Shown here: piece by piece, positions 1-64,000 of the stretch
Layout: every line of letters starts with the position of its first letter
Numbering within the stretch: position 1 is the first letter of the stretch
Assembly: GCF_003018255.1 (NCBI RefSeq)
Contig: NZ_CP027440.1
Direction: 5' to 3' (one strand)
Length of the DNA: 64,000 nucleotides
DNA from: Escherichia coli
GTDB lineage: Bacteria; Pseudomonadota; Gammaproteobacteria; Enterobacterales; Enterobacteriaceae
Translations under genes and position numbers: made by a program
Notes under the pieces: generated by a model
Seen by the model: only the letters and a program-made list of their open reading frames with translations
What the model was told of the DNA's origin: nothing
Database searches by the model: none

Positions 1-1
1 A

Positions 2-757
2 ATTATTGAGGATTTAATCGCCCGTAAGGTTAATGCAATTACAATTGTGCCAAACGATGCCAACGTGCTGGAACCGGTATTCAAAAAAGCGCGAGATGCC
101 GGAATTGTGGTTCTGACCAACGAATCCCCCGGTCAGCCAAGTGCTAACTGGGATATCGAAATCATTGATAACGAAAAATTTGCCGCTGAATATGTTGAAC
201 ATATGGCGAAACGCATGGGTGGCAAGGGCGGCTATGTGATTTACGTGGGTAGTTTGACCGTGCCGCAGCATAACTTATGGGCTGACTTGCTGGTGAAATA
301 CCAGAAAGAGCATTACCCGGATATGCATGAAGTTACCCGCCGCATGCCGGTTGCCGAGAGTGTGGATGACTCACGTCGTACCACACTGGACCTGATGAAA
401 ACCTATCCTGACTTGAAAGCGGTTGTCTCCTTTGGTTCAAACGGTCCGATTGGCGCGGGACGTGCAGTGAAAGAGAAACGGGCGAAAAATAAAGTCGCAG
501 TCTATGGCATGATGATCCCTTCACAGGCGGCATCACTGATTAAAAGTGGTGATATCACCGAAGGGATTACTTACGATCCGGCCTCTGCAGGTTACGCACT
601 CGCGGCCGTCGCCAGCACGTTGCTGAAGGGTGAAGAGATCAAACCTGGATTAGAAATGCAGAATCTCGGTAAGGCCGACGTAGATATGGATAAGCGAATT
701 ATCCGTTTCCATAAGGTATTACTGGTCAACAAAGACAATATCGACTCACTTTATTAA
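2..757 (+). CDS. periplasmic sugar-binding protein of an ABC transporter (5' partial; type I periplasmic-binding fold, RbsB/LsrB-like)
   Basis: Reading frame is open from the window edge and in frame with track ORF 47..757; followed directly by a two-domain ABC ATPase and two permeases. Confidence 0.8.
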   Translation: MIEDLIARKVNAITIVPNDANVLEPVFKKARDAGIVVLTNESPGQPSANWDIEIIDNEKFAAEYVEHMAKRMGGKGGYVIYVGSLTVPQHNLWADLLVKYQKEHYPDMHEVTRRMPVAESVDDSRRTTLDLMKTYPDLKAVVSFGSNGPIGAGRAVKEKRAKNKVAVYGMMIPSQAASLIKSGDITEGITYDPASAGYALAAVASTLLKGEEIKPGLEMQNLGKADVDMDKRIIRFHKVLLVNKDNIDSLY

Positions 758-767
758 TCCATTTCTT

Positions 768-783
768 CGGGGCGAAAGCCCCG
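768..783 (+). promoter_or_regulatory. intercistronic stem-loop (cggggcgaaagccccg) between binding-protein gene and ATPase gene
   Basis: Perfect 5-bp GC stem with a 6-nt loop seen in sequence; position typical of hairpins that stabilise the upstream binding-protein transcript. Confidence 0.4.
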
Positions 784-805
784 ATTCTTATTGCCAGGGG
801 ATGCT

Positions 806-2290
806 ATGGAAACCTTCCTTTCCCTTCGTCATATCAACAAAACGTTTCATGCCACGCGAGCGCTGCGCGATGTTTCTCTCGACTTTATGTCGGGTGAGGT
901 GCACTGCCTTGCCGGGCAAAACGGCTGTGGTAAATCGACGTTGATTAAAATTATGTCCGGTGTTTATCGCCCGGATGAGGGGGCGGAAATTACGCTTGGT
1001 GGGAAAAACTGGTCAAAGCTGACACCCGCCGCTTCGGTGGCGCAGGGGATTCAGGTGATTTATCAGGACCTCTCTTTATTTCCTAACCTGAGTGTCTGGG
1101 AGAATATCGCCGTGAATCACTATCACCACGGTCTGTTTGTTAACCGCCGTCGTCTGCGTGAGGTGGCGCAGGCGGCAATGACCAGTATTAACGTCACATT
1201 GCCACTGGATACGCTCGTTTCTGAGCTTTCAATTGCCCGCTGTCAGCTGGTGGCAATTTGCCGTGCACTGGCGCAGGACGCACGGTTGATCGTGATGGAT
1301 GAACCAACCGCTTCGCTGACCCATCAGGAAGTGCAAGGGTTATTACAGGTGGTGCATCAATTGCGGGAACGCGGGATCTGCGTGGTCTTCGTCAGTCATC
1401 GTCTGGAAGAAGTGATGGAAGTTTCCGACCGTATTTCAGTGCTGAAAGATGGTGAGCTGGTCGGGACCTTTCCGGCCGCAGAGATGACCACAAAACAACT
1501 CAGTTTTCTGATGACCGGCCAGGAGTTCGAATATCAGGTACGAGAGTTGTGGCAGGGAAAATCCAGCACCCCGGTGCTGGAGGTGCGTAATTTAAGTCGT
1601 CATGGGGAATATCAAAATATTAACTTGCGGGTGGAAGCGGGCGAAGTGGTGTCGATTGTTGGCCTGCTTGGTGCGGGGCGCACGGAATTATGTCTGAGTC
1701 TGTTTGGTATGACCCGACCGGATGCTGGTGAGATCCTCATCAACGGTCAGCCGGTTACACTGCATAGTAACCAGGACGCCATCCGCCACGGTATTGGTTA
1801 TGTTTCGGAAGATCGCATGTCGCGCGGTTTGGTGATGGCGCAATCTATTGAAGACAACATCATTAGCACTGTTTTTCACAAGGTAAAAGATCGCTTCGGC
1901 TTTCTGAGTGAAGCTAAAGTGCGTGACCTGGTGGACAGGCTAATCAAGGCATTGACCATCAAAGTCTCTGACCCACATCTCCCGGTGAATACGCTTTCCG
2001 GGGGTAACGCGCAGCGAGTATCGATCGCCAAATGGCTGGCGATTGGGCCACGACTGTTGATTCTCGATAGCCCGACTGTCGGTGTTGATATCGCCAACAA
2101 AGCAGGAATATACGGCATTATCAGCGATCTGGCGGCTCATGGCATTGCGGTATTGATGATCTGCGATGAAATTGAAGAAGCGTGGTATCAAAGCCACCGG
2201 ATTTTGGTAATGCAAAAAGGTCAGATCACCCATAGCTTCCTGCCTGACAGCAGTTCTCAGGCCAGGATTGCGGAGGTGGTAAATGGCTGA
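806..2290 (+). CDS. sugar ABC transporter ATP-binding protein with duplicated ABC domains (RbsA/XylG-like)
   Basis: Two Walker A motifs (GQNGCGKST and GLLGAGRTE) and an LSGGNAQR signature; track ORF begins at TTG 791, in-frame ATG at 806 preceded by GGGGA. Confidence 0.85.
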   Translation: METFLSLRHINKTFHATRALRDVSLDFMSGEVHCLAGQNGCGKSTLIKIMSGVYRPDEGAEITLGGKNWSKLTPAASVAQGIQVIYQDLSLFPNLSVWENIAVNHYHHGLFVNRRRLREVAQAAMTSINVTLPLDTLVSELSIARCQLVAICRALAQDARLIVMDEPTASLTHQEVQGLLQVVHQLRERGICVVFVSHRLEEVMEVSDRISVLKDGELVGTFPAAEMTTKQLSFLMTGQEFEYQVRELWQGKSSTPVLEVRNLSRHGEYQNINLRVEAGEVVSIVGLLGAGRTELCLSLFGMTRPDAGEILINGQPVTLHSNQDAIRHGIGYVSEDRMSRGLVMAQSIEDNIISTVFHKVKDRFGFLSEAKVRDLVDRLIKALTIKVSDPHLPVNTLSGGNAQRVSIAKWLAIGPRLLILDSPTVGVDIANKAGIYGIISDLAAHGIAVLMICDEIEEAWYQSHRILVMQKGQITHSFLPDSSSQARIAEVVNG

Positions 2291-3254
2291 ACTGAAAAAA
2301 CGCCATGAATTCTGGCTGGCATTACTGATTGTGGTGCTGTTTGTTGGCCTTGCCTGGCGCAGCGACGAGTTTCTGACATTCGGTAATTTGTACGATCTCG
2401 CCAATAACTATGCCATGTTGACTATTCTCGCCTGTGGTTTGTTTGTGGTGTTAATTTCCGGTGGGATTGATATTTCGTTTCCGGCAATGACCATCATTGC
2501 GCAATACGGCATGGTGCTGTTGCTGCAAAAAATTGGTGGCAACTTTGCTGTTGCGTTTGCCCTGGCGGGCGGCATCGGCATTTTACTTGGCTTAATTAAC
2601 GCCTTACTGGTTAATCGCCTACGGGTGCCTTCTATCATCATCACTATCTCGACGCTGAATATTTTCTATGGCCTGCTGTTATGGTTGAGTAAAGGTGTGT
2701 GGCTGTACGACTTTCCGCCGTGGTTTGAGCAGGGGGTTATGTTGTTCAAGTACACCGATGCTGATGGCTATGACTATGGCCTTGGTCTACCGCTGATCGC
2801 CATGATTACGGTGGTGCTGCTAACAGCGTTTATCATGAATTTCACCAGTGTAGGGCGCAAAATTTATGCCCTTGGCGGGAACCGTGAATCCGCCAGTCGC
2901 ATCGGCTTTAGTGTGCTGAAACTGCAACTTTTCGTCTATGGCTATATGGGATTGATGTCTGGTGCTGCGGGTGTAGTGCAGTCGTGGACGGTGATGACTG
3001 TCGCCCCCGATTCTCTTCTGGGTTATGAGCTGACAGTACTGGCTGCGGTGGTGCTTGGCGGCACTAGTTTGCTCGGCGGGCGCGGCACGTTAACCGGTAC
3101 TTTGCTCGGCGTGGTGTTGTTGGCAGTGATGCAAAACGGGCTAAATTTATTGGGAGTCTCGTCTTACTGGCAAACATTGATCACCGGCATCATCATCGTT
3201 GCCAGCATTAGCGCCACGGCGTGGAGTCAGCATCAGAACCGGAGTCTGCTATGA
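2283..3254 (+). CDS. sugar ABC transporter permease (RbsC/branched-chain family)
   Basis: Hydrophobic multi-TM protein; ATG 2283 lies 5 nt upstream of the ATPase stop, so the two genes overlap by 8 bp. Confidence 0.85.
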   Translation: MAELKKRHEFWLALLIVVLFVGLAWRSDEFLTFGNLYDLANNYAMLTILACGLFVVLISGGIDISFPAMTIIAQYGMVLLLQKIGGNFAVAFALAGGIGILLGLINALLVNRLRVPSIIITISTLNIFYGLLLWLSKGVWLYDFPPWFEQGVMLFKYTDADGYDYGLGLPLIAMITVVLLTAFIMNFTSVGRKIYALGGNRESASRIGFSVLKLQLFVYGYMGLMSGAAGVVQSWTVMTVAPDSLLGYELTVLAAVVLGGTSLLGGRGTLTGTLLGVVLLAVMQNGLNLLGVSSYWQTLITGIIIVASISATAWSQHQNRSLL

Positions 3255-4207
3255 AAAAATCGTGGCGTAACAACGTTGAGTTTTACTTGATCGGCCTGCT
3301 GGTGCTAACTGTTGCAGCCTTCAGCATTACTATGCCGGAGATTTTCTGGTCGATAAGTAATTTCCAGTCCGTCGCTTCGCAAATGCCCGTGCTGGGCATT
3401 CTGGCGTTGGCTATGGCGGTGACCATGCTTTGCGGTGGCATTAACTTGTCAATTATAGCCACTGCTAACGCCTGTTCACTGGTGATGGCGTGGGTGGCGA
3501 CTCAGTATCCACCGGGTATTGCTACGGTTGTCGCTACGCTGCTGGCGGGCGCTGGCGCGGCGGTGATAATCGGTTTATGTAACGGCGTATTGATTGCTGG
3601 TATTCGAGTGTCGCCAATTCTTGCAACACTCGGGATGATGACGTTGCTCAAAGGGGTAAATATTCTGGTGACAGGCGGTAGCGCCATTGCCAATTATCCC
3701 TCATGGGTGCTGTGGTTGAATCATGCACAGTGGTTCGGTATTCCGCTACCGATGTGGTTGTTTACCGCAGTGGCGCTGGGGCTGTGGATATTGCTGGAGA
3801 AAACGCCGCTCGGTAAATCCATTTATCTGATTGGTTCTAACGAACGAGCAACACTTTACTCCGGTATTAACACTCGTCGGGTGCTGATATGGGTGTATGT
3901 CATTTCCGCCTTGCTTTGTGCGGTAGCGGCATTTTTGATGATGTCGAAACTCAACTCGGCTAAGGCCTCTTATGGCGAATCGTACTTGCTGGTGTCAATC
4001 CTCGCGGCAGTACTCGGCGGGGTTAATCCGGACGGCGGCAGCGGGCGGATAATTGGTATGGTGCTGGCGCTGTTTCTTCTGCAAATTATTGAAAGCGGCT
4101 TCAATATTCTCGGTATAAGCCCCTACCTGACGATGGCCTTATGGGGAACGTTGCTGCTCTGTTTCATTCAGGCTCGCGGCATGTTAGGGCTGGATCGGGT
4201 GGTTTAA
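3251..4207 (+). CDS. sugar ABC transporter permease, second subunit
   Basis: ATGA start/stop overlap with the upstream permease at 3251-3254, GGAG 7 nt upstream; track ORF starts at GTG 3221. Confidence 0.8.
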   Translation: MKKSWRNNVEFYLIGLLVLTVAAFSITMPEIFWSISNFQSVASQMPVLGILALAMAVTMLCGGINLSIIATANACSLVMAWVATQYPPGIATVVATLLAGAGAAVIIGLCNGVLIAGIRVSPILATLGMMTLLKGVNILVTGGSAIANYPSWVLWLNHAQWFGIPLPMWLFTAVALGLWILLEKTPLGKSIYLIGSNERATLYSGINTRRVLIWVYVISALLCAVAAFLMMSKLNSAKASYGESYLLVSILAAVLGGVNPDGGSGRIIGMVLALFLLQIIESGFNILGISPYLTMALWGTLLLCFIQARGMLGLDRVV

Positions 4208-4293
4208 ATATTGGCTATATTCAATGGACGCGTTTTGCCGCGATGACATATCAGGCATCGCCAAATACACATAGCTAATCAGGAGTAAACACA

Positions 4294-5343
4294 ATGAAGA
4301 TCAAAGCTGTTGGTGCATATTCCGCTAAACAACCACTTGAACCGATGGATATCACCCGGCGTGAACCGCGACCGCATGATGTCAAAATCGAAATCGCTTA
4401 CTGTGGCGTCTGCCATTCCGATCTCCACCAGGTCCGTTCGGAGTGGGCGGGGACGGTTTACCCCTGCGTGCCGGGTCATGAAATTGTGGGGCGCGTGGTA
4501 GCTGTTGGTGATCAGGTAGAAAAATATGCGCCGGGCGATCTGGTTGGTGTCGGCTGCATTGTCGACAGTTGTAAACATTGCGAAGAGTGTGAAGACGGGC
4601 TGGAAAACTACTGTGATCACATGACCGGCACCTATAACTCGCCGACGCCGGACGAACCGGGCCATACTCTGGGCGGCTACTCACAACAGATCGTCGTTCA
4701 TGAGCGATATGTTCTGCGTATTCGTCACCCGCAAGAGCACCTGGCGGCGGTGGCTCCTTTGTTGTGTGCAGGGATCACCACATACTCGCCGCTACGTCAC
4801 TGGCAGGCCGGGCCGGGTAAAAAAGTGGGCGTGGTCGGCATCGGCGGTCTGGGACATATGGGGATCAAGCTGGCCCACGCGATGGGGGCGCATGTGGTGG
4901 CATTTACCACTTCTGAGTCAAAACGCGAAGCGGCAAAAGCCCTGGGGGCCGATGAAGTTGTTAACTCACGCAATGCCGATGAGATGGCGGCTCATCTCAA
5001 GAGTTTCGATTTCATTTTGAATACAGTAGCTGCGCCACATAATCTCGACGATTTTACCACCTTGCTGAAGCGTGATGGCACCATGACGCTGGTTGGTGCG
5101 CCTGCGACACCGCATAAATCGCCGGAAGTTTTCAACCTGATCATGAAACGCCGCGCGATAGCCGGCTCTATGATTGGCGGCATTCCAGAAACACAGGAGA
5201 TGCTCGATTTTTGCGCCGAACATGGCATCGTGGCTGATATAGAGATGATTCGGGCCGATCAAATTAATGAAGCCTATGAGCGAATGCTGCGTGGTGATGT
5301 GAAATATCGTTTTGTTATCGATAATCGCACACTAACAGACTGA
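4294..5343 (+). CDS. yahK: NADPH-dependent aldehyde reductase, zinc-type alcohol dehydrogenase family
   Basis: 349 aa; GHEIVGRV zinc-ADH motif and GxGxxG (GIGGLGHMG); AGGAGT RBS upstream; matches my recollection of E. coli YahK. Confidence 0.9.
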   Translation: MKIKAVGAYSAKQPLEPMDITRREPRPHDVKIEIAYCGVCHSDLHQVRSEWAGTVYPCVPGHEIVGRVVAVGDQVEKYAPGDLVGVGCIVDSCKHCEECEDGLENYCDHMTGTYNSPTPDEPGHTLGGYSQQIVVHERYVLRIRHPQEHLAAVAPLLCAGITTYSPLRHWQAGPGKKVGVVGIGGLGHMGIKLAHAMGAHVVAFTTSESKREAAKALGADEVVNSRNADEMAAHLKSFDFILNTVAAPHNLDDFTTLLKRDGTMTLVGAPATPHKSPEVFNLIMKRRAIAGSMIGGIPETQEMLDFCAEHGIVADIEMIRADQINEAYERMLRGDVKYRFVIDNRTLTD

Positions 5344-5778
5344 AAAAATTAATAAACATCCTGTGGTTTAACATATTAACTTCGCTCCACTTAACTTTTT
5401 AGTTAAGGAGAGCGAAATAATATCAAAGTAGTGGTAAACCTATAGCGTAAATTCAGATTGTTAAATTAACTCCACTACTTTACACGTTAGTTATGAGCGA
5501 TTTCTGATAGTGTCTGGTTTAATCAGAGCTTTATTATCTGCGACGTTTATTTTTATTTAATAGAGCCACCTGCAAGTTGTTATTCCACCAGAGAGTGAAT
5601 CGCAAAGCAGGTAATCATTTCATCTGTATATCTGTATGCCAACTGGCATTCCATCTCTTTTTTCGCCGATATTTTGTTGTGATCGGCGACACTTCGCTTA
5701 AAAAAGCATCAGCAGTGGTTTCGCAGCTATGCGGTGTATAAAAAATGATCTCATGCAGATGTTTTGTGAATGTGTGGG

Positions 5779-5806
5779 TTGACATTCATATGAAAAAAAT
5801 CATAAT
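5779..5806 (+). promoter_or_regulatory. candidate sigma70 promoter (TTGACA, 16-bp spacer, CATAAT) pointing toward yahM
   Basis: Near-consensus -35 and -10 hexamers seen in sequence inside a 620-bp AT-rich non-coding spacer. Confidence 0.3.
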
Positions 5807-5964
5807 TCCATCATGTTTGTGTGGGGTCTTTTCTGTATCTTACGCATCGCACTCAAGCCTGACAGAAAATATGCTGTAAGGCTCATATCAAAAACCGCCA
5901 TTAGCTCATCAGGAAGAGCAGACGACAACCAGGATTGTTGTATGGTACGGGGTTCGAGGCCTCG

Positions 5965-6210
5965 ATGGCGGTCCAGCTTTTCAAAACTCTTCTGAATCAG
6001 ATCCCCTTATTATCATTCCTGCAAAGTGGAACATTGCCATTGTTTGGCTATTCAGGACGGGTCAGACCAATGAAAAAAGCCCACACAGGGGAGAGTGGGC
6101 TGAAATGGGAAGCTAAAGACTCAAGTAAACTTATCGGAAATAAGGACCACGCATTACGGGGGCTATCATCGCCGATGGTCGGGATTCGGCAAATCAGGTT
6201 GATTACGTAG
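5965..6210 (+). CDS. yahM: small protein YahM
   Basis: 81-aa ORF from ATG 5965 (GAGG 7 nt upstream) inside track ORF 5935..6210 (TTG start); the 16-bp gap to the convergent yahN matches the K-12 layout as I recall it. Confidence 0.55.
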   Translation: MAVQLFKTLLNQIPLLSFLQSGTLPLFGYSGRVRPMKKAHTGESGLKWEAKDSSKLIGNKDHALRGLSSPMVGIRQIRLIT

Positions 6211-6226
6211 AGAGTAAATTATCTGC

Positions 6227-6898
6227 TCACCGCTGCGTCACCCCTTCGTAAATCAGGCGTAGCGCGAATACACCAATAATTGCACCAATAACCCGACTGG
6301 CAACGCGTTGCATACGCCCATAAGCACGACGCACTGCGGGCAAAGAAAACGCCTGACTAAGAAAAACGCGCCAGATAACTGATGCGAGCACAATCCCCGC
6401 CCAGGCCATTAAACGTGCCCATGTTGGTGTTTCGGCATTTAATGTTACTGAGAAAATACTAATAAAAAATAAAACGGTTTGCGGGTTAGAGAGATCGGTA
6501 ATTAATCCGCGACGAAAAAAGACATACCAGGGGGCGTTAATCGGTTGTTGTAGTGTGCTCATTTGCGGTGTTGACTGGCGGCGCATGCTGCACCACGCAA
6601 ACCATAAGAGATAAGCGCCGCCGACGATTCTGATAAGCGAAAAAATCTCCTCACACTGCGTAATTAGCGTTGCAAGACCAAACAAACCCAACCCGGAATA
6701 AAATGCATCGCCCAGCGCCACGCCCAGTCCGGTCAGCACTCCTGCGCGTCGACCGGAAGCCAGGCTGGTTTGTACTACCACAAAGAGATTGGCTCCCGGA
6801 TTAAAAAAAGTAATCACGAACAGTCCTACGGTCAGGTAAACGGCGTGCAAAGGATCCATAGTGATTTCATCCATAAATAAGTGAACTAACTGCATCAT
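6227..6898 (-). CDS. yahN: LysE/RhtB-family amino-acid exporter
   Basis: 223-aa hydrophobic protein matching E. coli YahN. Confidence 0.9.
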   Translation of the reverse strand: MMQLVHLFMDEITMDPLHAVYLTVGLFVITFFNPGANLFVVVQTSLASGRRAGVLTGLGVALGDAFYSGLGLFGLATLITQCEEIFSLIRIVGGAYLLWFAWCSMRRQSTPQMSTLQQPINAPWYVFFRRGLITDLSNPQTVLFFISIFSVTLNAETPTWARLMAWAGIVLASVIWRVFLSQAFSLPAVRRAYGRMQRVASRVIGAIIGVFALRLIYEGVTQR

Positions 6899-7044
6899 AT
6901 TTCTACGAAAAATAATCGGGTGCGAGAGAGATCACAAAGTGTCTTATTTCCGGTTACTGGCGTTTATGCCCTGACTGAACTAATTATTAATCAACCCAAT
7001 AATGTGGGTGGGTGATAGTGTGAAAACAACTCTGGAGCCGTAAT

Positions 7045-7320
7045 ATGAAAATAATCTCTAAAATGTTAGTTGGTGCGTTAGCGTTTGCCGTTACCAATGT
7101 CTATGCCGCAGAATTAATGACCAAAGCGGAATTTGAAAAGGTTGCATCGCAATATGAAAAAATAGGTGATATTTCAACCAGTAATGAAATGTCGACCGCA
7201 GATGCGAAAGAAGATTTGATCAAAAAAGCCGATGAAAAAGGGGCTGATGTGTTGGTACTGACCTCTGGTCAAACTGACAATAAGATCCACGGCACGGCAA
7301 ATATTTATAAGAAGAAGTAA
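7045..7320 (+). CDS. yahO: periplasmic DUF1471 (YhcN-family) protein
   Basis: 91 aa with N-terminal signal peptide ([21 protein letters not shown]); GGAG RBS upstream. Confidence 0.9.
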
Positions 7321-7387
7321 TTCTGAATCCTATGTAAACATCCCCGATGCGTAAGTTTATCGGTGATCATCATCTATTGAAATTTAT

Positions 7388-7420
7388 GCCGGATAAAGCG
7401 TTCGCGCTGCATTCGGCAGT
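7388..7420. repeat. REP (repetitive extragenic palindrome) element
   Basis: gccggataaagcg...cgctgcattcggca palindrome between convergent yahO and prpR. Confidence 0.6.
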
Positions 7421-9007
7421 TCAGCTTTTCAGCCGCCGCCAGAACGTCGTCCGGCTGATACCTAAATAATTCGCCGCTGCTGTTTTATCGCCATTAAATT
7501 TTTCCAGTGCCTGTTGTGCTGTCAGCAAGCCTGGAATGGGAGTCTTCGCCGACTCGCGTGCCAGTTCCGGCAGTAGCAGCTGCAAAAATTGCGGCGTTAA
7601 ATCCGGCGTCGATTCCACACTTAAAAACAGCGCCAGTCGTTCCATCATATTGCGCAGTTCACGAATATTGCCCGGCCAGTCGTAGTGCACCAGCATGGTT
7701 TCGCTTGCCTGTAACCCCTGGCGTAATGCGGCAGCAAACGGGGCGGAGAGCGCCGCCAGAGACACTTTCAAAAAGCTTTCCGCCAGCGGCAGAATATCCG
7801 CCACCCGCTCGCGCAGTGGTGGCAATTGCAGACGCAAAATACTCAGCCGATAAAACAGATCACGGCGAAACTGCCCTTGCCGCATATCTTCTTCCAGATT
7901 GCAGTGAGTGGCGCTAATGATTCGCACATCCACCGGAACAGGCTGATGCCCGCCGACGCGGGTGACCTCTTTTTCTTCCAGCACCCGCAGCAGCCGAGTC
8001 TGCAACGGCAGCGGCATTTCGCCTATCTCGTCAAGAAACAGCGTGCCACCGTGGGCGATTTCGAACAGCCCGGCGCGACCTCCGCGTCGCGAGCCGGTAA
8101 ACGCCCCTTCCTCATAGCCAAACAGCTCCGCTTCCAGCAGCGATTCGGCAATCGCTCCGCAGTTGACGGCAACAAACGGATGCGACTTTTTGCCCTGTCG
8201 CGCATCGTGGCGGGCAAAATATTCCCGATGAATCGCCTGGGCCGCCAGCTCTTTGCCCGTCCCCGTTTCCCCCTCAATCAACACCGCCGCACTGGAGCGG
8301 GCATACAGCAAAATAGTCTGCCGCACCTGTTCCATCTGTGGTGATTGACCGAGCATATCGCCCAGCACGTAACGAGTACGCAGGGCGTTACGGGTAGCAT
8401 CGTGAGTGTTATGGCGTAACGACATGCGCGTCATATCCAGCGCATCGCTGAACGCCTGGCGCACGGTGGCGGCGGAATAGATAAAAATTCCGGTCATTCC
8501 GGCTTCTTCTGCCAGATCGGTAATCAGCCCCGCGCCGACCACCGCTTCGGTGCCGTTGGCTTTCAGCTCGTTAATCTGCCCGCGCGCGTCTTCTTCGGTA
8601 ATGTAGCTACGTTGATCGAGGCGCAAATTAAAGGTTTTTTGAAACGCCACCAGTGCCGGAATAGTTTCCTGATAAGTGACAACGCCGATAGAAGAGGTGA
8701 GCTTTCCGGCTTTTGCCAGAGCCTGTAACACATCGTAGCCGCTCGGTTTAATCAAAATAACCGGCACTGACAGGCGACTTTTAAGATATGCGCCGTTAGA
8801 GCCAGCAGCGATGATGGCGTCGCAGCGTTCGTTTGCCAGTTTTTTGCGGATGTAGGTCACCGCTTTTTCAAAGCCAAGCTGAATAGGGGTGATATTCGCC
8901 AGGTGATCAAACTCGAGACTGATATCGCGAAACAGCTCGAACAGCCGCGTTACAGATACCGTCCAGATCACCGGTTTGTCGTCATTCAGCCGTGGTGGAT
9001 GTGCCAT
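7421..9007 (-). CDS. prpR: sigma54-dependent transcriptional activator of the propionate operon
   Basis: 528 aa from ATG at 9005-9007 (N-terminus MAHPPRLND); central AAA+ domain ([14 protein letters not shown]) and C-terminal HTH; track ORF extends 4 codons further upstream. Confidence 0.95.
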
Positions 9008-9050
9008 AGCGCACCGCAAAGTTAAGAAACCGAATATTGGGTTTAGTCTT

Positions 9051-9107
9051 GTTTCATAATTGTTGCAATGAAACGCGGTGAAACATTGCCTGAAACGTTA
9101 ACTGAAA
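9051..9107. promoter_or_regulatory. enhancer-like repeats: inverted repeat GTTTCAT-N9-ATGAAAC followed by three further TGAAAC direct repeats at 10-12 bp spacing
   Basis: Seen in sequence between prpR and the prpB sigma54 promoter; consistent with an activator (PrpR) upstream binding region. Confidence 0.5.
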
Positions 9108-9183
9108 CGCATATTTGCGAATTACTTCATGACTATATTGCTAACAAATTGAAATTAAACATTTAATTTTATTCAGTCAATTG

Positions 9184-9198
9184 TGGCACACCCCTTGC
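9184..9198 (+). promoter_or_regulatory. sigma54 (-24/-12) promoter of prpBCDE: TGGCAC-N5-TTGC
   Basis: Exact match to the sigma54 consensus spacing, 48 bp upstream of the prpB ATG and divergent from prpR. Confidence 0.8.
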
Positions 9199-9245
9199 TT
9201 TGTGTTTATCAACGCAAATAACAAGTTGATAACAAAGGATGGGCT

Positions 9246-10136
9246 ATGTCTCTACACTCTCCAGGTAAAGCGTTTCGCGCTGCACTGTCTAAAGAAAATC
9301 CATTGCAGATTGTTGGCACCATCAACGCTAACCATGCGCTGCTGGCGCAGCGTGCCGGATATCAGGCAATTTATCTCTCCGGCGGTGGCGTGGCGGCAGG
9401 GTCGCTGGGGCTGCCCGATCTCGGTATTTCTACTCTTGATGACGTGCTGACAGATATTCGCCGTATCACCGACGTTTGTTCGCTGCCGCTGCTGGTGGAT
9501 GCGGATATCGGTTTTGGTTCTTCTGCTTTTAACGTGGCGCGCACCGTGAAATCGATGATTAAAGCCGGTGCGGCAGGATTGCATATTGAAGATCAGGTTG
9601 GTGCGAAACGCTGCGGTCATCGTCCGAATAAAGCGATCGTCTCGAAAGAAGAGATGGTGGATCGGATCCGCGCGGCGGTGGATGCGAAAACCGATCCTGA
9701 TTTTGTGATCATGGCGCGCACCGATGCGCTGGCGGTAGAGGGGCTGGATGCGGCGATTGAGCGTGCGCAGGCCTATGTTGAAGCGGGTGCCGAGATGTTG
9801 TTCCCGGAGGCAATTACCGAACTCGCCATGTACCGCCAGTTTGCCGATGCGGTGCAGGTGCCGATCCTCGCCAACATCACCGAATTTGGCGCAACACCGC
9901 TGTTTACCACCGACGAATTACGCAGCGCCCATGTCGCAATGGCGCTGTACCCACTTTCAGCGTTCCGCGCCATGAACCGCGCCGCTGAGCATGTCTACAA
10001 CGTCCTGCGTCAGGAAGGGACGCAGAAAAGCGTCATCGACACCATGCAGACCCGCAACGAGCTGTACGAAAGCATCAACTACTACCAGTACGAAGAGAAG
10101 CTCGACGACCTGTTTGCCCGTGGTCAGGTGAAATAA
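9246..10136 (+). CDS. prpB: 2-methylisocitrate lyase
   Basis: 296 aa; PEP-mutase/isocitrate-lyase family; first gene of the prp operon. Confidence 0.95.
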
Positions 10137-10165
10137 AAACGCCCGTTGGTTGTATTCGACAACCG

Positions 10166-10256
10166 ATGCCTGATGCGCCGCTGACGCGACTTATCAGGCC
10201 TACGAGGTGAACTGAACTGTAGGTCGGATAAGACGCATAGCGTCGCATCCGACAAC
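10166..10256. repeat. REP pair (BIME) in the prpB-prpC intergenic region
   Basis: gcctgatgcgccgctgacgcgacttatcaggcctac ... gtaggtcggataagacgcatagcgtcgcatccgaca palindromes. Confidence 0.8.
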
Positions 10257-10295
10257 AATCTCGACCCTACAAATGATAACAATGACGAGGATAAT

Positions 10296-11465
10296 ATGAG
10301 CGACACAACGATCCTGCAAAACAGTACCCATGTCATTAAACCGAAAAAATCGGTGGCGCTTTCTGGCGTTCCGGCGGGCAATACGGCGCTCTGCACCGTG
10401 GGTAAAAGCGGCAATGATTTGCATTACCGCGGCTACGACATTCTTGATCTGGCGGAACATTGCGAATTTGAAGAAGTGGCGCATCTGCTGATCCACGGCA
10501 AACTGCCGACCCGTGACGAACTCGCCGCCTACAAAACGAAACTGAAAGCCCTGCGCGGTTTACCGGCTAACGTGCGTACCGTGCTGGAAGCCTTACCGGC
10601 GGCGTCACACCCGATGGATGTTATGCGCACCGGCGTTTCCGCGCTCGGCTGCACGCTGCCAGAAAAAGAGGGGCATACCGTCTCTGGCGCGCGGGATATT
10701 GCCGACAAACTGCTGGCGTCACTTAGCTCGATTCTTCTCTACTGGTATCACTACAGCCACAACGGCGAACGCATTCAGCCGGAAACCGATGACGACTCCA
10801 TCGGCGGTCACTTCCTGCATCTGCTGCACGGCGAAAAGCCGTCGCAAAGCTGGGAAAAGGCGATGCATATTTCGCTGGTGCTGTACGCCGAACACGAGTT
10901 TAACGCCTCCACCTTTACCAGCCGGGTGATTGCGGGCACCGGCTCTGATATGTATTCCGCGATTATTGGCGCGATTGGTGCACTGCGCGGGCCGAAGCAC
11001 GGCGGGGCGAATGAAGTGTCGCTGGAGATCCAGCAACGCTACGAAACGCCGGACGAAGCCGAAGCCGATATCCGCAAGCGGGTGGAAAACAAAGAAGTGG
11101 TCATTGGTTTTGGTCATCCGGTTTATACCATCGCCGACCCGCGTCATCAGGTGATCAAACGTGTGGCGAAGCAGCTCTCGCAGGAAGGCGGCTCGCTGAA
11201 GATGTACAACATCGCCGATCGCCTGGAAACGGTGATGTGGGAGAGCAAAAAGATGTTCCCCAATCTCGACTGGTTCTCCGCTGTTTCCTACAACATGATG
11301 GGCGTTCCCACCGAGATGTTCACCCCACTGTTTGTTATCGCCCGCGTCACCGGCTGGGCGGCGCACATTATCGAACAACGTCAGGACAACAAAATTATCC
11401 GTCCTTCCGCCAATTATGTTGGACCGGAAGACCGCCAGTTTGTCGCGCTGGATAAGCGCCAGTAA
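10296..11465 (+). CDS. prpC: 2-methylcitrate synthase
   Basis: 389 aa citrate-synthase family protein. Confidence 0.95.
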
Positions 11466-11498
11466 ACCTCTACGAATAACAATAAGGAAACGTACCCA

Positions 11499-12950
11499 AT
11501 GTCAGCTCAAATCAACAACATCCGCCCGGAATTTGATCGTGAAATCGTTGATATCGTCGATTACGTGATGAACTACGAAATCAGCTCCAAAGTAGCCTAC
11601 GACACCGCACATTACTGCCTGCTCGACACGCTCGGCTGCGGTCTTGAAGCTCTCGAATACCCAGCCTGTAAAAAACTGCTGGGGCCAATTGTCCCCGGCA
11701 CCGTCGTACCTAACGGCGTGCGCGTCCCCGGAACTCAGTTCCAGCTCGACCCCGTCCAGGCGGCATTTAACATCGGCGCGATGATCCGTTGGCTCGATTT
11801 CAACGATACCTGGCTGGCGGCGGAGTGGGGGCATCCTTCCGACAACCTCGGCGGCATTCTGGCAACGGCAGACTGGCTTTCGCGCAACGCGGTCGCCAGC
11901 GGCAAAGCGCCGTTGACCATGAAACAGGTGCTGACCGCAATGATCAAAGCCCATGAAATTCAGGGCTGCATCGCGCTGGAAAACTCCTTTAACCGCGTCG
12001 GCCTCGACCACGTTCTGTTAGTGAAAGTGGCTTCCACCGCCGTGGTCGCCGAAATGCTCGGCCTGACCCGCGAGGAAATTCTCAACGCCGTTTCGCTGGC
12101 ATGGGTAGACGGACAGTCGCTGCGCACCTATCGTCATGCACCGAACACCGGCACGCGTAAATCCTGGGCGGCGGGCGATGCCACTTCCCGCGCGGTACGT
12201 CTGGCACTGATGGCGAAAACGGGCGAAATGGGTTACCCGTCAGCCCTGACTGCGCCTGTGTGGGGCTTCTACGACGTCTCCTTCAAAGGTGAATCGTTCC
12301 GCTTCCAGCGCCCGTACGGTTCTTACGTCATGGAAAATGTGCTGTTCAAAATCTCCTTCCCGGCGGAGTTCCACTCCCAGACGGCAGTTGAAGCAGCGAT
12401 GACGCTCTATGAACAGATGCAGGCAGCAGGCAAAACGGCGGCAGATATCGAAAAAGTGACCATTCGCACCCACGAAGCCTGTATTCGCATCATCGACAAA
12501 AAAGGACCGCTCAATAACCCGGCAGACCGCGATCACTGCATTCAGTACATGGTGGCGATCCCGCTGCTATTCGGGCGCTTAACGGCGGCAGATTACGAGG
12601 ACAACGTTGCGCAAGATAAACGCATTGACGCCCTGCGCGAGAAGATCAATTGCTTTGAAGATCCGGCATTTACTGCTGACTACCACGACCCGGAAAAACG
12701 CGCCATCGCCAATGCCATTACCCTTGAGTTCACCGACGGCACACGATTTGAAGAAGTGGTGGTGGAGTACCCAATTGGTCATGCTCGCCGCCGTCAGGAT
12801 GGTATTCCGAAACTGGTCGATAAATTCAAAATCAATCTCGCGCGCCAGTTCCCGACTCGCCAACAGCAGCGCATTCTGGAGGTTTCTCTCGACAGAACTC
12901 GCCTGGAACAGATGCCGGTCAATGAGTATCTCGACCTGTACGTCATTTAA
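11499..12950 (+). CDS. prpD: 2-methylcitrate dehydratase
   Basis: 483 aa MmgE/PrpD family protein. Confidence 0.95.
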
Positions 12951-12989
12951 GTAAACGGCGGTAAGGCGTAAGTTCAACAGGAGAGCATT

Positions 12990-14876
12990 ATGTCTTTTAG
13001 CGAATTTTATCAGCGTTCGATTAACGAACCGGAGAAGTTCTGGGCCGAGCAGGCCCGGCGTATTGACTGGCAGACGCCCTTTACGCAAACGCTTGATCAC
13101 AGCAATCCGCCGTTTGCCCGTTGGTTTTGTGAAGGCCGAACCAACTTGTGTCACAACGCTATCGACCGCTGGCTGGAGAAACAGCCAGAGGCGCTGGCGC
13201 TGATTGCCGTCTCTTCGGAAACAGAAGAAGAGCGCACCTTTACCTTTCGTCAGCTGCATGACGAAGTGAACGCGGTGGCCTCAATGTTGCGTTCATTGGG
13301 TGTGCAGCGTGGCGATCGGGTGCTGGTGTATATGCCGATGATTGCCGAAGCACATATTACCCTGCTGGCTTGCGCGCGCATTGGCGCTATTCACTCGGTG
13401 GTGTTTGGGGGATTTGCCTCGCACAGCGTGGCGGCGCGAATTGATGATGCTAAACCGGTGCTGATTGTCTCGGCTGATGCCGGAGCGCGCGGTGGCAAAA
13501 TCATTCCCTATAAAAAATTGCTCGACGATGCGATAAGTCAGGCGCAGCATCAGCCGCGCCACGTTTTACTGGTGGATCGCGGACTGGCGAAAATGGCGCG
13601 CGTCAGCGGGCGGGATGTCGATTTCGCGTCGTTGCGCCATCAACACATCGGCGCGCGGGTGCCGGTGGCATGGCTGGAATCCAACGAAACCTCCTGCATT
13701 CTCTACACCTCCGGCACGACCGGCAAACCTAAAGGTGTGCAGCGTGATGTCGGCGGATATGCGGTGGCGCTGGCGACCTCGATGGACACCATTTTTGGCG
13801 GCAAAGCGGGCGGCGTGTTCTTTTGTGCTTCGGATATCGGCTGGGTGGTAGGGCATTCGTATATCGTTTACGCGCCGCTGCTGGCGGGGATGGCGACTAT
13901 CGTTTACGAAGGATTGCCGACCTGGCCGGACTGCGGCGTGTGGTGGAAAATTGTCGAGAAATATCAGGTTAGCCGCATGTTCTCAGCGCCGACCGCCATT
14001 CGCGTGCTGAAAAAATTCCCTACCGCTGAAATTCGCAAACACGATCTTTCGTCGCTGGAAGTGCTCTATCTGGCTGGAGAACCGCTGGACGAGCCGACCG
14101 CCAGTTGGGTGAGCAATACGCTGGATGTGCCGGTCATCGACAACTACTGGCAGACCGAATCCGGCTGGCCGATTATGGCGATTGCTCGCGGTCTGGATGA
14201 CAGACCGACGCGTCTGGGAAGCCCCGGCGTGCCGATGTATGGCTATAACGTGCAGTTGCTCAATGAAGTCACCGGCGAACCGTGTGGCGTCAATGAGAAA
14301 GGGATGCTGGTAGTGGAGGGGCCATTGCCGCCAGGCTGTATTCAAACCATCTGGGGCGACGACGACCGCTTTGTGAAGACGTACTGGTCGCTGTTTTCCC
14401 GTCCGGTGTACGCCACTTTTGACTGGGGCATCCGCGATGCTGACGGTTATCACTTTATTCTCGGGCGCACTGACGATGTGATTAACGTTGCCGGACATCG
14501 GCTGGGTACGCGTGAGATTGAAGAGAGTATCTCCAGTCATCCGGGCGTTGCCGAAGTGGCGGTGGTTGGGGTGAAAGATGCGCTGAAAGGGCAGGTGGCG
14601 GTGGCGTTTGTCATTCCGAAAGAGAGCGACAGTCTGGAAGACCGTGAGGTGGCGCACTTGCAAGAGAAGGCAATTATGGCGCTGGTAGACAGCCAGATTG
14701 GCAACTTTGGCCGCCCGGCGCACGTCTGGTTTGTCTCGCAATTGCCAAAAACGCGATCCGGAAAAATGCTGCGCCGCACGATCCAGGCGATTTGCGAAGG
14801 ACGCGATCCTGGAGATCTGACGACCATTGATGATCCGGCGTCGTTGGATCAGATCCGCCAGGCGATGGAAGAGTAG
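12990..14876 (+). CDS. prpE: propionyl-CoA synthetase
   Basis: 628 aa acyl-CoA synthetase with AMP-binding motif YTSGTTGKPKG. Confidence 0.95.
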   Translation: MSFSEFYQRSINEPEKFWAEQARRIDWQTPFTQTLDHSNPPFARWFCEGRTNLCHNAIDRWLEKQPEALALIAVSSETEEERTFTFRQLHDEVNAVASMLRSLGVQRGDRVLVYMPMIAEAHITLLACARIGAIHSVVFGGFASHSVAARIDDAKPVLIVSADAGARGGKIIPYKKLLDDAISQAQHQPRHVLLVDRGLAKMARVSGRDVDFASLRHQHIGARVPVAWLESNETSCILYTSGTTGKPKGVQRDVGGYAVALATSMDTIFGGKAGGVFFCASDIGWVVGHSYIVYAPLLAGMATIVYEGLPTWPDCGVWWKIVEKYQVSRMFSAPTAIRVLKKFPTAEIRKHDLSSLEVLYLAGEPLDEPTASWVSNTLDVPVIDNYWQTESGWPIMAIARGLDDRPTRLGSPGVPMYGYNVQLLNEVTGEPCGVNEKGMLVVEGPLPPGCIQTIWGDDDRFVKTYWSLFSRPVYATFDWGIRDADGYHFILGRTDDVINVAGHRLGTREIEESISSHPGVAEVAVVGVKDALKGQVAVAFVIPKESDSLEDREVAHLQEKAIMALVDSQIGNFGRPAHVWFVSQLPKTRSGKMLRRTIQAICEGRDPGDLTTIDDPASLDQIRQAMEE

Positions 14877-15143
14877 GTCGGATAAGGCGCTCGCGCCGCA
14901 TCCGACACCGTGCGCAGATGCCTGATGCGACGCTGACGCGTCTTATCATGCCTACAGGCCTGAACCGTAGGTCGGATAAGGCGCTCGCGCCGCATCCGAC
15001 ACCGTGCGCAGATGCCTGATGCGACGCTGACGCGTCTTATCATGCCTACAGGCCTGAACCGTAGGTCGGATAAGGCGCTCGCGCCGCATCCGACACCATG
15101 CGCCGATGCCTGATGCGACGCTTACGCGTCTTATCATGCCTAC
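14873..15143. repeat. tandem BIME array: three ~94-bp units each carrying inverted REP palindromes
   Basis: The unit gtaggtcggataaggcgctcgcgccgcatccgaca...gatgcctgatgcgacgctgacgcgtcttatcatgcctac restarts at 14873, 14967 and 15061. Confidence 0.9.
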
Positions 15144-15293
15144 CCACTGTTTTTACACAGATAAGTTTCCCCCGCCTTTTTGTACTCATTCATATAAGAA
15201 ATATATCCCCATACGAAAACGATTGCTTTTTATCTTCAGATGAATAGAATGCGGCGGATTTTTGGGTTTCAAACAGCAAAAAGGGGGAATTTC

Positions 15294-16553
15294 GTGTCGC
15301 AAGATAACAACTTTAGCCAGGGGCCAGTCCCGCAGTCGGCGCGGAAAGGGGTATTGGCATTGACGTTCGTCATGCTGGGATTAACCTTCTTTTCCGCCAG
15401 TATGTGGACCGGCGGCACTCTCGGAACCGGTCTTAGCTATCATGATTTCTTCCTCGCAGTCCTCATCGGTAATCTTCTCCTCGGTATTTACACTTCATTT
15501 CTTGGTTACATTGGCGCAAAAACCGGCCTGACCACTCATCTTCTTGCTCGCTTCTCTTTTGGTGTTAAAGGCTCATGGCTGCCTTCACTGCTGCTGGGCG
15601 GCACCCAGGTTGGCTGGTTTGGCGTTGGCGTGGCGATGTTTGCCATTCCGGTGGGCAAGGCAACCGGGCTGGATATTAATTTGCTGATTGCCGTTTCCGG
15701 TTTACTGATGACCGTCACCGTCTTCTTTGGCATTTCGGCGCTGACGGTTCTTTCGGTGATTGCGGTTCCGGCTATCGCCTGCCTTGGCGGTTATTCCGTG
15801 TGGCTGGCCGTTAATGGCATGGGCGGCCTGGACGCATTAAAAGCGGTCGTTCCCGCACAACCGTTAGATTTCAATGTCGCGCTGGCGCTGGTTGTGGGGT
15901 CATTTATCAGTGCGGGCACGCTCACCGCTGACTTTGTCCGGTTTGGTCGTAATGCCAAACTGGCGGTGCTGGTGGCGATGGTGGCCTTTTTCCTCGGCAA
16001 CTCGTTGATGTTTATTTTCGGTGCAGCGGGCGCTGCGGCACTGGGGATGGCGGATATCTCTGATGTGATGATTGCTCAGGGCCTGCTGCTGCCTGCGATT
16101 GTGGTGCTGGGGCTGAATATCTGGACCACCAACGATAACGCGCTCTATGCGTCGGGTTTAGGTTTCGCCAACATTACTGGTATGTCGAGTAAAACCCTTT
16201 CGGTAATCAACGGTATTATCGGTACGGTCTGCGCATTATGGCTGTATAACAATTTTGTCGGCTGGCTGACCTTCCTTTCGGCAGCTATTCCTCCGGTAGG
16301 GGGCGTGATCATCGCTGACTATCTGATGAACCGTCGCCGCTATGAGCACTTTGCGACCACGCGTATGATGAGTGTCAATTGGGTGGCGATTCTGGCGGTC
16401 GCCTTGGGGATTGCCGCAGGCCACTGGTTACCGGGTATTGTTCCGGTCAACGCGGTATTAGGTGGCGCGCTGAGCTATCTGATCCTTAACCCGATTTTGA
16501 ATCGCAAAACGACGGCTGCAATGACGCATGTGGAGGCTAACAGTGTCGAATAA
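15294..16553 (+). CDS. codB: cytosine permease
   Basis: 419 aa from GTG 15294 (N-terminus [10 protein letters not shown]) preceded by AAGGGGGAA; track ORF starts 18 codons further upstream. Confidence 0.9.
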
Positions 16554-17826
16554 CGCTTTACAGACAATTATTAACGCCCGGTTACCCGGCAAAGAGGGGC
16601 TGTGGCAGATTCATCTGCTGGACGGAAAAATCAGCGCCATTGATGCGCAATCCGGGGTGATGCCCATAACTGAAAACAGCCTGGATGCCGAACAAGGTTT
16701 AGTTATACCGCCGTTTGTGGAGCCGCATATTCACCTGGACACCACGCAAACCGCCGGACAACCGAACTGGAATCAGTCCGGCACGCTGTTTGAAGGCATT
16801 GAACGCTGGGCCGAGCGCAAAGCGTTATTAACCCATGACGATGTGAAACAACGCGCCTGGCAAACGCTGAAATGGCAGATTGCCAACGGCATTCAGCATG
16901 TGCGTACCCATGTCGATGTTTCGGATGCAACGCTGACTGCGCTGAAAGCAATGCTGGAAGTGAAGCAGGAAGTCGCGCCGTGGATTGATCTGCAAATCGT
17001 CGCCTTCCCGCAGGAAGGGATTTTGTCGTATCCCAACGGTGAAGCGTTGCTGGAAGAGGCGTTACGCTTAGGGGCTGACGTAGTGGGGGCGATTCCGCAT
17101 TTTGAATTTACCCGTGAATACGGCGTGGAGTCGCTGCATAAAACCTTCGCCCTGGCGCAAAAATACGACCGTCTCATCGACGTTCACTGTGATGAGATCG
17201 ATGACGAGCAGTCGCGCTTTGTCGAAACCGTTGCTGCCCTGGCGCACCGTGAAGGAATGGGCGCGCGAGTCACCGCCAGCCACACCACGGCAATGCACTC
17301 CTATAACGGGGCGTATACCTCACGCCTGTTCCGCTTGCTGAAAATGTCCGGTATTAACTTTGTCGCCAACCCGCTGGTCAATATCCATCTGCAAGGACGT
17401 TTCGATACCTATCCAAAACGTCGCGGCATCACGCGCGTTAAAGAGATGCTGGAGTCCGGCATTAACGTCTGCTTTGGTCACGATGATGTCTTCGATCCGT
17501 GGTATCCGCTGGGAACGGCGAATATGCTGCAAGTGCTGCATATGGGGCTGCATGTTTGCCAGCTGATGGGCTACGGGCAGATTAACGATGGCCTGAATTT
17601 AATCACCCACCACAGTGCCAGGACGTTGAATTTGCAGGATTACGGCATTGCCGCCGGAAACAGCGCCAACCTGATTATCCTGCCGGCTGAAAATGGGTTT
17701 GACGCGCTGCGCCGTCAGGTTCCTGTACGTTATTCGGTACGTGGCGGTAAGGTGATTGCCAGCACCCAACCAGCACAAACCACCGTATATCTGGAGCAGC
17801 CAGAAGCCATCGATTACAAACGGTGA
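16543..17826 (+). CDS. codA: cytosine deaminase
   Basis: 427 aa from GTG 16543 (N-terminus [15 protein letters not shown]); overlaps the codB 3' end by 11 bp. Confidence 0.92.
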
Positions 17827-17863
17827 TCGGCTGGGCTGTGTGTTGACAAAGCGAGCGTAGTTT

Positions 17864-17946
17864 ATGCCGGATGCGGCGTGAACGCCTTATCCGGCCTACG
17901 TAGAGCACTGAACTCGTAGGCCTGATAAGCGTAGCGCATCAGGCAA
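17864..17946. repeat. REP pair (BIME) downstream of codA
   Basis: gccggatgcggcgtgaacgccttatccggcctac ... gtaggcctgataagcgtagcgcatcaggca. Confidence 0.8.
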
Positions 17947-17958
17947 TTGTGTCAGTGG

Positions 17959-18858
17959 TTACCGCGATTCATTTCCGCCAACAACCGCGCATTTATCCAA
18001 CGCCATGTGCAAAAATGCCTTCGCGGCGGCTGTCTGCCAGCTATTTTTCCGCCGCAACAAAACCGCCGTTCTCTCCAGTAGTGGCGGGGCAAGGGATATA
18101 GCTTTAAGCCCGTCATGTTGTGTGGCAATCGCTGCTGGCAACAATGTGGAAAGGGAAGTGCGGCGAATCAGCTCCAGAACCGCGCTAATTGAGTTCGCCT
18201 CAATGACCACCTGTGGATGTAGCCCCGCTTTCTCGCAGTAGTGGTCAATTTGCTCTCTGGTGGCAAATTCCGCGCTGAGCAGGACCAGTTTTTCATCATG
18301 CAAGCGACTCAACGCCACCTGTTCACAGGCAGCCAGCGGATGATGTTGCGCCACGACTAACGCTAAACTTTCTGTCAGTAAAGGAATTGCCTCCAGCTCC
18401 GGCGAATGCACAGGCGCGAAGGCAATCCCAACGTCCAACTCGTCGCGGCAAAGCAGATCTTCGATTTTCTCCTGCGACATTTCCTGTAGCTGGAGCGTGA
18501 TGCCGGGGTAGCGCGCATAGAAATCCGCCATTAAAGGGCCGATAAAGTAGCTTGTAAAGGTGGGAGTGACGGCGATACGCAGCGATCCTCGCGTCAGATC
18601 GGCAACATCATGAATCGCCCGTTTACCCGCCCCCAGTTCCTGTAACGCCCGGCTGGCGTACTGTCGCCAGACTTCTCCTGCATCAGTGAGACGAATCGTT
18701 CGCCCGCTACGGTCAAACAGCGGCACGCCCAAACTTTCCTCTAACTGGCGAATCTGCTGGGAAAGCGCAGGCTGGGAGACGTGCAACGCACTGGCTGCAC
18801 GGGTGAAGCTGCCATGTTCAGCCACGGCAAGAAAGTAATTGATATGTCGAGAGAGCAT
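17959..18858 (-). CDS. cynR: LysR-family activator of the cyanate operon
   Basis: 299 aa from ATG at 18856-18858 (N-terminus MLSRHINYF); divergent from cynT. Confidence 0.92.
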
Positions 18859-18967
18859 TCGCCAACCTATAAGTAAATCCAATAGAACTCATCATAAATG
18901 AGTCTTTTACCTTATGACAATCGGCGAGTAGTCTGCCTCTCATTCCAGAGACAGACAGAGGTTAACG

Positions 18968-19627
18968 GTGAAAGAGATTATTGATGGATTCCTTAAATTC
19001 CAGCGCGAGGCATTTCCGAAGCGGGAAGCCTTGTTTAAACAGCTGGCGACACAGCAAAGCCCGCGCACCCTTTTTATCTCCTGCTCCGACAGCCGTCTGG
19101 TCCCTGAGCTGGTGACGCAACGTGAGCCTGGCGATCTGTTCGTTATTCGCAACGCGGGCAATATCGTCCCTTCCTACGGGCCGGAACCCGGTGGCGTTTC
19201 TGCTTCGGTGGAGTATGCCGTCGCTGCGCTTCGGGTATCTGACATTGTGATTTGCGGTCATTCCAACTGTGGCGCGATGACCTCCATTGCCAGCTGTCAG
19301 TGCATGGACCATATGCCTGCCGTCTCCCACTGGCTGCGTTATGCCGATTCAGCCCGCGTCGTTAATGAGGCGCGCCCGCATCCCGATTTACCGTCAAAAG
19401 CTACGGCGATGGTACGTGAAAACGTCATTGCTCAGTTGGCTAATTTGCAAACTCATCCATCGGTGCGCCTGGCGCTCGAAGAGGGGCGGATTGCCCTGCA
19501 CGGCTGGGTCTACGACATTGAAAGCGGCAGCATCGCAGCTTTTGACGGCGCAACCCGCCAGTTTGTGCCACTGGCCGCTAATCCTCGCGTTTGTGCCATA
19601 CCGCTACGCCAACCGACCGCAGCGTAA
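18968..19627 (+). CDS. cynT: beta-class carbonic anhydrase
   Basis: 219 aa, GTG start; CSDSR and HxxCG zinc-ligand motifs. Confidence 0.95.
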
Positions 19628-19639
19628 CCTTATTTTTAA

Positions 19640-20128
<489 letters not shown>

Positions 20129-20160
20129 CAGCCATGCGCAACCATCAAAAGACGTTCACG

Positions 20161-21315
20161 ATGCTGCTGGTTCTGGTGCTGATTGGTCTTAATATGCGAC
20201 CACTGCTCACCTCCGTCGGGCCACTGCTACCGCAATTGCGCCAGGCAAGCGGAATGAGCTTTAGCGTGGCTGCCCTGTTGACCGCTCTGCCGGTGGTTAC
20301 CATGGGCGGGCTGGCGCTGGCCGGAAGCTGGCTTCATCAGCATGTCAGCGAACGTCGCAGCGTCGCCATCAGTTTGTTACTGATTGCCGTCGGTGCATTG
20401 ATGCGTGAGCTTTACCCCCAAAGTGCGCTGCTGCTTAGCAGCGCACTGCTTGGTGGAGTGGGGATCGGCATCATTCAGGCAGTGATGCCTTCGGTAATTA
20501 AGCGGCGGTTTCAGCACCGTACGCCACTGGTGATGGGGCTGTGGTCCGCGGCTCTAATGGGCGGCGGTGGACTTGGTGCCGCCATTACGCCCTGGTTAGT
20601 TCAACATAGCGAAACCTGGTATCAAACACTCGCCTGGTGGGCGCTGCCTGCCGTTGTTGCGCTCTTTGCCTGGTGGTGGCAAAACGCCCGCGAGGTCGCC
20701 TCTTCTCACAAGACAACAACCACTCCGGTTCGCGTGGTATTTACTCCCCGCGCGTGGACGCTGGGTGTTTACTTCGGTCTGATTAACGGTGGTTACGCCA
20801 GCCTGATTGCCTGGTTACCCGCTTTCTATATTGAGATTGGTGCCAGCGCGCAGTACAGCGGTTCCTTGCTGGCGTTGATGACGCTTGGGCAAGCTGCGGG
20901 GGCATTGCTGATGCCTGCTATGGCTCGCCATCAGGATCGGCGCAAACTTTTGATGCTGGCGCTGGCGTTACAACTGGTGGGTTTCTGCGGCTTTATCTGG
21001 CTGCCGCTGCAATTGCCGGTCTTCTGGGCGATGGTGTGTGGGTTAGGTCTGGGCGGCGCATTTCCGCTCTGTTTGCTGCTGGCGCTCGATCACTCTGCGC
21101 AACCGGCTATTGCTGGCAAACTGGTGGCGTTTATGCAGGGGATCGGTTTTATCATCGCCGGGCTTGCCCCGTGGTTTTCTGGTGTGCTGCGTAGTATCAG
21201 CGGCAATTACTTGATGGACTGGGCGTTTCATGCGCTGTGCGTCGTTGGGTTGATGATCATAACCCTGCGTTTTGCACCAGCACGTTTTCCGCAGCTGTGG
21301 GTCAAAGAGGCATGA
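20161..21315 (+). CDS. cynX: MFS-family cyanate transporter
   Basis: 384 aa from ATG 20161; alternative in-frame ATG at 20134 (track ORF). Confidence 0.85.
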   Translation: MLLVLVLIGLNMRPLLTSVGPLLPQLRQASGMSFSVAALLTALPVVTMGGLALAGSWLHQHVSERRSVAISLLLIAVGALMRELYPQSALLLSSALLGGVGIGIIQAVMPSVIKRRFQHRTPLVMGLWSAALMGGGGLGAAITPWLVQHSETWYQTLAWWALPAVVALFAWWWQNAREVASSHKTTTTPVRVVFTPRAWTLGVYFGLINGGYASLIAWLPAFYIEIGASAQYSGSLLALMTLGQAAGALLMPAMARHQDRRKLLMLALALQLVGFCGFIWLPLQLPVFWAMVCGLGLGGAFPLCLLLALDHSAQPAIAGKLVAFMQGIGFIIAGLAPWFSGVLRSISGNYLMDWAFHALCVVGLMIITLRFAPARFPQLWVKEA

Positions 21316-21406
21316 TGCGACGCTTGTTCCTGCGCTTTGTTTACGTTGGATGCGGCCTACGTAGATCACTGAACTTGTAGGCCTGATAAGCGGAGCGCAT
21401 CAGGCA
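21312..21406. repeat. REP elements downstream of cynX, between convergent cynX and lacA
   Basis: tgatgcgacgctt..., ggatgcggcctacgtag, gtaggcctgataagcggagcgcatcaggca. Confidence 0.75.
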
Positions 21407-21417
21407 ATTTTTATAAT

Positions 21418-22029
21418 TTAAACTGACGATTCAACTTTATAATCTTTGTAATAATAGTGCTTATCCCGGTCGTTTATTTCGCGAATAACCCGGCAAGGAA
21501 CGCCTGCAGCCACGACGTTTGGTGGAATGTCTTTTATGACGACACTACCCGCGCCAATAACAGAATTATCCCCGATGGTGACGCCAGGATTAATGACCAC
21601 ATGACTTCCGATCCAGACGTTATTGCCAATCGTTATCGGAAAAGAGTACATCTCACCGTTTTTTCTCAATTCATGGTGTACAGGGTGTCCCGTAACGGAA
21701 AGAGTAACATTGGGTGCAATCAATACGTTATCACCGATCGTTACCGTGTAGTCGTCTACAATGGTTAAATTGAAATTTGCATAAAAATTGCGGCCTATAT
21801 GGATGTTGGAACCGTAAGAGAAATAGACGGGTGGTTCTACCCAGGCGTTTTCCCCTACCGTGGCAAACATTTCTTTAATCAGGCTTTCTCTTTTTTCAAC
21901 TTCTGATGGATGCGAGTGATTAAACTCATACATTAACGTTTTCCCACGAAGTCTTTTTTCCGGTAAGCCTTCGCACATATCGGTAAATAGCTTGCCTGCT
22001 TTTATTCTTTCGGTCATTGGCATGTTCAT
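21418..22029 (-). CDS. lacA: galactoside O-acetyltransferase
   Basis: 203 aa from ATG at 22027-22029 (N-terminus MNMPMTER); hexapeptide-repeat protein; track ORF is extended upstream through a REP. Confidence 0.93.
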   Translation of the reverse strand: MNMPMTERIKAGKLFTDMCEGLPEKRLRGKTLMYEFNHSHPSEVEKRESLIKEMFATVGENAWVEPPVYFSYGSNIHIGRNFYANFNLTIVDDYTVTIGDNVLIAPNVTLSVTGHPVHHELRKNGEMYSFPITIGNNVWIGSHVVINPGVTIGDNSVIGAGSVVIKDIPPNVVAAGVPCRVIREINDRDKHYYYKDYKVESSV

Positions 22030-22054
22030 TGCGATCATTCCGTCCTGATATGTT

Positions 22055-22086
22055 GGTCGGATAAGGCGCTCGCGCCGCATCCGACA
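22055..22086. repeat. REP element between lacY and lacA
   Basis: ggtcggataaggcgctcgcgccgcatccgaca. Confidence 0.8.
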
Positions 22087-22094
22087 TTAATTGC

Positions 22095-23393
<1,299 letters not shown>

Positions 23394-23399
23394 TTATTA

Positions 23400-26596
<3,197 letters not shown>

Positions 26597-26604
<8 letters not shown>

Positions 26605-27679
26605 CGCTTTCGAGTCGGGAAATTTGTCGCGCCAGCTGCATTAAAGAATCTGCCAACGCCTGGGGAGAAGCGGTTTGCGTATTGGGCGGAAGGGTGGTTT
26701 TTCTTTTCACCAGTGAGACGGGCAACAGCTGATTGCCCTTCACCGCCTGGCCCTGAGAGAGTTGCAGCAAGCGGTCCACGCTGGTTTGCCCCAGCAGGCG
26801 AAAATCCTGTTTGATGGTGGTTAACGGCGGGATATAACACGAGCTGTCTTCGGTATCGTCGTATCCCACTACCGAGATATCCGCACCAACGCGCAGCCCG
26901 GACTCGGTAATGGCGCGCATTGCGCCCAGCGCCATCTGATCGTTGGCAACCAGCATCGCAGTGGGAACGATGCCCTCATTCAGCATTTGCATGGTTTGTT
27001 GAAAACCGGACATGGCACTCCAGTCGCCTTCCCGTTCCGCTATCGGCTGAATTTGATTGCGTGTGAGATATTTATGCCAGCCCGCCAGACGCAGACGCGC
27101 CGAGACAGAACTTAATGGACCTGCTAACAGCGCGATTTGCTGGTGACCCAATGCGACCAGATGCTCCACGCCCAGTCGCGTACCGTCTTCATGGGAGAAA
27201 ATAATACTGTTGATGGGTGTCTGGTCAGAGACATCAAGAAATAAAGCCGGAACATTAGCGCAGGCAGCTTCCACAGCAATGGCATCCTGGTCATCCAGCG
27301 GATAGTTAATGATCAGCCCACTGACGCGTTGCGCGAGAAGATTGTGCACCGCCGCTTTACAGGCTTCGACGCCGCTTCGTTCTACCATCGACACCACCAC
27401 GCTGGCACCCAGTTGATCGGCGCGAGATTTAATCGCCGCGACAATTTGCGACGGCGCGTGCAGGGCCAGACTGGAGGTGGCAACGCCAATCAGCAACGAC
27501 TGCTTGCCCGCCAGTTGTTGTGCCACGCGGTTGGGAATGTAATTCAGCTCCGCCATCGCCGCTTCCACTTTTTCCCGCGTTTTCGCAGAAACGTGGCAGG
27601 CCTGGTTCACCACGCGGGAAACGGTCTGATAAGAGACACCGGCATACTCTGCGACATCGTATAGCGTTACTGGTTTCAC
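26597..27679 (-). CDS. lacI: lactose operon repressor
   Basis: 360 aa from GTG at 27677-27679 (N-terminus VKPVTLYDVAEYAGVSYQTVSRV); stop codon overlaps O3. Confidence 0.97.
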
Positions 27680-27755
27680 ATTCACCACCCTGAATTGACT
27701 CTCTTCCGGGCGCTATCATGCCATACCACGAAAGGTTTTGCGCCATTCGATGGTG

Positions 27756-28589
27756 TCAACGTAAATGCACGCCGCTTCGCCGTCCGGCCACCAGAATAGC
27801 CTGCGATTCAACCCCTTCTTCGATCTGTTTTGCCACCCGTTGTAGCGCCGGAAGATGCTTTTCCGCTGCCTGTTCAATGGTCATTGCGCTCGCCATATAC
27901 ACCAGATTCAGACAGCCAATCACCCGTTGTTCACTGCGCAGCGGTACGGCAATAGAGGCGATCTTTTCTTCTTGATCCCAGCCGCGGTAGTTCTGTCCGT
28001 ACCCCTCTTTGCGCGCGCGCGCCAGAATGGCTTCCAGCTTTAACGGTTCCCGTGCCAGTTGATAGTCATCACCGGGGCGGGAGGCTAACATCTCGATTAA
28101 TTCCTTGCGTTCTTGTTCCGGGCAAAAGGCCAGCCAGGTCAGGCCCGAGGCGGTTTTCAGAAGCGGTAACCGTCGCCCGACCATTGCCCGGTGAAAAGAT
28201 AAGCGGCTGAAACGATGGGTAGTTTCGCGTACCACCATTGCATCAACATCCAGGGTGGACACATCTGTCGGCCATACCACTTCGCGCAACAGATCGCCCA
28301 GCAGTGGGGCCGCCAGTGCAGAAATCCACTGTTCGTCACGAAATCCTTCGCTTAATTGCCGCACTTTGATGGTCAAACGGAAACTATCATCGGAGGGACT
28401 ACGCCGGACATATCCCTCTTCCTGCAGCGTCTCCAGCAGTCGCCGCACAGTGGTGCGATGCAGGCCGCTGAGTTCCGCCAGCAGCCCGACGCTGGCACCG
28501 CCATCAAGTTTATTTAACATATTTAATAACATTAGACCGCGGGTTAAGCCGCGCACGGTTTTGTATGCCGTCTGCTCATTGTTCTGCAT
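27756..28589 (-). CDS. mhpR: IclR-family activator of the mhp operon
   Basis: 277 aa from ATG at 28587-28589 (N-terminus MQNNEQT); divergent from mhpA. Confidence 0.92.
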   Translation of the reverse strand: MQNNEQTAYKTVRGLTRGLMLLNMLNKLDGGASVGLLAELSGLHRTTVRRLLETLQEEGYVRRSPSDDSFRLTIKVRQLSEGFRDEQWISALAAPLLGDLLREVVWPTDVSTLDVDAMVVRETTHRFSRLSFHRAMVGRRLPLLKTASGLTWLAFCPEQERKELIEMLASRPGDDYQLAREPLKLEAILARARKEGYGQNYRGWDQEEKIASIAVPLRSEQRVIGCLNLVYMASAMTIEQAAEKHLPALQRVAKQIEEGVESQAILVAGRRSGVHLR

Positions 28590-28779
28590 ATTAATTGACA
28601 TTTCTATAGTTAAAACAACGTTGTGCACTTGGTGCACATTCGGGCATGTTTTGATTGTAGCCGAAAACACCCTTCCTATACTGAGCGCACAATAAAAAAT
28701 CATTTACATGTTTTTAACAAAATAAGTTGCGCCGTACTGTGCGCGCAACGGCATTTTGTCCGAGTCGTGAGGTACTGAA

Positions 28780-30444
28780 ATGGCAATACAACATCCTGAC
28801 ATCCAGCCTGCTGTTAACCATAGCGTTCAGGTGGCGATCGCTGGTGCCGGTCCGGTCGGGCTGATGATGGCGAACTATCTCGGCCAGATGGGCATTGACG
28901 TGCTGGTGGTGGAGAAACTCGATAAGTTGATCGACTACCCGCGTGCGATTGGTATTGATGACGAGGCGCTGCGCACCATGCAGTCGGTCGGCCTGGTCGA
29001 TAATGTTCTGCCGCACACTACGCCGTGGCACGCGATGCGTTTTCTCACCCCAAAAGGTCGCTGTTTTGCTGATATTCAGCCAATGACCGATGAATTTGGC
29101 TGGCCGCGCCGTAACGCCTTTATTCAGCCTCAGGTCGATGCGGTGATGCTGGAAGGATTGTCGCGTTTTCCGAATGTGCGCTGCCTGTTTTCCCGCGAGC
29201 TGGAGGCCTTCAGCCAGCAAGATGACGAAGTGACCTTGCACCTGAAAACGGCAGAAGGGCAGCGGGAAACGGTCAAAGCCCAATGGCTGGTGGCCTGTGA
29301 TGGTGGGGCAAGTTTTGTCCGTCGCACCCTGAATGTGCCGTTTGAAGGTAAAACTGCGCCAAATCAGTGGATTGTGGTAGATATCGCCAACGATCCGTTA
29401 AGTACGCCGCATATCTATTTGTGTTGTGATCCGGTGCGCCCGTATGTTTCTGCCGCGCTGCCTCATGCGGTACGTCGCTTTGAATTTATGGTGATGCCGG
29501 GAGAAACCGAAGAACAGCTGCGTGAGCCGCAAAATATGCGCAAGCTGTTAAGCAAAGTGCTGCCTAATCCGGACAATGTTGAATTGATTCGCCAGCGTGT
29601 CTACACCCACAACGCGCGACTGGCGCAACGTTTTCGTATTGATCGCGTACTGCTGGCGGGCGATGCCGCGCACATCATGCCGGTGTGGCAGGGGCAGGGC
29701 TATAACAGTGGTATGCGCGACGCCTTTAACCTCGCATGGAAACTGGCGTTGGTTATCCAGGGGAAAGCCCGCGATGCGCTGCTCGATACCTATCAACAAG
29801 AACGTCGCGATCACGCCAAAGCGATGATTGACCTGTCCGTGACGGCGGGCAACGTGCTGGCTCCGCCGAAACGCTGGCAGGGTACGTTACGTGACGGCGT
29901 TTCCTGGCTGTTGAATTATCTGCCGCCAGTAAAACGCTACTTCCTCGAAATGCGCTTCAAGCCGATGCCGCAATATTACGGCGGTGCGCTGGTGCGTGAG
30001 GGCGAAGCGAAGCACTCTCCGGTCGGCAAGATGTTTATTCAGCCGAAAGTCACGCTGGAAAACGGCGACGTGACGCTGCTCGATAACGCGATCGGCGCGA
30101 ACTTCGCGGTAATTGGCTGGGGATGCAATCCACTGTGGGGGATGAGCGACGAGCAAATCCAGCAGTGGCGCGCGTTGGGCACACGCTTCATTCAGGTGGT
30201 GCCGGAAGTGCAAATTCATACCGCACAGGATAACCACGACGGCGTACTACGCGTGGGCGATACGCAAGGTCGCCTGCGTAGCTGGTTCGCGCAACACAAT
30301 GCTTCGCTGGTGGTGATGCGCCCGGATCGCTTTGTTGCCGCCACCGCCATTCCGCAAACTCTGGGTAATACGCTGAATAAACTGGCGTCGGTAATGACGC
30401 TGACCCGCCCTGATGCCGACGTTTCTGTCGAAAAGGTAGCCTGA
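28780..30444 (+). CDS. mhpA: 3-(3-hydroxyphenyl)propionate hydroxylase (FAD monooxygenase)
   Basis: 554 aa; FAD-binding GAGPVG motif. Confidence 0.95.
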
Positions 30445-30445
30445 T

Positions 30446-31390
30446 ATGCACGCTTATCTTCACTGTCTTTCCCACTCGCCGCTGGTGGGATATGTCGACC
30501 CGGCGCAAGAGGTGCTCGATGAGGTCAATGGCGTGATTGCCAGCGCCCGCGAGCGTATTGCGGCTTTCTCCCCTGAGTTGGTGGTGCTGTTTGCGCCAGA
30601 TCACTACAACGGCTTTTTCTATGACGTGATGCCACCGTTCTGTTTAGGCGTTGGAGCGACGGCAATTGGTGATTTCGGTAGTGCGGCAGGAGAGCTGCCC
30701 GTGCCTGTTGAGCTGGCGGAGGCCTGTGCGCATGCCGTCATGAAGAGCGGAATCGATCTTGCCGTTTCTTACTGTATGCAGGTGGACCACGGGTTCGCCC
30801 AGCCGCTGGAGTTCCTGCTCGGTGGGCTGGATAAGGTGCCGGTTCTGCCTGTGTTCATCAACGGTGTCGCCACGCCGTTGCCCGGTTTCCAGCGTACCCG
30901 CATGTTGGGGGAAGCCATTGGACGTTTCACCAGTACTCTCAATAAACGCGTGCTGTTCCTGGGTTCCGGTGGGCTTTCCCATCAGCCGCCGGTGCCAGAA
31001 CTGGCGAAAGCCGATGCCCATATGCGCGACCGTCTGTTGGGGAGCGGGAAAGATTTACCCGCCAGTGAGCGCGAATTGCGTCAGCAACGGGTGATTAGCG
31101 CCGCTGAGAAGTTTGTTGAGGATCAGAGAACGCTGCATCCGCTCAACCCGATTTGGGATAACCAGTTCATGACTTTGCTGGAGCAGGGACGCATACAGGA
31201 ACTGGATGCCGTCAGTAACGAAGAGCTTTCCGCCATTGCCGGAAAGTCGACACATGAAATCAAAACCTGGGTCGCCGCTTTTGCCGCTATTTCTGCGTTT
31301 GGCAACTGGCGTAGCGAAGGGCGTTATTACCGCCCAATCCCGGAGTGGATTGCCGGATTTGGCTCGTTAAGCGCCAGAACAGAGAACTGA
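30446..31390 (+). CDS. mhpB: 2,3-dihydroxyphenylpropionate 1,2-dioxygenase (extradiol)
   Basis: 314 aa. Confidence 0.95.
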
Positions 31391-31407
31391 ATATGCAGGA
31401 GAAGATG

Positions 31408-32274
31408 ATGAGTTATCAGCCACAAACCGAAGCCGCCACCAGCCGTTTTCTGAATGTAGAAGAAGCGGGTAAAACGCTGCGCATCCATTTTAATGACTGC
31501 GGACAAGGCGACGAAACTGTTGTCCTGCTGCATGGTTCCGGCCCGGGTGCTACTGGCTGGGCGAACTTCAGCCGCAATATCGATCCGCTGGTAAAGGCGG
31601 GCTATCGGGTGATCCTGCTGGATTGTCCGGGTTGGGGTAAGAGCGATTCGATCGTTAATAGTGGTTCACGATCGGATCTTAATGCGCGAATCCTGAAAAG
31701 CGTGGTGGATCAACTGGATATCGCCAAAATCCACCTGCTGGGCAACTCGATGGGCGGCCACAGTTCTGTGGCGTTCACCCTTAACTGGCCGGAGCGCGTC
31801 GGCAAACTGGTGCTGATGGGCGGCGGTACGGGCGGCATGAGTTTGTTTACGCCGATGCCAACCGAAGGTATTAAGCGACTGAATCAGCTTTATCGTCAGC
31901 CGACTATCGAAAACCTGAAGCTGATGATGGATATCTTCGTTTTTGATACCAGCGATTTGACCGACGCCCTGTTTGAAGCGCGCCTGAATAATATGCTGTC
32001 GCGCCGCGATCACCTGGAAAACTTCGTTAAGAGCCTGGAAGCCAATCCGAAACAGTTCCCGGATTTTGGCCCACGTCTGGCGGAAATCAAAGCGCAAACC
32101 CTGATTGTCTGGGGGCGCAACGACCGCTTTGTGCCGATGGATGCGGGTCTGCGTCTGCTGTCCGGCATTGCCGGTTCTGAACTGCATATCTTCCGCGACT
32201 GTGGTCACTGGGCGCAGTGGGAACATGCCGACGCTTTCAATCAACTGGTGCTGAATTTCCTCGCACGCCCTTAA
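31408..32274 (+). CDS. mhpC: 2-hydroxy-6-ketonona-2,4-dienedioate hydrolase (alpha/beta hydrolase)
   Basis: 288 aa from ATG 31408 ([10 protein letters not shown]), AGGAGA upstream; GNSMGG nucleophile motif; alternative upstream ATGs at 31393 and 31405. Confidence 0.9.
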
Positions 32275-34036
<1,762 letters not shown>

Positions 34037-34040
<4 letters not shown>

Positions 34041-35050
34041 ACGGTAAAAAACTTTATATCTCGGACGTCACGTTGCGTGACGGTATGCACGCCATTCGTC
34101 ATCAGTATTCATTGGAAAACGTTCGCCAGGTTGCCAAAGCACTGGACGATGCCCGCGTGGATTCGATTGAAGTGGCCCACGGCGACGGTTTGCAAGGTTC
34201 CAGCTTTAACTATGGTTTCGGCGCACATAGCGACCTTGAATGGATTGAAGCGGCGGCGGATGTGGTGAAGCACGCCAAAATCGCGACGTTGTTGCTGCCT
34301 GGAATCGGCACTATTCACGATCTGAAAAATGCCTGGCAGGCTGGCGCGCGGGTGGTTCGTGTGGCTACGCACTGTACCGAAGCTGATGTTTCCGCCCAGC
34401 ATATTCAGTATGCTCGCGAGCTCGGAATGGACACCGTTGGTTTTCTGATGATGAGCCATATGACCACGCCGGAGAATCTCGCAAAGCAGGCAAAGCTGAT
34501 GGAAGGCTACGGTGCGACCTGTATTTATGTGGTGGATTCTGGCGGTGCGATGAACATGAGCGATATCCGTGACCGTTTCCGCGCTCTGAAAGCAGTGCTG
34601 AAACCAGAAACGCAAACCGGCATACACGCTCACCATAACCTGAGTCTTGGCGTGGCGAACTCTATCGCGGCGGTGGAAGAGGGCTGCGACCGAATCGACG
34701 CCAGCCTCGCGGGAATGGGCGCGGGCGCAGGTAACGCGCCGCTGGAAGTTTTTATTGCCGCCGCGGATAAACTGGGTTGGCAGCATGGGACCGATCTCTA
34801 TGCGTTAATGGATGCCGCTGACGACCTGGTGCGTCCGTTGCAGGATCGACCGGTACGAGTCGATCGCGAAACGCTGGCGCTGGGATACGCTGGTGTTTAC
34901 TCGAGCTTCCTGCGTCACTGTGAAACGGCGGCGGCGCGTTATGGCTTAAGCGCGGTGGATATTCTCGTTGAGCTGGGCAAACGCCGGATGGTTGGCGGCC
35001 AGGAGGATATGATCGTCGACGTGGCGCTGGATCTGCGCAACAACAAATAA
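34037..35050 (+). CDS. mhpE: 4-hydroxy-2-oxovalerate aldolase
   Basis: 337 aa; start overlaps the mhpF stop. Confidence 0.95.
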
Positions 35051-35089
35051 TGATGACTGCCGAGAACGTGCATTTTGTATGCCCATCCC

Positions 35090-35150
<61 letters not shown>

Positions 35151-35225
35151 CATTAAATGGTTCTGATTACGCGGCTGACAATGTATCAGCCGCGATTCAC
35201 CTGCACTCGCAACGAGGTTCATCTT

Positions 35226-36437
35226 ATGTCGACTCGTACCCCTTCATCATCTTCAACCCGCCTGATGCTGACCATCGGGCTTTGTTTTTTGGTCGCTCTG
35301 ATGGAAGGACTGGATCTTCAGGCGGCTGGCATTGCGGCGGGTGGCATCGCCCAGGCTTTCGCACTCGATAAAATGCAAATGGGCTGGATATTCAGCGCCG
35401 GAATACTCGGTTTGCTACCCGGCGCGTTGGTTGGCGGAATGCTGGCGGACCGTTATGGTCGCAAGCGCATTTTGATTGGCTCAGTTGCGCTGTTTGGTTT
35501 GTTCTCACTGGCAACGGCGATTGCCTGGGATTTCCCCTCACTGGTCTTTGCGCGGCTGATGACCGGTGTCGGGCTGGGGGCGGCGTTGCCGAATCTGATC
35601 GCCCTGACGTCTGAAGCCGCGGGTCCACGTTTTCGTGGGACGGCAGTGAGCCTGATGTATTGCGGTGTCCCCATTGGCGCGGCGCTGGCGGCGACACTGG
35701 GTTTCGCGGGGGCAAACTTAGCATGGCAAACGGTGTTTTGGGTAGGTGGTGTGGTGCCGTTGATTCTGGTGCCGCTATTAATGCGCTGGCTGCCGGAGTC
35801 GGCGGTGTTCGCTGGCGAAAAACAGGCTGCGCCACCACTGCGTGCGTTATTTGCGCCAGAAACGGCAACCGCGACGCTGCTGCTGTGGTTGTGTTATTTC
35901 TTCACTCTGCTGGTGGTCTACATGTTGATCAACTGGCTACCGCTGCTTTTGGTGGAGCAAGGATTCCAGCCATCGCAGGCGGCAGGGGTGATGTTTGCAC
36001 TGCAAATGGGGGCGGCAAGCGGGACGTTAATGTTGGGCGCATTGATGGATAAGCTGCGTCCAGTAACCATGTCGCTACTGATTTATAGCGGCATGTTAGC
36101 TTCGCTGCTGGCGCTGGGAACGGTGTCGTCATTTAACGGTATGTTGCTGGCGGGATTCGTCGCGGGGTTGTTTGCGACAGGTGGGCAAAGCGTTTTGTAT
36201 GCCCTGGCACCGTTGTTTTACAGTTCGCAGATCCGCGCAACAGGTGTGGGAACAGCCGTGGCGGTAGGGCGTCTGGGGGCTATGAGCGGTCCGTTACTGG
36301 CCGGGAAAATGCTGGCATTAGGCATTGGCACGGTTGGCGTAATGGCCGCTTCTGCGCCGGGTATTCTTGTTGCTGGCCTGGCAGTATTTATTTTGATGAG
36401 CCGGAGATCACGAATGCAGCCGTGCGCCGATGCCTGA
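35226..36437 (+). CDS. mhpT: MFS transporter for 3-hydroxyphenylpropionate
   Basis: 403 aa from ATG 35226 (MSTRTPSSSS); track ORF starts 23 codons upstream. Confidence 0.9.
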   Translation: MSTRTPSSSSTRLMLTIGLCFLVALMEGLDLQAAGIAAGGIAQAFALDKMQMGWIFSAGILGLLPGALVGGMLADRYGRKRILIGSVALFGLFSLATAIAWDFPSLVFARLMTGVGLGAALPNLIALTSEAAGPRFRGTAVSLMYCGVPIGAALAATLGFAGANLAWQTVFWVGGVVPLILVPLLMRWLPESAVFAGEKQAAPPLRALFAPETATATLLLWLCYFFTLLVVYMLINWLPLLLVEQGFQPSQAAGVMFALQMGAASGTLMLGALMDKLRPVTMSLLIYSGMLASLLALGTVSSFNGMLLAGFVAGLFATGGQSVLYALAPLFYSSQIRATGVGTAVAVGRLGAMSGPLLAGKMLALGIGTVGVMAASAPGILVAGLAVFILMSRRSRMQPCADA

Positions 36438-36538
36438 CGCGCCTTATTAAGCAGGGGCGAAAGGGACTTGCCCCCAATACACCTACGGCGTTTACAGGTA
36501 TACTCGCTAAAAATTATTCAGCGGGTTTGGAAACAAAG

Positions 36539-37078
36539 ATGGCAAAACTTACCTTACAAGAGCAGTTGCTCAAAGCAGGATTAGTCACCAGCAAAAAAGC
36601 GGCGAAGGTCGAGAGAACGGCGAAAAAATCGCGCGTTCAGGCGCGTGAAGCTCGGGCGGCGGTAGAAGAAAATAAAAAGGCACAGCTTGAGCGTGATAAA
36701 CAGCTTAGCGAACAGCAAAAACAAGCGGCGTTGGCGAAAGAATATAAAGCCCAGGTGAAGCAGCTCATTGAAATGAACCGAATCACCATTGCCAATGGCG
36801 ATATTGGTTTTAACTTCACTGACGGCAATCTGATTAAGAAGATTTTTGTCGATAAGCTCACACAGGCGCAGTTGATTAATGGTCGTCTGGCGATTGCCCG
36901 CTTGTTGGTCGATAACAATAGCGAAGGTGAATACGCCATTATTCCCGCCAGTGTTGCCGATAAAATTGCTCAGCGTGATGCCAGCAGTATTGTGTTGCAC
37001 AGCGCGCTCAGCGCCGAAGAGCAGGATGAAGACGATCCGTATGCCGACTTCAAAGTGCCTGATGATTTGATGTGGTAA
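36539..37078 (+). CDS. yaiL: DUF2058-family protein with Lys/Glu-rich N-terminal region
   Basis: 179 aa from ATG 36539 (MAKLTLQEQLLKAG); track ORF starts 39 codons upstream. Confidence 0.85.
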   Translation: MAKLTLQEQLLKAGLVTSKKAAKVERTAKKSRVQAREARAAVEENKKAQLERDKQLSEQQKQAALAKEYKAQVKQLIEMNRITIANGDIGFNFTDGNLIKKIFVDKLTQAQLINGRLAIARLLVDNNSEGEYAIIPASVADKIAQRDASSIVLHSALSAEEQDEDDPYADFKVPDDLMW

Positions 37079-37091
37079 ACATAGATAAGCC

Positions 37092-37292
<201 letters not shown>

Positions 37293-37304
37293 GTGCGCGG
37301 ATGC

Positions 37305-38138
37305 TCAACGCATATTCAGTTTATTGGCGTGGTACGCAATATGCTCGCCAATAAAACTGGAGACAAAATAATAGCTGTGATCATAACCCTCGTGATAACG
37401 GATTAACGTTTTGATATTCATCTCCTGGCAGATCTTTTCAAGATTTGGAGTCCGCAGCTGTTCTGCGTAAAAATCATCACTCAACCCCTGATCAACCATT
37501 ATTTCCGCAACGCGTTGACCTTGTGAAATAAGACTCACCGGATCGTAATCCAACCAGGCATCTTTATTTTCACCAAGATATGCGGTAAAGGCTTGCTGTC
37601 CCCACGGTACTTGCGATGGGGAGACAATGGGCGCAAACGCCGAGACGCTGACATATTCATCTGGGTTACGTAACGCCAGCACCAGCGCGCCCAGCCCGCC
37701 CATAGAATGACCTGAGATAGACTTTCTGGTCGTTGCCGGAAAATGTTGCATCACTAAATCCGGCAGCTCGTTGCGGATATAGTCATACATTTTGTAATGT
37801 TCATTCCACGGCGCTTGCGTTGCGTTCAGGTAAAACCCGGCACCTTGCCCGAGATCGTAACGGTCGGCATCTGCGACATGACTGCCTCGCGGACTGGTGT
37901 CTGGCGCAACAACAATAATGTTGTGCTCAGCCGCGTAACGCTGCATCCCCGATTTAGTAATGAAATTCTGCTCGTTGCAGGTCAGGCCTGAAAGCCAGTA
38001 CAACACCGGCAATTTTTCATTTGCGGCTTTTGGCGGGAGATAGACGCCGACATTCATTTCACATTTCAGTGATGGGGAATAATGCCGATACACATTTTGC
38101 CAGCCGCCAAAGCTGGCATGTTTTTCAATGAGTTCCAT
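37305..38138 (-). CDS. frmB: S-formylglutathione hydrolase
   Basis: 277 aa esterase with GHSMGG serine motif. Confidence 0.95.
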   Translation of the reverse strand: MELIEKHASFGGWQNVYRHYSPSLKCEMNVGVYLPPKAANEKLPVLYWLSGLTCNEQNFITKSGMQRYAAEHNIIVVAPDTSPRGSHVADADRYDLGQGAGFYLNATQAPWNEHYKMYDYIRNELPDLVMQHFPATTRKSISGHSMGGLGALVLALRNPDEYVSVSAFAPIVSPSQVPWGQQAFTAYLGENKDAWLDYDPVSLISQGQRVAEIMVDQGLSDDFYAEQLRTPNLEKICQEMNIKTLIRYHEGYDHSYYFVSSFIGEHIAYHANKLNMR

Positions 38139-38229
38139 CAGTCATTATCTCACGGTTAATCCCCCGGACGGCTGCCCGGGGAGAGTATTAAGAACCCCGT
38201 CTGAACTGGACGGGTAAACCTGCGGGAAA

Positions 38230-39369
<1,140 letters not shown>

Positions 39370-39373
39370 TCAG

Positions 39374-39649
39374 CTATTTAAGATAGGCACGAACCAGTTC
39401 AATAGTGTCGTCAACGGATTGGCTGACTTCGCGGCTGTAGCAGTCATTTCGGTCAAACGTTTCCCGGATATGGCTTTCAAGCACTTCTGCCATCAGTCCG
39501 TTAGCCGCGCCCCGAACGGCAGCGATCTGTTGGAGTATGGCACGGCATTCGGCATCACCCTCCAGCGACCGTTCCAGAGCATCAATCTGCCCCCGAATAC
39601 GACGAACTCGAGTAAGGACCTTTTTCTTCTCTTCCGGAGTACTGGGCAT
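39374..39649 (-). CDS. frmR: formaldehyde-responsive repressor (RcnR/CsoR family)
   Basis: 91 aa from ATG at 39647-39649 ([10 protein letters not shown]); track ORF begins at GTG 39668-39670. Confidence 0.9.
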
Positions 39650-39673
39650 TTCGCACCTCATCATCTGCACGCA

Positions 39674-39726
39674 ATATACTATAGGGGGGTATGTTATATG
39701 TCAATGCATACCCCCCTATAGTATAT
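39674..39726. promoter_or_regulatory. candidate FrmR operator: perfect 19-bp inverted repeat ATATACTATAGGGGGGTAT / ATACCCCCCTATAGTATAT separated by 15 bp
   Basis: Seen in sequence immediately upstream of frmR; G6/C6 tracts flanked by AT-rich arms resemble RcnR/FrmR-family operators. Confidence 0.6.
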
Positions 39727-39833
39727 AACACTGGAGAATAAAATTTATCCGGTGAATGTAGTCGGATAACAAAAAGTAAAGAGGGGCCTAATCGACAGGG
39801 AAGGCCGCCCCGGATAGCGGGCGGCAGAAGGAA

Positions 39834-40607
39834 TCAGAATTTCCAGGTCAGATGGGCTGCAAGTTGCAGACCGTTATAATCATCGGTTGGGGTGTCGTAC
39901 CACACTTTACCTGCCGTCAGCCCGAGATTAAGTTGCTCAGTCAGCGGTTGAATACGTTGCAAACTGACGCTCTTCATGCTGCCGTAGCGTGTTTCTGGCG
40001 TCCAGTCATAGGTGTAAGCACCTGTTCCGCGGCTTAGCCATAGTTGCGTATAACCAGTGCCGCGCGGGTCATTCAGACGCACGGAAATCATATTGCTGTA
40101 ACTACCACCTGCATCGCTGGAGTCATAATGGGTATAGCGATAGCTGGTGATCACCGGGCCTGTATAGAGGGATACGCCGCCTTGCCAGGCATCGACTTCG
40201 ACATCATCGTAATATTTAGTGTAGCGATAACCGGTCGTGAAAAGCGTTTTTGGCAACAGGGCCAGGTTAATATCCTGACGAAAATCCTGGCGGGCAAAGA
40301 CCGGCGTATTATCCGCAAAGGCAATACCCGTTCGGGTTGTCAGCCAGTTATTCCATTTATACCAGACCGCACCCTGACCGCGAGTGGCATTGAAATGTTC
40401 AGTTTCATAATCACGACGCCCCTGGGAAAGATTAAAAAGCAGCGTTGCGTTTTCAACTTTCGCCACCAGTTCAGCATACGCTAAATTACGGTTGCCATGA
40501 TCGCCAGAATAATCGGTAAAATCGTAGCCCGCGGTAATGGAAGTTAACCCGGCATAAGCGGGCAATGTGCTAAATATTGCCGCCGCTAATAACGTCCGTT
40601 TTATCAT
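39834..40607 (-). CDS. yaiO: outer-membrane beta-barrel protein
   Basis: 257 aa, signal peptide MIKRTLLAAAIFSTLPAYA, C-terminal ...HLTWKF; last gene of the yaiS-P-X-O operon. Confidence 0.88.
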   Translation of the reverse strand: MIKRTLLAAAIFSTLPAYAGLTSITAGYDFTDYSGDHGNRNLAYAELVAKVENATLLFNLSQGRRDYETEHFNATRGQGAVWYKWNNWLTTRTGIAFADNTPVFARQDFRQDINLALLPKTLFTTGYRYTKYYDDVEVDAWQGGVSLYTGPVITSYRYTHYDSSDAGGSYSNMISVRLNDPRGTGYTQLWLSRGTGAYTYDWTPETRYGSMKSVSLQRIQPLTEQLNLGLTAGKVWYDTPTDDYNGLQLAAHLTWKF

Positions 40608-40608
40608 T

Positions 40609-41319
40609 TTAATCTCCTGTACGGATAAGTTCTTGTCGGAGTGAATAAGTTCCGGTAGGTAAATTACGTTCTACAACCACGCGCGGGCCAAGTTGCGTGT
40701 TCGGGGAAATAATTCGCCCAGGCAAAATAATAACTTGTACGCCAAGGCGTGAACGCTGCCCGATATAACAACCTAATTTATCGCATCCGGTAGCGATAAT
40801 TCCCTCTGGAGTTCGAACAGACACGGGCTGTTCATCCAGACGATGATTACTGGTTCGTACTTGTGCGCCCAAATATGCCTGGTTTGCAACTACCGAGTCG
40901 GCAATAAAGCATTGCGGACCAATCGTTGCTTCCGCTTCAATAACCGCATTTTTAATTTCGGTGGCAAAACCAATTTTTACGCCATTGCTGATTATTGTGC
41001 CAGGACGAATAAACGCATAATTACCTATCAGGCAGTTTGCGCCAATCACTACCGGACCCTGAATAACGGCACCGTGGCAAATACGGGTATTCGCGCCGAT
41101 AACAACCTCACCGGCACTTTCATCAATAATCACCTGGTCTGCAATCTGAATATTTTTCTCTTTAACATTAAGCTTCAGATAGTTTTTCAGTTCCTGTGAC
41201 AGAAGGGTGGGAATAAGCGGTTGACGCTTCCACCAGTGCGGAATAGCGGGTGGGTTTGTCGCGCTGAGGTTCGCGTCCAGTAAAAAAGGCAATAAGTCCA
41301 TAAATAATCCAGATGGCAT
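40609..41319 (-). CDS. yaiX: hexapeptide-repeat (left-handed beta-helix) acyl/acetyltransferase
   Basis: Intact 236-aa track ORF with repeated hexapeptide motifs; real start uncertain because the first ~50 codons overlap the yaiP 3' end. Confidence 0.7.
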   Translation of the reverse strand: MPSGLFMDLLPFLLDANLSATNPPAIPHWWKRQPLIPTLLSQELKNYLKLNVKEKNIQIADQVIIDESAGEVVIGANTRICHGAVIQGPVVIGANCLIGNYAFIRPGTIISNGVKIGFATEIKNAVIEAEATIGPQCFIADSVVANQAYLGAQVRTSNHRLDEQPVSVRTPEGIIATGCDKLGCYIGQRSRLGVQVIILPGRIISPNTQLGPRVVVERNLPTGTYSLRQELIRTGD

Positions 41320-42364
41320 AAGCTAATAATACATACACAACGGAAAGCGGTGCTAAAGGCACCAACAACCAGCAACGATGAAACCAGGCGCTAAATGCAC
41401 CAATAACACAAACTACGCCGACCCAGATAAGCGGGAACATTGCCAACACCACACCATGTGGCCCGGTGGTGATGAATTCATTAAACCAGGTAGTGAGATA
41501 AATCCCAACGCCATAAAGCACAACCAACAGCATAGGAAATATACTGAAGATACCGAAGCGGCTAAATAAAAGTCTTTTATGCAGGCGCATACAGACCGCG
41601 TAGCCCACAATCCAACGCCGCCAGCGACGCCATTCCTCACGCGGGCTGTTGCATTCCTGTGGGTATACGATGCAGCGATTCGCCTGCCGAATACGATAGC
41701 CGTTTGCCACCAATGTCCAGGTGAGATCAAGGTCTTCGACTTTAGTACGATCAGAGAAACCGAACTTACGCAATACATCAGTACGGAACATCCCGCAGGC
41801 ACCGCTGATAATAAACGGTGCGCCGCCCAGGAGCTGCTGTAGCGTGCGCTTCATAACAATCATCGGCAACTTTACGGTCGCGCGGATGTGCGGTAACAGA
41901 CCCGCGCCTTTCAACGCAGTAGAGGGAATGCCGCCTACGGCATCAGCACCGCGCTCTATTTCTGCCAGCATATAGCCCATTCCGTCTTGATCGGGCGGAA
42001 CATAGGTGTCGGCATCATTTAAAAAAACCTGATCGCAGGTGGCGTAATTGAGGCCATTCATTAGCGCACCACCTTTACCGGTATTTTTTTGCGTGACGGC
42101 AATAAAGCGGTCGCCCCATTTGCGTTTGACTTCCGCCATGACCGCTTCGGTATTGTCCGTGGAGCCGTCGTTAACGCAAATTACCCGGCAGAAATAAGGG
42201 TTACGCAGCAGATTATCCAGTGACTGCGCCAGACACGGGCCTTCGTTATAAGCAGGTATAATGGCGTCAATACAGCCTTTCTTTTGGCTGGGCTTACGCC
42301 TTAACGTACTCAGAAACCATAGCAATATTGCTACGGCCATACATATAAAGATCCAGGTTTTCAT
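41168..42364 (-). CDS. yaiP: family-2 glycosyltransferase, membrane-embedded (putative processive synthase)
   Basis: 398 aa; N-terminal TM helix, GT2 catalytic core (DGSTDNT, DAD, EWRRWRRW resembling QxxRW) and C-terminal TM helices. Confidence 0.85.
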   Translation of the reverse strand: MKTWIFICMAVAILLWFLSTLRRKPSQKKGCIDAIIPAYNEGPCLAQSLDNLLRNPYFCRVICVNDGSTDNTEAVMAEVKRKWGDRFIAVTQKNTGKGGALMNGLNYATCDQVFLNDADTYVPPDQDGMGYMLAEIERGADAVGGIPSTALKGAGLLPHIRATVKLPMIVMKRTLQQLLGGAPFIISGACGMFRTDVLRKFGFSDRTKVEDLDLTWTLVANGYRIRQANRCIVYPQECNSPREEWRRWRRWIVGYAVCMRLHKRLLFSRFGIFSIFPMLLVVLYGVGIYLTTWFNEFITTGPHGVVLAMFPLIWVGVVCVIGAFSAWFHRCWLLVPLAPLSVVYVLLAYAIWIIYGLIAFFTGREPQRDKPTRYSALVEASTAYSHPSVTGTEKLSEA

Positions 42365-42373
42365 GCAATTTGC

Positions 42374-43060
42374 TCAAAGAATCATTTTATGAATAACAAA
42401 ACCTTCACCCAGATCGCTATTGACCTGTTGCCCGCGAAATTGAGCAACTGCACGCAGACGCTCCGGGCGCATATAATCTCGCTGGCTCTGACTTTTATGT
42501 TTTTTTAACGCAGTCAGTTTAAGAGAAAAATATTCTTCTTTCACGGATTCAAAAACCTGAGGCATAAATGAAAGCCAGGTACTTGGTGTTTCATAGCCGA
42601 GAATTTGCGGAATAGCGCGACAGGCAACCATTGAGGCTTGATAGACTGCAAGATGATCCTGATGGCGGTCAGCATCATGCATGGTATATACACGTATAAT
42701 TTCAATATCAGAGGGAATTTGATTTTTTATGATATTTTCCAGGGCAGAAATCATATCATTGAGCTGTAAATGAGCGCGGGTGTCAGCAAAATTAAGATGA
42801 ATAGTTTGGTGGCACCCTAATATCTTTAGAGCGTTGCGTGATTCTTCGTGGCGATCGATTATTCCATCTACGCCAGAATTACCGGTAGTCATCACCACGG
42901 TAGCAATATAAATTCCTTTTTGCGCAAGGCGAGCTAGCGATGCGCCACAGCCTAATTCTATATCGTCAGGATGCGCGCCAATGGCAAGGATACCCTTTCT
43001 TTTATTTGCCGAAGAAAGGATCGCTGAATCTAAAACCTTATCCACTTTATGACACTCCAT
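42374..43060 (-). CDS. yaiS: LmbE/PIG-L-family N-acetylglucosaminyl deacetylase
   Basis: 228 aa; AHPDDIE and HxDH motifs; 9-bp gap to yaiP. Confidence 0.85.
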   Translation of the reverse strand: MECHKVDKVLDSAILSSANKRKGILAIGAHPDDIELGCGASLARLAQKGIYIATVVMTTGNSGVDGIIDRHEESRNALKILGCHQTIHLNFADTRAHLQLNDMISALENIIKNQIPSDIEIIRVYTMHDADRHQDHLAVYQASMVACRAIPQILGYETPSTWLSFMPQVFESVKEEYFSLKLTALKKHKSQSQRDYMRPERLRAVAQFRGQQVNSDLGEGFVIHKMIL

Positions 43061-43651
43061 TTTATTTATTATACTACAAGCACAACGACGCCCGCAGAGA
43101 CGTAACCTCTGACGCAGACAGATGCTAATTTTTAAGTGTTAAAAATAGCTGATAGCTGAAAAACAAGGGGCTGCCAGGTACGGGGATAAGACTGTATAAT
43201 CTTTATGTAGTTCATATGTTAAGTGTTTGTGTGTTTGGTTTGTATGGTTATTTTGTTTTATATATTGTATTTAAATGTGATTTAGTTTGTCAATTAATTG
43301 CATATTAAAAATATGTTCTATGCACAAATATGGGTTATATACATTATGTGAATGTATTATGTGGTTGATTGAGAATGATACAGTTATATATGCAATGTGA
43401 ATATAATGGTTTCATTATATGTATTGCTGTTAATAAAATAAAAGACATTATAATCTGCTTGTTTATGCATTAATAAAATGAAGTGCAGTAACTTACTGAA
43501 TTGTCAGAGTGGGTGTAATTGCATATTTAATCTTTCCTTTGCCACTTTTTCGCTAAGAATAAAATCATCTGTGCGATAACAACTAATTCTTTTAATGAAT
43601 GTTTTTATTCCTGAATACTGCTCCCATAACAAGACAGGGGAGCAGACAATC

Positions 43652-44614
43652 ATGGCAATTTCATCGCGTAACACACTTCTTGCCGCACTGGCATTCATCG
43701 CTTTTCAGGCACAGGCGGTGAACGTCACTGTGGCGTATCAAACTTCAGCCGAACCGGCGAAAGTGGCTCAGGCCGACAACACCTTTGCTAAAGAGAGCGG
43801 GGCGAGCGTTGACTGGCGTAAGTTTGACAGCGGAGCCAGCATCGTGCGGGCGCTGGCTTCTGGCGACGTGCAAATCGGTAACCTCGGTTCCAGCCCATTA
43901 GCGGTGGCAGCCAGCCAACAGGTGCCGATTGAAGTCTTCTTACTGGCGTCAAAACTGGGTAACTCCGAAGCGCTGGTGGTGAAGAAAACTATCAGCAAAC
44001 CGGAAGATCTGATTGGCAAGCGCATCGCCGTACCGTTTATCTCCACCACCCACTACAGCCTGCTGGCGGCGCTGAAACACTGGGGTATTAAACCTGGGCA
44101 AGTGGAGATTGTGAACCTGCAGCCGCCCGCAATTATCGCCGCCTGGCAGCGGGGAGATATTGATGGTGCTTATGTCTGGGCACCGGCGGTTAACGCGCTG
44201 GAAAAAGACGGCAAGGTGCTGACCGATTCTGAACAGGTCGGGCAGTGGGGCGCGCCGACGCTGGACGTCTGGGTCGTGCGGAAAGATTTTGCCGAGAAAC
44301 ATCCTGAGGTCGTGAAAGCGTTCGCTAAAAGCGCCATCGATGCTCAGCAACCGTACATTGCTAACCCAGACGCGTGGCTGAAACAGCCGGAAAACATCAG
44401 CAAACTGGCGCGGTTAAGCGGCGTGCCTGAAGGTGACGTTCCGGGGCTGGTGAAGGGGAATACCTATCTGACGCCGCAGCAGCAAACGGCAGAACTGACC
44501 GGACCGGTGAACAAAGCGATCATCGACACCGCGCAGTTTTTGAAAGAGCAGGGCAAAGTCCCCGCCGTGGCGAATGATTACAGCCAGTACGTTACCTCGC
44601 GCTTCGTGCAATAA
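43652..44614 (+). CDS. tauA: taurine ABC transporter periplasmic binding protein
   Basis: 320 aa from ATG 43652 (MAISSRNTLLAALAF, signal peptide); track ORF starts 19 codons upstream. Confidence 0.92.
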   Translation: MAISSRNTLLAALAFIAFQAQAVNVTVAYQTSAEPAKVAQADNTFAKESGASVDWRKFDSGASIVRALASGDVQIGNLGSSPLAVAASQQVPIEVFLLASKLGNSEALVVKKTISKPEDLIGKRIAVPFISTTHYSLLAALKHWGIKPGQVEIVNLQPPAIIAAWQRGDIDGAYVWAPAVNALEKDGKVLTDSEQVGQWGAPTLDVWVVRKDFAEKHPEVVKAFAKSAIDAQQPYIANPDAWLKQPENISKLARLSGVPEGDVPGLVKGNTYLTPQQQTAELTGPVNKAIIDTAQFLKEQGKVPAVANDYSQYVTSRFVQ

Positions 44615-44626
44615 AAGGAGGCGCAG

Positions 44627-45394
44627 ATGCTGCAAATTTCTCATCTTTACGCCGATTATGGCGGCAAACCGGCACTGGAAGATATCAACCTGACGCTGGA
44701 AAGCGGCGAGCTTCTGGTAGTTCTGGGGCCGTCTGGCTGCGGCAAAACCACCTTGCTGAATCTGATTGCCGGTTTTGTGCCTTATCAGCATGGCAGCATT
44801 CAACTGGCGGGTAAGTGCATTGAGGGACCGGGAGCAGAGCGGGGCGTGGTTTTTCAGAATGAAGGGCTGTTGCCGTGGCGTAATGTGGTAGACAACGTGG
44901 CGTTCGGCCTGCAACTGGCAGGTGTAGAGAAAATGCAGCGACTGGAAATCGCACACCAGATGGTGAAAAAAGTGGGGCTGGAAGGCGCAGAAAAACGCTA
45001 CATCTGGCAGCTTTCCGGTGGTCAACGTCAGCGGGTGGGGATTGCCCGCGCGTTGGCGGCAAATCCCCAGCTGTTATTACTCGACGAACCGTTTGGTGCG
45101 CTGGACGCCTTCACCCGCGACCAGATGCAAACCCTGCTGCTGAAACTCTGGCAGGAGACGGGAAAGCAGGTGCTGTTGATTACCCACGATATAGAAGAAG
45201 CGGTGTTTATGGCGACTGAACTGGTTCTGCTTTCACCCGGCCCAGGCCGTGTGCTGGAGCGGCTGCCGCTCAACTTTGCTCGCCGCTTTGTTGCGGGAGA
45301 GTCGAGCCGCAGCATCAAGTCCGATCCACAATTCATCGCCATGCGCGAATATGTTTTAAGCCGCGTATTTGAGCAACGGGAGGCGTTCTCATGA
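44627..45394 (+). CDS. tauB: taurine ABC transporter ATP-binding protein
   Basis: 255 aa; Walker [10 protein letters not shown] and LSGGQRQR signature. Confidence 0.95.
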
Positions 45395-46218
45395 GTGTGC
45401 TCATTAATGAAAAACTGCATTCGCATCGGCTGAAATGGCGCTGGCCGCTCTCGCGTCAGGTGACCTTCAGCATTGGTACGTTAGCGGTTTTGCTCACTGT
45501 ATGGTGGGCAGTCGCGGCGCTGCAACTGATTAGCCCGCTGTTTTTACCGCCACCGCAACAGGTACTGGCAAAACTGCTCACCATTGCCGGGCCGCAGGGA
45601 TTTATGGACGCCACGCTGTGGCAGCATCTGGCAGCCAGCCTGACGCGCATTTTGCTGGCGCTACTCGCGGCGGTGTTGATCGGTATTCCGGTCGGGATCG
45701 CCATGGGGCTAAGCCCGACGGTGCGCGGCATTCTGGATCCGATAATCGAGCTTTATCGTCCGGTGCCGCCGCTGGCTTATTTGCCGCTGATGGTGATCTG
45801 GTTTGGTATTGGCGAAACCTCGAAGATCTTACTGATCTATTTAGCGATTTTTGCGCCGGTGGCGATGTCGGCGCTGGCGGGGGTGAAAAGCGCGCAGCAG
45901 GTTCGCATTCGTGCCGCCCAGTCGCTGGGTGCCAGCCGTGCGCAGGTGCTGTGGTTTGTCATTTTGCCCGGCGCGCTGCCGGAAATCCTCACCGGATTAC
46001 GCATTGGTCTGGGTGTGGGCTGGTCTACGCTGGTGGCGGCGGAGCTGATTGCCGCAACGCGCGGTTTAGGATTTATGGTTCAGTCAGCGGGTGAATTTCT
46101 CGCGACTGACGTGGTGCTGGCGGGGATCGCGGTGATTGCGATTATCGCCTTTCTTTTAGAACTGGGTCTGCGCGCGTTACAGCGCCGCCTGACGCCCTGG
46201 CATGGAGAAGTACAATGA
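45391..46218 (+). CDS. tauC: taurine ABC transporter permease
   Basis: 275 aa; overlaps tauB by 4 bp. Confidence 0.95.
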
Positions 46219-47066
46219 GTGAACGTCTGAGCATTACCCCGCTGGGGCCGTATATTGGCGCACAAATTACGGGGGCCGACTTAACGCGCCCGTTAAGCGA
46301 TAATCAGTTTGAACAGCTTTACCATGCGGTGCTGCGCCATCAGGTGGTGTTTCTGCGCGATCAAGCTATTACGCCGCAGCAGCAACGCGCGCTGGCCCAG
46401 CGTTTTGGCGAGCTGCATATTCACCCTGTTTACCCTCATGCTGAAGGGGTTGACGAGATCATCGTCCTGGATACCCATAACGATAATCCGCCGGATAACG
46501 ACAACTGGCACACCGATGTGACATTTATTCAAACGCCACCCGCAGGGGCGATTCTGGCGGCGAAAGAGTTACCCTCGACCGGCGGCGATACGCTCTGGGC
46601 CAGTGGTATTGCCGCATATGAGGCGCTCTCTGTTCCCTTCCGCCAGCTGTTGAGCGGGTTGCGTGCGGAGCATGATTTCCGTAAATCGTTCCCGGAATAC
46701 AAGTACCGCAAAACCGAGGCTGAGCATCAACGCTGGCGTGAGGCGGTCGCGAAAAATCCACCGTTGCTACATCCGGTGGTGCGAACGCATCCGGTGACCG
46801 GTAAACAGGCGCTGTTTGTGAATGAAGGCTTTACCACGCGAATTGTTGATGTCAGCGAGAAAGAGAGCGAAGCCTTGCTGGGCTTTTTATTTGCCCACAT
46901 CACCAAACCGGAGTTTCAGGTGCGCTGGTGCTGGCAACCAAATGATATTGCGATTTGGGATAACCGCGTAACCCAGCACTATGCCAATGCGGATTACCTG
47001 CCACAGCGGCGGATAATGCATCGGGCGACGATTCTTGGGGATAAACCGTTTTATCGGGCGGGGTAA
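46215..47066 (+). CDS. tauD: taurine dioxygenase (Fe/alpha-ketoglutarate dependent)
   Basis: 283 aa; overlaps tauC by 4 bp. Confidence 0.95.
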
Positions 47067-47073
47067 GGGGGAA

Positions 47074-47097
47074 ATGCCGGGTTGGATAACCCGGCAT
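47074..47097. terminator. bidirectional stem-loop between convergent tauD and hemB (atgccgggtt-ggat-aacccggcat)
   Basis: 10-bp perfect inverted repeat with 4-nt loop seen in sequence. Confidence 0.5.
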
Positions 47098-47105
47098 AAT
47101 GATCA

Positions 47106-48080
47106 TTAACGCAGAATCTTCTTCTCAGCCAAATCCAGCGCAAAGTAGCTGAAAATCAGATCCGCACCCGCACGCTTAATCGAACCTAAGCTTTCGAGCA
47201 CGACTTTCTCTTCATCTATAGCACCCGCCAGCGCGGCGAACTTAATCATCGCGTACTCACCGCTCACCTGATACGCGCCAATCGGCAATTCAGTACGTTC
47301 ACGCAGCTCACGCACGATGTCGAGGTATGCTCCGGCAGGTTTAACCATCAGGCAGTCTGCGCCCTGGGCTTCATCCAGCAGTGACTCACGAATCGCCTCA
47401 CGACGGTTCATTGGGTTCATCTGATAGCTTTTGCGGTCGCCTTTTAATGCGCTTCCGGCAGCTTCACGGAACGGGCCATAAAAGGAGGAGGCGAACTTGG
47501 TCGAATACGACATAATCGCCGTATCTTTAAAGCCCGCAGCGTCCAGCGCCTGGCGAATCGCCTGTACCTGACCATCCATCGCAGCGGAAGGGGCGATGAA
47601 ATCTGCGCCTGCAGCAGCTGCAACCACGGCTTGCTTGCCTAAATTTTCCAGAGTCGCGTCGTTGTCGACGCCATGCTCGCACAGCACACCGCAGTGACCG
47701 TGAGAAGTGTATTCACAGAAACAAGTGTCTGACATGACGATCATTTCTGGCACAGTCTGCTTGCAGATGCGCGACATACGCGCCACCAGTCCATCTTCCC
47801 GCCAGGCGTCGCTGCCGGTTTCATCGGTATGGTGAGAGATGCCGAAAGTCATCACGGAACGAATACCGGCGTTGGCGATGCGTTCAATTTCGCGTGCCAG
47901 ATGTTTCTCTGGAATGCGCATCACGCCTGGCATGGCTTCAACGGCTTTGTAGTCGTCAATTTCTTCTTCAACAAAGATCGGCAACACCAGGTCGTTAAGG
48001 CTAAGTGTTGTCTCTTCAAACATAGCGCGCAGCGCAGGAGATTTGCGCAGGCGACGAGGGCGTTGGATTAAATCTGTCAT
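47106..48080 (-). CDS. hemB: porphobilinogen synthase (delta-aminolevulinate dehydratase)
   Basis: 324 aa from ATG at 48078-48080 ([15 protein letters not shown]); track ORF starts 11 codons upstream. Confidence 0.95.
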
Positions 48081-48606
48081 GGTCTGCCTGATGTTTGTGG
48101 AATCGAGGAGCATAGTATACCTGAAGCAGGCTGGGTGTGTTTTACGAAAGTTGTCGCGATGTTGACAAAAAGAGAATGAAAAAGAGGTCAGGACATCTTT
48201 GTAATAGAAATAGCAATAATTTCATATTCACTGAAAATATTTTTTAATTTTTATTTATAGCCATAGATTATTGTTTTTGGGGATTTGGTGACGTTTTCAA
48301 AAAGTGAATAACTTAAAGTTCATTGCTTATTGATACATTATTTGTCTGTTTTGGTTGTTTTATATTTTCATGGTCTATGTTTTAAAATTAACGCTTTCGT
48401 TAACGTATTGAAATATTGTGTTTTTGTTATTTCTTTCTTTGTGTGTGTTCACGTGCTTTATATATGTCCGCAATCGGACTTAGGGGAAAGAATAATTGAA
48501 CCATTCCTCTATAACGCCGCATAATCGTAAACGCGAAACATAATATGTTTTCTATGCATTGATAATTGATGGATCAACTTATTACGTCCCTGAGGAGGGA
48601 TGACAA

Positions 48607-51576
<2,970 letters not shown>

Positions 51577-51577
51577 A

Positions 51578-51636
<59 letters not shown>

Positions 51637-51637
51637 A

Positions 51638-52264
<627 letters not shown>

Positions 52265-53422
52265 TCAGGATGCGGGGATAACCAACGGTTTATTCCCGCT
52301 TAGCTCGGTCACCAGGTCATTGATGCCATCGCTCATATTTTTGAAGCGCGTCAATGGCGAACGAGTGACCACCACAAATGCGCCAATGTTCTTCTGCGGG
52401 ATCATCGCCATATAGGTAATGAAACCGCCACCACCACCTGTCTTCTGAATAATCCCTGGACGACCCTCTTTCGGGGCCATATATACCCAGCCTAAACCAA
52501 GCGCATCCGCTTTGCCGGGGACATCCATGCCAATCACTTTTGTAAACTGCGCGCGCTGATAAATCAACGTCTGCATGCGATCAGCCTGGTTACTGCGCTG
52601 ATAAAAATCAGATGACAAATACTGCTGCATCCAGCGCATCATATCGCCTGGCGTGGAATAGACGCCGCCGCTGCCAATTGCCGCCAGCGTGTTATTGCAC
52701 GGACTGGCACCGCGCTCAGCAACCATTAAACGGCGGCACTGATCCGGTGAGGGGGTGTAGGTGGTGTCTTTCATCCCCAACGGACGGGTAATCTGCTCTT
52801 CAAACAGCTGGGTATAAGGCTTGCCGGACGCATTCGCCAGTGCATCTGCCAGCAGATCGAATGCGAGGTTGGAGTACGCCGCCTGACTGCCTGGCGCGGC
52901 TTTCAGCTTCGCCGTAGAAAGGTATTTCCAGCGTTGCTCGCGCGTTGGCCAGACAAATACCGGACGATGTGCCGCGCCACCGGGCTGTTCACGGGGCAGG
53001 GCGCTGGTATGGGTTGCCAGATTCACCAGCGTAATGGGCGTCCCATTGTAGGTCGGTACACGTGCGCCTGGTGGAGCATATTTACTTAGCGGATCGTTTA
53101 ACTTCACGGTCCCCTGGTCGAGCAATTTCACCAGCATCTCACTGGTCATTAACTTGGTGAGGGAAGCAATACGTATGACGGAATCCAGCTGCGGGCGAAC
53201 GTTATTACCAGGTCGCGTTTCGCCATAACTGCGAAAGACGCGCTGGTTACCGTCGATAACAACCAGCGCCATCCCCGTGGCACCGCTGCCGTAAAAAATA
53301 TGATCGGCATAACGATCGACAATATCAGAGGCAAACTCCGGTTCAGTGATCGGCTGCGCCGCATGGACGGAGGTCAATGACGCCGCACACAGCACGGCAG
53401 AAAAAAGCAGACTACGTTTCAA
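52265..53422 (-). CDS. ampH: penicillin-binding protein AmpH (class C beta-lactamase fold)
   Basis: 385 aa; signal peptide and SLTK active-site motif. Confidence 0.95.
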   Translation of the reverse strand: MKRSLLFSAVLCAASLTSVHAAQPITEPEFASDIVDRYADHIFYGSGATGMALVVIDGNQRVFRSYGETRPGNNVRPQLDSVIRIASLTKLMTSEMLVKLLDQGTVKLNDPLSKYAPPGARVPTYNGTPITLVNLATHTSALPREQPGGAAHRPVFVWPTREQRWKYLSTAKLKAAPGSQAAYSNLAFDLLADALANASGKPYTQLFEEQITRPLGMKDTTYTPSPDQCRRLMVAERGASPCNNTLAAIGSGGVYSTPGDMMRWMQQYLSSDFYQRSNQADRMQTLIYQRAQFTKVIGMDVPGKADALGLGWVYMAPKEGRPGIIQKTGGGGGFITYMAMIPQKNIGAFVVVTRSPLTRFKNMSDGINDLVTELSGNKPLVIPAS

Positions 53423-53773
53423 CGGTGGTGTCCATAGATTGAATGAAGGTAACTGAGCGTATTTATACTACTCATTGATGGATTGCAAAGGGCGAATTAG
53501 TGCAATAATAGTGTTAAAAACGTAACGGCGCGTAAACACGATCTTTTTCCTGCTCACCAATGCCTGCATTTGTGATCCTGCGCGTGTTAATCCGCTTACG
53601 TAAACAATCTTTGGTTTGTGAAATCCGTCGAAACAATTCTTATGCTCAGGCTGGCGAACTAAGCGCCTTGCTATGGGTCACAATGGGCGGTTTCATTTGG
53701 CTGACGCTTTGTAGCGGTCATGCGGTTAATACACAGCAGTTGTTAAAACGATAAGAAGTTAGCAGGAGTGCAT

Positions 53774-54994
53774 ATGTTTAAGTCTTTTTTCCCAAAGCCG
53801 GGACCGTTTTTTCTCTCGGCCTTTGTTTGGGCATTGATTGCCGTTATCTTCTGGCAAGCCGGTGGGGGGGATTGGGTGGCGCGTATCACCGGCGCTTCCG
53901 GGCAGATCCCGATTAGCGCCGCGCGTTTCTGGTCGTTGGATTTCCTGATTTTTTACGCTTACTACATTGTTTGCGTAGGAATTTTTGCATTGTTCTGGTT
54001 TATCTATAGCCCGCACCGTTGGCAATACTGGTCAATACTCGGTACTGCGCTGATTATCTTCGTCACCTGGTTTTTGGTGGAAGTCGGGGTTGCCGTCAAC
54101 GCCTGGTATGCGCCGTTCTATGATCTGATTCAAACGGCGCTAAGTTCGCCGCATAAAGTCACCATCGAACAATTTTACCGCGAAGTGGGCGTCTTTCTGG
54201 GGATTGCGCTGATCGCGGTGGTGATCAGTGTGCTGAACAACTTCTTTGTCAGTCACTACGTGTTCCGCTGGCGTACGGCGATGAACGAATATTACATGGC
54301 GAACTGGCAACAACTGCGTCATATCGAAGGGGCCGCGCAGCGTGTGCAGGAAGACACCATGCGTTTTGCTTCAACGCTGGAGAATATGGGCGTCAGCTTT
54401 ATCAACGCTATCATGACGTTGATCGCCTTCCTGCCGGTGCTGGTAACGCTCTCCGCACATGTGCCGGAGCTGCCGATTGTCGGGCACATTCCGTATGGTC
54501 TGGTGATTGCCGCTATCGTCTGGTCGCTGATGGGGACCGGATTACTGGCAGTGGTAGGGATCAAACTGCCGGGGCTGGAGTTTAAAAACCAGCGTGTAGA
54601 GGCTGCCTACCGTAAAGAGCTGGTTTATGGTGAAGACGATGCCACGCGCGCGACGCCGCCTACGGTACGCGAGCTGTTTAGCGCCGTACGGAAAAACTAT
54701 TTCCGCCTCTATTTTCACTATATGTATTTCAACATCGCCCGCATTCTCTATTTGCAGGTCGATAACGTTTTCGGTTTGTTCTTGCTGTTTCCGTCAATTG
54801 TTGCCGGTACGATTACGCTCGGCCTGATGACGCAGATTACTAACGTTTTTGGTCAGGTTCGCGGTGCTTTCCAGTACCTGATTAACTCATGGACCACACT
54901 GGTTGAGTTGATGTCTATCTACAAACGTCTGCGCAGCTTTGAACATGAGCTGGATGGTGACAAAATTCAGGAAGTAACCCATACCTTGAGCTAA
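53774..54994 (+). CDS. sbmA: peptide antibiotic/antimicrobial-peptide inner-membrane transporter
   Basis: 406 aa from ATG 53774 ([10 protein letters not shown]), AGGAG upstream. Confidence 0.95.
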
Positions 54995-55006
54995 AAAGGA
55001 GAAGTA

Positions 55007-56101
55007 ATGTCGCGCGTCAATCATCTATCTTCGCTGTCATTGTTGGCGGTTCTGGTTTTAGCGGGATGTAGTAGTCAGGCTCCGCAACCGTTGAAAAAGG
55101 GCGAAAAAGCGATAGATGTGGCGAGCGTCGTGCGGCAGAAGATGCCTGCGAGCGTGAAAGACCGCGATGCCTGGGCGAAAGATCTCGCCACCACGTTTGA
55201 AAGTCAGGGGCTGGCACCGACGCTGGAAAACGTCTGCTCGGTGCTGGCGGTGGCGCAGCAGGAGTCAAATTATCAGGCAGATCCGGCTGTTCCGGGCTTA
55301 AGCAAGATCGCCTGGCAAGAGATTGACCGTCGTGCTGAACGGATGCACATTCCTGCTTTTCTGGTGCATACCGCGCTAAAAATCAAATCGCCAAACGGCA
55401 AAAGCTATAGCGAACGGTTAGATTCGGTGCGTACTGAAAAGCAATTGAGCGCGATTTTTGACGATCTGATCAGCATGGTGCCGATGGGGCAGACGTTGTT
55501 TGGTTCGCTTAATCCGGTGCGCACCGGTGGGCCGATGCAGGTCAGCATTGCCTTTGCCGAACAGCATACCAAAGGGTATCCGTGGAAAATGGACGGTACA
55601 GTCCGTCAGGAAGTCTTCAGTCGTCGCGGCGGGTTGTGGTTTGGTACTTACCATTTACTGAATTATCCCGCCAGCTATAGCGCGCCGATATACCGTTTTG
55701 CTGATTTTAACGCTGGCTGGTACGCCAGCCGTAATGCCGCGTTTCAGAACGCGGTCAGTAAGGTCAGCGGCGTGAAGCTGGCACTGGACGGTGATTTAAT
55801 TCGTTACGACAGTAAAGAGCCCGGGAAAACCGAACTGGCAACGCGCAAACTGGCGGGAAAACTGGGGATGAGCGACAGTGAAATTCGCCGCCAGTTAGAG
55901 AAAGGGGACAGCTTCTCTTTTGAGGAGACGGCGCTGTACAAGAAAGTTTATCAACTTGCCGAAGCGAAAACGGGTAAATCACTACCCCGCGAAATGTTGC
56001 CTGGCATTCAACTGGAAAGCCCGAAAATCACCCGCAACCTGACTACGGCCTGGTTTGCGAAGCGCGTAGACGAACGGCGGGCGCGTTGTATGAAACAGTG
56101 A
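55007..56101 (+). CDS. yaiW: outer-membrane lipoprotein YaiW
   Basis: 364 aa; lipobox LAGC in signal peptide; 12 bp downstream of sbmA. Confidence 0.9.
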   Translation: MSRVNHLSSLSLLAVLVLAGCSSQAPQPLKKGEKAIDVASVVRQKMPASVKDRDAWAKDLATTFESQGLAPTLENVCSVLAVAQQESNYQADPAVPGLSKIAWQEIDRRAERMHIPAFLVHTALKIKSPNGKSYSERLDSVRTEKQLSAIFDDLISMVPMGQTLFGSLNPVRTGGPMQVSIAFAEQHTKGYPWKMDGTVRQEVFSRRGGLWFGTYHLLNYPASYSAPIYRFADFNAGWYASRNAAFQNAVSKVSGVKLALDGDLIRYDSKEPGKTELATRKLAGKLGMSDSEIRRQLEKGDSFSFEETALYKKVYQLAEAKTGKSLPREMLPGIQLESPKITRNLTTAWFAKRVDERRARCMKQ

Positions 56102-56158
56102 TCAAACAGGAATGTCATGCCAGATAAAGCGTTTTAGGTCCTATCTGGCAAGTAAATC

Positions 56159-56467
56159 TTACTGGCGGTGATGTCGCCAGTGCAGCCATAGCGCCACTAC
56201 TGCAAAAATGAGGCAGCCAACTAAAAACGGGATCAGCCCGAAAATGGTGCCGACACCTAAACCAATTTCCACCCGTGGGCGACCTGTTTCCTGGACCTGC
56301 ATTAAGCGCTCATAGACGCCGGGCGCATGCACTAACAGGTTCAGCAATTGCGCCCCAGCCCAAAAGCAAAACAGCACAAACAACGCATAGGCAATGTTGC
56401 CAGGCGTTGAAGAGGCATTGCGATATTTTCCGCTAAACAGCGATTTTGACAGGGTGAAATCAGCCAT
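56159..56467 (-). CDS. yaiY: small inner-membrane protein
   Basis: 102 aa with two hydrophobic helices. Confidence 0.85.
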
Positions 56468-56726
56468 AAAAACCTCCGGAAGTCATCTGCTTCTCTTCTG
56501 GTGTGATACCAGCGGCTTATGGCAAGTCTGACAGGTCATTAAGATTGTCAATATCAGAATCATGGTAAATTGATGTTGGGAATATTCCCGAAGCGTGAAT
56601 CTTCGTCGTGAGTCACAAAATGACAACCTTAAGTTAAATTTATTAACAATTACGGAAATGTTGTCTACGCCACAGACGGATGTTGCAGAATATGCAAGGA
56701 TGTTGTTTTTCGTTAACGGAGCTGCC

Positions 56727-56939
56727 ATGAACTTGCCTGTAAAAATCCGCCGTGACTGGCACTACTATGCGTTCGCCATTGGCCTTATATTCATTCTTAA
56801 TGGCGTGGTGGGTTTACTGGGATTTGAAGCAAAAGGTTGGCAGACCTATGCCGTCGGTCTGGTGACGTGGGTGATTAGTTTCTGGCTGGCGGGGCTGATT
56901 ATTCGTCGTCGCGATGAAGAAACTGAAAACGCCCAATAA
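56727..56939 (+). CDS. yaiZ: small inner-membrane protein
   Basis: 70 aa from ATG 56727 (MNLPVKIRRDWHYYAF); track ORF extends 44 codons upstream. Confidence 0.8.
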   Translation: MNLPVKIRRDWHYYAFAIGLIFILNGVVGLLGFEAKGWQTYAVGLVTWVISFWLAGLIIRRRDEETENAQ

Positions 56940-56984
56940 CAGAGGATTGGGCGTTCTGGGGGCTGACAAAGTGCTCGTTGTTTT

Positions 56985-57085
56985 TGCCGGATGCGGCGCG
57001 AACGCCTTACCCTGCCTACAAAATCATGCAAAATCAGTATATTGCAATTATCTGGTAGGCCTGATAAGCAAAGCGCATCAGGCAA
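56985..57085. repeat. REP elements between yaiZ and ddlA
   Basis: gccggatgcggcgcgaacgccttaccctgcctac ... gtaggcctgataagcaaagcgcatcaggca. Confidence 0.8.
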
Positions 57086-57141
57086 TCTTACGTTTGCCAT
57101 CAGTCTTAAATGCCCAATAAAAGTTATCAGGCATTTAAAAA

Positions 57142-58236
57142 TTACATTGTGGTTTTCAATGCGTTATCCGCAGCGTGACGCTCCAGCGCCAGCTCAATCA
57201 AACGCGTGATCAGGTCGGTGTAACCCAGACCGCTGGCTTGCCACAGCTTCGGATACATACTGATGTTGGTGAAGCCAGGCAGTGTGTTGATCTCGTTGAT
57301 CACCACTTCGTTCTCTGGGGTTAAAAACACGTCTACACGCGCCATGCCTGCGCATCCCAACGTCTGATAAGCCTGAACGGCAATCGCCCGGATCTTATCG
57401 TTGATTTCTGGCGCAATGGCTGCCGGAACTACCACTTTCGCGCCATCTTCGTCAATGTACTTGGTGTCGTAGGCATAGAAATCGCTGGTGAGTACGATCT
57501 CGCCACAGGTGCTGGCTTGCGGATTGTCGTTGCCCAGAACTGCGCATTCGATCTCACGACCTTTTATCCCTTGCTCAACGATCACTTTATGATCGAACTC
57601 GAACGCCAGATCGACGGCAATTGCGTACTGTTCTTCGCTGGTTACTTTGCTGACACCAACAGAAGAGCCCTGATTAGCCGGTTTTACAAACAGTGGTAAC
57701 CCCAGTTTAGACTCTACTTCGGCAAAACTGATGTTGTTACGATTAGCGCGCGTCAGGGTAATAAATGGCGCAATGTTCAGCCCGGCATCGCGCAGCAGAC
57801 GTTTGGTGACATCTTTGTCCATACAGGCTGCTGAAGCCAGAACATCTGAACCTACAAACGGTAAATTGGCGACCCGCAGCATTCCCTGCAAGGAACCATC
57901 TTCGCCCAGCGTACCGTGGACAATCGGGAAAATGACATCCACCGTCGGCAACGGCTGACCGTTTTGCGCGTCGATAAGCTGATGCTCATGTTTACCTGGC
58001 ACTTGCGCAAGGCTGGTCGCCGAAGGGCGCAACGCAATATGGGCAGGATCGTCTGCATTTAGCAGATAATTGCTGGCATCGCTGACGTGCCATTGCCCTT
58101 GTTTATCAATGCCCAGCAGCACAACGTCGAAGCGACTTTTATCAATGGCATCGACAATATTTTTTGCCGATTGCAGAGACACTTCATGTTCCGCTGATTT
58201 ACCACCAAAAACGATTCCTACCCGCAGTTTTTCCAT
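57142..58236 (-). CDS. ddlA: D-alanine--D-alanine ligase A
   Basis: 364 aa ATP-grasp enzyme. Confidence 0.95.
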
Positions 58237-58698
58237 CTTAAAAACCTATCCCGTCTAACACAAAGTGCATACATTACCACGACAAAACGGGGGATTCGCG
58301 GCCTTCTGACAGAATGTTGCAATCTTCTGCTGACAAAGCGTGCAACGTACTGGTGAAGAAAGTGCGTTATCTCAATGATGTGCGCAAGATCACAAAAATG
58401 ATGAACGGGAAGCTAATTTATTCCTGGCTTGTATGGCCATGCAGTGAGTTTTTTTCTCTTAATTATAAGTTAACGAAGAGAATATATTTCATAACTTTTA
58501 TTTATAATAAAGGTTGATAATTAAAAGCCTATATTTTGTGTGGGTAATTATTAAAATAAGAGAAACGTTTCGCTGGTAATCAAACAAAAAATATTTGCGC
58601 AAAGTATTTCCCTTGTCATAAAAATAATACTTCCAGACACTATGAAGTTGTGAAACATAATGTTAACTTCTCCATACTTTGGATAAGGAAATACAGAC

Positions 58699-58959
58699 AT
58701 GAAAAATCTCATTGCTGAGTTGTTATTTAAGCTTGCCCAAAAAGAAGAAGAGTCGAAAGAACTGTGCGCGCAGGTAGAAGCTTTGGAGATTATCGTCACT
58801 GCAATGCTTCGCAATATGGCGCAAAATGACCAACAGAGGTTGATTGATCAGGTAGAGGGGGCGCTGTACGAGGTAAAGCCCGATGCCAGCATTCCTGACG
58901 ACGATACGGAGCTGCTGCGCAATTATGTAAAGAAGTTATTGAAGCATCCTCGTCAGTAA
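58699..58959 (+). CDS. iraP: anti-adaptor protein for RpoS degradation
   Basis: 86 aa ([22 protein letters not shown]...). Confidence 0.9.
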
Positions 58960-58979
58960 AAAGTTAATCTTTTCAACAG

Positions 58980-58997
58980 CTGTCATAAAGCTGTCAC
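58980..58997 (+). promoter_or_regulatory. Pho box (PhoB binding site) of the phoA promoter: CTGTCATAAAGCTGTCAC
   Basis: Two direct CTGTCA-type repeats 11 bp apart, about 60 bp upstream of the phoA start. Confidence 0.85.
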
Positions 58998-59058
58998 GGC
59001 CGAGACTTATAGTCGCTTTGTTTTTATTTTTAATGTATTTGTACATGGAGAAAATAAA

Positions 59059-60474
59059 GTGAAACAAAGCACTATTGCACTGGCACTCTTACCGTTACTG
59101 TTTTCCCCTGTAACAAAAGCTCGGACACCAGAAATGCCTGTTCTGGAAAACCGGGCTGCTCAGGGCGATATTACTGCACCCGGCGGTGCTCGCCGTTTAA
59201 CGGGGGATCAGACCGCCGCTCTGCGTGATTCTCTTAGCGATAAACCCGCCAAAAATATTATTTTGCTGATTGGCGATGGGATGGGGGACTCGGAAATTAC
59301 TGCTGCACGCAATTATGCCGAAGGTGCGGGCGGCTTTTTTAAAGGTATCGATGCATTACCGCTTACCGGGCAATACACTCACTATGCGCTGAATAAAAAA
59401 ACCGGTAAACCGGACTACGTCACCGACTCGGCTGCATCAGCAACCGCCTGGTCAACTGGTGTCAAAACCTATAACGGCGCACTGGGCGTCGATATTCACG
59501 AAAAAGATCACACAACGATTCTGGAAATGGCAAAAGCCGCAGGTCTGGCGACCGGTAACGTTTCTACCGCAGAGTTGCAGGATGCCACGCCCGCTGCGCT
59601 GGTGGCGCATGTGACCTCGCGCAAATGCTACGGTCCAAGTGCGACCAGTGAAAAATGTCCGGGTAACGCTCTGGAAAAAGGCGGAAAAGGATCGATTACC
59701 GAACAGCTGCTTAACGCCCGTGCCGATGTTACGCTTGGCGGCGGTGCAAAAACCTTTGCTGAAACGGCAACCGCCGGTGAATGGCAGGGAAAAACGCTGC
59801 GTGAACAGGCACAGGCGCGTGGTTATCAGTTGGTGAGTGATGCTGCCTCACTGAATTCGGTGACGGAAGCGAATCAGCAAAAACCCCTGCTTGGCCTGTT
59901 TGCTGACGGCAATATGCCAGTGCGCTGGCTAGGACCGAAAGCAACGTACCACGGCAATATCGACAAGCCCGCAGTTACCTGTACGCCTAATCCGCAACGT
60001 AATGACAGTGTACCGACCCTGGCGCAGATGACCGACAAAGCCATTGAATTGTTGAGTAAAAATGAGAAAGGCTTTTTCCTGCAAGTTGAAGGTGCATCAA
60101 TCGATAAACAGGATCACGCTGCGAATCCTTGTGGGCAAATTGGCGAGACGGTCGATCTCGATGAAGCCGTACAACGTGCGCTGGAATTCGCTAAAAAGGA
60201 TGGCAACACGCTGGTCATAGTCACCGCTGATCACGCCCACGCCAGCCAGATTGTCGCGCCGGACACCAAAGCGCCGGGCCTCACCCAGGCGCTAAATACC
60301 AAAGATGGCGCAGTGATGGTGATGAGTTACGGGAACTCCGAAGAGGATTCACAAGAACATACCGGCAGTCAGTTGCGTATTGCAGCGTATGGCCCACATG
60401 CCGCCAATGTCGTTGGACTGACCGACCAGACCGATCTCTTCTACACCATGAAAGCCGCCCTGGGGCTGAAATAA
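59059..60474 (+). CDS. phoA: alkaline phosphatase
   Basis: 471 aa, GTG start, signal peptide [20 protein letters not shown], active-site DSAASAT. Confidence 0.97.
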
Positions 60475-60478
60475 AACC

Positions 60479-60518
60479 GCGCCCGGCAGTGAATTTTCGC
60501 TGCCGGGTGGTTTTTTTG
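60479..60518 (+). terminator. rho-independent terminator after phoA
   Basis: cccggcag/ctgccggg stem followed by TTTTTTT. Confidence 0.8.
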
Positions 60519-60592
60519 CTGTTAGCAACCAGACTTAATGGCAGATCACGGGCGCACACGCTCATGGTTAAAACATGAAGAGGGATGGTGCT

Positions 60593-60913
60593 ATGAAAAT
60601 AACATTACTGGTTACCTTGCTTTTCGGACTGGTTTTTTTAACCACCGTCGGCGCTGCCGAGAGAACCTTAACCCCGCAACAACAGCGTATGACCTCCTGT
60701 AATCAGCAGGCGACGGCGCAGGCGTTGAAAGGGGATGCTCGTAAGACCTACATGAGTGATTGCCTGAAGAACAGCAAGTCTGCGCCTGGTGAAAAAAGTT
60801 TGACGCCACAGCAGCAAAAGATGCGCGAATGTAATAATCAAGCAACGCAACAATCTCTGAAAGGGGATGATCGTAATAAGTTTATGAGCGCCTGCCTCAA
60901 GAAAGCCGCCTGA
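60593..60913 (+). CDS. psiF: phosphate-starvation-inducible periplasmic protein
   Basis: 106 aa from ATG 60593 (MKITLLVTLLFGLVF); internal duplication of the TPQQQ...CN..AT.Q.LKGD motif. Confidence 0.9.
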   Translation: MKITLLVTLLFGLVFLTTVGAAERTLTPQQQRMTSCNQQATAQALKGDARKTYMSDCLKNSKSAPGEKSLTPQQQKMRECNNQATQQSLKGDDRNKFMSACLKKAA

Positions 60914-60930
60914 TACCTGATAGTGCTAAC

Positions 60931-60960
60931 GGGTGAGCTACGAAAATGGCTCACCCGAAA
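60931..60960 (+). terminator. stem-loop after psiF (gggtgagc...gctcaccc)
   Basis: 8-bp stem seen in sequence; weak U-tract. Confidence 0.5.
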
Positions 60961-61014
60961 TTTCATACTTCTGCCTTTAGCCCCGTCTCTATAATTTGGG
61001 AAAATTGTTTCTGA

Positions 61015-62130
61015 ATGTTCCCAAAAATAATGAATGATGAAAACTTTTTCAAAAAAGCGGCGGCGCATGGGGAGGAACCTCCTTTAACTCCTCAAAACGA
61101 ACATCAGCGATCCGGGCTGCGCTTCGCCCGTCGCGTCAGACTACCCCGCGCGGTTGGCCTGGCTGGCATGTTCTTACCGATTGCTTCAACGCTGGTTTCG
61201 CACCCGCCGCCGGGCTGGTGGTGGCTGGTGTTGGTCGGCTGGGCGTTCGTCTGGCCGCATTTAGCCTGGCAGATAGCGAGCAGGGCCGTCGATCCGCTTA
61301 GCCGGGAAATTTACAACTTAAAAACCGATGCAGTATTAGCGGGAATGTGGGTAGGCGTAATGGGCGTAAACGTGCTGCCTTCCACCGCGATGTTGATGAT
61401 TATGTGTCTGAATTTGATGGGGGCAGGCGGCCCCCGTCTGTTTGTCGCGGGTCTGGTGTTGATGGTGGTTTCCTGCCTTGTCACCCTCGAACTGACGGGC
61501 ATCACCGTGTCGTTCAATAGTGCGCCGCTGGAATGGTGGCTCTCCCTTCCCATTATCGTCATTTATCCTCTGCTGTTTGGCTGGGTCAGCTACCAGACGG
61601 CGACTAAACTGGCGGAACATAAACGCAGGTTGCAGGTCATGAGTACCCGCGACGGTATGACGGGCGTGTATAACCGACGTCATTGGGAAACTATGTTACG
61701 CAATGAATTTGATAACTGTCGGCGGCATAACCGCGATGCGACATTACTGATTATCGATATCGACCATTTCAAGAGCATCAACGATACCTGGGGCCATGAT
61801 GTGGGCGATGAAGCGATTGTGGCGCTTACCCGACAGTTACAAATAACCCTGCGCGGTAGCGATGTGATTGGTCGGTTTGGCGGCGATGAGTTTGCGGTAA
61901 TCATGTCCGGTACGCCAGCTGAGAGCGCCATTACCGCCATGTTACGAGTGCATGAAGGGCTAAATACATTACGTCTGCCGAATACGCCACAGGTAACTTT
62001 ACGGATTAGTGTGGGGGTTGCGCCGCTGAACCCACAAATGAGTCACTATCGTGAGTGGTTGAAATCGGCAGATTTGGCGCTTTACAAAGCAAAGAAAGCC
62101 GGACGTAACCGCACCGAAGTGGCGGCCTGA
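61015..62130 (+). CDS. dgcC: diguanylate cyclase (MASE2 membrane domain plus GGDEF)
   Basis: 371 aa; GGDEF motif (RFGGDEFAV); also known as adrA/yaiC. Confidence 0.95.
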   Translation: MFPKIMNDENFFKKAAAHGEEPPLTPQNEHQRSGLRFARRVRLPRAVGLAGMFLPIASTLVSHPPPGWWWLVLVGWAFVWPHLAWQIASRAVDPLSREIYNLKTDAVLAGMWVGVMGVNVLPSTAMLMIMCLNLMGAGGPRLFVAGLVLMVVSCLVTLELTGITVSFNSAPLEWWLSLPIIVIYPLLFGWVSYQTATKLAEHKRRLQVMSTRDGMTGVYNRRHWETMLRNEFDNCRRHNRDATLLIIDIDHFKSINDTWGHDVGDEAIVALTRQLQITLRGSDVIGRFGGDEFAVIMSGTPAESAITAMLRVHEGLNTLRLPNTPQVTLRISVGVAPLNPQMSHYREWLKSADLALYKAKKAGRNRTEVAA

Positions 62131-62146
62131 CGTCCGGCAAAAATCA

Positions 62147-62956
62147 TCAGGATTTGCTGAGTTTTTCTGATTTTTCCATACACTTCGTCATCGCTTCGAT
62201 CACTGCGGCACGGAAGCCTTTCTCTTCCAGTACGCGTACCGCCTCAATGGTGGTGCCTCCCGGTGAGCAGACCATATCTTTCAGTGCCCCCGGATGTTCT
62301 CCCGTTTCCAGCACCATTTTTGCGGAACCCATTACCGCCTGAGCGGCAAATTTATACGCCTGGGCGCGAGGCATCCCGCCCAGCACGGCGGCGTCGGCCA
62401 TCGCTTCGATAAACATAAAGACGTAGGCTGGGGAAGAACCGCTCACACCGACCACCGGGTGGATCATCGGCTCGGCAATTACTTCCGCTTCGCCAAAGCA
62501 GCGGAAAATATTCAGCACATCAGCGGTATCTTCTGGGGTTACCAGCGCGTTTGGCGTTACGGAGGTCATCCCGGCATTAACCAGCGCGGGAGTGTTCGGC
62601 ATGGCGCGGATAATTTTCCGGTCATGGCCCAGCGCGCGGGCAAGCTGGTCGAGCGTGACGCCTGCTGCAATAGAAACGACCAGAGAGTCTTTATTCAGGC
62701 TGGAGGTGATTTCGCTAAGCACTTTAATCATGATGCCTGGTTTAACGGCGGCAAAAATGATGTCGGCGATTTGCGCCACTTCTTGCGCCGATTCTGCGGC
62801 GTTGATGCCGAACTGGTCATGCAGGGCGGCGACTTTATCCGGGGAGGGGGTATATACCCAGATTTGCCCTGGAAGCACCTGACCGCTGGCAATCAGACCG
62901 CCGAGAATGGCTTTTCCCATATTGCCGCAGCCAATAAAACCGATTTTCTTTTCCAT
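62147..62956 (-). CDS. proC: pyrroline-5-carboxylate reductase
   Basis: 269 aa from ATG at 62954-62956 ([14 protein letters not shown]); track ORF starts 36 codons upstream. Confidence 0.95.
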
Positions 62957-63075
62957 TGCCTCACTCCTGCCGTGAAATTCATTGTTTTGATAATCGCTGG
63001 CAGAAGCATAAACAGAACTATGCCGGAAGGCAAAAGCGCGACACAATAGAGGATTACCCAACAAAGGATGACTTT

Positions 63076-63534
63076 ATGACAATTTGGGTGGATGCCGACG
63101 CGTGTCCCAATGTAATTAAAGAGATTTTGTATCGCGCGGCGGAACGTATGCAGATGCCGCTGGTACTGGTAGCAAACCAGAGTTTACGCGTGCCGCCATC
63201 GCGATTTATTCGTACGCTGCGCGTCGCGGCAGGTTTCGACGTTGCCGATAACGAAATTGTCCGGCAGTGTGAAGCGGGCGATTTGGTGATCACCGCAGAT
63301 ATACCTCTGGCTGCTGAAGCCATCGAGAAAGGCGCGGCGGCGCTTAATCCTCGCGGCGAACGTTACACGCCAGCGACCATTCGTGAGCGCCTGACGATGC
63401 GCGATTTTATGGATACCTTACGTGCCAGTGGGATCCAGACCGGCGGACCAGATAGTCTTTCACAACGTGACCGCCAGGCCTTTGCCGCGGAGCTGGAGAA
63501 GTGGTGGCTGGAAGTGCAACGTAGTCGTGGCTAA
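63076..63534 (+). CDS. yaiI: UPF0178 family protein
   Basis: 152 aa from ATG 63076 ([12 protein letters not shown]). Confidence 0.88.
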
Positions 63535-63611
63535 ATGTAATTTATTATTTACACTTCATTCTTGAATATTTATTGGTATAGTAAGGGATGTATTGATATT
63601 TTCACCTTAAG

Positions 63612-63659
63612 TGGAATTTTTTCTTTACAATCGAAATTGTACTAGTTTGATGGTATGAT
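63612..63659 (+). promoter_or_regulatory. aroL promoter/operator region: TyrR box TGGAAT-N6-TTTACA (63612-63629), TrpR-like GTACTAGTT (63639-63647), -10 TATGAT (63654-63659)
   Basis: Motifs seen in sequence; aroL is known to be controlled by TyrR and TrpR. Confidence 0.65.
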
Positions 63660-63716
63660 CGCTATTCTCATGATACCGGCTTTCGCCGCATTGCGACCTA
63701 TTGGGGAAAACCCACG

Positions 63717-64000
63717 ATGACACAACCTCTTTTTCTGATCGGGCCTCGGGGCTGTGGTAAAACAACGGTCGGAATGGCCCTTGCCGATTCGCTTAACCGT
63801 CGGTTTGTCGATACCGACCAGTGGTTGCAATCACAGCTCAATATGACGGTCGCGGAGATCGTCGAAAGGGAAGAGTGGGCGGGATTCCGCGCCAGAGAAA
63901 CGGCGGCGCTGGAAGCGGTAACTGCGCCATCCACCGTTATCGCTACAGGCGGCGGCATTATTCTGACGGAATTTAATCGTCACTTCATGCAAAATAACGG
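63717..64000 (+). CDS. aroL: shikimate kinase II (3' partial, runs off the window)
   Basis: ATG 63717, N-terminus [19 protein letters not shown] with Walker A motif; no stop before the window end. Confidence 0.9.

Follow-up and report, generated by a model that had tools for sequence, protein, structure and literature searches.

The yaiP and yaiX genes of Escherichia coli probably share a genuine out-of-frame overlap of about 134 nt (not 152 nt), which would stem from two codon losses within enteric bacteria. Where co-directional bacterial genes overlap over a long stretch, an annotation error is usually the cause, and on comparative evidence this junction looks like a genuine exception. The ancestral stop codon of yaiP and the ancestral start codon of yaiX have both disappeared, and in our reading the yaiX start has moved to an ATG inside yaiP, so the publicly annotated yaiX starts are probably wrong; this applies both to the start at 41319 and to the CTG starts chosen by PGAP.

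Geometry of the junction

We analyzed a 64,000-nt stretch of E. coli DNA (the window), in which the following minus-strand features define the junction.

41168..42364, minus strand: yaiP coding sequence (ORF, 398 aa)
40609..41319, minus strand: longest yaiX ORF, 236 aa, from the ATG at 41319-41317
40609..41301, minus strand: proposed yaiX coding sequence, 230 aa, N-terminus MDLLPFLLD
41168..41301, minus strand: proposed dual-coding overlap, 134 nt

The coordinates given by the first-pass annotation are correct: the yaiP stop codon TAA occupies 41170-41168, the longest yaiX ORF begins at 41319, and the two have 41168..41319 in common, an out-of-frame overlap of 152 nt. Its suggestion that the genes genuinely overlap agrees with the constraint and the geometry of the junction, but the length needs to be shortened to about 134 nt, counted from the ATG at 41301. 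Relative to yaiP, yaiX is read in the +1 frame (codon positions 1 and 2 of yaiX fall on positions 2 and 3 of yaiP, and its position 3 falls on position 1 of the next yaiP codon). The overlap is not an assembly error, because a 176-nt query laid over it has a match of at least 95% identity in 4,837 of 5,426 complete E. coli genomes. An open +1 frame is mildly improbable by chance: when the YaiP codons were resampled synonymously, this frame was open from ATG 41301 to the conserved Trp-Trp codons of yaiX in 24% of trials, and as far as the yaiP stop in 5.5%.

Among the candidate starts, the ATG at 41301-41299 (codon 7 of the yaiX ORF and its second in-frame ATG), which sits 131 nt upstream of the yaiP TAA, is the likely start of yaiX on the comparative evidence given below. 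The ATG at 41319 comes one codon after an in-frame TAG and has no Shine-Dalgarno sequence (+0.9 kcal/mol); the first six codons of the 236-aa ORF (41319-41302) are probably an over-extension, because this ATG is confined to Escherichia among the related loci compared. At least five different yaiX starts (giving 236, 230, 197, 193 and 174 aa) have been deposited across thousands of E. coli genomes, and no start-codon data were found in the literature on yaiX or on yaiP, yaiO and yaiS.

The junction across relatives and its history

The junction was compared in 34 related yaiP-yaiX loci, in which the YaiX N-terminus reads Met or Val followed by Trp-Trp. Three sites in the window correspond to landmarks of the alignment.

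41230..41235, minus strand: TGG TGG, encoding the conserved Trp-Trp with which mature YaiX begins in every homologue
41236..41238, minus strand: CAC (His28) at the ancestral yaiX start-codon position (ATG or GTG in non-enteric Proteobacteria)
41225..41227, minus strand: GCG at the position of the ancestral yaiP TGA, YaiP being 19 residues longer (STAYSHPSVTGTEKLSEA after Ala)

Homologues of ~205 aa at ~50% identity begin M/V-W-W-R-E-L, which aligns to residues 28-33 of YaiX in the window. The outcome that the first-pass annotation named as refuting an overlap, conservation beginning only after the yaiP stop, was not observed: in the alignment conservation begins at the Trp-Trp codons, 68 nt before that stop in E. 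coli. Translation very likely takes in these two codons, and hence the overlap would measure at least 68 nt.

In Clostridia the two genes do not overlap; a gap of ~20-30 nt holds an intergenic GGAGG followed by the ATG, and the N-terminus is M-Y-R-W-W. In eleven non-enteric proteobacterial loci the genes overlap by 14 nt (ATGTGGTGGAATGA) and GAGGT forms the Shine-Dalgarno; in non-enteric Proteobacteria the yaiX ATG or GTG directly precedes Trp-Trp. The ancestral yaiP end reads ...R-Y-x-x-V-V-E-TGA, its Thr-Arg(AGG)-Tyr codons forming the GAGGT. Judged by its sequence, this ancestral arrangement is a classic coupled junction. The feature that marks coupling, a downstream start within a few nucleotides of the upstream stop, is found in the non-enteric homologues but not in the window, and a Shine-Dalgarno within the yaiP 3' end that could serve coupling is likewise missing there. 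Out-groups with a shorter overlap or none at the same junction, as expected of a long overlap made by stop loss and start relocation, are present.

The enteric loci have the yaiP stop 17-83 nt beyond the first Trp codon. In E. coli the ancestral Shine-Dalgarno is gone (AGG to CGC), and the ancestral TGA has become a sense codon (GCG), so that YaiP runs on for 19 more codons. All 15 of the 15 E. coli-type enteric junctions have lost the start adjoining Trp-Trp and carry an ATG at -66 from the Trp-Trp codons (at -69 in Superficieibacter, with a one-codon insertion); these junctions are divergent, their core identity falling as low as 65%. Against the distal start, some enteric relatives retain an ATG near Trp-Trp (at -6, -9 or -12), which shows that a start in that position can be enough. 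Intermediates thus survive among the relatives, with the yaiP stop moved and the start still near Trp-Trp.

Conservation of ATG 41301 was considered as evidence and set aside: alone it proves nothing, because the ATG is forced by the Tyr/His-Gly codons of YaiP, and several non-enteric loci whose yaiX begins at Trp-Trp have an equivalent ATG as well.

In the E. coli-type enteric arrangement, the yaiP TGA has changed to a sense codon, so that YaiP reads into an unconstrained tail, and the Shine-Dalgarno (AGG to CGC) and the yaiX start (ATG to CAC) have been lost. We propose as the new start the in-frame ATG 66 nt further upstream (41301 in the window), which was already there because the conserved Tyr/His-Gly codons of YaiP (TAT GGA) happen to create it. 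The resulting 230-aa YaiX would consist of a new conserved 9-residue N-terminus (MDLLPFLLD), a 13-residue linker free to vary, and the ancestral Trp-Trp N-terminus with its beta-helix domain. Initiation would be of the independent, internal kind; the stretch around the start is unstructured and rich in A and U, and its UGGA is only a weak Shine-Dalgarno. Termination-reinitiation would not apply to a start placed 131 nt ahead of the yaiP stop; for the same reason, and because the ancestral 14-nt overlap and GAGGT have been lost, the translational coupling or programmed reinitiation put forward in the first-pass annotation finds no support. A TAATG at the yaiP stop was examined as a coupling motif and rejected, its ATG (41168-41166) being in the third frame and opening a 12-codon ORF only.

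Constraint along the overlap and the YaiX protein

The overlap divides into three stretches that differ in the frame under constraint.

41274..41313, minus strand: conserved block TCTGGATTATTTATGGACTTATTGCCTTTTTTACTGGACG, comprising the inferred region of internal initiation and codons 1-9 of yaiX
41236..41273, minus strand: variable YaiX linker ANLSATNPPAIPH, over the strongly conserved YaiP motif REPQRDKPTRY; yaiP frame dominant
41168..41235, minus strand: Trp-Trp to the yaiP stop, 68 nt; yaiX frame constrained, YaiP tail relaxed

For 12-15 distinct enteric junctions, changes were tallied per site class and are listed as [yaiX position 1, 2, 3]. The yaiP-only region upstream gives [9,68,26], a yaiP pattern, and the yaiX-only region downstream gives [16,11,40]. 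Within the overlap, from ATG 41301 to +27 the counts are very low and yaiX-like ([2,2,6]; p = 0.2 alone, with 10 changes in 27 nt), the linker returns to a yaiP pattern ([3,18,7]; p = 0.0016), with changes mostly at yaiP third positions, and from Trp-Trp to +45 the pattern is that of yaiX ([18,14,31]; n = 15, p = 0.023), all chi-square values overstating independence in that the 12-15 junction sequences are related. On balance, these patterns suggest a real 134-nt dual-coding stretch with a new, selectively kept YaiX N-terminal peptide, along which the dominant frame alternates three times.

The block at 41274..41313 overlies YaiP residues 351-364, at the end of the last membrane helix of YaiP, and is the global minimum of yaiP third-position change (2 per 9 codons, against a mean of 14.1 and sd of 3.4 over 382 windows). 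The same dip was looked for in ten non-enteric loci that keep the ancestral start and was absent. Changes within the block are silent or conservative in YaiX (M-D/E-L-L-P-F-L-L-D) and residue-replacing in YaiP; for example, the Leu codons vary among TTA, CTA, CTG and TTG, at which YaiX stays Leu and YaiP reads L, F, P, I or T. Selection thus seems to act on the new N-terminal peptide MDLLPFLLD itself. Stable RNA structure as the cause of the synonymous-site conservation is excluded by the folding result, the RNA around ATG 41301 being unstructured (z = +1.63, with 195 of 200 shuffles more structured; 97th percentile when positions are ranked by lack of structure). An Rfam scan of 40500-42500 gave nothing meaningful (the top match, to the rne5 family, scored 12.6 bits against a cut-off of 180 bits).

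Over 41168..41235 the mean pairwise differences per site at yaiX positions 1, 2 and 3 are 0.216, 0.249 and 0.462, which resembles the yaiX-only region downstream, and amino-acid identity is 0.63 for YaiX and 0.44 for YaiP. The latter value, the mean pairwise identity of the YaiP tail after ...RYSALVE, is akin to that of an out-of-frame translation (0.50), and variation in the tail is highest at yaiP first positions. The comparison indicates that the downstream yaiX frame is under purifying selection within the overlap, and that YaiP carries a lineage-specific, weakly constrained C-terminal extension.

YaiP is a family-2 glycosyltransferase with C-terminal membrane helices (Pfam PF00535, E = 1.2e-27), weakly similar to PgaC/IcaA (NCBIfam TIGR03937, E = 1.2e-28, below the cut-off), and YaiX contains hexapeptide repeats (Pfam Hexapep PF00132, E = 7.2e-19, above the cut-off). 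The 230-aa YaiX was modeled with AlphaFold2; a 30-sequence alignment gave too poor a model (mean pLDDT 57.6), and a run with an 85-sequence alignment (mean pLDDT 91.2) was used. The first 20 residues reach a pLDDT of only 59-67, residues 21-50 (Trp-Trp and the overlap-encoded residues after it) 87-91, and the core of regular short strands 97-99, the beta-helix domain beginning near residue 53. Foldseek matched the model to ST0452, GlmU and LpxD with probability 1.00, the closest solved structure being the C-terminal domain of Sulfolobus ST0452 (E = 4e-13). By its model, YaiX is a left-handed beta-helix and a predicted hexapeptide-repeat acetyltransferase. It has the same predicted fold as the C-terminal acetyltransferase of Sulfolobus tokodaii ST0452 and GlmU, with 34% identity over ~187 aligned columns, and matches positions 233-393 of the NCBIfam archaeal GlmU model; unlike those proteins, it stands alone without a nucleotidyltransferase part and carries a Trp-Trp segment of its own at the N-terminus. 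One possible role of the new peptide is to anchor the enzyme to the membrane or to YaiP, the synthase.

The gene lies in a putative exopolysaccharide cassette with a PIG-L deacetylase, a PgaC-like synthase and the YaiO outer-membrane barrel. A repaired K-12 yaiX with the same 5' region gives a YaiP-dependent clumping phenotype (PMC3531124), so some start works. The cassette (deacetylase, synthase, acetyltransferase and outer-membrane barrel) is linked to cell clumping. The PGAP start choices strip a conserved, structured N-terminal segment, and the right start matters for cloning and expressing intact YaiX.

Alternative starts and comparison with known overlaps

Three further sites in the window have to be considered as yaiX starts.

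41188..41202, minus strand: the PGAP yaiX starts, two CTG codons (41202-41200 and 41190-41188), giving 197 and 193 aa
41131..41133, minus strand: in-frame GTG, codon 63, polymorphic (GTA in strain 10 and K-12-like E. coli)
41242..41244, minus strand: ATT (Ile26), a possible near-cognate start located 9 nt ahead of Trp-Trp; Enterobacter sp. PGRG2 has ATG at the homologous site

Shine-Dalgarno pairing energies failed to discriminate the yaiX start candidates, all of which are weak (+1.9 to -4.3 kcal/mol, compared with -7.4 for yaiO); that of ATG 41301 (-3.1 kcal/mol) is near the yaiP background mean of -2.4, and yaiS and yaiP likewise lack a strong Shine-Dalgarno. Nor did local RNA structure tell ATG 41301 from CTG 41190, both being very unstructured.

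A Shine-Dalgarno needs a minimum spacing from the start codon. This bears on the reading that YaiX begins downstream, at CTG 41202 (35 nt of overlap), CTG 41190 (23 nt) or GTG 41133 (174 aa and no overlap), with the upstream open frame an accident of the YaiP sequence, which we consider unlikely. PGAP annotates the two CTG codons and consistently prefers a start at or after codon 40, large public protein clusters correspond to 193 aa (1,845 members) and 174 aa (1,174 members, starting at GTG 41133), and the beta-helix domain itself does not begin until near residue 53. CTG 41190 has an AGGA just upstream (-4.3 kcal/mol) and a very unstructured context (99th percentile), but the AGGA ends 1 nt before the CTG, too near for a working Shine-Dalgarno, and in E. 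coli a CUG start gives only ~1-2% of the initiation seen with AUG (bioRxiv 10.1101/063800). At +45 from Trp-Trp the codon is NTG in every case (CTG, GTG, ATG or TTG), a pattern that the protein explains, because all NTG codons encode hydrophobic residues. As for GTG 41133, which lies 35 nt past the yaiP stop although no in-frame ATG or GTG had been seen near it in the first pass, it is GTA in many E. coli and has no Shine-Dalgarno. A downstream start would drop the Trp-Trp N-terminus conserved from Clostridia to Proteobacteria together with the 45 nt upstream of CTG 41190, which show yaiX-frame periodicity and encode residues with a pLDDT of 87-91, and it does not account for the synonymous-site minimum at 41301. 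The earlier idea of a non-canonical start further downstream, such as the PGAP CTGs, is disfavored by the position of Trp-Trp upstream of the yaiP stop, the constraint on the yaiX frame and the confident AlphaFold2 model.

A start at ATT 41244, an ATG weakened in place (77-nt overlap), is quite improbable, even though the codon is ATG and the annotated start in Enterobacter sp. PGRG2 (MLPWW), is TTG in a Salmonella copy while other enterics have an ATG at -6 or -12, and is exactly where the PGAP alignment of the K-12 yaiX pseudogene starts. In E. coli, infC and pcnB are proven to start with AUU, but AUU and AUA initiate at ~1-2% of AUG, the codon is ATA in two relatives, it has no Shine-Dalgarno (+0.4 kcal/mol) and stands in a GC-rich, structured context (28th percentile), and the yaiX-frame conservation of MDLLPFLLD and the synonymous-site minimum at 41301 would be left unexplained. 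It is very improbable that the yaiX start is decaying, so that yaiX is translated poorly or not at all in E. coli and the open upstream frame is residual. Such decay would fit the lack of a good Shine-Dalgarno at any candidate and the frequent damage to the locus (an IS2 within yaiX in K-12, a yaiS truncated in K-12 and called incomplete in other strains, and absence of the region from about 10% of complete E. coli genomes); yet yaiX is under clear purifying selection among enterics, as its downstream region shows, the arrangement is kept in 15 divergent junctions, the repaired K-12 gene is functional (PMC3531124), and a weak Shine-Dalgarno is shared by yaiS and yaiP of the same operon. Scarcely credible is a programmed +1 ribosomal frameshift on the T6 run (GCC TTT TTT ACT, 41285-41274) that would yield a YaiP-YaiX fusion instead of, or besides, a separate YaiX: yaiX is indeed in the +1 frame and open across the run, which lies inside the most conserved block and where tRNA-Phe could re-pair after a +1 slip, but the run is interrupted in E. 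whittamii (TTT GTT), is changed to TTT TTC in Enterobacter PGRG2, is followed by no rare or stop codon that would stimulate the shift, and is preceded at 15 nt by the conserved ATG; between the two, the yaiX-frame codons (DLL) are conserved, for which a frameshift at the T-run gives no reason, and the ancestral and Clostridial homologues are clearly separate proteins.

Compared with known cases, the yaiP-yaiX overlap starting at ATG 41301 would, if true, be over twice as long as the longest co-directional bacterial overlap accepted in a 2008 survey. A survey of 715 co-directional overlaps >60 bp found none to be real (PMC2478687); the enteric overlap described there is likewise co-directional and out-of-frame, is kept among enteric bacteria and shows conservation in both of its proteins, but that of yaiP-yaiX is two to four times longer and exceeds the 60-bp limit. 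By the criteria of Palleja et al. it would be flagged as an error of class v (both 5' and 3' extension); in this case the two extensions are found in the sequence throughout the lineage, and selection leaves a mosaic signal. A 5' over-extension (class i) is seen only in the first six codons, 41319-41302. The finding is modest and bounded to one gene pair, with no new mechanism. A general model derives overlaps from stop or start loss and replacement inside the neighboring gene (PMC3887535), and yaiP-yaiX would follow it, the stop loss lengthening the upstream gene and the start loss moving the yaiX start into yaiP, but here both events fall at one junction and intermediates survive in relatives. 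Its history is traceable, as the ancestral 14-nt coupled junction, the intermediates and the derived 134-nt overlap would all exist in living relatives. The non-enteric pairs (Stenotrophomonas, Pseudomonas viridiflava, Sphingomonas and Acinetobacter) share the gene order, the two families, the +1 relation and the Trp-Trp N-terminus with the window, but have the 14-nt overlap, the GAGGT and the start before Trp-Trp, all of which the window has lost in favor of an overlap of at least 68 and probably 134 nt.

The yaiP-yaiX overlap and its surroundings

The minus-strand gene order in the window is frmA-frmR-yaiO-yaiX-yaiP-yaiS, with tauA next on the plus strand; yaiS encodes a PIG-L-type deacetylase and yaiO an outer-membrane barrel protein. 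The two overlapping genes are:

yaiP, 41168..42364 (-), 398-aa family-2 glycosyltransferase with weak similarity to PgaC/IcaA
yaiX (longest ORF), 40609..41319 (-), 236-aa hexapeptide-repeat protein

The coordinates of the overlap in the first-pass annotation were exact (yaiP TAA 41170-41168; yaiX ATG 41319-41317; 152 nt common to both), with yaiX in the +1 frame relative to yaiP. The overlap is not an error, because a 176-nt query covering it was found at >=95% identity in 4,837 of the 5,426 complete E. coli genomes. The statement that no in-frame ATG or GTG lies near the yaiP stop was mistaken: a GTG occupies 41133-41131, 35 nt beyond the stop codon (polymorphic, GTA in other E. coli), and a further in-frame yaiX ATG is found at 41301.

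Public annotation of yaiX is inconsistent. In the closest genome PGAP annotates a 197-aa product from CTG 41202, and in another a 193-aa product from CTG 41190. Clusters of proteins with 230 aa (1,737 members), 193 aa (1,845) and 174 aa (1,174) exist side by side, and a 236-aa form from KEGG is cited in a 2026 paper (PMC13058169). The gene is intact in the window and split by IS2 in K-12-like strains (e.g., in the K-12-like E. coli locus L003 1445..3416, where IS2 interrupts the 236-aa ORF around codon 100-101, so that a 5' pseudogene fragment remains along with a 147-aa 3' ORF annotated “transferase”). The 71-aa “YaiX” of the 2026 paper is a K-12 fragment of this split gene; ampicillin resistance rises when either this fragment or the 236-aa form is over-expressed (PMC13058169), and repaired K-12 yaiX gives YaiP-dependent clumping (PMC3531124).

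Elsewhere in the operon, neighbouring genes lie close together without overlapping: stop and start of yaiX-yaiO form TAAAATG (40605..40611 (-), strong AGGAG Shine-Dalgarno; a 4-nt overlap in Salmonella and Enterobacter copies), and 9 nt separate the yaiS stop from the yaiP start (42362..42376 (-)). yaiS (42374..43060 (-)) is full length in the window, where its 228 aa align as far as the homologues' C-terminal ...HKMIL, and has a premature stop in K-12-like strains (after ...KKHKS); in two E. coli genomes, one of them the nearest to the window, PGAP labels it “incomplete, missing C-terminus”. A 39-codon ORF (42389..42508 (+), MNNKTFTQIAIDLLPAKLSN...), antisense to the yaiS 3' end and immediately upstream of yaiP, is annotated by PGAP in related genomes as the small protein YkiC, for which a Pfam family exists. 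The yaiP stop is part of TAATG, which resembles a coupling motif, but its ATG is in the third frame, so the 12-codon ORF opened there (41130..41168 (-), MLKRKIFRLQTR*) is not yaiX and has no obvious role.

Conserved N-terminus and junction types

Homologues of ~205 aa (~50% identity) open with M/V-W-W-R-E-L, aligning to residues 28-33 of the window ORF. Conservation of YaiX in the orthologue alignment, the check by which the first-pass annotation might have been overturned, starts at Trp-Trp, 68 nt before the end of the yaiP stop and not after it. We compared junctions in 22 loci from a genome scan and 12 obtained by exact-protein look-ups, mapping in each the yaiP stop, the yaiX frame and the Trp-Trp codons, and found three arrangements. 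In Clostridia, yaiP ends in ...KVKRY-TAA, followed by 20-30 nt of intergenic sequence carrying GGAGG and then ATG-Tyr-Arg-Trp-Trp; this arrangement establishes that Trp-Trp belongs to the YaiX protein. The non-enteric Proteobacteria (eleven loci) have yaiP ending in ...RDKPTRYPHVVE-TGA and the yaiX ATG/GTG directly before Trp-Trp, an overlap of 14 nt (ATGTGGTGGAATGA) in which the Thr-Arg(AGG)-Tyr codons make a GAGGT Shine-Dalgarno. In enteric bacteria the ancestral TGA is now a sense codon (GCG 41227-41225 in the window), so that E. coli YaiP runs 19 residues beyond this Ala and the Trp-Trp codons (41235-41230) start 68 nt upstream of the end of the moved stop; the Shine-Dalgarno AGG is replaced by CGC and the ancestral ATG by CAC (His28, 41238-41236).

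Relatives retain intermediate states of the junction (offsets from the first Trp codon): ATG at -6 and stop at +32 in Salmonella and Enterobacter copies adjacent to fimbrial genes, TTG at -9 and stop at +17 in one Salmonella copy, ATG at -9 and stop at +68 in Enterobacter sp. PGRG2, and ATG at -12 and stop at +68 in Superficieibacter. The codon at -9 is ATT in E. coli and Citrobacter and ATA in two other relatives. An ATG at -66 (41301 in the window) occurs in 15 of 15 E. coli-type junctions (at -69 in one with a one-codon insertion); ATG 41319 is confined to Escherichia. The overlap probably originated by stop loss and start relocation, a known route (PMC3887535).

Selection by reading frame and the internal ATG

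Position 3 of yaiP is position 2 of yaiX, and position 3 of yaiX is position 1 of yaiP; the two genes are therefore antagonistic.

Minimum changes at yaiX codon positions 1, 2 and 3 (12 distinct enteric junctions, gap-free alignment; regions numbered from the first Trp codon; p-values are generous, the enteric sequences being related to one another)
yaiP-only, -186..-66: 9, 68, 26; yaiP pattern
ATG 41301 to +27, -66..-39: 2, 2, 6; very low, yaiX-like
Linker, -39..0: 3, 18, 7; yaiP pattern, p=0.0016
Trp-Trp to +45: 11, 13, 26; yaiX pattern, p=0.019
Final 20 nt before the yaiP stop: 6, 6, 7; flat
yaiX-only, +68..+158: 16, 11, 40; yaiX pattern

With 15 sequences, Trp-Trp to +45 gave 18, 14 and 31 (p=0.023). 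From Trp-Trp to the stop, amino-acid identity was 0.63 for YaiX; the YaiP tail reached 0.44, which does not exceed the value for an out-of-frame translation. By these site patterns and identities, the switch from yaiP to yaiX constraint falls at the ancestral gene boundary, and the added YaiP tail is a passenger. In synonymous resampling, the +1 frame was open by chance in 24% of trials from ATG to Trp-Trp and in 5.5% from ATG to stop.

The presence of ATG 41301 alone is not evidence, because the YaiP Tyr-Gly codons force it. Third-position changes across yaiP (9-codon sliding window, 382 windows) averaged 14.1 (sd 3.4), and the global minimum, 2 changes, is centred on this ATG (YaiP residues 352-363, TGG ATT ATT TAT GGA CTT ATT GCC TTT TTT ACT GGA); no dip was seen at the homologous position in ten non-enteric loci with the ancestral start (18-20 vs. 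a mean of 17.1). The 15 enteric sequences share the form ATGGA[C/T/A] [T/C]T[A/G] TT[G/A] ... in this block, and YaiX M-D/E-L-L-P-F-L-L-D is kept; codon 3 appears as four synonymous Leu codons, through which the YaiP residue becomes L, F, P, I or T. Variation of this kind marks selection acting in the yaiX frame. The signal begins ~12 nt before the ATG, as expected of a translation start region. Of 200 shuffles, 195 are more structured than the surrounding RNA (z=+1.63; 97th percentile of the least-structured operon positions), which is compatible with a start region and speaks against conservation of an RNA structure.

Candidate starts and related cassettes

Provided that YaiX keeps its conserved N-terminus, the overlap is very probably real for at least 68 nt; the genuine overlap proposed in the first-pass annotation stands to this extent, its likely length being 134 nt and not 152. 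The likeliest start, held with some confidence, is ATG 41301, giving this 134-nt overlap and a 230-aa protein. Initiation would then be independent and internal; the translational coupling or reinitiation also proposed is not favoured, because the ancestral coupling apparatus is lost and the start is too distant from the yaiP stop. No good Shine-Dalgarno was found for any candidate yaiX start by pairing values (ATG 41301, -3.1; CTG 41190, -4.3 but with a spacing of 1 nt; others near 0); elsewhere in the operon yaiO has -7.4, and yaiP and yaiS are also weak. Near-cognate starts (CUG, AUU), among them a non-canonical start further downstream, are less likely, since such initiation in E. coli reaches only ~1-2% of AUG and would not account for the signals at 41301. 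The T6 run is not conserved, which makes a +1 frameshift there unlikely. Palleja et al. accepted none of 715 co-directional overlaps >60 bp as real, their longest accepted overlap being holD-rimI with 32-56 bp (PMC2478687), and the yaiP-yaiX junction would be an exception.

The AlphaFold2 model of the 230-aa YaiX (85-sequence alignment) has a mean pLDDT of 91.2 and a pTM of 0.89, with 87-91 for residues 21-50 (a stretch that includes Trp-Trp and the overlap-encoded residues downstream) and 59-67 for residues 1-20. Among solved structures it is closest to the C-terminal acetyltransferase domain of Sulfolobus ST0452 (E=4e-13, 34% identity), with GlmU and LpxD next.

Second, diverged copies of the entire yaiS-yaiP-yaiX-yaiO cassette occur in L026-L030, L032, L034, L036 and L037 (Salmonella, Enterobacter, E. 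coli and other contigs), next to fimbrial/adhesin genes (Fimbrial, PapG_C/MrpH_C, PapB). IS or plasmid-type genes are close to some of them, and the cassette may therefore travel with adhesion loci; 27-30 plasmid-borne matches were found in E. coli genomes. An enteric-type junction (MELLPFLLE start, ATA at -9, yaiP stop 83 nt beyond the first Trp codon) in a non-Enterobacterales metagenome-assembled genome, Candidatus Ignatzschineria merdigallinarum (L009), whose YaiP is 78% identical to that of the window, points to possible horizontal transfer of the cassette or bin contamination. YaiX homologues opening at Trp-Trp are also present in candidate-phyla-radiation genomes (Candidatus Kaiserbacteria, Paceibacterota; L014, L015), where the YaiX homologue is followed, not preceded, by a weakly related family-2 glycosyltransferase (24-28% identity).

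Follow-up and report, generated by a model that had tools for sequence, protein, structure and literature searches.

The AT-rich yaiS-tauA spacer of Escherichia coli: a probable H-NS-bound cassette border adjoining a separate tauA promoter

The tauABCD operon is regulated by Cbl and CysB, and in Escherichia coli K-12 its promoter is induced by sulfate starvation. A Cbl footprint reportedly covers positions -112 to -68 at tauA. The Cbl/CysB-dependent K-12 promoter consists of two boxes above a weak -35/-10 with a divergent gene upstream, and the same layout was found at the locus described here. A second described system is the promoter island. Panyukov and Ozoline (2013) list island 383994_309, yaiS(-)/tauA(+), among 78 promoter islands of K-12, where it is marked "A", that is, H-NS-bound in all of the compiled ChIP studies (Grainger, Kahramanoglou, Oshima), and where the genes beside it were called foreign by three methods (PMC3661553, Table 1). 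It is through this secondary compilation that the H-NS occupancy of the K-12 island is known here. Shimada et al. (2014) found an RpoD-holoenzyme genomic-SELEX site in the yaiS<>tauA spacer that overlaps an H-NS site, and predicted TTGACA-18-TACAAT in the direction of yaiS in K-12 (PMC3946193). Shimada et al. (2017) reported an RpoS-holoenzyme peak at 383868 in the K-12 spacer (PMC5493296). The binding of H-NS and of the sigma70 and sigmaS holoenzymes was thus taken from the literature and refers to the K-12 allele, for the holoenzymes in vitro. What we describe below has in this sense been catalogued before, as an H-NS-bound promoter island that borders a xenogeneic cassette.

We analysed the orthologous spacer in another E. 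coli strain, within a stretch of 64,000 nucleotides (the window); over the spacer its sequence matches strain 2014C-3338 at 100% identity. The yaiS reading frame occupies 42374..43060 on the minus strand with its ATG at 43060; the start annotated in K-12 RefSeq is a GTG equivalent to 43045. It encodes a PIG-L deacetylase and is followed on the same strand by yaiP, yaiX (an acetyltransferase gene) and yaiO. The tauABCD genes lie on the plus strand and the ATG of tauA is at 43652. The spacer has a GC content of 30.8% compared to 52% in the whole window, and between 43200 and 43500 the GC content is 18–27%. The 300 nt with the lowest GC of the entire 64 kb were located at 43195-43494 (23.3%). TpA density is 0.143 in the AT-rich core versus 0.044 in the window. 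Among the genes, yaiS has a GC content of 42.5% and tauABCD 55–59%. The original prediction of an AT-rich divergent spacer between yaiS and tauA, carrying the regulatory DNA of both units, was borne out, as were its gene identities and coordinates. The features that were located are collected in Table 1.

Table 1. Features located in the yaiS-tauA spacer (positions in the window)
Feature	Position	Strand	Sequence, basis or remark
Divergent intergenic spacer between yaiS and tauA	43061..43651		591 bp, GC 30.8%
Putative untranslated yaiS leader of ~200 nt	43061..43257	-	Inferred from the promoter position
Proximal perfect -10 TATAAT with a poor -35, possibly a second yaiS promoter	43068..43073	-	Invariant in the alleles
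AT-rich core, ortholog of K-12 island 383994_309	43199..43497		Alignment of K-12 384770-385078
Conserved core: UP-like A/T stretch, candidate yaiS promoter and first ~50 transcribed nt	43205..43312	-	Conservation across alleles
77-nt C-free T/G-rich run	43214..43290	+	A/C-rich on the yaiS-sense strand; longest C-free run in 64 kb
Candidate sigma70 promoter of yaiS(PXO)	43264..43293	-	-35 TTGACA 43293..43288, 18-nt spacer, -10 TACAAT 43269..43264
Upstream activator box of tauA, presumed Cbl site	43532..43561	+	CTTTCCTTTGCCACTTTTTCGCTAAGAATA; cross-genus consensus CTAACCATTGCCGnTTTTTTTCTAAAAACG
Further conserved block upstream of tauA that overlaps the -35 region	43583..43601	+	CTAATTCTTTTAATGAATG; consensus TTTTAATTCCTTTATCAAA
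Invariant block GAATACTG, containing the presumed -10 of tauA, AATACT (43614-43619)	43613..43620	+	Cross-genus alignment
Shine-Dalgarno sequence of tauA, GGGGAG	43637..43642	+	Sequence, alignment

To place the K-12 island on the window we used an offset between U00096.2 and U00096.3 that we take to be +776; only with this value does island 383994_309 fall within the annotated K-12 spacer. The island mapped in this way coincides with the GC minimum, which had been located independently, and its GC content is 23.7% in this allele and 24.6% in K-12. The core thus shares with the K-12 promoter island the locus, the position, the length class of ~300 bp and a similarly low GC content. Promoter islands associate with horizontally acquired genes, and this core likewise adjoins a predicted foreign cassette. 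The strain differs from K-12 in that it carries the other of two spacer haplogroups. The density of promoter-like sites in the 300-nt core was at the 97.7th percentile of the window, as judged by a simple hexamer scan, a crude replacement of the formal PlatProm criterion of the K-12 islands. In the spacer 3 promoter-like sites were counted and 3.4 were expected from shuffles, so that there was no enrichment beyond base composition. A scan of the spacer for intrinsic terminators and promoters gave counts equal to those of shuffles, and Rfam at a permissive threshold returned no credible family match, the sole match being a chance snoRNA inside yaiS.

The spacer resembles the targets of xenogeneic silencing by H-NS in being AT-rich, TpA-rich and situated at the border of a cassette. 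It differs from H-NS-silenced foreign DNA in that the cassette genes are only mildly AT-rich (42–50% GC) and the extreme bias does not extend beyond the spacer. Control by H-NS had been predicted for this region, and the published ChIP compilation and the genomic SELEX data for the orthologous K-12 spacer support it (PMC3661553, PMC3946193). By orthology and composition we infer that H-NS probably occupies the spacer and silences the cassette in this strain as well. The binding would most likely occur because the core is AT-rich and not because it is bent.

The most conspicuous part of the spacer is its T/G-rich run. The segment 43210-43300 consists of 51 T, 19 G, 19 A and 2 C, and 25 of its 89 overlapping triplets are TGT, TTG or GTT. 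Among the 127,820 91-nt windows of the two strands, for which the mean is 4.1 (sd 2.8), this count is the highest, and when the entire spacer was shuffled it was reached in only 0.05% of cases. When the 91 nt of the segment itself were shuffled, 17.7 ± 3.8 such triplets were obtained (p about 0.045). The triplet excess was thus largely reproduced by shuffling, and we concluded that the pattern is almost entirely a skew in strand composition, with T and G on the plus strand and A and C on the yaiS-sense strand. The C-free run is followed in length by one of 41 nt as the runner-up in the window. On the minus strand, 43282..43205 contains 17 C and a single G, the highest C/G ratio of all 78-nt windows on either strand, and the second-ranked window, 43409..43332, lies inside the spacer as well. 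Tandem Repeats Finder detected no array in 43210-43300 and reported only two copies of ATAGCTG at 43145; a search for direct-repeat families in the segment was also negative. Of the T/G-rich short repeats that the original prediction had described, the richness in T/G triplets was therefore confirmed, even as a maximum of the window, but neither a tandem array nor a repeat family was found.

Read on the strand of yaiS, the same run contains the best promoter match of the region. The candidate sigma70 promoter agrees with the consensus at 11 of 12 positions, and both hexamers are unchanged in all of the aligned alleles and in E. fergusonii. They are identical to those predicted by Shimada et al. 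(2014) for K-12. From its position the transcription start of yaiS is predicted near 43257, and the first ~50 nt of the predicted transcript begin AACAAAAUAACCAUACAAACCAAACACACAAACACUUAACAUAUGA. The fold of the putative leader was as stable as that of shuffled sequences (z = 0.09), and none of its 56 predicted pairs showed a compensatory change. A long-range pairing was predicted between the C/A-rich leader and the start region of yaiS, which involves invariant columns only. An open reading frame of 27 codons on the minus strand of the leader was rejected, as its frame is broken in K-12 (alignment judged by eye). Closer to yaiS, the RpoS-holoenzyme SELEX peak at K-12 position 383868 corresponds, at the low resolution of the chip, to about 43073 in the window, near the proximal TATAAT.

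The spacer was found at a coverage of at least 80% in 4,236 of 5,426 complete E. coli genomes and falls into two haplogroups, one with an identity of at least 95% to the present allele in about 1,550 genomes and one with 80–90% in 3,251 genomes, K-12 included. The present allele is 85.5% identical to that of K-12 overall and 72–91% per 100 nt. Within this variable region the 108-nt conserved core is 91.7% identical to the majority K-12-type allele, and in UTI89 it is 99% identical to the present one. The flanks reach 76.9% (43400-43507) and about 84% (43095-43202), and in the latter the match spans only 69% of the segment. The core is the best-conserved distal segment in a comparison of about 4,230 genomes. 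In an alignment of six alleles that included E. whittamii it was nearly invariant, with most of the T/G run unchanged. In E. fergusonii 102 nt of the core are 88% identical, and the remainder of the 667-nt spacer gave no blastn-short match. Because the run is conserved across the haplogroups, E. whittamii and E. fergusonii with the promoter intact, we regard it as the conserved core of the regulatory DNA of yaiS, formed by an A/T-rich upstream stretch, a predicted promoter and the initial ~50 nt of a putative leader.

On the other side of the spacer, the 190 nt preceding tauA were aligned for about 20 of the 80 species compared below and for the window, K-12 and O157:H7, giving 23 sequences that represent about a dozen genera. 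Homology across genera reached ~120 nt 5' of the tauA ATG, and beyond about 43530 the lineages were unrelated. The ACTG within GAATACTG was invariant in all 23 sequences, and it is exactly at this block that the identity between the O157:H7-type and the K-12-type sequences starts. With the presumed -10 in this block, transcription of tauA would start near 43626. Upstream of the -10, the yaiS-linked tauA promoter, including its K-12 version, was 53% identical to the Enterobacteriaceae consensus, whereas the tauA promoters of O157:H7, E. albertii, Citrobacter and Klebsiella were 75–89% identical to it. The upstream activator box is presumably the Cbl site. The conserved tauA promoter, as delimited by the alignment, appears to be confined to about 43532-43651, the last ~120 nt of the spacer. 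Compared with the Cbl/CysB promoter model of K-12, the module is thus limited to this part and lies outside the T/G-rich stretch. The promoter of tauABCD, described as regulated by sulfate starvation, had been expected in this region; a tauA module is indeed present in the spacer, but the T/G stretch is more than 230 nt away from it and has no evident link to tauA or to sulfur control.

The genes upstream of tauA and the GC content of the spacer were compared at the tauA loci of 80 species. E. whittamii is the only one of them in which yaiS precedes tauA and the spacer is low in GC (minimum 200-nt GC 0.20), and the minima at the remaining loci were 0.30–0.53. In 33 of the 80 species the gene upstream of tauA is an O157-type response-regulator gene, in 31 of these together with a sensor-kinase gene and in 29 also with uhpC-like genes. 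This set includes Citrobacter, Klebsiella, Enterobacter, Raoultella and Leclercia, and the arrangement is likewise that of the GTDB representative of E. coli and of O157:H7. In E. albertii frmR abuts tauA, and frmR was also found in Escherichia sp. E1V33. In Citrobacter sp. A316 the four-gene cassette yaiS-yaiP-yaiX-yaiO adjoins a cluster for type II secretion, and in Yersinia enterocolitica its surroundings are different again. The cassette of E. fergusonii lies beside tauA with lacZ on the opposite side. In every one of these contexts the DNA upstream of yaiS was AT-rich, with a minimum 200-nt GC of 0.215–0.23. Homology to the 108-nt core upstream of yaiS was absent in Yersinia and Citrobacter and was found in Escherichia only. 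The comparison indicates that the AT-rich DNA travels with the yaiS cassette and not with tauA. Since the cassette occurs in differing genomic contexts and is always AT-rich upstream, yaiS-yaiP-yaiX-yaiO is best described as a module for polysaccharide modification that is horizontally mobile and has an AT-rich 5' border. DNA of this kind is a known target of H-NS.

We consider the best explanation, with a probability of about 0.75, to be that two unrelated regulatory regions are joined at about 43530, namely the edge of an H-NS-bound island and a tauA promoter. The part proximal to tauA, 43532-43651, would be an activator-dependent promoter of tauABCD, controlled by the LysR-type regulator Cbl with CysB, and would be the only part that bears on sulfate starvation. 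The DNA upstream of about 43530 would belong to the yaiS-yaiP-yaiX-yaiO cassette. H-NS most likely coats 43199-43497, where RNA polymerase could bind as well. Silencing of the cassette would be the expected result, and the tauA promoter may lie within the reach of H-NS as well. Within this arrangement the T/G run, read on the strand of yaiS, would provide a near-consensus sigma70 promoter and the beginning of a long, unstructured, G-poor and C/A-rich leader.

An addition to this explanation is that the C/A-rich leader serves as a loading (rut) site of Rho, so that transcription escaping H-NS would terminate before yaiS and the cassette would be silenced by H-NS and Rho together. The extreme excess of C over G in 43282..43205, at the top of the 64 kb, with the second-best window also in the spacer, speaks for such a site, as do the ~200-nt leader, in which neither a conserved ORF nor structure beyond that of shuffles was found, and the preservation of the C/A-rich part in three Escherichia species. 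Rho prefers YC dimers, however; C makes up only about 22% of the leader sequence in question and is found, by eye, mostly in AC dimers. In addition, the 3'-end data in the supplements of Adams 2021 list no Rho-dependent end close to yaiS or tauA. We hold the addition to be unlikely. Somewhat less probable still is a wider proposal, in which the T/G run has been under selection as part of the cassette in Escherichia, its near-consensus promoter drives transcription into the conserved leader, this leader acts as a Rho entry site or a platform for a factor, silencing is exerted by H-NS and Rho, and the tauA promoter has been replaced in addition.

It could also be argued that the spacer contains nothing specific and is decaying AT-rich junction DNA left by the insertion of the island, in which case the conservation of the T/G run would reflect the history of recombination. 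The spacer and yaiS indeed form a divergence hot spot of 1.3 kb (72–94% identity to K-12 versus 96–99% in yaiP and tauA), and the locus has been rearranged repeatedly, by an IS1 insertion, an IS1-linked deletion in BL21, an IS2 in yaiX of K-12 and a truncation of yaiS in K-12. The promoter-like matches, too, are as frequent as composition predicts. Against decay stands the 108-nt core, which is kept at 88% in E. fergusonii where its flanks cannot be aligned, and the 11/12 promoter match, which is invariant in three species. We regard this reading as doubtful, to about the same degree as the wider Rho proposal.

The original prediction had further held the repetitive DNA to be probably curved and under the control of H-NS or IHF; on this view the T/G repeats would make curved DNA that recruits either protein and couples the two divergent promoters architecturally. 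The binding of H-NS to the K-12 spacer and the very AT- and TpA-rich composition of the region agree with this view. Intrinsic curvature and phased A-tracts are classical but not obligatory features of H-NS-bound DNA. Curvature was calculated with the wedge model of Bolshoy and Trifonov, which returned 24.4 degrees per turn for a control with phased A-tracts and 0 for a homopolymer. For 43200-43300 values of 3.7–7.8 degrees per turn were obtained; in the window the mean is 6.8 and the 95th percentile 14.1. The end-to-end ratios of windows of 60, 120 and 200 nt starting at 43210 fell between the 73rd and the 90th percentile, on a scale whose higher values denote straighter DNA. No AA/TT periodicity at 9.5–11.5 nt exceeded that of shuffles, and A-tracts were not phased. 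A moderately curved spot at 43120-43139, which favours the curvature reading to some extent, comes close to the 95th percentile with a predicted 13.6 degrees per turn, and the nearest strongly curved one lies inside yaiS at about 42764. The IHF core consensus WATCAANNNNTTR had 7 matches in the window and none in 43061-43651. A 10-mer, TCGATAAATT, reported as a high-affinity nucleation motif of H-NS, matched once in the spacer with 2 mismatches, at 43290-43299, overlapping the -35; with 80 matches against 61 expected window-wide, the motif does not discriminate. The T/G stretch is thus of average curvature or straighter, and neither the predicted bending nor the control by IHF was supported. 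With the tandem array missing as well, architectural coupling through curved DNA appears improbable.

A small hydrophobic protein read from the plus strand of the T/G run (43216-43308, MLSVCVFGLYGYFVLYIVFKCDLVCQLIAY), such as a membrane peptide or a type-I-toxin-like product, is in our view very improbable: the frame is open in 6 of 6 alleles (30–48 codons), its T-rich codons give a hydrophobic peptide and a TATAAT precedes it at 43195-43200 in this allele, but 7 of the 8 variable codons are nonsynonymous and 1 is synonymous, the C-terminus varies in length, a Shine-Dalgarno sequence is absent, the TATAAT is missing from K-12, the MG1655 annotation is empty there although verified small proteins are annotated (nearby ykiC), and an open frame of 30 codons has a chance of ~10% per frame as estimated from the local base composition.

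The joining of a probably H-NS-bound cassette border to a separate tauA promoter adds little as a discovery. What is added to the catalogued island is the identity of the T/G run, the boundary at about 43530 and the evolutionary origin of the AT-rich block. The tauA promoter of the K-12 type is atypical in comparison with that of O157:H7 and of other enterobacteria, and caution is needed when models of Cbl and CysB sites are generalised from K-12. If the proposed replacement of the tauA promoter were true, the event by which the cassette was acquired would have replaced this promoter above its -10, and the Cbl-dependent promoter of K-12 would be a derived or imported variant.

A 1.3-kb hot spot of divergence separating two E. 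coli haplogroups, the window type and the K-12 type, comprises yaiS and the yaiS-tauA spacer (42300-43600); identity there is 72-94% per 100 nt. On either side of it, yaiP and tauA are 96-99% identical between the haplogroups. The E. whittamii yaiS/spacer allele has variants in common with both.

In the window the PIG-L reading frame of yaiS is intact, and the annotations of strains PKF4 and MIN9 likewise give an intact gene. PGAP labels yaiS of the identical strain 2014C-3338 a C-terminally incomplete pseudogene despite the intact reading frame. The K-12 YaiS is a truncated form of 185 aa, whose C-terminus is 38 residues shorter. The ykiC reading frame, likewise intact in the window, lies wholly within the 3' end of full-length yaiS in antisense orientation; in K-12, with its truncated yaiS, the overlap is just 21 nt. 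Approximately one third of the YkiC residues differ between the window and K-12. The ykiC product is a small protein that has been verified in K-12.

Two elements close to the yaiS start were found in the spacer. The proximal TATAAT showed no variation in any allele aligned, and a SELEX peak of the K-12 RpoS holoenzyme (383868; PMC5493296, low chip resolution) maps to approximately its position. Judged from the sequence, transcription starting at this hexamer would leave GGAG as the Shine-Dalgarno for the GTG start given by RefSeq. The inverted repeat further upstream was kept, apart from one varying loop base, in E. whittamii and every E. coli allele examined; it may represent a small hairpin in the leader or a palindrome bound by a protein.

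Positions of the features in the window.
Feature	Coordinates	Strand	Remarks
yaiS	42374-43060	-	PIG-L ORF, intact, 223/228 codons
ykiC ORF	42389-42508	+	39 codons, intact
Perfect TATAAT, poor -35	43068-43073	-	8 nt 5' of yaiS ATG
Inverted repeat CAGAG-N7-CTCTG	43095-43111		35-50 nt 5' of yaiS ATG
AT-rich stretch	48166-48465		hemB/ehaB spacer
AT-rich stretch	58449-58748		upstream of iraP
AT-rich stretch	63532-63631		approx. yaiI/aroL spacer

A scan of the window revealed three further stretches of 22-27% GC with a high density of promoter-like sequences. An H-NS site has been marked in the yaiI/aroL spacer (PMC3946193). The strongest curvature near the spacer, 21.6 degrees per turn as predicted by a wedge model, was located at approx. 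42764, in the yaiS coding region rather than the spacer; it belongs to the 12 highest curvature peaks in the window.

Insertion elements were observed at several places in the locus. IS2 is inserted in yaiX in K-12, and one strain matched in the spacer search (H23) carries IS1 within the yaiS-tauA spacer. In BL21-AI (L005 3246-4106) IS1 directly adjoins tauA; yaiX, yaiP, yaiS and the distal spacer are deleted, and just 106 nt remain 5' of tauA (corresponding to 43546-43651 of the window). The deletion end lies within the conserved upstream tauA box, presumed to be a Cbl box.

Upstream of the -10 element (43532-43612), the yaiS-linked tauA promoter, as seen in the window and in K-12, shows just 53% identity to the Enterobacteriaceae consensus, whereas the same segment reaches 75-89% in O157:H7, E. 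albertii, Citrobacter, Klebsiella and Enterobacter. Between the O157:H7 and K-12 loci, 100% identity starts exactly at AATACT (43614), and both have the same TauA protein accession. This pattern indicates a sharp recombination breakpoint within the tauA promoter.

Follow-up and report, generated by a model that had tools for sequence, protein, structure and literature searches.

Why is the gene for SbmA, a peptide importer of the inner membrane, followed in Escherichia coli by that for YaiW, a lipoprotein to which papers up to 2026 still assign no known function, or only the loose label of an outer-membrane 'transporter', and what does this second protein do? Our study addresses this question in a window of 64,000 nucleotides of E. 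coli DNA, in which positions 53423 to 56101 comprise the intergenic region between ampH and sbmA, sbmA itself, a 12-nt spacer and yaiW. The genes and the region between them are as follows:

52265 to 53422, minus strand: ampH (context), a 385-aa open reading frame at a position where K-12 and the best-matching genome both have ampH annotated; it encodes a peptidoglycan DD-carboxypeptidase/endopeptidase and is transcribed divergently from sbmA, with its start codon at 53422
53423 to 53773: divergent ampH/sbmA intergenic control region, 351 bp, 44% GC
53774 to 54994, plus strand: sbmA, 406 aa, a proton-driven inner-membrane peptide importer of the SLiPT fold
55007 to 56101, plus strand: yaiW, a 364-aa lipoprotein of the DUF1615 family with a predicted GH23/SLT-like lysozyme-fold domain

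The start of sbmA was taken as the ATG at 53774, as in K-12 and the best-matching genome, and not as the GTG at 53768 given in the list of open reading frames. By megablast, 5,420 of the 5,426 complete genomes of E. coli had a match to the segment, annotated as sbmA and yaiW, the top one at 99.9% identity; in 5,418 of the genomes no less than 80% of the segment was found. The sbmA-yaiW locus of E. coli is already known, and the proposed lysozyme-like nature of YaiW is the sole new point. We have high confidence in the joint reading of the locus as an ordinary chromosomal operon, with a control region shared with ampH, a sigma-E promoter, ordinary alleles and a lysozyme-like core in YaiW.

The identities of both genes, as given in the initial annotation, are supported by Pfam, NCBIfam, PDB 7p34 and megablast matches far beyond chance. 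SbmA matches Pfam SbmA_BacA (PF05992) over profile positions 1-314 of 315 (E 1e-167), the NCBIfam equivalog NF008306 at 776.9 bits (cutoff 492), and the solved transporter PDB 7p34_A across residues 1-406 (E 4.5e-272). Residues Y116, R190, E193, E203, R280, K281, Y285, D288, Y368, E378 and R385 are kept; the glutamate-ladder and gate residues needed for proton-coupled transport have been defined as E193, E203, E378, R190, R280, K281, Y285, D288, Y116 and Y368 (PMC8442886), and all mutationally defined essential residues are present in the window's protein. Judged by sequence, the transporter whose structure has been solved is encoded intact by sbmA here. SbmA belongs to the same SbmA/BacA transporter superfamily as Sinorhizobium BacA and Mycobacterium Rv1819c, and the window's protein matches the Rv1819c-type ABC transporter 6tqe weakly (E 1.8e-4) as well as Pfam ABC_membrane_2. 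Unlike the Rv1819c-type ABC transporters, SbmA is proton-driven and has no nucleotide-binding domain (PMC8442886); the 406-aa protein carries no fused ATP-binding domain, and its Pfam matches are to the transmembrane models SbmA_BacA and ABC_membrane_2 only. The locus was initially described as one known for peptide-antibiotic uptake, and this agrees with the literature, which describes SbmA as a homodimer that carries out proton-driven import across the inner membrane and that is exploited by microcins B17 and J25, by bleomycin and by proline-rich antimicrobial peptides.

It had also been suggested that allele differences at this locus can change peptide susceptibility, and of such an effect we see no sign in this window. 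The sbmA-yaiW genes of K-12 (b0377-b0378) share 98-99% nucleotide identity with the window, and the gene order is the same (autotransporter-iprA-ampH / sbmA-yaiW / yaiY-yaiZ-ddlA), with all feature lengths and the 12-nt spacer equal; the upstream autotransporter gene is disrupted by IS3 in K-12, whereas the window's copy is intact. In this arrangement cell-wall genes lie to either side of sbmA-yaiW, ampH before it and ddlA after it. Differences from K-12 amount to 21 of 1221 positions in sbmA, 25 of 1095 in yaiW and 3 of 351 in the intergenic region, where none of the three SNPs falls within the sigma-E promoter elements described below. Three changes result in SbmA (T11P, L70I and I236V), of which P11 and V236 are also the state in Salmonella and Enterobacter, and L70I is a conservative change located in the TM0 domain. 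YaiW differs by P6H, N156S, A253V, A284G and T320A. The exact SbmA and YaiW protein sequences are already public, on 54 and at least 1000 contigs respectively. Both alleles appear to be functionally ordinary, and therefore the strain should, as far as this locus is concerned, show normal susceptibility to SbmA-dependent peptides; the locus as such is routine annotation.

The translation start of sbmA, the junction of the two genes and the possible end of their transcript are marked by three features:

53764 to 53768, plus strand: Shine-Dalgarno sequence AGGAG of sbmA, 5 nt before the ATG, with a AGCAGGAG block common to Salmonella
54995 to 55006, plus strand: spacer AAAGGAGAAGTA, 12 nt, identical to K-12, with the yaiW Shine-Dalgarno sequence GGAG at 54998-55001
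56118 to 56150: hairpin with arms TGCCAGATA and TATCTGGCA, between the convergent yaiW and yaiY

The spacing of 12 bp noted in the initial annotation is exact, and its proposal of co-transcription is consistent with the genes lying on the same strand, the Shine-Dalgarno site within the spacer, the conservation of the junction and the literature. The adjacency is kept in both Salmonella, with a gap of 14 nt, and Enterobacter, with one of 12 nt. A terminator scan gave nine weak sites against 4.6 expected, all within coding sequence and none at the sbmA/yaiW junction, and found no convincing site after yaiW. Co-transcription of yaiW with sbmA is stated in PMC6284057, which cites Arnold et al. 2014 on this point, and both genes are members of the sigma-E regulon in several studies (PMC2731931). 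The hairpin downstream of yaiW (fold energy -19.6 kcal/mol, with a z-score of only -1.2 and no T-tract) is a possible transcript end. An Rfam match of this hairpin to a miRNA family was sub-threshold and was discarded as a chance match.

How this operon is controlled depends on the reading of the 351-bp region upstream, in which alignment of E. coli, Salmonella and Enterobacter reveals short conserved blocks:

53459 to 53471, minus strand: invariant block GTATTTATACTAC, which reads GTAGTATAAATAC on the minus strand; its flanks diverge
53569 to 53575: invariant block TTTGTGA
53619 to 53639, plus strand: conserved block TGAAAnnCnnCGAAACAATTC, with 17 of 21 positions invariant in the three genera
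53654 to 53683, plus strand: sigma-E-type promoter of sbmA-yaiW, with -35 element GCGAACTAA, a 16-nt spacer and -10 element GGTCACAA

The promoter elements (cGAACTa, 16 nt, ggTCAcA at 53655-53682, with the pattern match itself at 53656-53682) lie 91-120 bp upstream of the sbmA ATG. The published sigma-E consensus is GGAACTTTT and (T/C)GGTCAAAA (PMC1312014), and GCGAACTAA and GGTCACAA fit it with a GGAACTT-like -35, a TCAAA-like -10 and a spacing of about 16 nt. By itself the pattern is not rarer than chance, with two matches in the window against 1.66 expected; across the three genera GCGAACTAA is invariant and GGTC(A/T)CA is conserved, while the spacer and flanks diverge, and sbmA is among the sigma-E promoters that have been assayed (PMC3326320). 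On the combined evidence of sequence, conservation and literature, we propose that sbmA-yaiW is transcribed from this envelope-stress promoter, with a predicted transcription start near 53690. The TGAAAnnCnnCGAAACAATTC block, 15-35 nt upstream of the -35 element, may act as an upstream promoter element or bind a regulator, and GTAGTATAAATAC on the minus strand is a candidate -10 region for ampH. A FlhDC ChIP peak has been reported in the ampH/sbmA intergenic region of K-12 (PMC4183435). A simple scan for sigma-70 promoters over 53300-56600 gave no sites, where 3.4 were expected by chance; the scan was uninformative, and other promoters may be present in the region.

The initial annotation described a 350-bp regulatory leader before sbmA, and of this the regulatory region stands, at 351 bp, as a divergent control region common to sbmA and ampH and not as an established transcribed leader. 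With the conserved sigma-E-type promoter so close to the ATG, the leader is probably about 85 nt long and not 350. The alternative, that the whole 351 bp is a long transcribed leader with a riboswitch, an attenuator or a leader peptide encoded by the 64-codon open reading frame at 53560-53754, draws on the length of the region, on the ATG that initiates this frame and on a divergence from K-12 that is lower than that of either gene. We regard it as highly improbable: conservation across genera is limited to the short promoter-like blocks, the indels between them break the 64-codon frame, the sigma-E promoter lies inside it, and the divergent ampH gene needs roughly half of the region for its own promoter. 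An Rfam search at E<=1 over 53200-56700 returned no family in the intergenic region, its sole match being that on the hairpin after yaiW, and known riboswitches and leader RNAs were rejected because this chance match was all that it gave. As a gene in its own right the 64-codon frame was likewise rejected, since neither Salmonella nor Enterobacter conserves it and the promoter lies within it.

YaiW matches Pfam DUF1615 (PF07759) over profile positions 2-318 of 319 (E 4.3e-155). Its N-terminal signal and the three motifs considered below map as follows:

55058 to 55069, plus strand: lipobox L18-A-G-C21, followed by Ser22 (N-terminus ...LVLAG-C21-S22 in the translation)
55259 to 55267, plus strand: Q85-E86-S87, counterpart of SLT motif I, kept in at least 90% of 68 homologues
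55529 to 55543, plus strand: G175-P-M-Q-V179, counterpart of SLT motif II (GLMQ), family consensus GSMQV
55700 to 55723, plus strand: A232-D-F-N-A-G-W-Y239, counterpart of SLT motif III (AYNAG), family consensus ADYNAGxY

A lipobox-like LAGC is also found in the YaiW proteins of Salmonella and Enterobacter. The absence of Asp at the +2 position of a lipoprotein predicts sorting to the outer membrane, and the Ser at +2 in YaiW predicts this location. Two papers (PMC12147183 and PMC6284057) cite Arnold et al. 2014 for the report that the protein lies in the outer membrane and is exposed at the cell surface. The YaiW (DUF1615) family is widespread in Proteobacteria; the sbmA-yaiW pairing, in the loci examined, is confined to enteric bacteria. 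Linkage was judged by exact-protein look-up from two enteric loci (Salmonella and Enterobacter) and nine more distant DUF1615 loci; none of the latter (0/9) held a SbmA/BacA homologue, several of the nine being on short contigs. Pseudomonas aeruginosa PA14 is reported to have YaiW without SbmA (PMC12147183). The initial annotation had called the two proteins coupled, which holds only for the operon linkage in enterics; the distant loci and PA14 together argue for a role of YaiW that is independent of SbmA.

The structure predicted for YaiW (AF2 model, pLDDT 94.5, pTM 0.89) consists of a soluble, entirely helical domain tethered by a lipid anchor and shows neither a beta-barrel nor a pore, and such an all-alpha protein is unlikely to be a channel-like 'transporter'. 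Alignment by hhalign of the unmodified protein with the SLT domains of E. coli gave a score of 35.8 (E 1.7e-4), while reversed or shuffled templates scored at most 21.3, and placed E86 on the catalytic Glu of Slt70, MltC, MltE, MltD and MltF, making it the candidate catalytic glutamate. The strongest alignment (score 42.1, E 2.2e-6, probability 89%), in which all three motifs are in register, required the post hoc deletion of residues 96-168; the region from motif II to motif III alone aligns in register with GLMQ and AYNAG (E 0.032). Among the 68 homologues, which have 31-51% identity, G175 of motif II and G237 of motif III are invariant, and M177, Q178 and V179 of the former and A232, D233, N235 and Y239 of the latter are at least 90% conserved. 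Other searches weigh against an SLT relationship: Pfam at E<=10 returned DUF1615 only, with no match to the SLT model, a Foldseek search of the model against the PDB gave no significant match (best E about 1), and nothing significant came from a profile search against PDB sequences. We infer that the core of YaiW is a divergent GH23/SLT-type lysozyme fold with Glu-Ser, G-x-M-Q and N-A-G motifs and an insertion of about 75 residues. This insertion sets it apart from the Family-1 (GH23, SLT-domain) lytic transglycosylases Slt70, MltC and MltE, in which motifs I and II are a compact 15 or so residues apart; in YaiW the spacing from E86 to G175 is 89. A C-terminal extension of about 100 residues further distinguishes it from Slt70, MltC, MltD, MltE and MltF. 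Sequence identity is only 11-13% with the catalytic domain of the GH23 chitinase Ra-ChiC (PDB 3w6b) and with goose-type lysozymes, which are hydrolases acting on chitin or peptidoglycan.

Three readings of this protein have to be weighed. On the first, to which we give somewhat less than even odds, YaiW is an unrecognised active GH23-type lytic transglycosylase or muramidase; it would be the ninth such enzyme of E. coli, its active-site domain would carry an unusual insertion of about 75 residues, and in enterics it would be co-expressed with SbmA under sigma-E. A view implied by the initial annotation and by parts of the literature is that YaiW serves SbmA as a dedicated partner in the outer membrane, capturing or translocating cationic peptides at the cell surface and delivering them to the importer in a two-membrane uptake route. 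The operon linkage with its 12-nt gap fits such a partnership, as does the reported reduction in Bac7 uptake and sensitivity on loss of YaiW (PMC6284057, citing Arnold 2014), and the lacritin fragment N-104 binds YaiW selectively, with a PA14 yaiW mutant being partly resistant (PMC12147183). The nine distant loci and PA14, where YaiW occurs without SbmA, speak against it, as does the helical, poreless architecture of the model, and it leaves the near-invariant lytic-transglycosylase catalytic motifs unexplained; we consider it unlikely.

Catalytic residues are usually lost in pseudo-enzymes. That YaiW is nonetheless a lysozyme-like protein of this kind, a catalytically inactive lipoprotein that binds glycan or peptide, would account for a clear fold match in a sequence too divergent for the SLT HMM and for the 75-residue insertion between motifs I and II. 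The literature lists eight lytic transglycosylases for E. coli, and YaiW is not among them (PMC10139938); its surface exposure, as reported in the papers that cite Arnold et al. 2014, would leave the outer membrane between it and the peptidoglycan. Against inactivity stands the retention of E86-S87 and of both substrate-binding motifs in at least 90% of homologues at only 31-51% identity, and we think it doubtful that the active site is dead. The conserved SLT-like active-site motifs provide a concrete hypothesis, testable with one mutation (E86Q).

Because the lysozyme-like core keeps the catalytic motifs, YaiW would most likely cleave glycan strands in the envelope, or bind peptidoglycan or some related polymer of GlcNAc there. 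The influence of YaiW on Bac7 and further cationic peptides would then be indirect, by envelope remodelling or peptide binding, and would not involve a dedicated hand-over to SbmA. More speculatively, SbmA may have as its physiological cargo a peptide that derives from the cell wall and is set free downstream of YaiW.

If YaiW is indeed an active enzyme, its effect on the entry of antimicrobial peptides would reflect local remodelling of peptidoglycan and the envelope, and a lysozyme-like YaiW would reframe the resistance of yaiW mutants to Bac7 and lacritin N-104. The same finding would matter for how many lytic transglycosylases there are and how far they are redundant, these enzymes being targets for beta-lactam potentiators.

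The sbmA and yaiW genes, which encode the inner-membrane peptide-antibiotic importer SbmA and the DUF1615 lipoprotein YaiW, are arranged as follows according to the ORF list and the sequence:

53422, minus strand: start codon of ampH
53423-53773: ampH/sbmA intergenic region, 351 bp
53774-54994, plus strand: sbmA, 406 amino acids
54995-55006: sbmA/yaiW spacer AAAGGAGAAGTA, 12 nt
55007-56101, plus strand: yaiW, 364 amino acids

The start of sbmA was taken as the ATG at 53774, in line with the annotation of both K-12 MG1655 and the closest genome; the ORF lister gave a GTG at 53768. The genes and coordinates of the pair, as proposed in the initial annotation, are confirmed by these ORFs, by Pfam matches of the two products (SbmA_BacA, E 1e-167; DUF1615, E 4.3e-155), by the NCBIfam SbmA equivalog model (776.9 bits; cutoff 492), by the SbmA structure PDB 7p34 (E 4.5e-272) and by megablast, in which at least 80% of the segment, annotated as sbmA and yaiW, was found in 5,418 of 5,426 complete E. 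coli genomes (closest match 99.9% identity; six genomes without a match and two further with <80% coverage). The finding of this pair is correct, ordinary and already known. Of the 5,449 places matched in the ecoli_genomes collection, 28 belong to records that carry a plasmid label.

Two peptidoglycan genes flank the pair, ampH (DD-carboxypeptidase/endopeptidase) and ddlA (D-Ala-D-Ala ligase; 52265-58236 overall), an arrangement also seen in Salmonella and Enterobacter; with YaiW predicted to be lysozyme-like, this placement is suggestive, yet may be coincidence. The orthologue of K-12 yaiT, a pseudogene split by IS3, is intact in the window (48607-51555, plus strand) and encodes a 982-aa autotransporter adhesin, named ehaB in the closest genome. 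Between the convergent yaiW and yaiY lies a 9-bp inverted repeat (TGCCAGATA / TATCTGGCA, 15-nt loop; 56118-56150) that lacks a T-tract and folds with a z-score of -1.2; a sub-threshold Rfam miRNA match there was dismissed as chance.

Likely co-transcription across the 12-bp gap, as initially proposed, is supported by several observations. The spacer carries GGAG five nucleotides 5' of the yaiW ATG, and no convincing terminator was found between the genes. In the loci of Salmonella enterica and Enterobacter hormaechei, obtained via exact-protein look-up, the whole block autotransporter-iprA-ampH / sbmA-yaiW / yaiY-yaiZ-ddlA is kept, and sbmA is separated from yaiW by 14 and 12 nt, respectively. 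Several independent studies place both genes in the sigma-E (envelope-stress) regulon (PMC2731931), and co-transcription of yaiW with sbmA is stated in PMC6284057. For yaiW, control by CpxR is also cited (PMC13284718).

Alignment of the upstream region across Escherichia, Salmonella and Enterobacter revealed the following elements:

53459-53471: invariant block; read on the minus strand, probably the -10 element of ampH
53569-53575: TTTGTGA, invariant in the three genera
53619-53639: TGAAAnnCnnCGAAACAATTC, invariant or nearly so in the three genera, just upstream of the sigma-E -35
53654-53683: GCGAACTAA-N-GGTCACAA, fitting the published sigma-E consensus GGAACTTTT and (T/C)GGTCAAAA

The sigma-E pattern alone is not rarer than chance (2 matches against 1.66 expected in the window); the promoter call gains weight because exactly its two elements are kept in the three genera, while spacer and flanks diverge in the four-way alignment. 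These conserved elements likely place the sbmA transcription start near 53690, with a predicted leader of ~85 nt. A long regulatory RNA leader is an unlikely reading of this region, and no Rfam family matched within it. The "350-bp regulatory leader" of the initial annotation does correspond to a 351-bp control region, but because the predicted promoter lies close to sbmA and the remainder, with its further short invariant blocks, is common to ampH, the more fitting description is a divergent control region from which only a short leader would be transcribed; this is the sole correction required. A FlhDC ChIP peak has been reported for the K-12 ampH/sbmA intergenic region (PMC4183435). A 64-codon ORF inside the region was rejected, as it lacks conservation in the alignment.

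It had also been suggested that allele differences here could change peptide susceptibility. Alignment with K-12 does show differences, but nothing that predicts altered susceptibility: there are 3 SNPs in the intergenic region, 21 in sbmA (T11P, L70I, I236V) and 25 in yaiW (P6H, N156S, A253V, A284G, T320A). SbmA of Salmonella and Enterobacter likewise has P11 and V236, which makes K-12 the exception at these two positions. The only SbmA change specific to the window allele is the conservative L70I, within the peripheral TM0 domain (PMC8442886). All residues of mutagenesis-proven importance are kept (Y116, R190, E193, E203, R280, K281, Y285, D288, Y368, E378, R385), as is V102, found as Glu in a resistant strain (PMC6284057). 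In public assemblies the exact SbmA occurs on 54 contigs and the exact YaiW on at least 1000. As judged from their sequences, both alleles are benign. Divergence rises from the intergenic region (3/351, 0.9%) through sbmA (21/1221, 1.7%) to yaiW (25/1095, 2.3%); the intergenic value is lower despite mostly synonymous coding changes, although with 3 SNPs this may be sampling noise. In the E. coli strain APEC 102026 (NZ_CP087290.1), the IS5-like ISKpn26 sits in TTAA at sbmA codons 2-3 (equivalent to window ~53777-53780), and cuts the sbmA body off from its own promoter and start codon; the gene, annotated as a longer 1230 bp starting inside the IS end, is probably a natural disrupted or re-promotered allele.

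YaiW contains AQQESNY, GGPMQV and DFNAGWY, which resemble motifs I, II and III (Glu-Ser, GLMQ and AYNAG) of the family-1 lytic transglycosylases. Among 1.84 billion representative proteins searched, 1003 relatives scored E<=0.001, and in an alignment of 68 full-length relatives (31-51% identity to YaiW) residues Q85, E86, S87, G175, M177, Q178, V179, F231, A232, D233, N235, G237 and Y239 are invariant or at least 90% conserved. Proteins listed among those that YaiW resembles include a GH23 chitinase, MltF, Cj0843c, Slt, Slt70, MltC, MltE, g-type lysozyme, DslA, and GH19 endolysins and chitinases.

Profile-profile comparison of the YaiW family with aligned SLT domains from E. coli Slt70, MltC, MltD, MltE and MltF
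Full unmodified alignment: score 35.8, E 1.7e-4, probability 49%; E86 on the catalytic glutamate
Residues 96-168 removed (post hoc): score 42.1, E 2.2e-6, probability 89%; all three motifs in register
Reversed templates (control): score 16-17, E 0.06-0.16, probability at most 1%
Column-shuffled templates (control, n = 30): score at most 21.3, E >=0.01, probability at most 4%

Residues 96-168 form an insertion, predicted to be helical, that separates motif I from motif II; the two motifs are 89 residues apart in YaiW compared with 15 in Slt70, MltC and MltE. The Pfam SLT model gave no match to YaiW even at E<=10, and neither Foldseek against the PDB nor profile and single-sequence searches of PDB sequences returned anything significant. 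Because of these negatives, the spacing, the post hoc deletion, the reliance on a predicted structure and the reported surface exposure of YaiW, we describe YaiW as lysozyme/SLT-like in predicted fold and motifs, and not as an established SLT family member. In the DUF1615 alignment C361 (56087-56089) is invariant and C77 (55235-55237) at least 90% conserved, suggesting that a disulfide links the C-terminal helix with the catalytic-domain helix; E144 (55436-55438), within the family-specific insertion, is also invariant.

The idea that YaiW serves SbmA as a dedicated receptor or translocator of peptides is supported by phenotypes; the predicted fold of YaiW, its conserved catalytic motifs and its SbmA-independent distribution all argue against such a role. 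The two genes, initially described as coupled, are indeed linked, but only in enteric bacteria: tblastn found no SbmA homologue at nine DUF1615 loci (proteins 32-70% identical to YaiW), negatives that carry less weight individually because several of the contigs are short. According to one published study, P. aeruginosa PA14 has YaiW and lacks SbmA, and its yaiW mutant nonetheless shows partial resistance to a cationic peptide (PMC12147183); YaiW therefore has an SbmA-independent function. YaiW may alternatively be a binding protein with no catalytic activity, a reading that sits poorly with the conservation of its motifs.

The best-supported reading is that envelope stress would drive, through sigma-E, expression of a bicistronic sbmA-yaiW operon, supplying a proton-coupled peptide importer of the inner membrane and a lipoprotein anchored in the outer membrane; the predicted lysozyme-like core of this lipoprotein may cut or bind glycan strands, and the effect of the lipoprotein on antimicrobial-peptide entry would be indirect. 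The ampH and ddlA neighbors and the sigma-E control would fit an envelope role but are not proof of it. YaiW is absent from the eight E. coli lytic transglycosylases listed in 2023 (PMC10139938), and yaiW was still of "unknown function" in a June 2026 paper (PMC13284718), and YaiW has elsewhere been called an outer-membrane "transporter" (PMC12147183); no paper in the searchable literature contains both "YaiW" and "lytic transglycosylase", although structure-based databases may already carry a lysozyme-like assignment. What the present analysis adds for YaiW is a structural hypothesis that can be put to the test.

Follow-up and report, generated by a model that had tools for sequence, protein, structure and literature searches.

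Where do the two aromatic amino-acid repressors act at aroL, and on which promoter? The aroL(M) transcription unit of Escherichia coli is repressed by TyrR together with tyrosine, and reviews and databases also list it as a target of TrpR. Among Enterobacteriales the control of aroLM by TyrR is conserved, and TrpR control is confined to close relatives. In the accepted model of repression at both aroLM and aroF, TyrR forms hexamers in response to tyrosine, and aroL expression goes up upon tyrR knock-down or in TyrR DNA-binding mutants. A first-pass annotation of a 64-kb stretch of E. coli DNA, the whole of which we refer to as the window, described an aroL leader with one TyrR and one TrpR motif lying directly over the probable −35/−10 region, and read this arrangement as dual repression by a known mechanism.

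The DNA in front of aroL is very probably the control region of the aroL-yaiA-aroM operon, with three TyrR boxes, one TrpR operator, a classical promoter (P1) located between box 3 and boxes 2 and 1, and a second transcription start (P2); binding, looping and the pairing of each repressor with a promoter are features that we infer or take from the literature. The aroL operators are already known (described 1986-1994), and the first-pass annotation rightly treated this long-described control region as such; P2 as a target of TrpR may be the sole new element.

Genomic context of the aroL control region

The window ends in 3 kb of E. coli chromosome that comprise a dgcC/adrA-like ORF, proC on the minus strand, and yaiI and aroL on the plus strand. 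Of 5426 complete E. coli genomes, 5425 contain a match, with 97-100% identity, to a 601-nt stretch spanning the yaiI-aroL motifs, and the RefSeq annotation of the matching genomes names the same two genes, yaiI and aroL. The yaiI stop codon (63532-63534, plus strand) was placed by alignment to K-12 MG1655. The coding sequence of aroL, for shikimate kinase II, begins at 63717, runs on the plus strand to 64000 and continues past the window end; it is annotated in RefSeq and aligns to K-12 b0388. Its ATG (63717-63719) corresponds to K-12 aroL at 406405, and the start codon assumed in the first-pass annotation, whose interval ended on the preceding base (63716), is thus confirmed. A ribosome-binding site, GGGGAA (63703..63708, plus strand), ends 8 nt 5′ of the ATG within a zone (63702-63709) with a mean conservation of 0.92.

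Comparison with the K-12 aroL promoter, which had been proposed as a check, shows that this is the same locus as the K-12 aroL (aroLM) promoter-operator region, with the gene order proC-yaiI-aroL shared and allelic differences only. The yaiI-aroL spacer is 182 bp long and departs from MG1655 at four bases (63588 A/G, 63597 T/G, 63606 C/T and 63674 T/C), all of them outside boxes 1 and 3, the TrpR site and the two −10 elements. Three of them (63588, 63597 and 63606) lie in or beside the weak TyrR box 2. Perfect (100%) identity over the segment carrying box 1, the TrpR site and P2 is seen in 3635 of 5398 matching E. coli genomes, and over the segment carrying box 3 and P1 in 2878 of 5285.

Transcripts may also enter this region from upstream. 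SMRT-Cappable-seq reports ‘novel’ read-through transcripts covering yaiI-aroL-yaiA(-aroM-...) that start just 5′ of yaiI (U00096.3 405741; window about 63050-63717), and a promoter/terminator scan found no terminator-like site between yaiI and aroL. Taken together, these observations suggest that part of the aroL mRNA may originate at the yaiI promoter, in which case it would be transcribed across DNA bound by TyrR and TrpR.

TyrR boxes and the TrpR operator

The numbering of the boxes and the layout of three TyrR boxes and one TrpR site follow what we take to be the scheme of DeFeyter et al. 1986, Heatwole & Somerville 1992 and Lawley & Pittard 1994. A TyrR box was recognised as a palindrome of the form TGTAAA-N6-TTTACA that retains its symmetric G and C (G-N14-C). 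The best match is the strong box 3, TGTAATTTATTATTTACA (63536..63553), with a single mismatch and its centre at −45.5 from P1. The strong box 1, TGGAATTTTTTCTTTACA (63612..63629), reads TGGAAT-N6-TTTACA, has two mismatches and covers +23..+40 relative to P1 and −55..−38 relative to P2. The weak box 2, TGTATTGATATTTTCACC (63589..63606), is centred at +8.5 from P1; it has four consensus mismatches and keeps the symmetric G and C. The centres of box 2 (63597.5) and box 1 (63620.5) are 23 bp apart, an arrangement recognisable in Escherichia only, and 23 bp from centre to centre is the typical spacing of adjacent boxes in the TyrR regulon. Boxes 3 and 1 together form a 22-nt direct repeat with 82% identity and a step of 76 bp.

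Only the second of the two strong boxes had been recorded in the first-pass annotation, which overlooked two of the three boxes, namely box 3 and the weak box 2, and whose interval, beginning at 63541, cut through box 3, the strongest TyrR box. The two motifs that it did record, TGGAATTTTTTCTTTACA at 63612-63629 and GTACTAGTT at 63639-63647, are located precisely where it had put them, and their reading as box 1 of the TyrR set and as the left part of a TrpR operator is supported by clustering, by the TrpR weight matrix and by conservation.

A TrpR operator is expected to follow a palindromic pattern of about 18 bp with ACTAGT/CTAG cores (GTACTAGTT.AACTAGTAC). A weight matrix was built from the trp, trpR, mtr and aroH operators taken from their K-12 loci, and the aroL 18-mer, GTACTAGTT + TGATGGTAT (63639..63656), obtains the top score in the 64-kb window, 14.3 bits, narrowly ahead of chance matches at 13.9 and 12.9 bits. 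This is less than the leave-one-out scores of the four K-12 operators, which range from 15.4 to 21.1 bits. The left half (63639-63647) is a perfect match (9/9), and the right half agrees at 4/9 positions. Relative to P1 the operator spans +50..+67 and does not overlap the core promoter; relative to P2 it spans −28..−11 and does.

Taken one at a time, the motifs do not reach significance by their sequence. The 64-kb window holds four TyrR-box matches with at most two mismatches against 2.3 expected; the exact TrpR 9-mer occurs once, and with at most one mismatch there are six occurrences against 5.3 expected. The signal resides in clustering, TrpR scoring and conservation: two of the four TyrR-box matches lie 76 bp apart and directly 5′ of aroL.

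Two transcription starts upstream of aroL

The classical start, aroLp or P1, which is the one curated in databases, maps to 63590 on the plus strand in three start-site datasets and gives a 5′-UTR of 127 nt. Kim et al. 2012 (PLoS Genet, Table S1) report a sole aroL start at NC_000913.2 405502 (+), with 136 reads and a UTR of 127, and an upstream string that ends ...TATAGTAAGGGGTG (also given as ...TTGGTATAGTAAGGGGTG). Cappable-seq (Ettwiller et al. 2016) detects 405502 with a read score of 4.74 and a log2 enrichment of 6.2, and SMRT-Cappable-seq (Yan et al. 2018) contains an aroL-yaiA-aroM transcript from 406277 (U00096.3). Seven to eight nt 5′ of this start lies an extended −10 element, TGgTATAGT (63574..63582, plus strand; hexamer 63577-63582), accompanied by a poor −35 region. 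A consensus promoter scan did not call P1, since no −35 hexamer reaches 4/6.

The same scan finds only one hexamer-consensus promoter match in the region: TCGAAA-17-TATGAT with an upstream TG (63631-63659, plus strand). It consists of a poor −35-like hexamer, TCGAAA (63631..63636, 4/6), placed 17 bp from TATGAT, and an extended −10 element, TGgTATGAT (63651..63659), with 9/12 matches and the TG. This is presumably the promoter behind the claim that the motifs cover the −35/−10 region. A start designated P2 lies 7-8 nt 3′ of TGgTATGAT, at 63666..63667 on the plus strand, and would give a 5′-UTR of 50-51 nt. It appears in two cap-capture datasets: Cappable-seq calls U00096.2 405579 (+), window 63667, with a read score of 7.35 and a log2 enrichment of 3.87, and SMRT-Cappable-seq, carried out on separate RNA, defines an aroL-yaiA transcript class from 406353 (U00096.3), window 63666. 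Cappable-seq captures 5′-triphosphate ends, here from mid-log cells in M9 glucose, and its calls need a read score of 1.5 plus enrichment; both P2 sources come from the same laboratory. P2 is not among the starts in the list of Kim et al. 2012. Both P1 and P2 are thus mapped 5′-triphosphate starts preceded by a σ70-type extended −10 element (TGnTATAAT-like) at a distance within the expected 6-8 nt.

Whether the operators overlie the promoter therefore depends on which start is considered. For the mapped P1 the claim of the first-pass annotation does not hold: box 1 (+23..+40) and the TrpR motif (+50..+58) lie in the transcribed leader, in agreement with the word ‘leader’ in its own title. For the secondary P2 it does hold. 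The TrpR operator spans the spacer and −10 of P2, and box 1, whose centre is at −46.5, adjoins its −35. The geometry of box 3 and P1 recurs as that of box 1 and P2, displaced 76-77 bp downstream, and the TGGTAT elements of the two promoters are 77 bp apart. A caution for annotation follows: promoter spotting based on hexamers selects P2 and overlooks the mapped main promoter P1, because the latter relies on an extended −10 and has no −35 that could be recognised.

The transcript maps also contain a very weak antisense start at window 63628 on the minus strand (NC_000913.2 405540, 4 reads; Kim et al. 2012), which was assigned to proC. It falls inside the zone of box 1 and the TrpR site, and its −10, TACAAT, is the reverse complement of 63636-63641; it was not found among the Cappable-seq positions listed.

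A conservation footprint in Escherichia and Citrobacter

A scan with K-12 AroL, using one genome per species, returned loci from six Escherichia, 18 Citrobacter and one Winslowiella species in addition to distant matches (L027-L043), which are generic shikimate kinases and were left out. The scan returned no Salmonella, Klebsiella or Enterobacter locus, and for this reason the footprint spans two genera only, Escherichia and Citrobacter. The alignment holds 25 sequences: the window itself and the 24 loci from Escherichia and Citrobacter.

Seven motif blocks, 51 columns in all, have a mean conservation of 0.96, compared with 0.73 for the other 131 columns of the spacer, and none of 10,000 random 51-column sets attains the value of the motifs. 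Both strong TyrR boxes are present in all 24 loci, starting 179-183 and 104-107 nt 5′ of the ATG. Conservation is concentrated in the arms, at 0.91-1.00 overall (1.00 and 0.99 in box 3, 0.93 and 0.91 in box 1), whereas the N6 spacers vary (0.77-0.90, with 0.77 in box 1). Box 2 has a mean conservation of 0.65 and is unrecognisable in Citrobacter. In 21 of the 24 loci the distance between ACTAGT and the ATG is fixed, and GTACTAGTT as a whole reaches 0.97. The two extended −10 elements are conserved at 0.96 (TGnTATAGT of P1) and 0.98 (TGnTATGAT of P2), with eight of nine columns invariant in each; only the n varies, which in P2 (G63653) is G or A. Variation within the motifs thus falls on the N6 spacers between the box arms and on the n position of each TGnTATxxT element. 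The −35 zones are conserved at 0.69-0.79 and the remaining leader at about 0.76; the sequence of the P2 −35 hexamer is unconserved, and Citrobacter has TTGGCG there.

Distances between the elements differ in their constancy. The interval separating box 1 from the TrpR core (ACTAGT) shifts by 1-2 bp among species, between 29 and 31 bp, and the one between the TrpR core and TGnTATGAT is constant across the species compared (L008-L026 and the window in both cases). The constant distance on one side and the variable distance on the other suggest that the TrpR site may act as a single unit with the P2 −10, and not with box 1.

The leader contains one further conserved feature, a stem-loop of the form UCGC-N6-GCGA (63683..63696, plus strand) in the 5′-UTR, 6 nt 5′ of the ribosome-binding site. 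In 23 distinct Escherichia/Citrobacter sequences 98.9% of its cells are paired and the loop varies, and there is one compensatory change at the level of clades, from U-A in Escherichia to C-G in Citrobacter. With four pairs and a single evolutionary event behind it, this small structure might serve in mRNA stability or in translation.

Repression by TyrR and TrpR

In the presence of plentiful tyrosine, TyrR bound to box 3 on the 5′ side and to boxes 2 and 1 on the 3′ side would bracket P1 and silence it, and in the literature model a TyrR hexamer joins box 3 to boxes 2 and 1 and loops the DNA around P1. Relative to P1, box 1 and the TrpR operator would then be operators located in the leader. 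Boxes 1 and 3 are reportedly essential and box 2 dispensable, which agrees with the clustering of K-12 differences in and around box 2 and with its lack of conservation in Citrobacter. DNase hypersensitivity suggestive of looping is said to have been observed, as is protection of the aroL site by TrpR.

Relative to P2, TyrR at box 1 would crowd the −35 side and TrpR with tryptophan would occupy the core promoter. With the TrpR operator lying across the spacer and −10 and box 1 adjoining the −35, both repressors appear placed to block the binding of polymerase at P2. We tentatively propose that two tandem modules, each with an extended −10 promoter downstream of a TyrR box, drive aroL and that TrpR acts solely on P2 by promoter occlusion; this is a possible reading that we would not yet bet on. 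It could accommodate two reported properties of the system. The TrpR effect is reportedly limited to tyrR+ cells whose TyrR boxes are intact; promoter masking might account for this, in that a de-repressed P1 would swamp P2. Inserting 4 bp between box 1 and the TrpR site reportedly increases tyrosine repression and abolishes the tryptophan effect, and such an insertion would fall in the −35/spacer of P2 and could destroy it. Read as tandem modules, the region would require neither a contact between the TyrR and TrpR proteins nor a downstream roadblock.

The term ‘dual repression’ itself needs to be qualified. Repression by both proteins is established according to reviews and databases, so this part of the first-pass annotation stands, but the two contributions are very unequal: in a 2025 preprint aroL responds to tyrR knock-down, and trpR knock-down has no measurable effect on transcripts or on a reporter. 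The share of TrpR in aroL control would consequently be small under the conditions of that preprint, and the operator may add little in vivo.

Alternative explanations

Two alternatives deny the operators altogether. The motifs could be chance matches in AT-rich intergenic DNA, devoid of operator function, and the single-motif counts in the window are indeed no higher than in shuffled sequence; yet the motifs are clustered, fixed in position and conserved in their arms only, in Escherichia as well as Citrobacter, and tyrR dependence of aroL has been reported. The conservation footprint excludes this explanation, to which we assign a negligible probability. Alternatively, control might be exerted by a cis-acting leader RNA, an attenuator or riboswitch, instead of protein operators, as the long 127-nt 5′-UTR of P1 and the small conserved 4-bp hairpin at 63683-96 would allow. 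However, the 136-nt leader folds no better than its shuffles (z = −0.86), an Rfam search of the leader gave no match below E = 0.5, the region holds no terminator-like site, and the conserved blocks coincide with DNA palindromes and promoter hexamers, not with paired RNA. Such a device is rejected on the z-score of the fold and the absent Rfam family, and we consider it very improbable.

A more serious alternative concerns P2. Possibly P1 is the only promoter that counts. Box 1 and the TrpR operator would then be purely downstream operators, working either as a roadblock or through a loop to box 3; the start at 63666/7 would be spurious low-level initiation with no regulatory role, and TGGTATGAT would be conserved as the right half of the TrpR site. 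We regard this as a live option, somewhat short of an even chance. That 41% of the Cappable-seq calls are novel, with weak ones running into the thousands, and that Kim et al. 2012 list P1 as the sole aroL start fit it well, but in the same Cappable-seq library P2 has a higher read score than P1 (7.35 versus 4.74) with a log2 triphosphate enrichment of 3.9, and P2 was also called in an independent long-read library. The papers on aroL that we found use one promoter name only, ‘aroLp’, a point in favour of a single promoter; a full-text literature search on aroL (TyrR box, looping, transcription start, aroLp) found no paper that gives box or start-site positions. The right half of the operator can be argued either way. 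GGTAT (63652-56) resembles the right arm of the mtr operator, GGTAC, as the alternative predicts; the sole variable base in 63651-59, however, is G63653, which is the free n of TGnTATGAT and yet the G of the CTAG core in a symmetric TrpR half-site. This variation suits a promoter element better than a half-site, although both constraints may be acting. All other known TrpR operators (trp, aroH, trpR, mtr) overlap a core promoter, and an operator at +50 would be exceptional, which also speaks against P1 being the sole target.

Comparison with other TyrR and TrpR targets

At aroF-tyrA and tyrP a box adjoins or overlaps the −35, and tyrosine-dependent repression proceeds via TyrR oligomerisation. 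Both belong to the TyrR regulon (Pittard, Camakaris & Yang 2005), with strong and weak TGTAAA-N6-TTTACA boxes whose adjacent centres are 23 bp apart. The aroL region shares with them the combination of strong and weak boxes, the 23-bp spacing, a box adjoining a −35 and repression by tyrosine. It differs in that boxes 2 and 1 lie 3′ of the P1 start and the distant box 3 lies 5′ of it, so that P1 is bracketed, not covered. With the operators of trpLEDCBA, aroH, trpR and mtr the aroL site has the core GTACTAGT in common, and its left half equals the consensus; unlike them it has a degenerate right half (4/9) and a lower score, and it lies far downstream of P1 (+50).

In Klebsiella pneumoniae (NC_009648, about 371188-371382) a TyrR-like box, TGCAATGATAAGTTTACA, is found at −20..−3 of the mapped aroL start, with a UTR of 144 nt (Kim et al. 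2012, Tables S1/S5). According to the tables of the same study, AroL of K. pneumoniae is 61% identical to E. coli AroL, compared with about 80-90% for most neighbours and 60.7% for aroM, and an extra gene on the minus strand, KPN_00331, is inserted between yaiI and aroL. It seems that aroL is subject to the same regulator there, with a different promoter architecture.

Compared with the classical description of K-12 aroL, what is added here is P2, from cap-capture data. To our knowledge, the classical aroL papers do not treat P2.

Implications for aroL regulation

For the most part our analysis confirms the aroL start codon and re-identifies known operators. If P2 is a genuine TrpR-controlled promoter, the aroL operator would obey the rule that TrpR operators overlap core promoters, and the oddity of its placement about 50 nt downstream would disappear. 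P2 would then explain the apparent synergy between TyrR and TrpR by promoter masking and not by synergy between the proteins themselves, and it would be useful for engineering aroL expression in the production of aromatic compounds.
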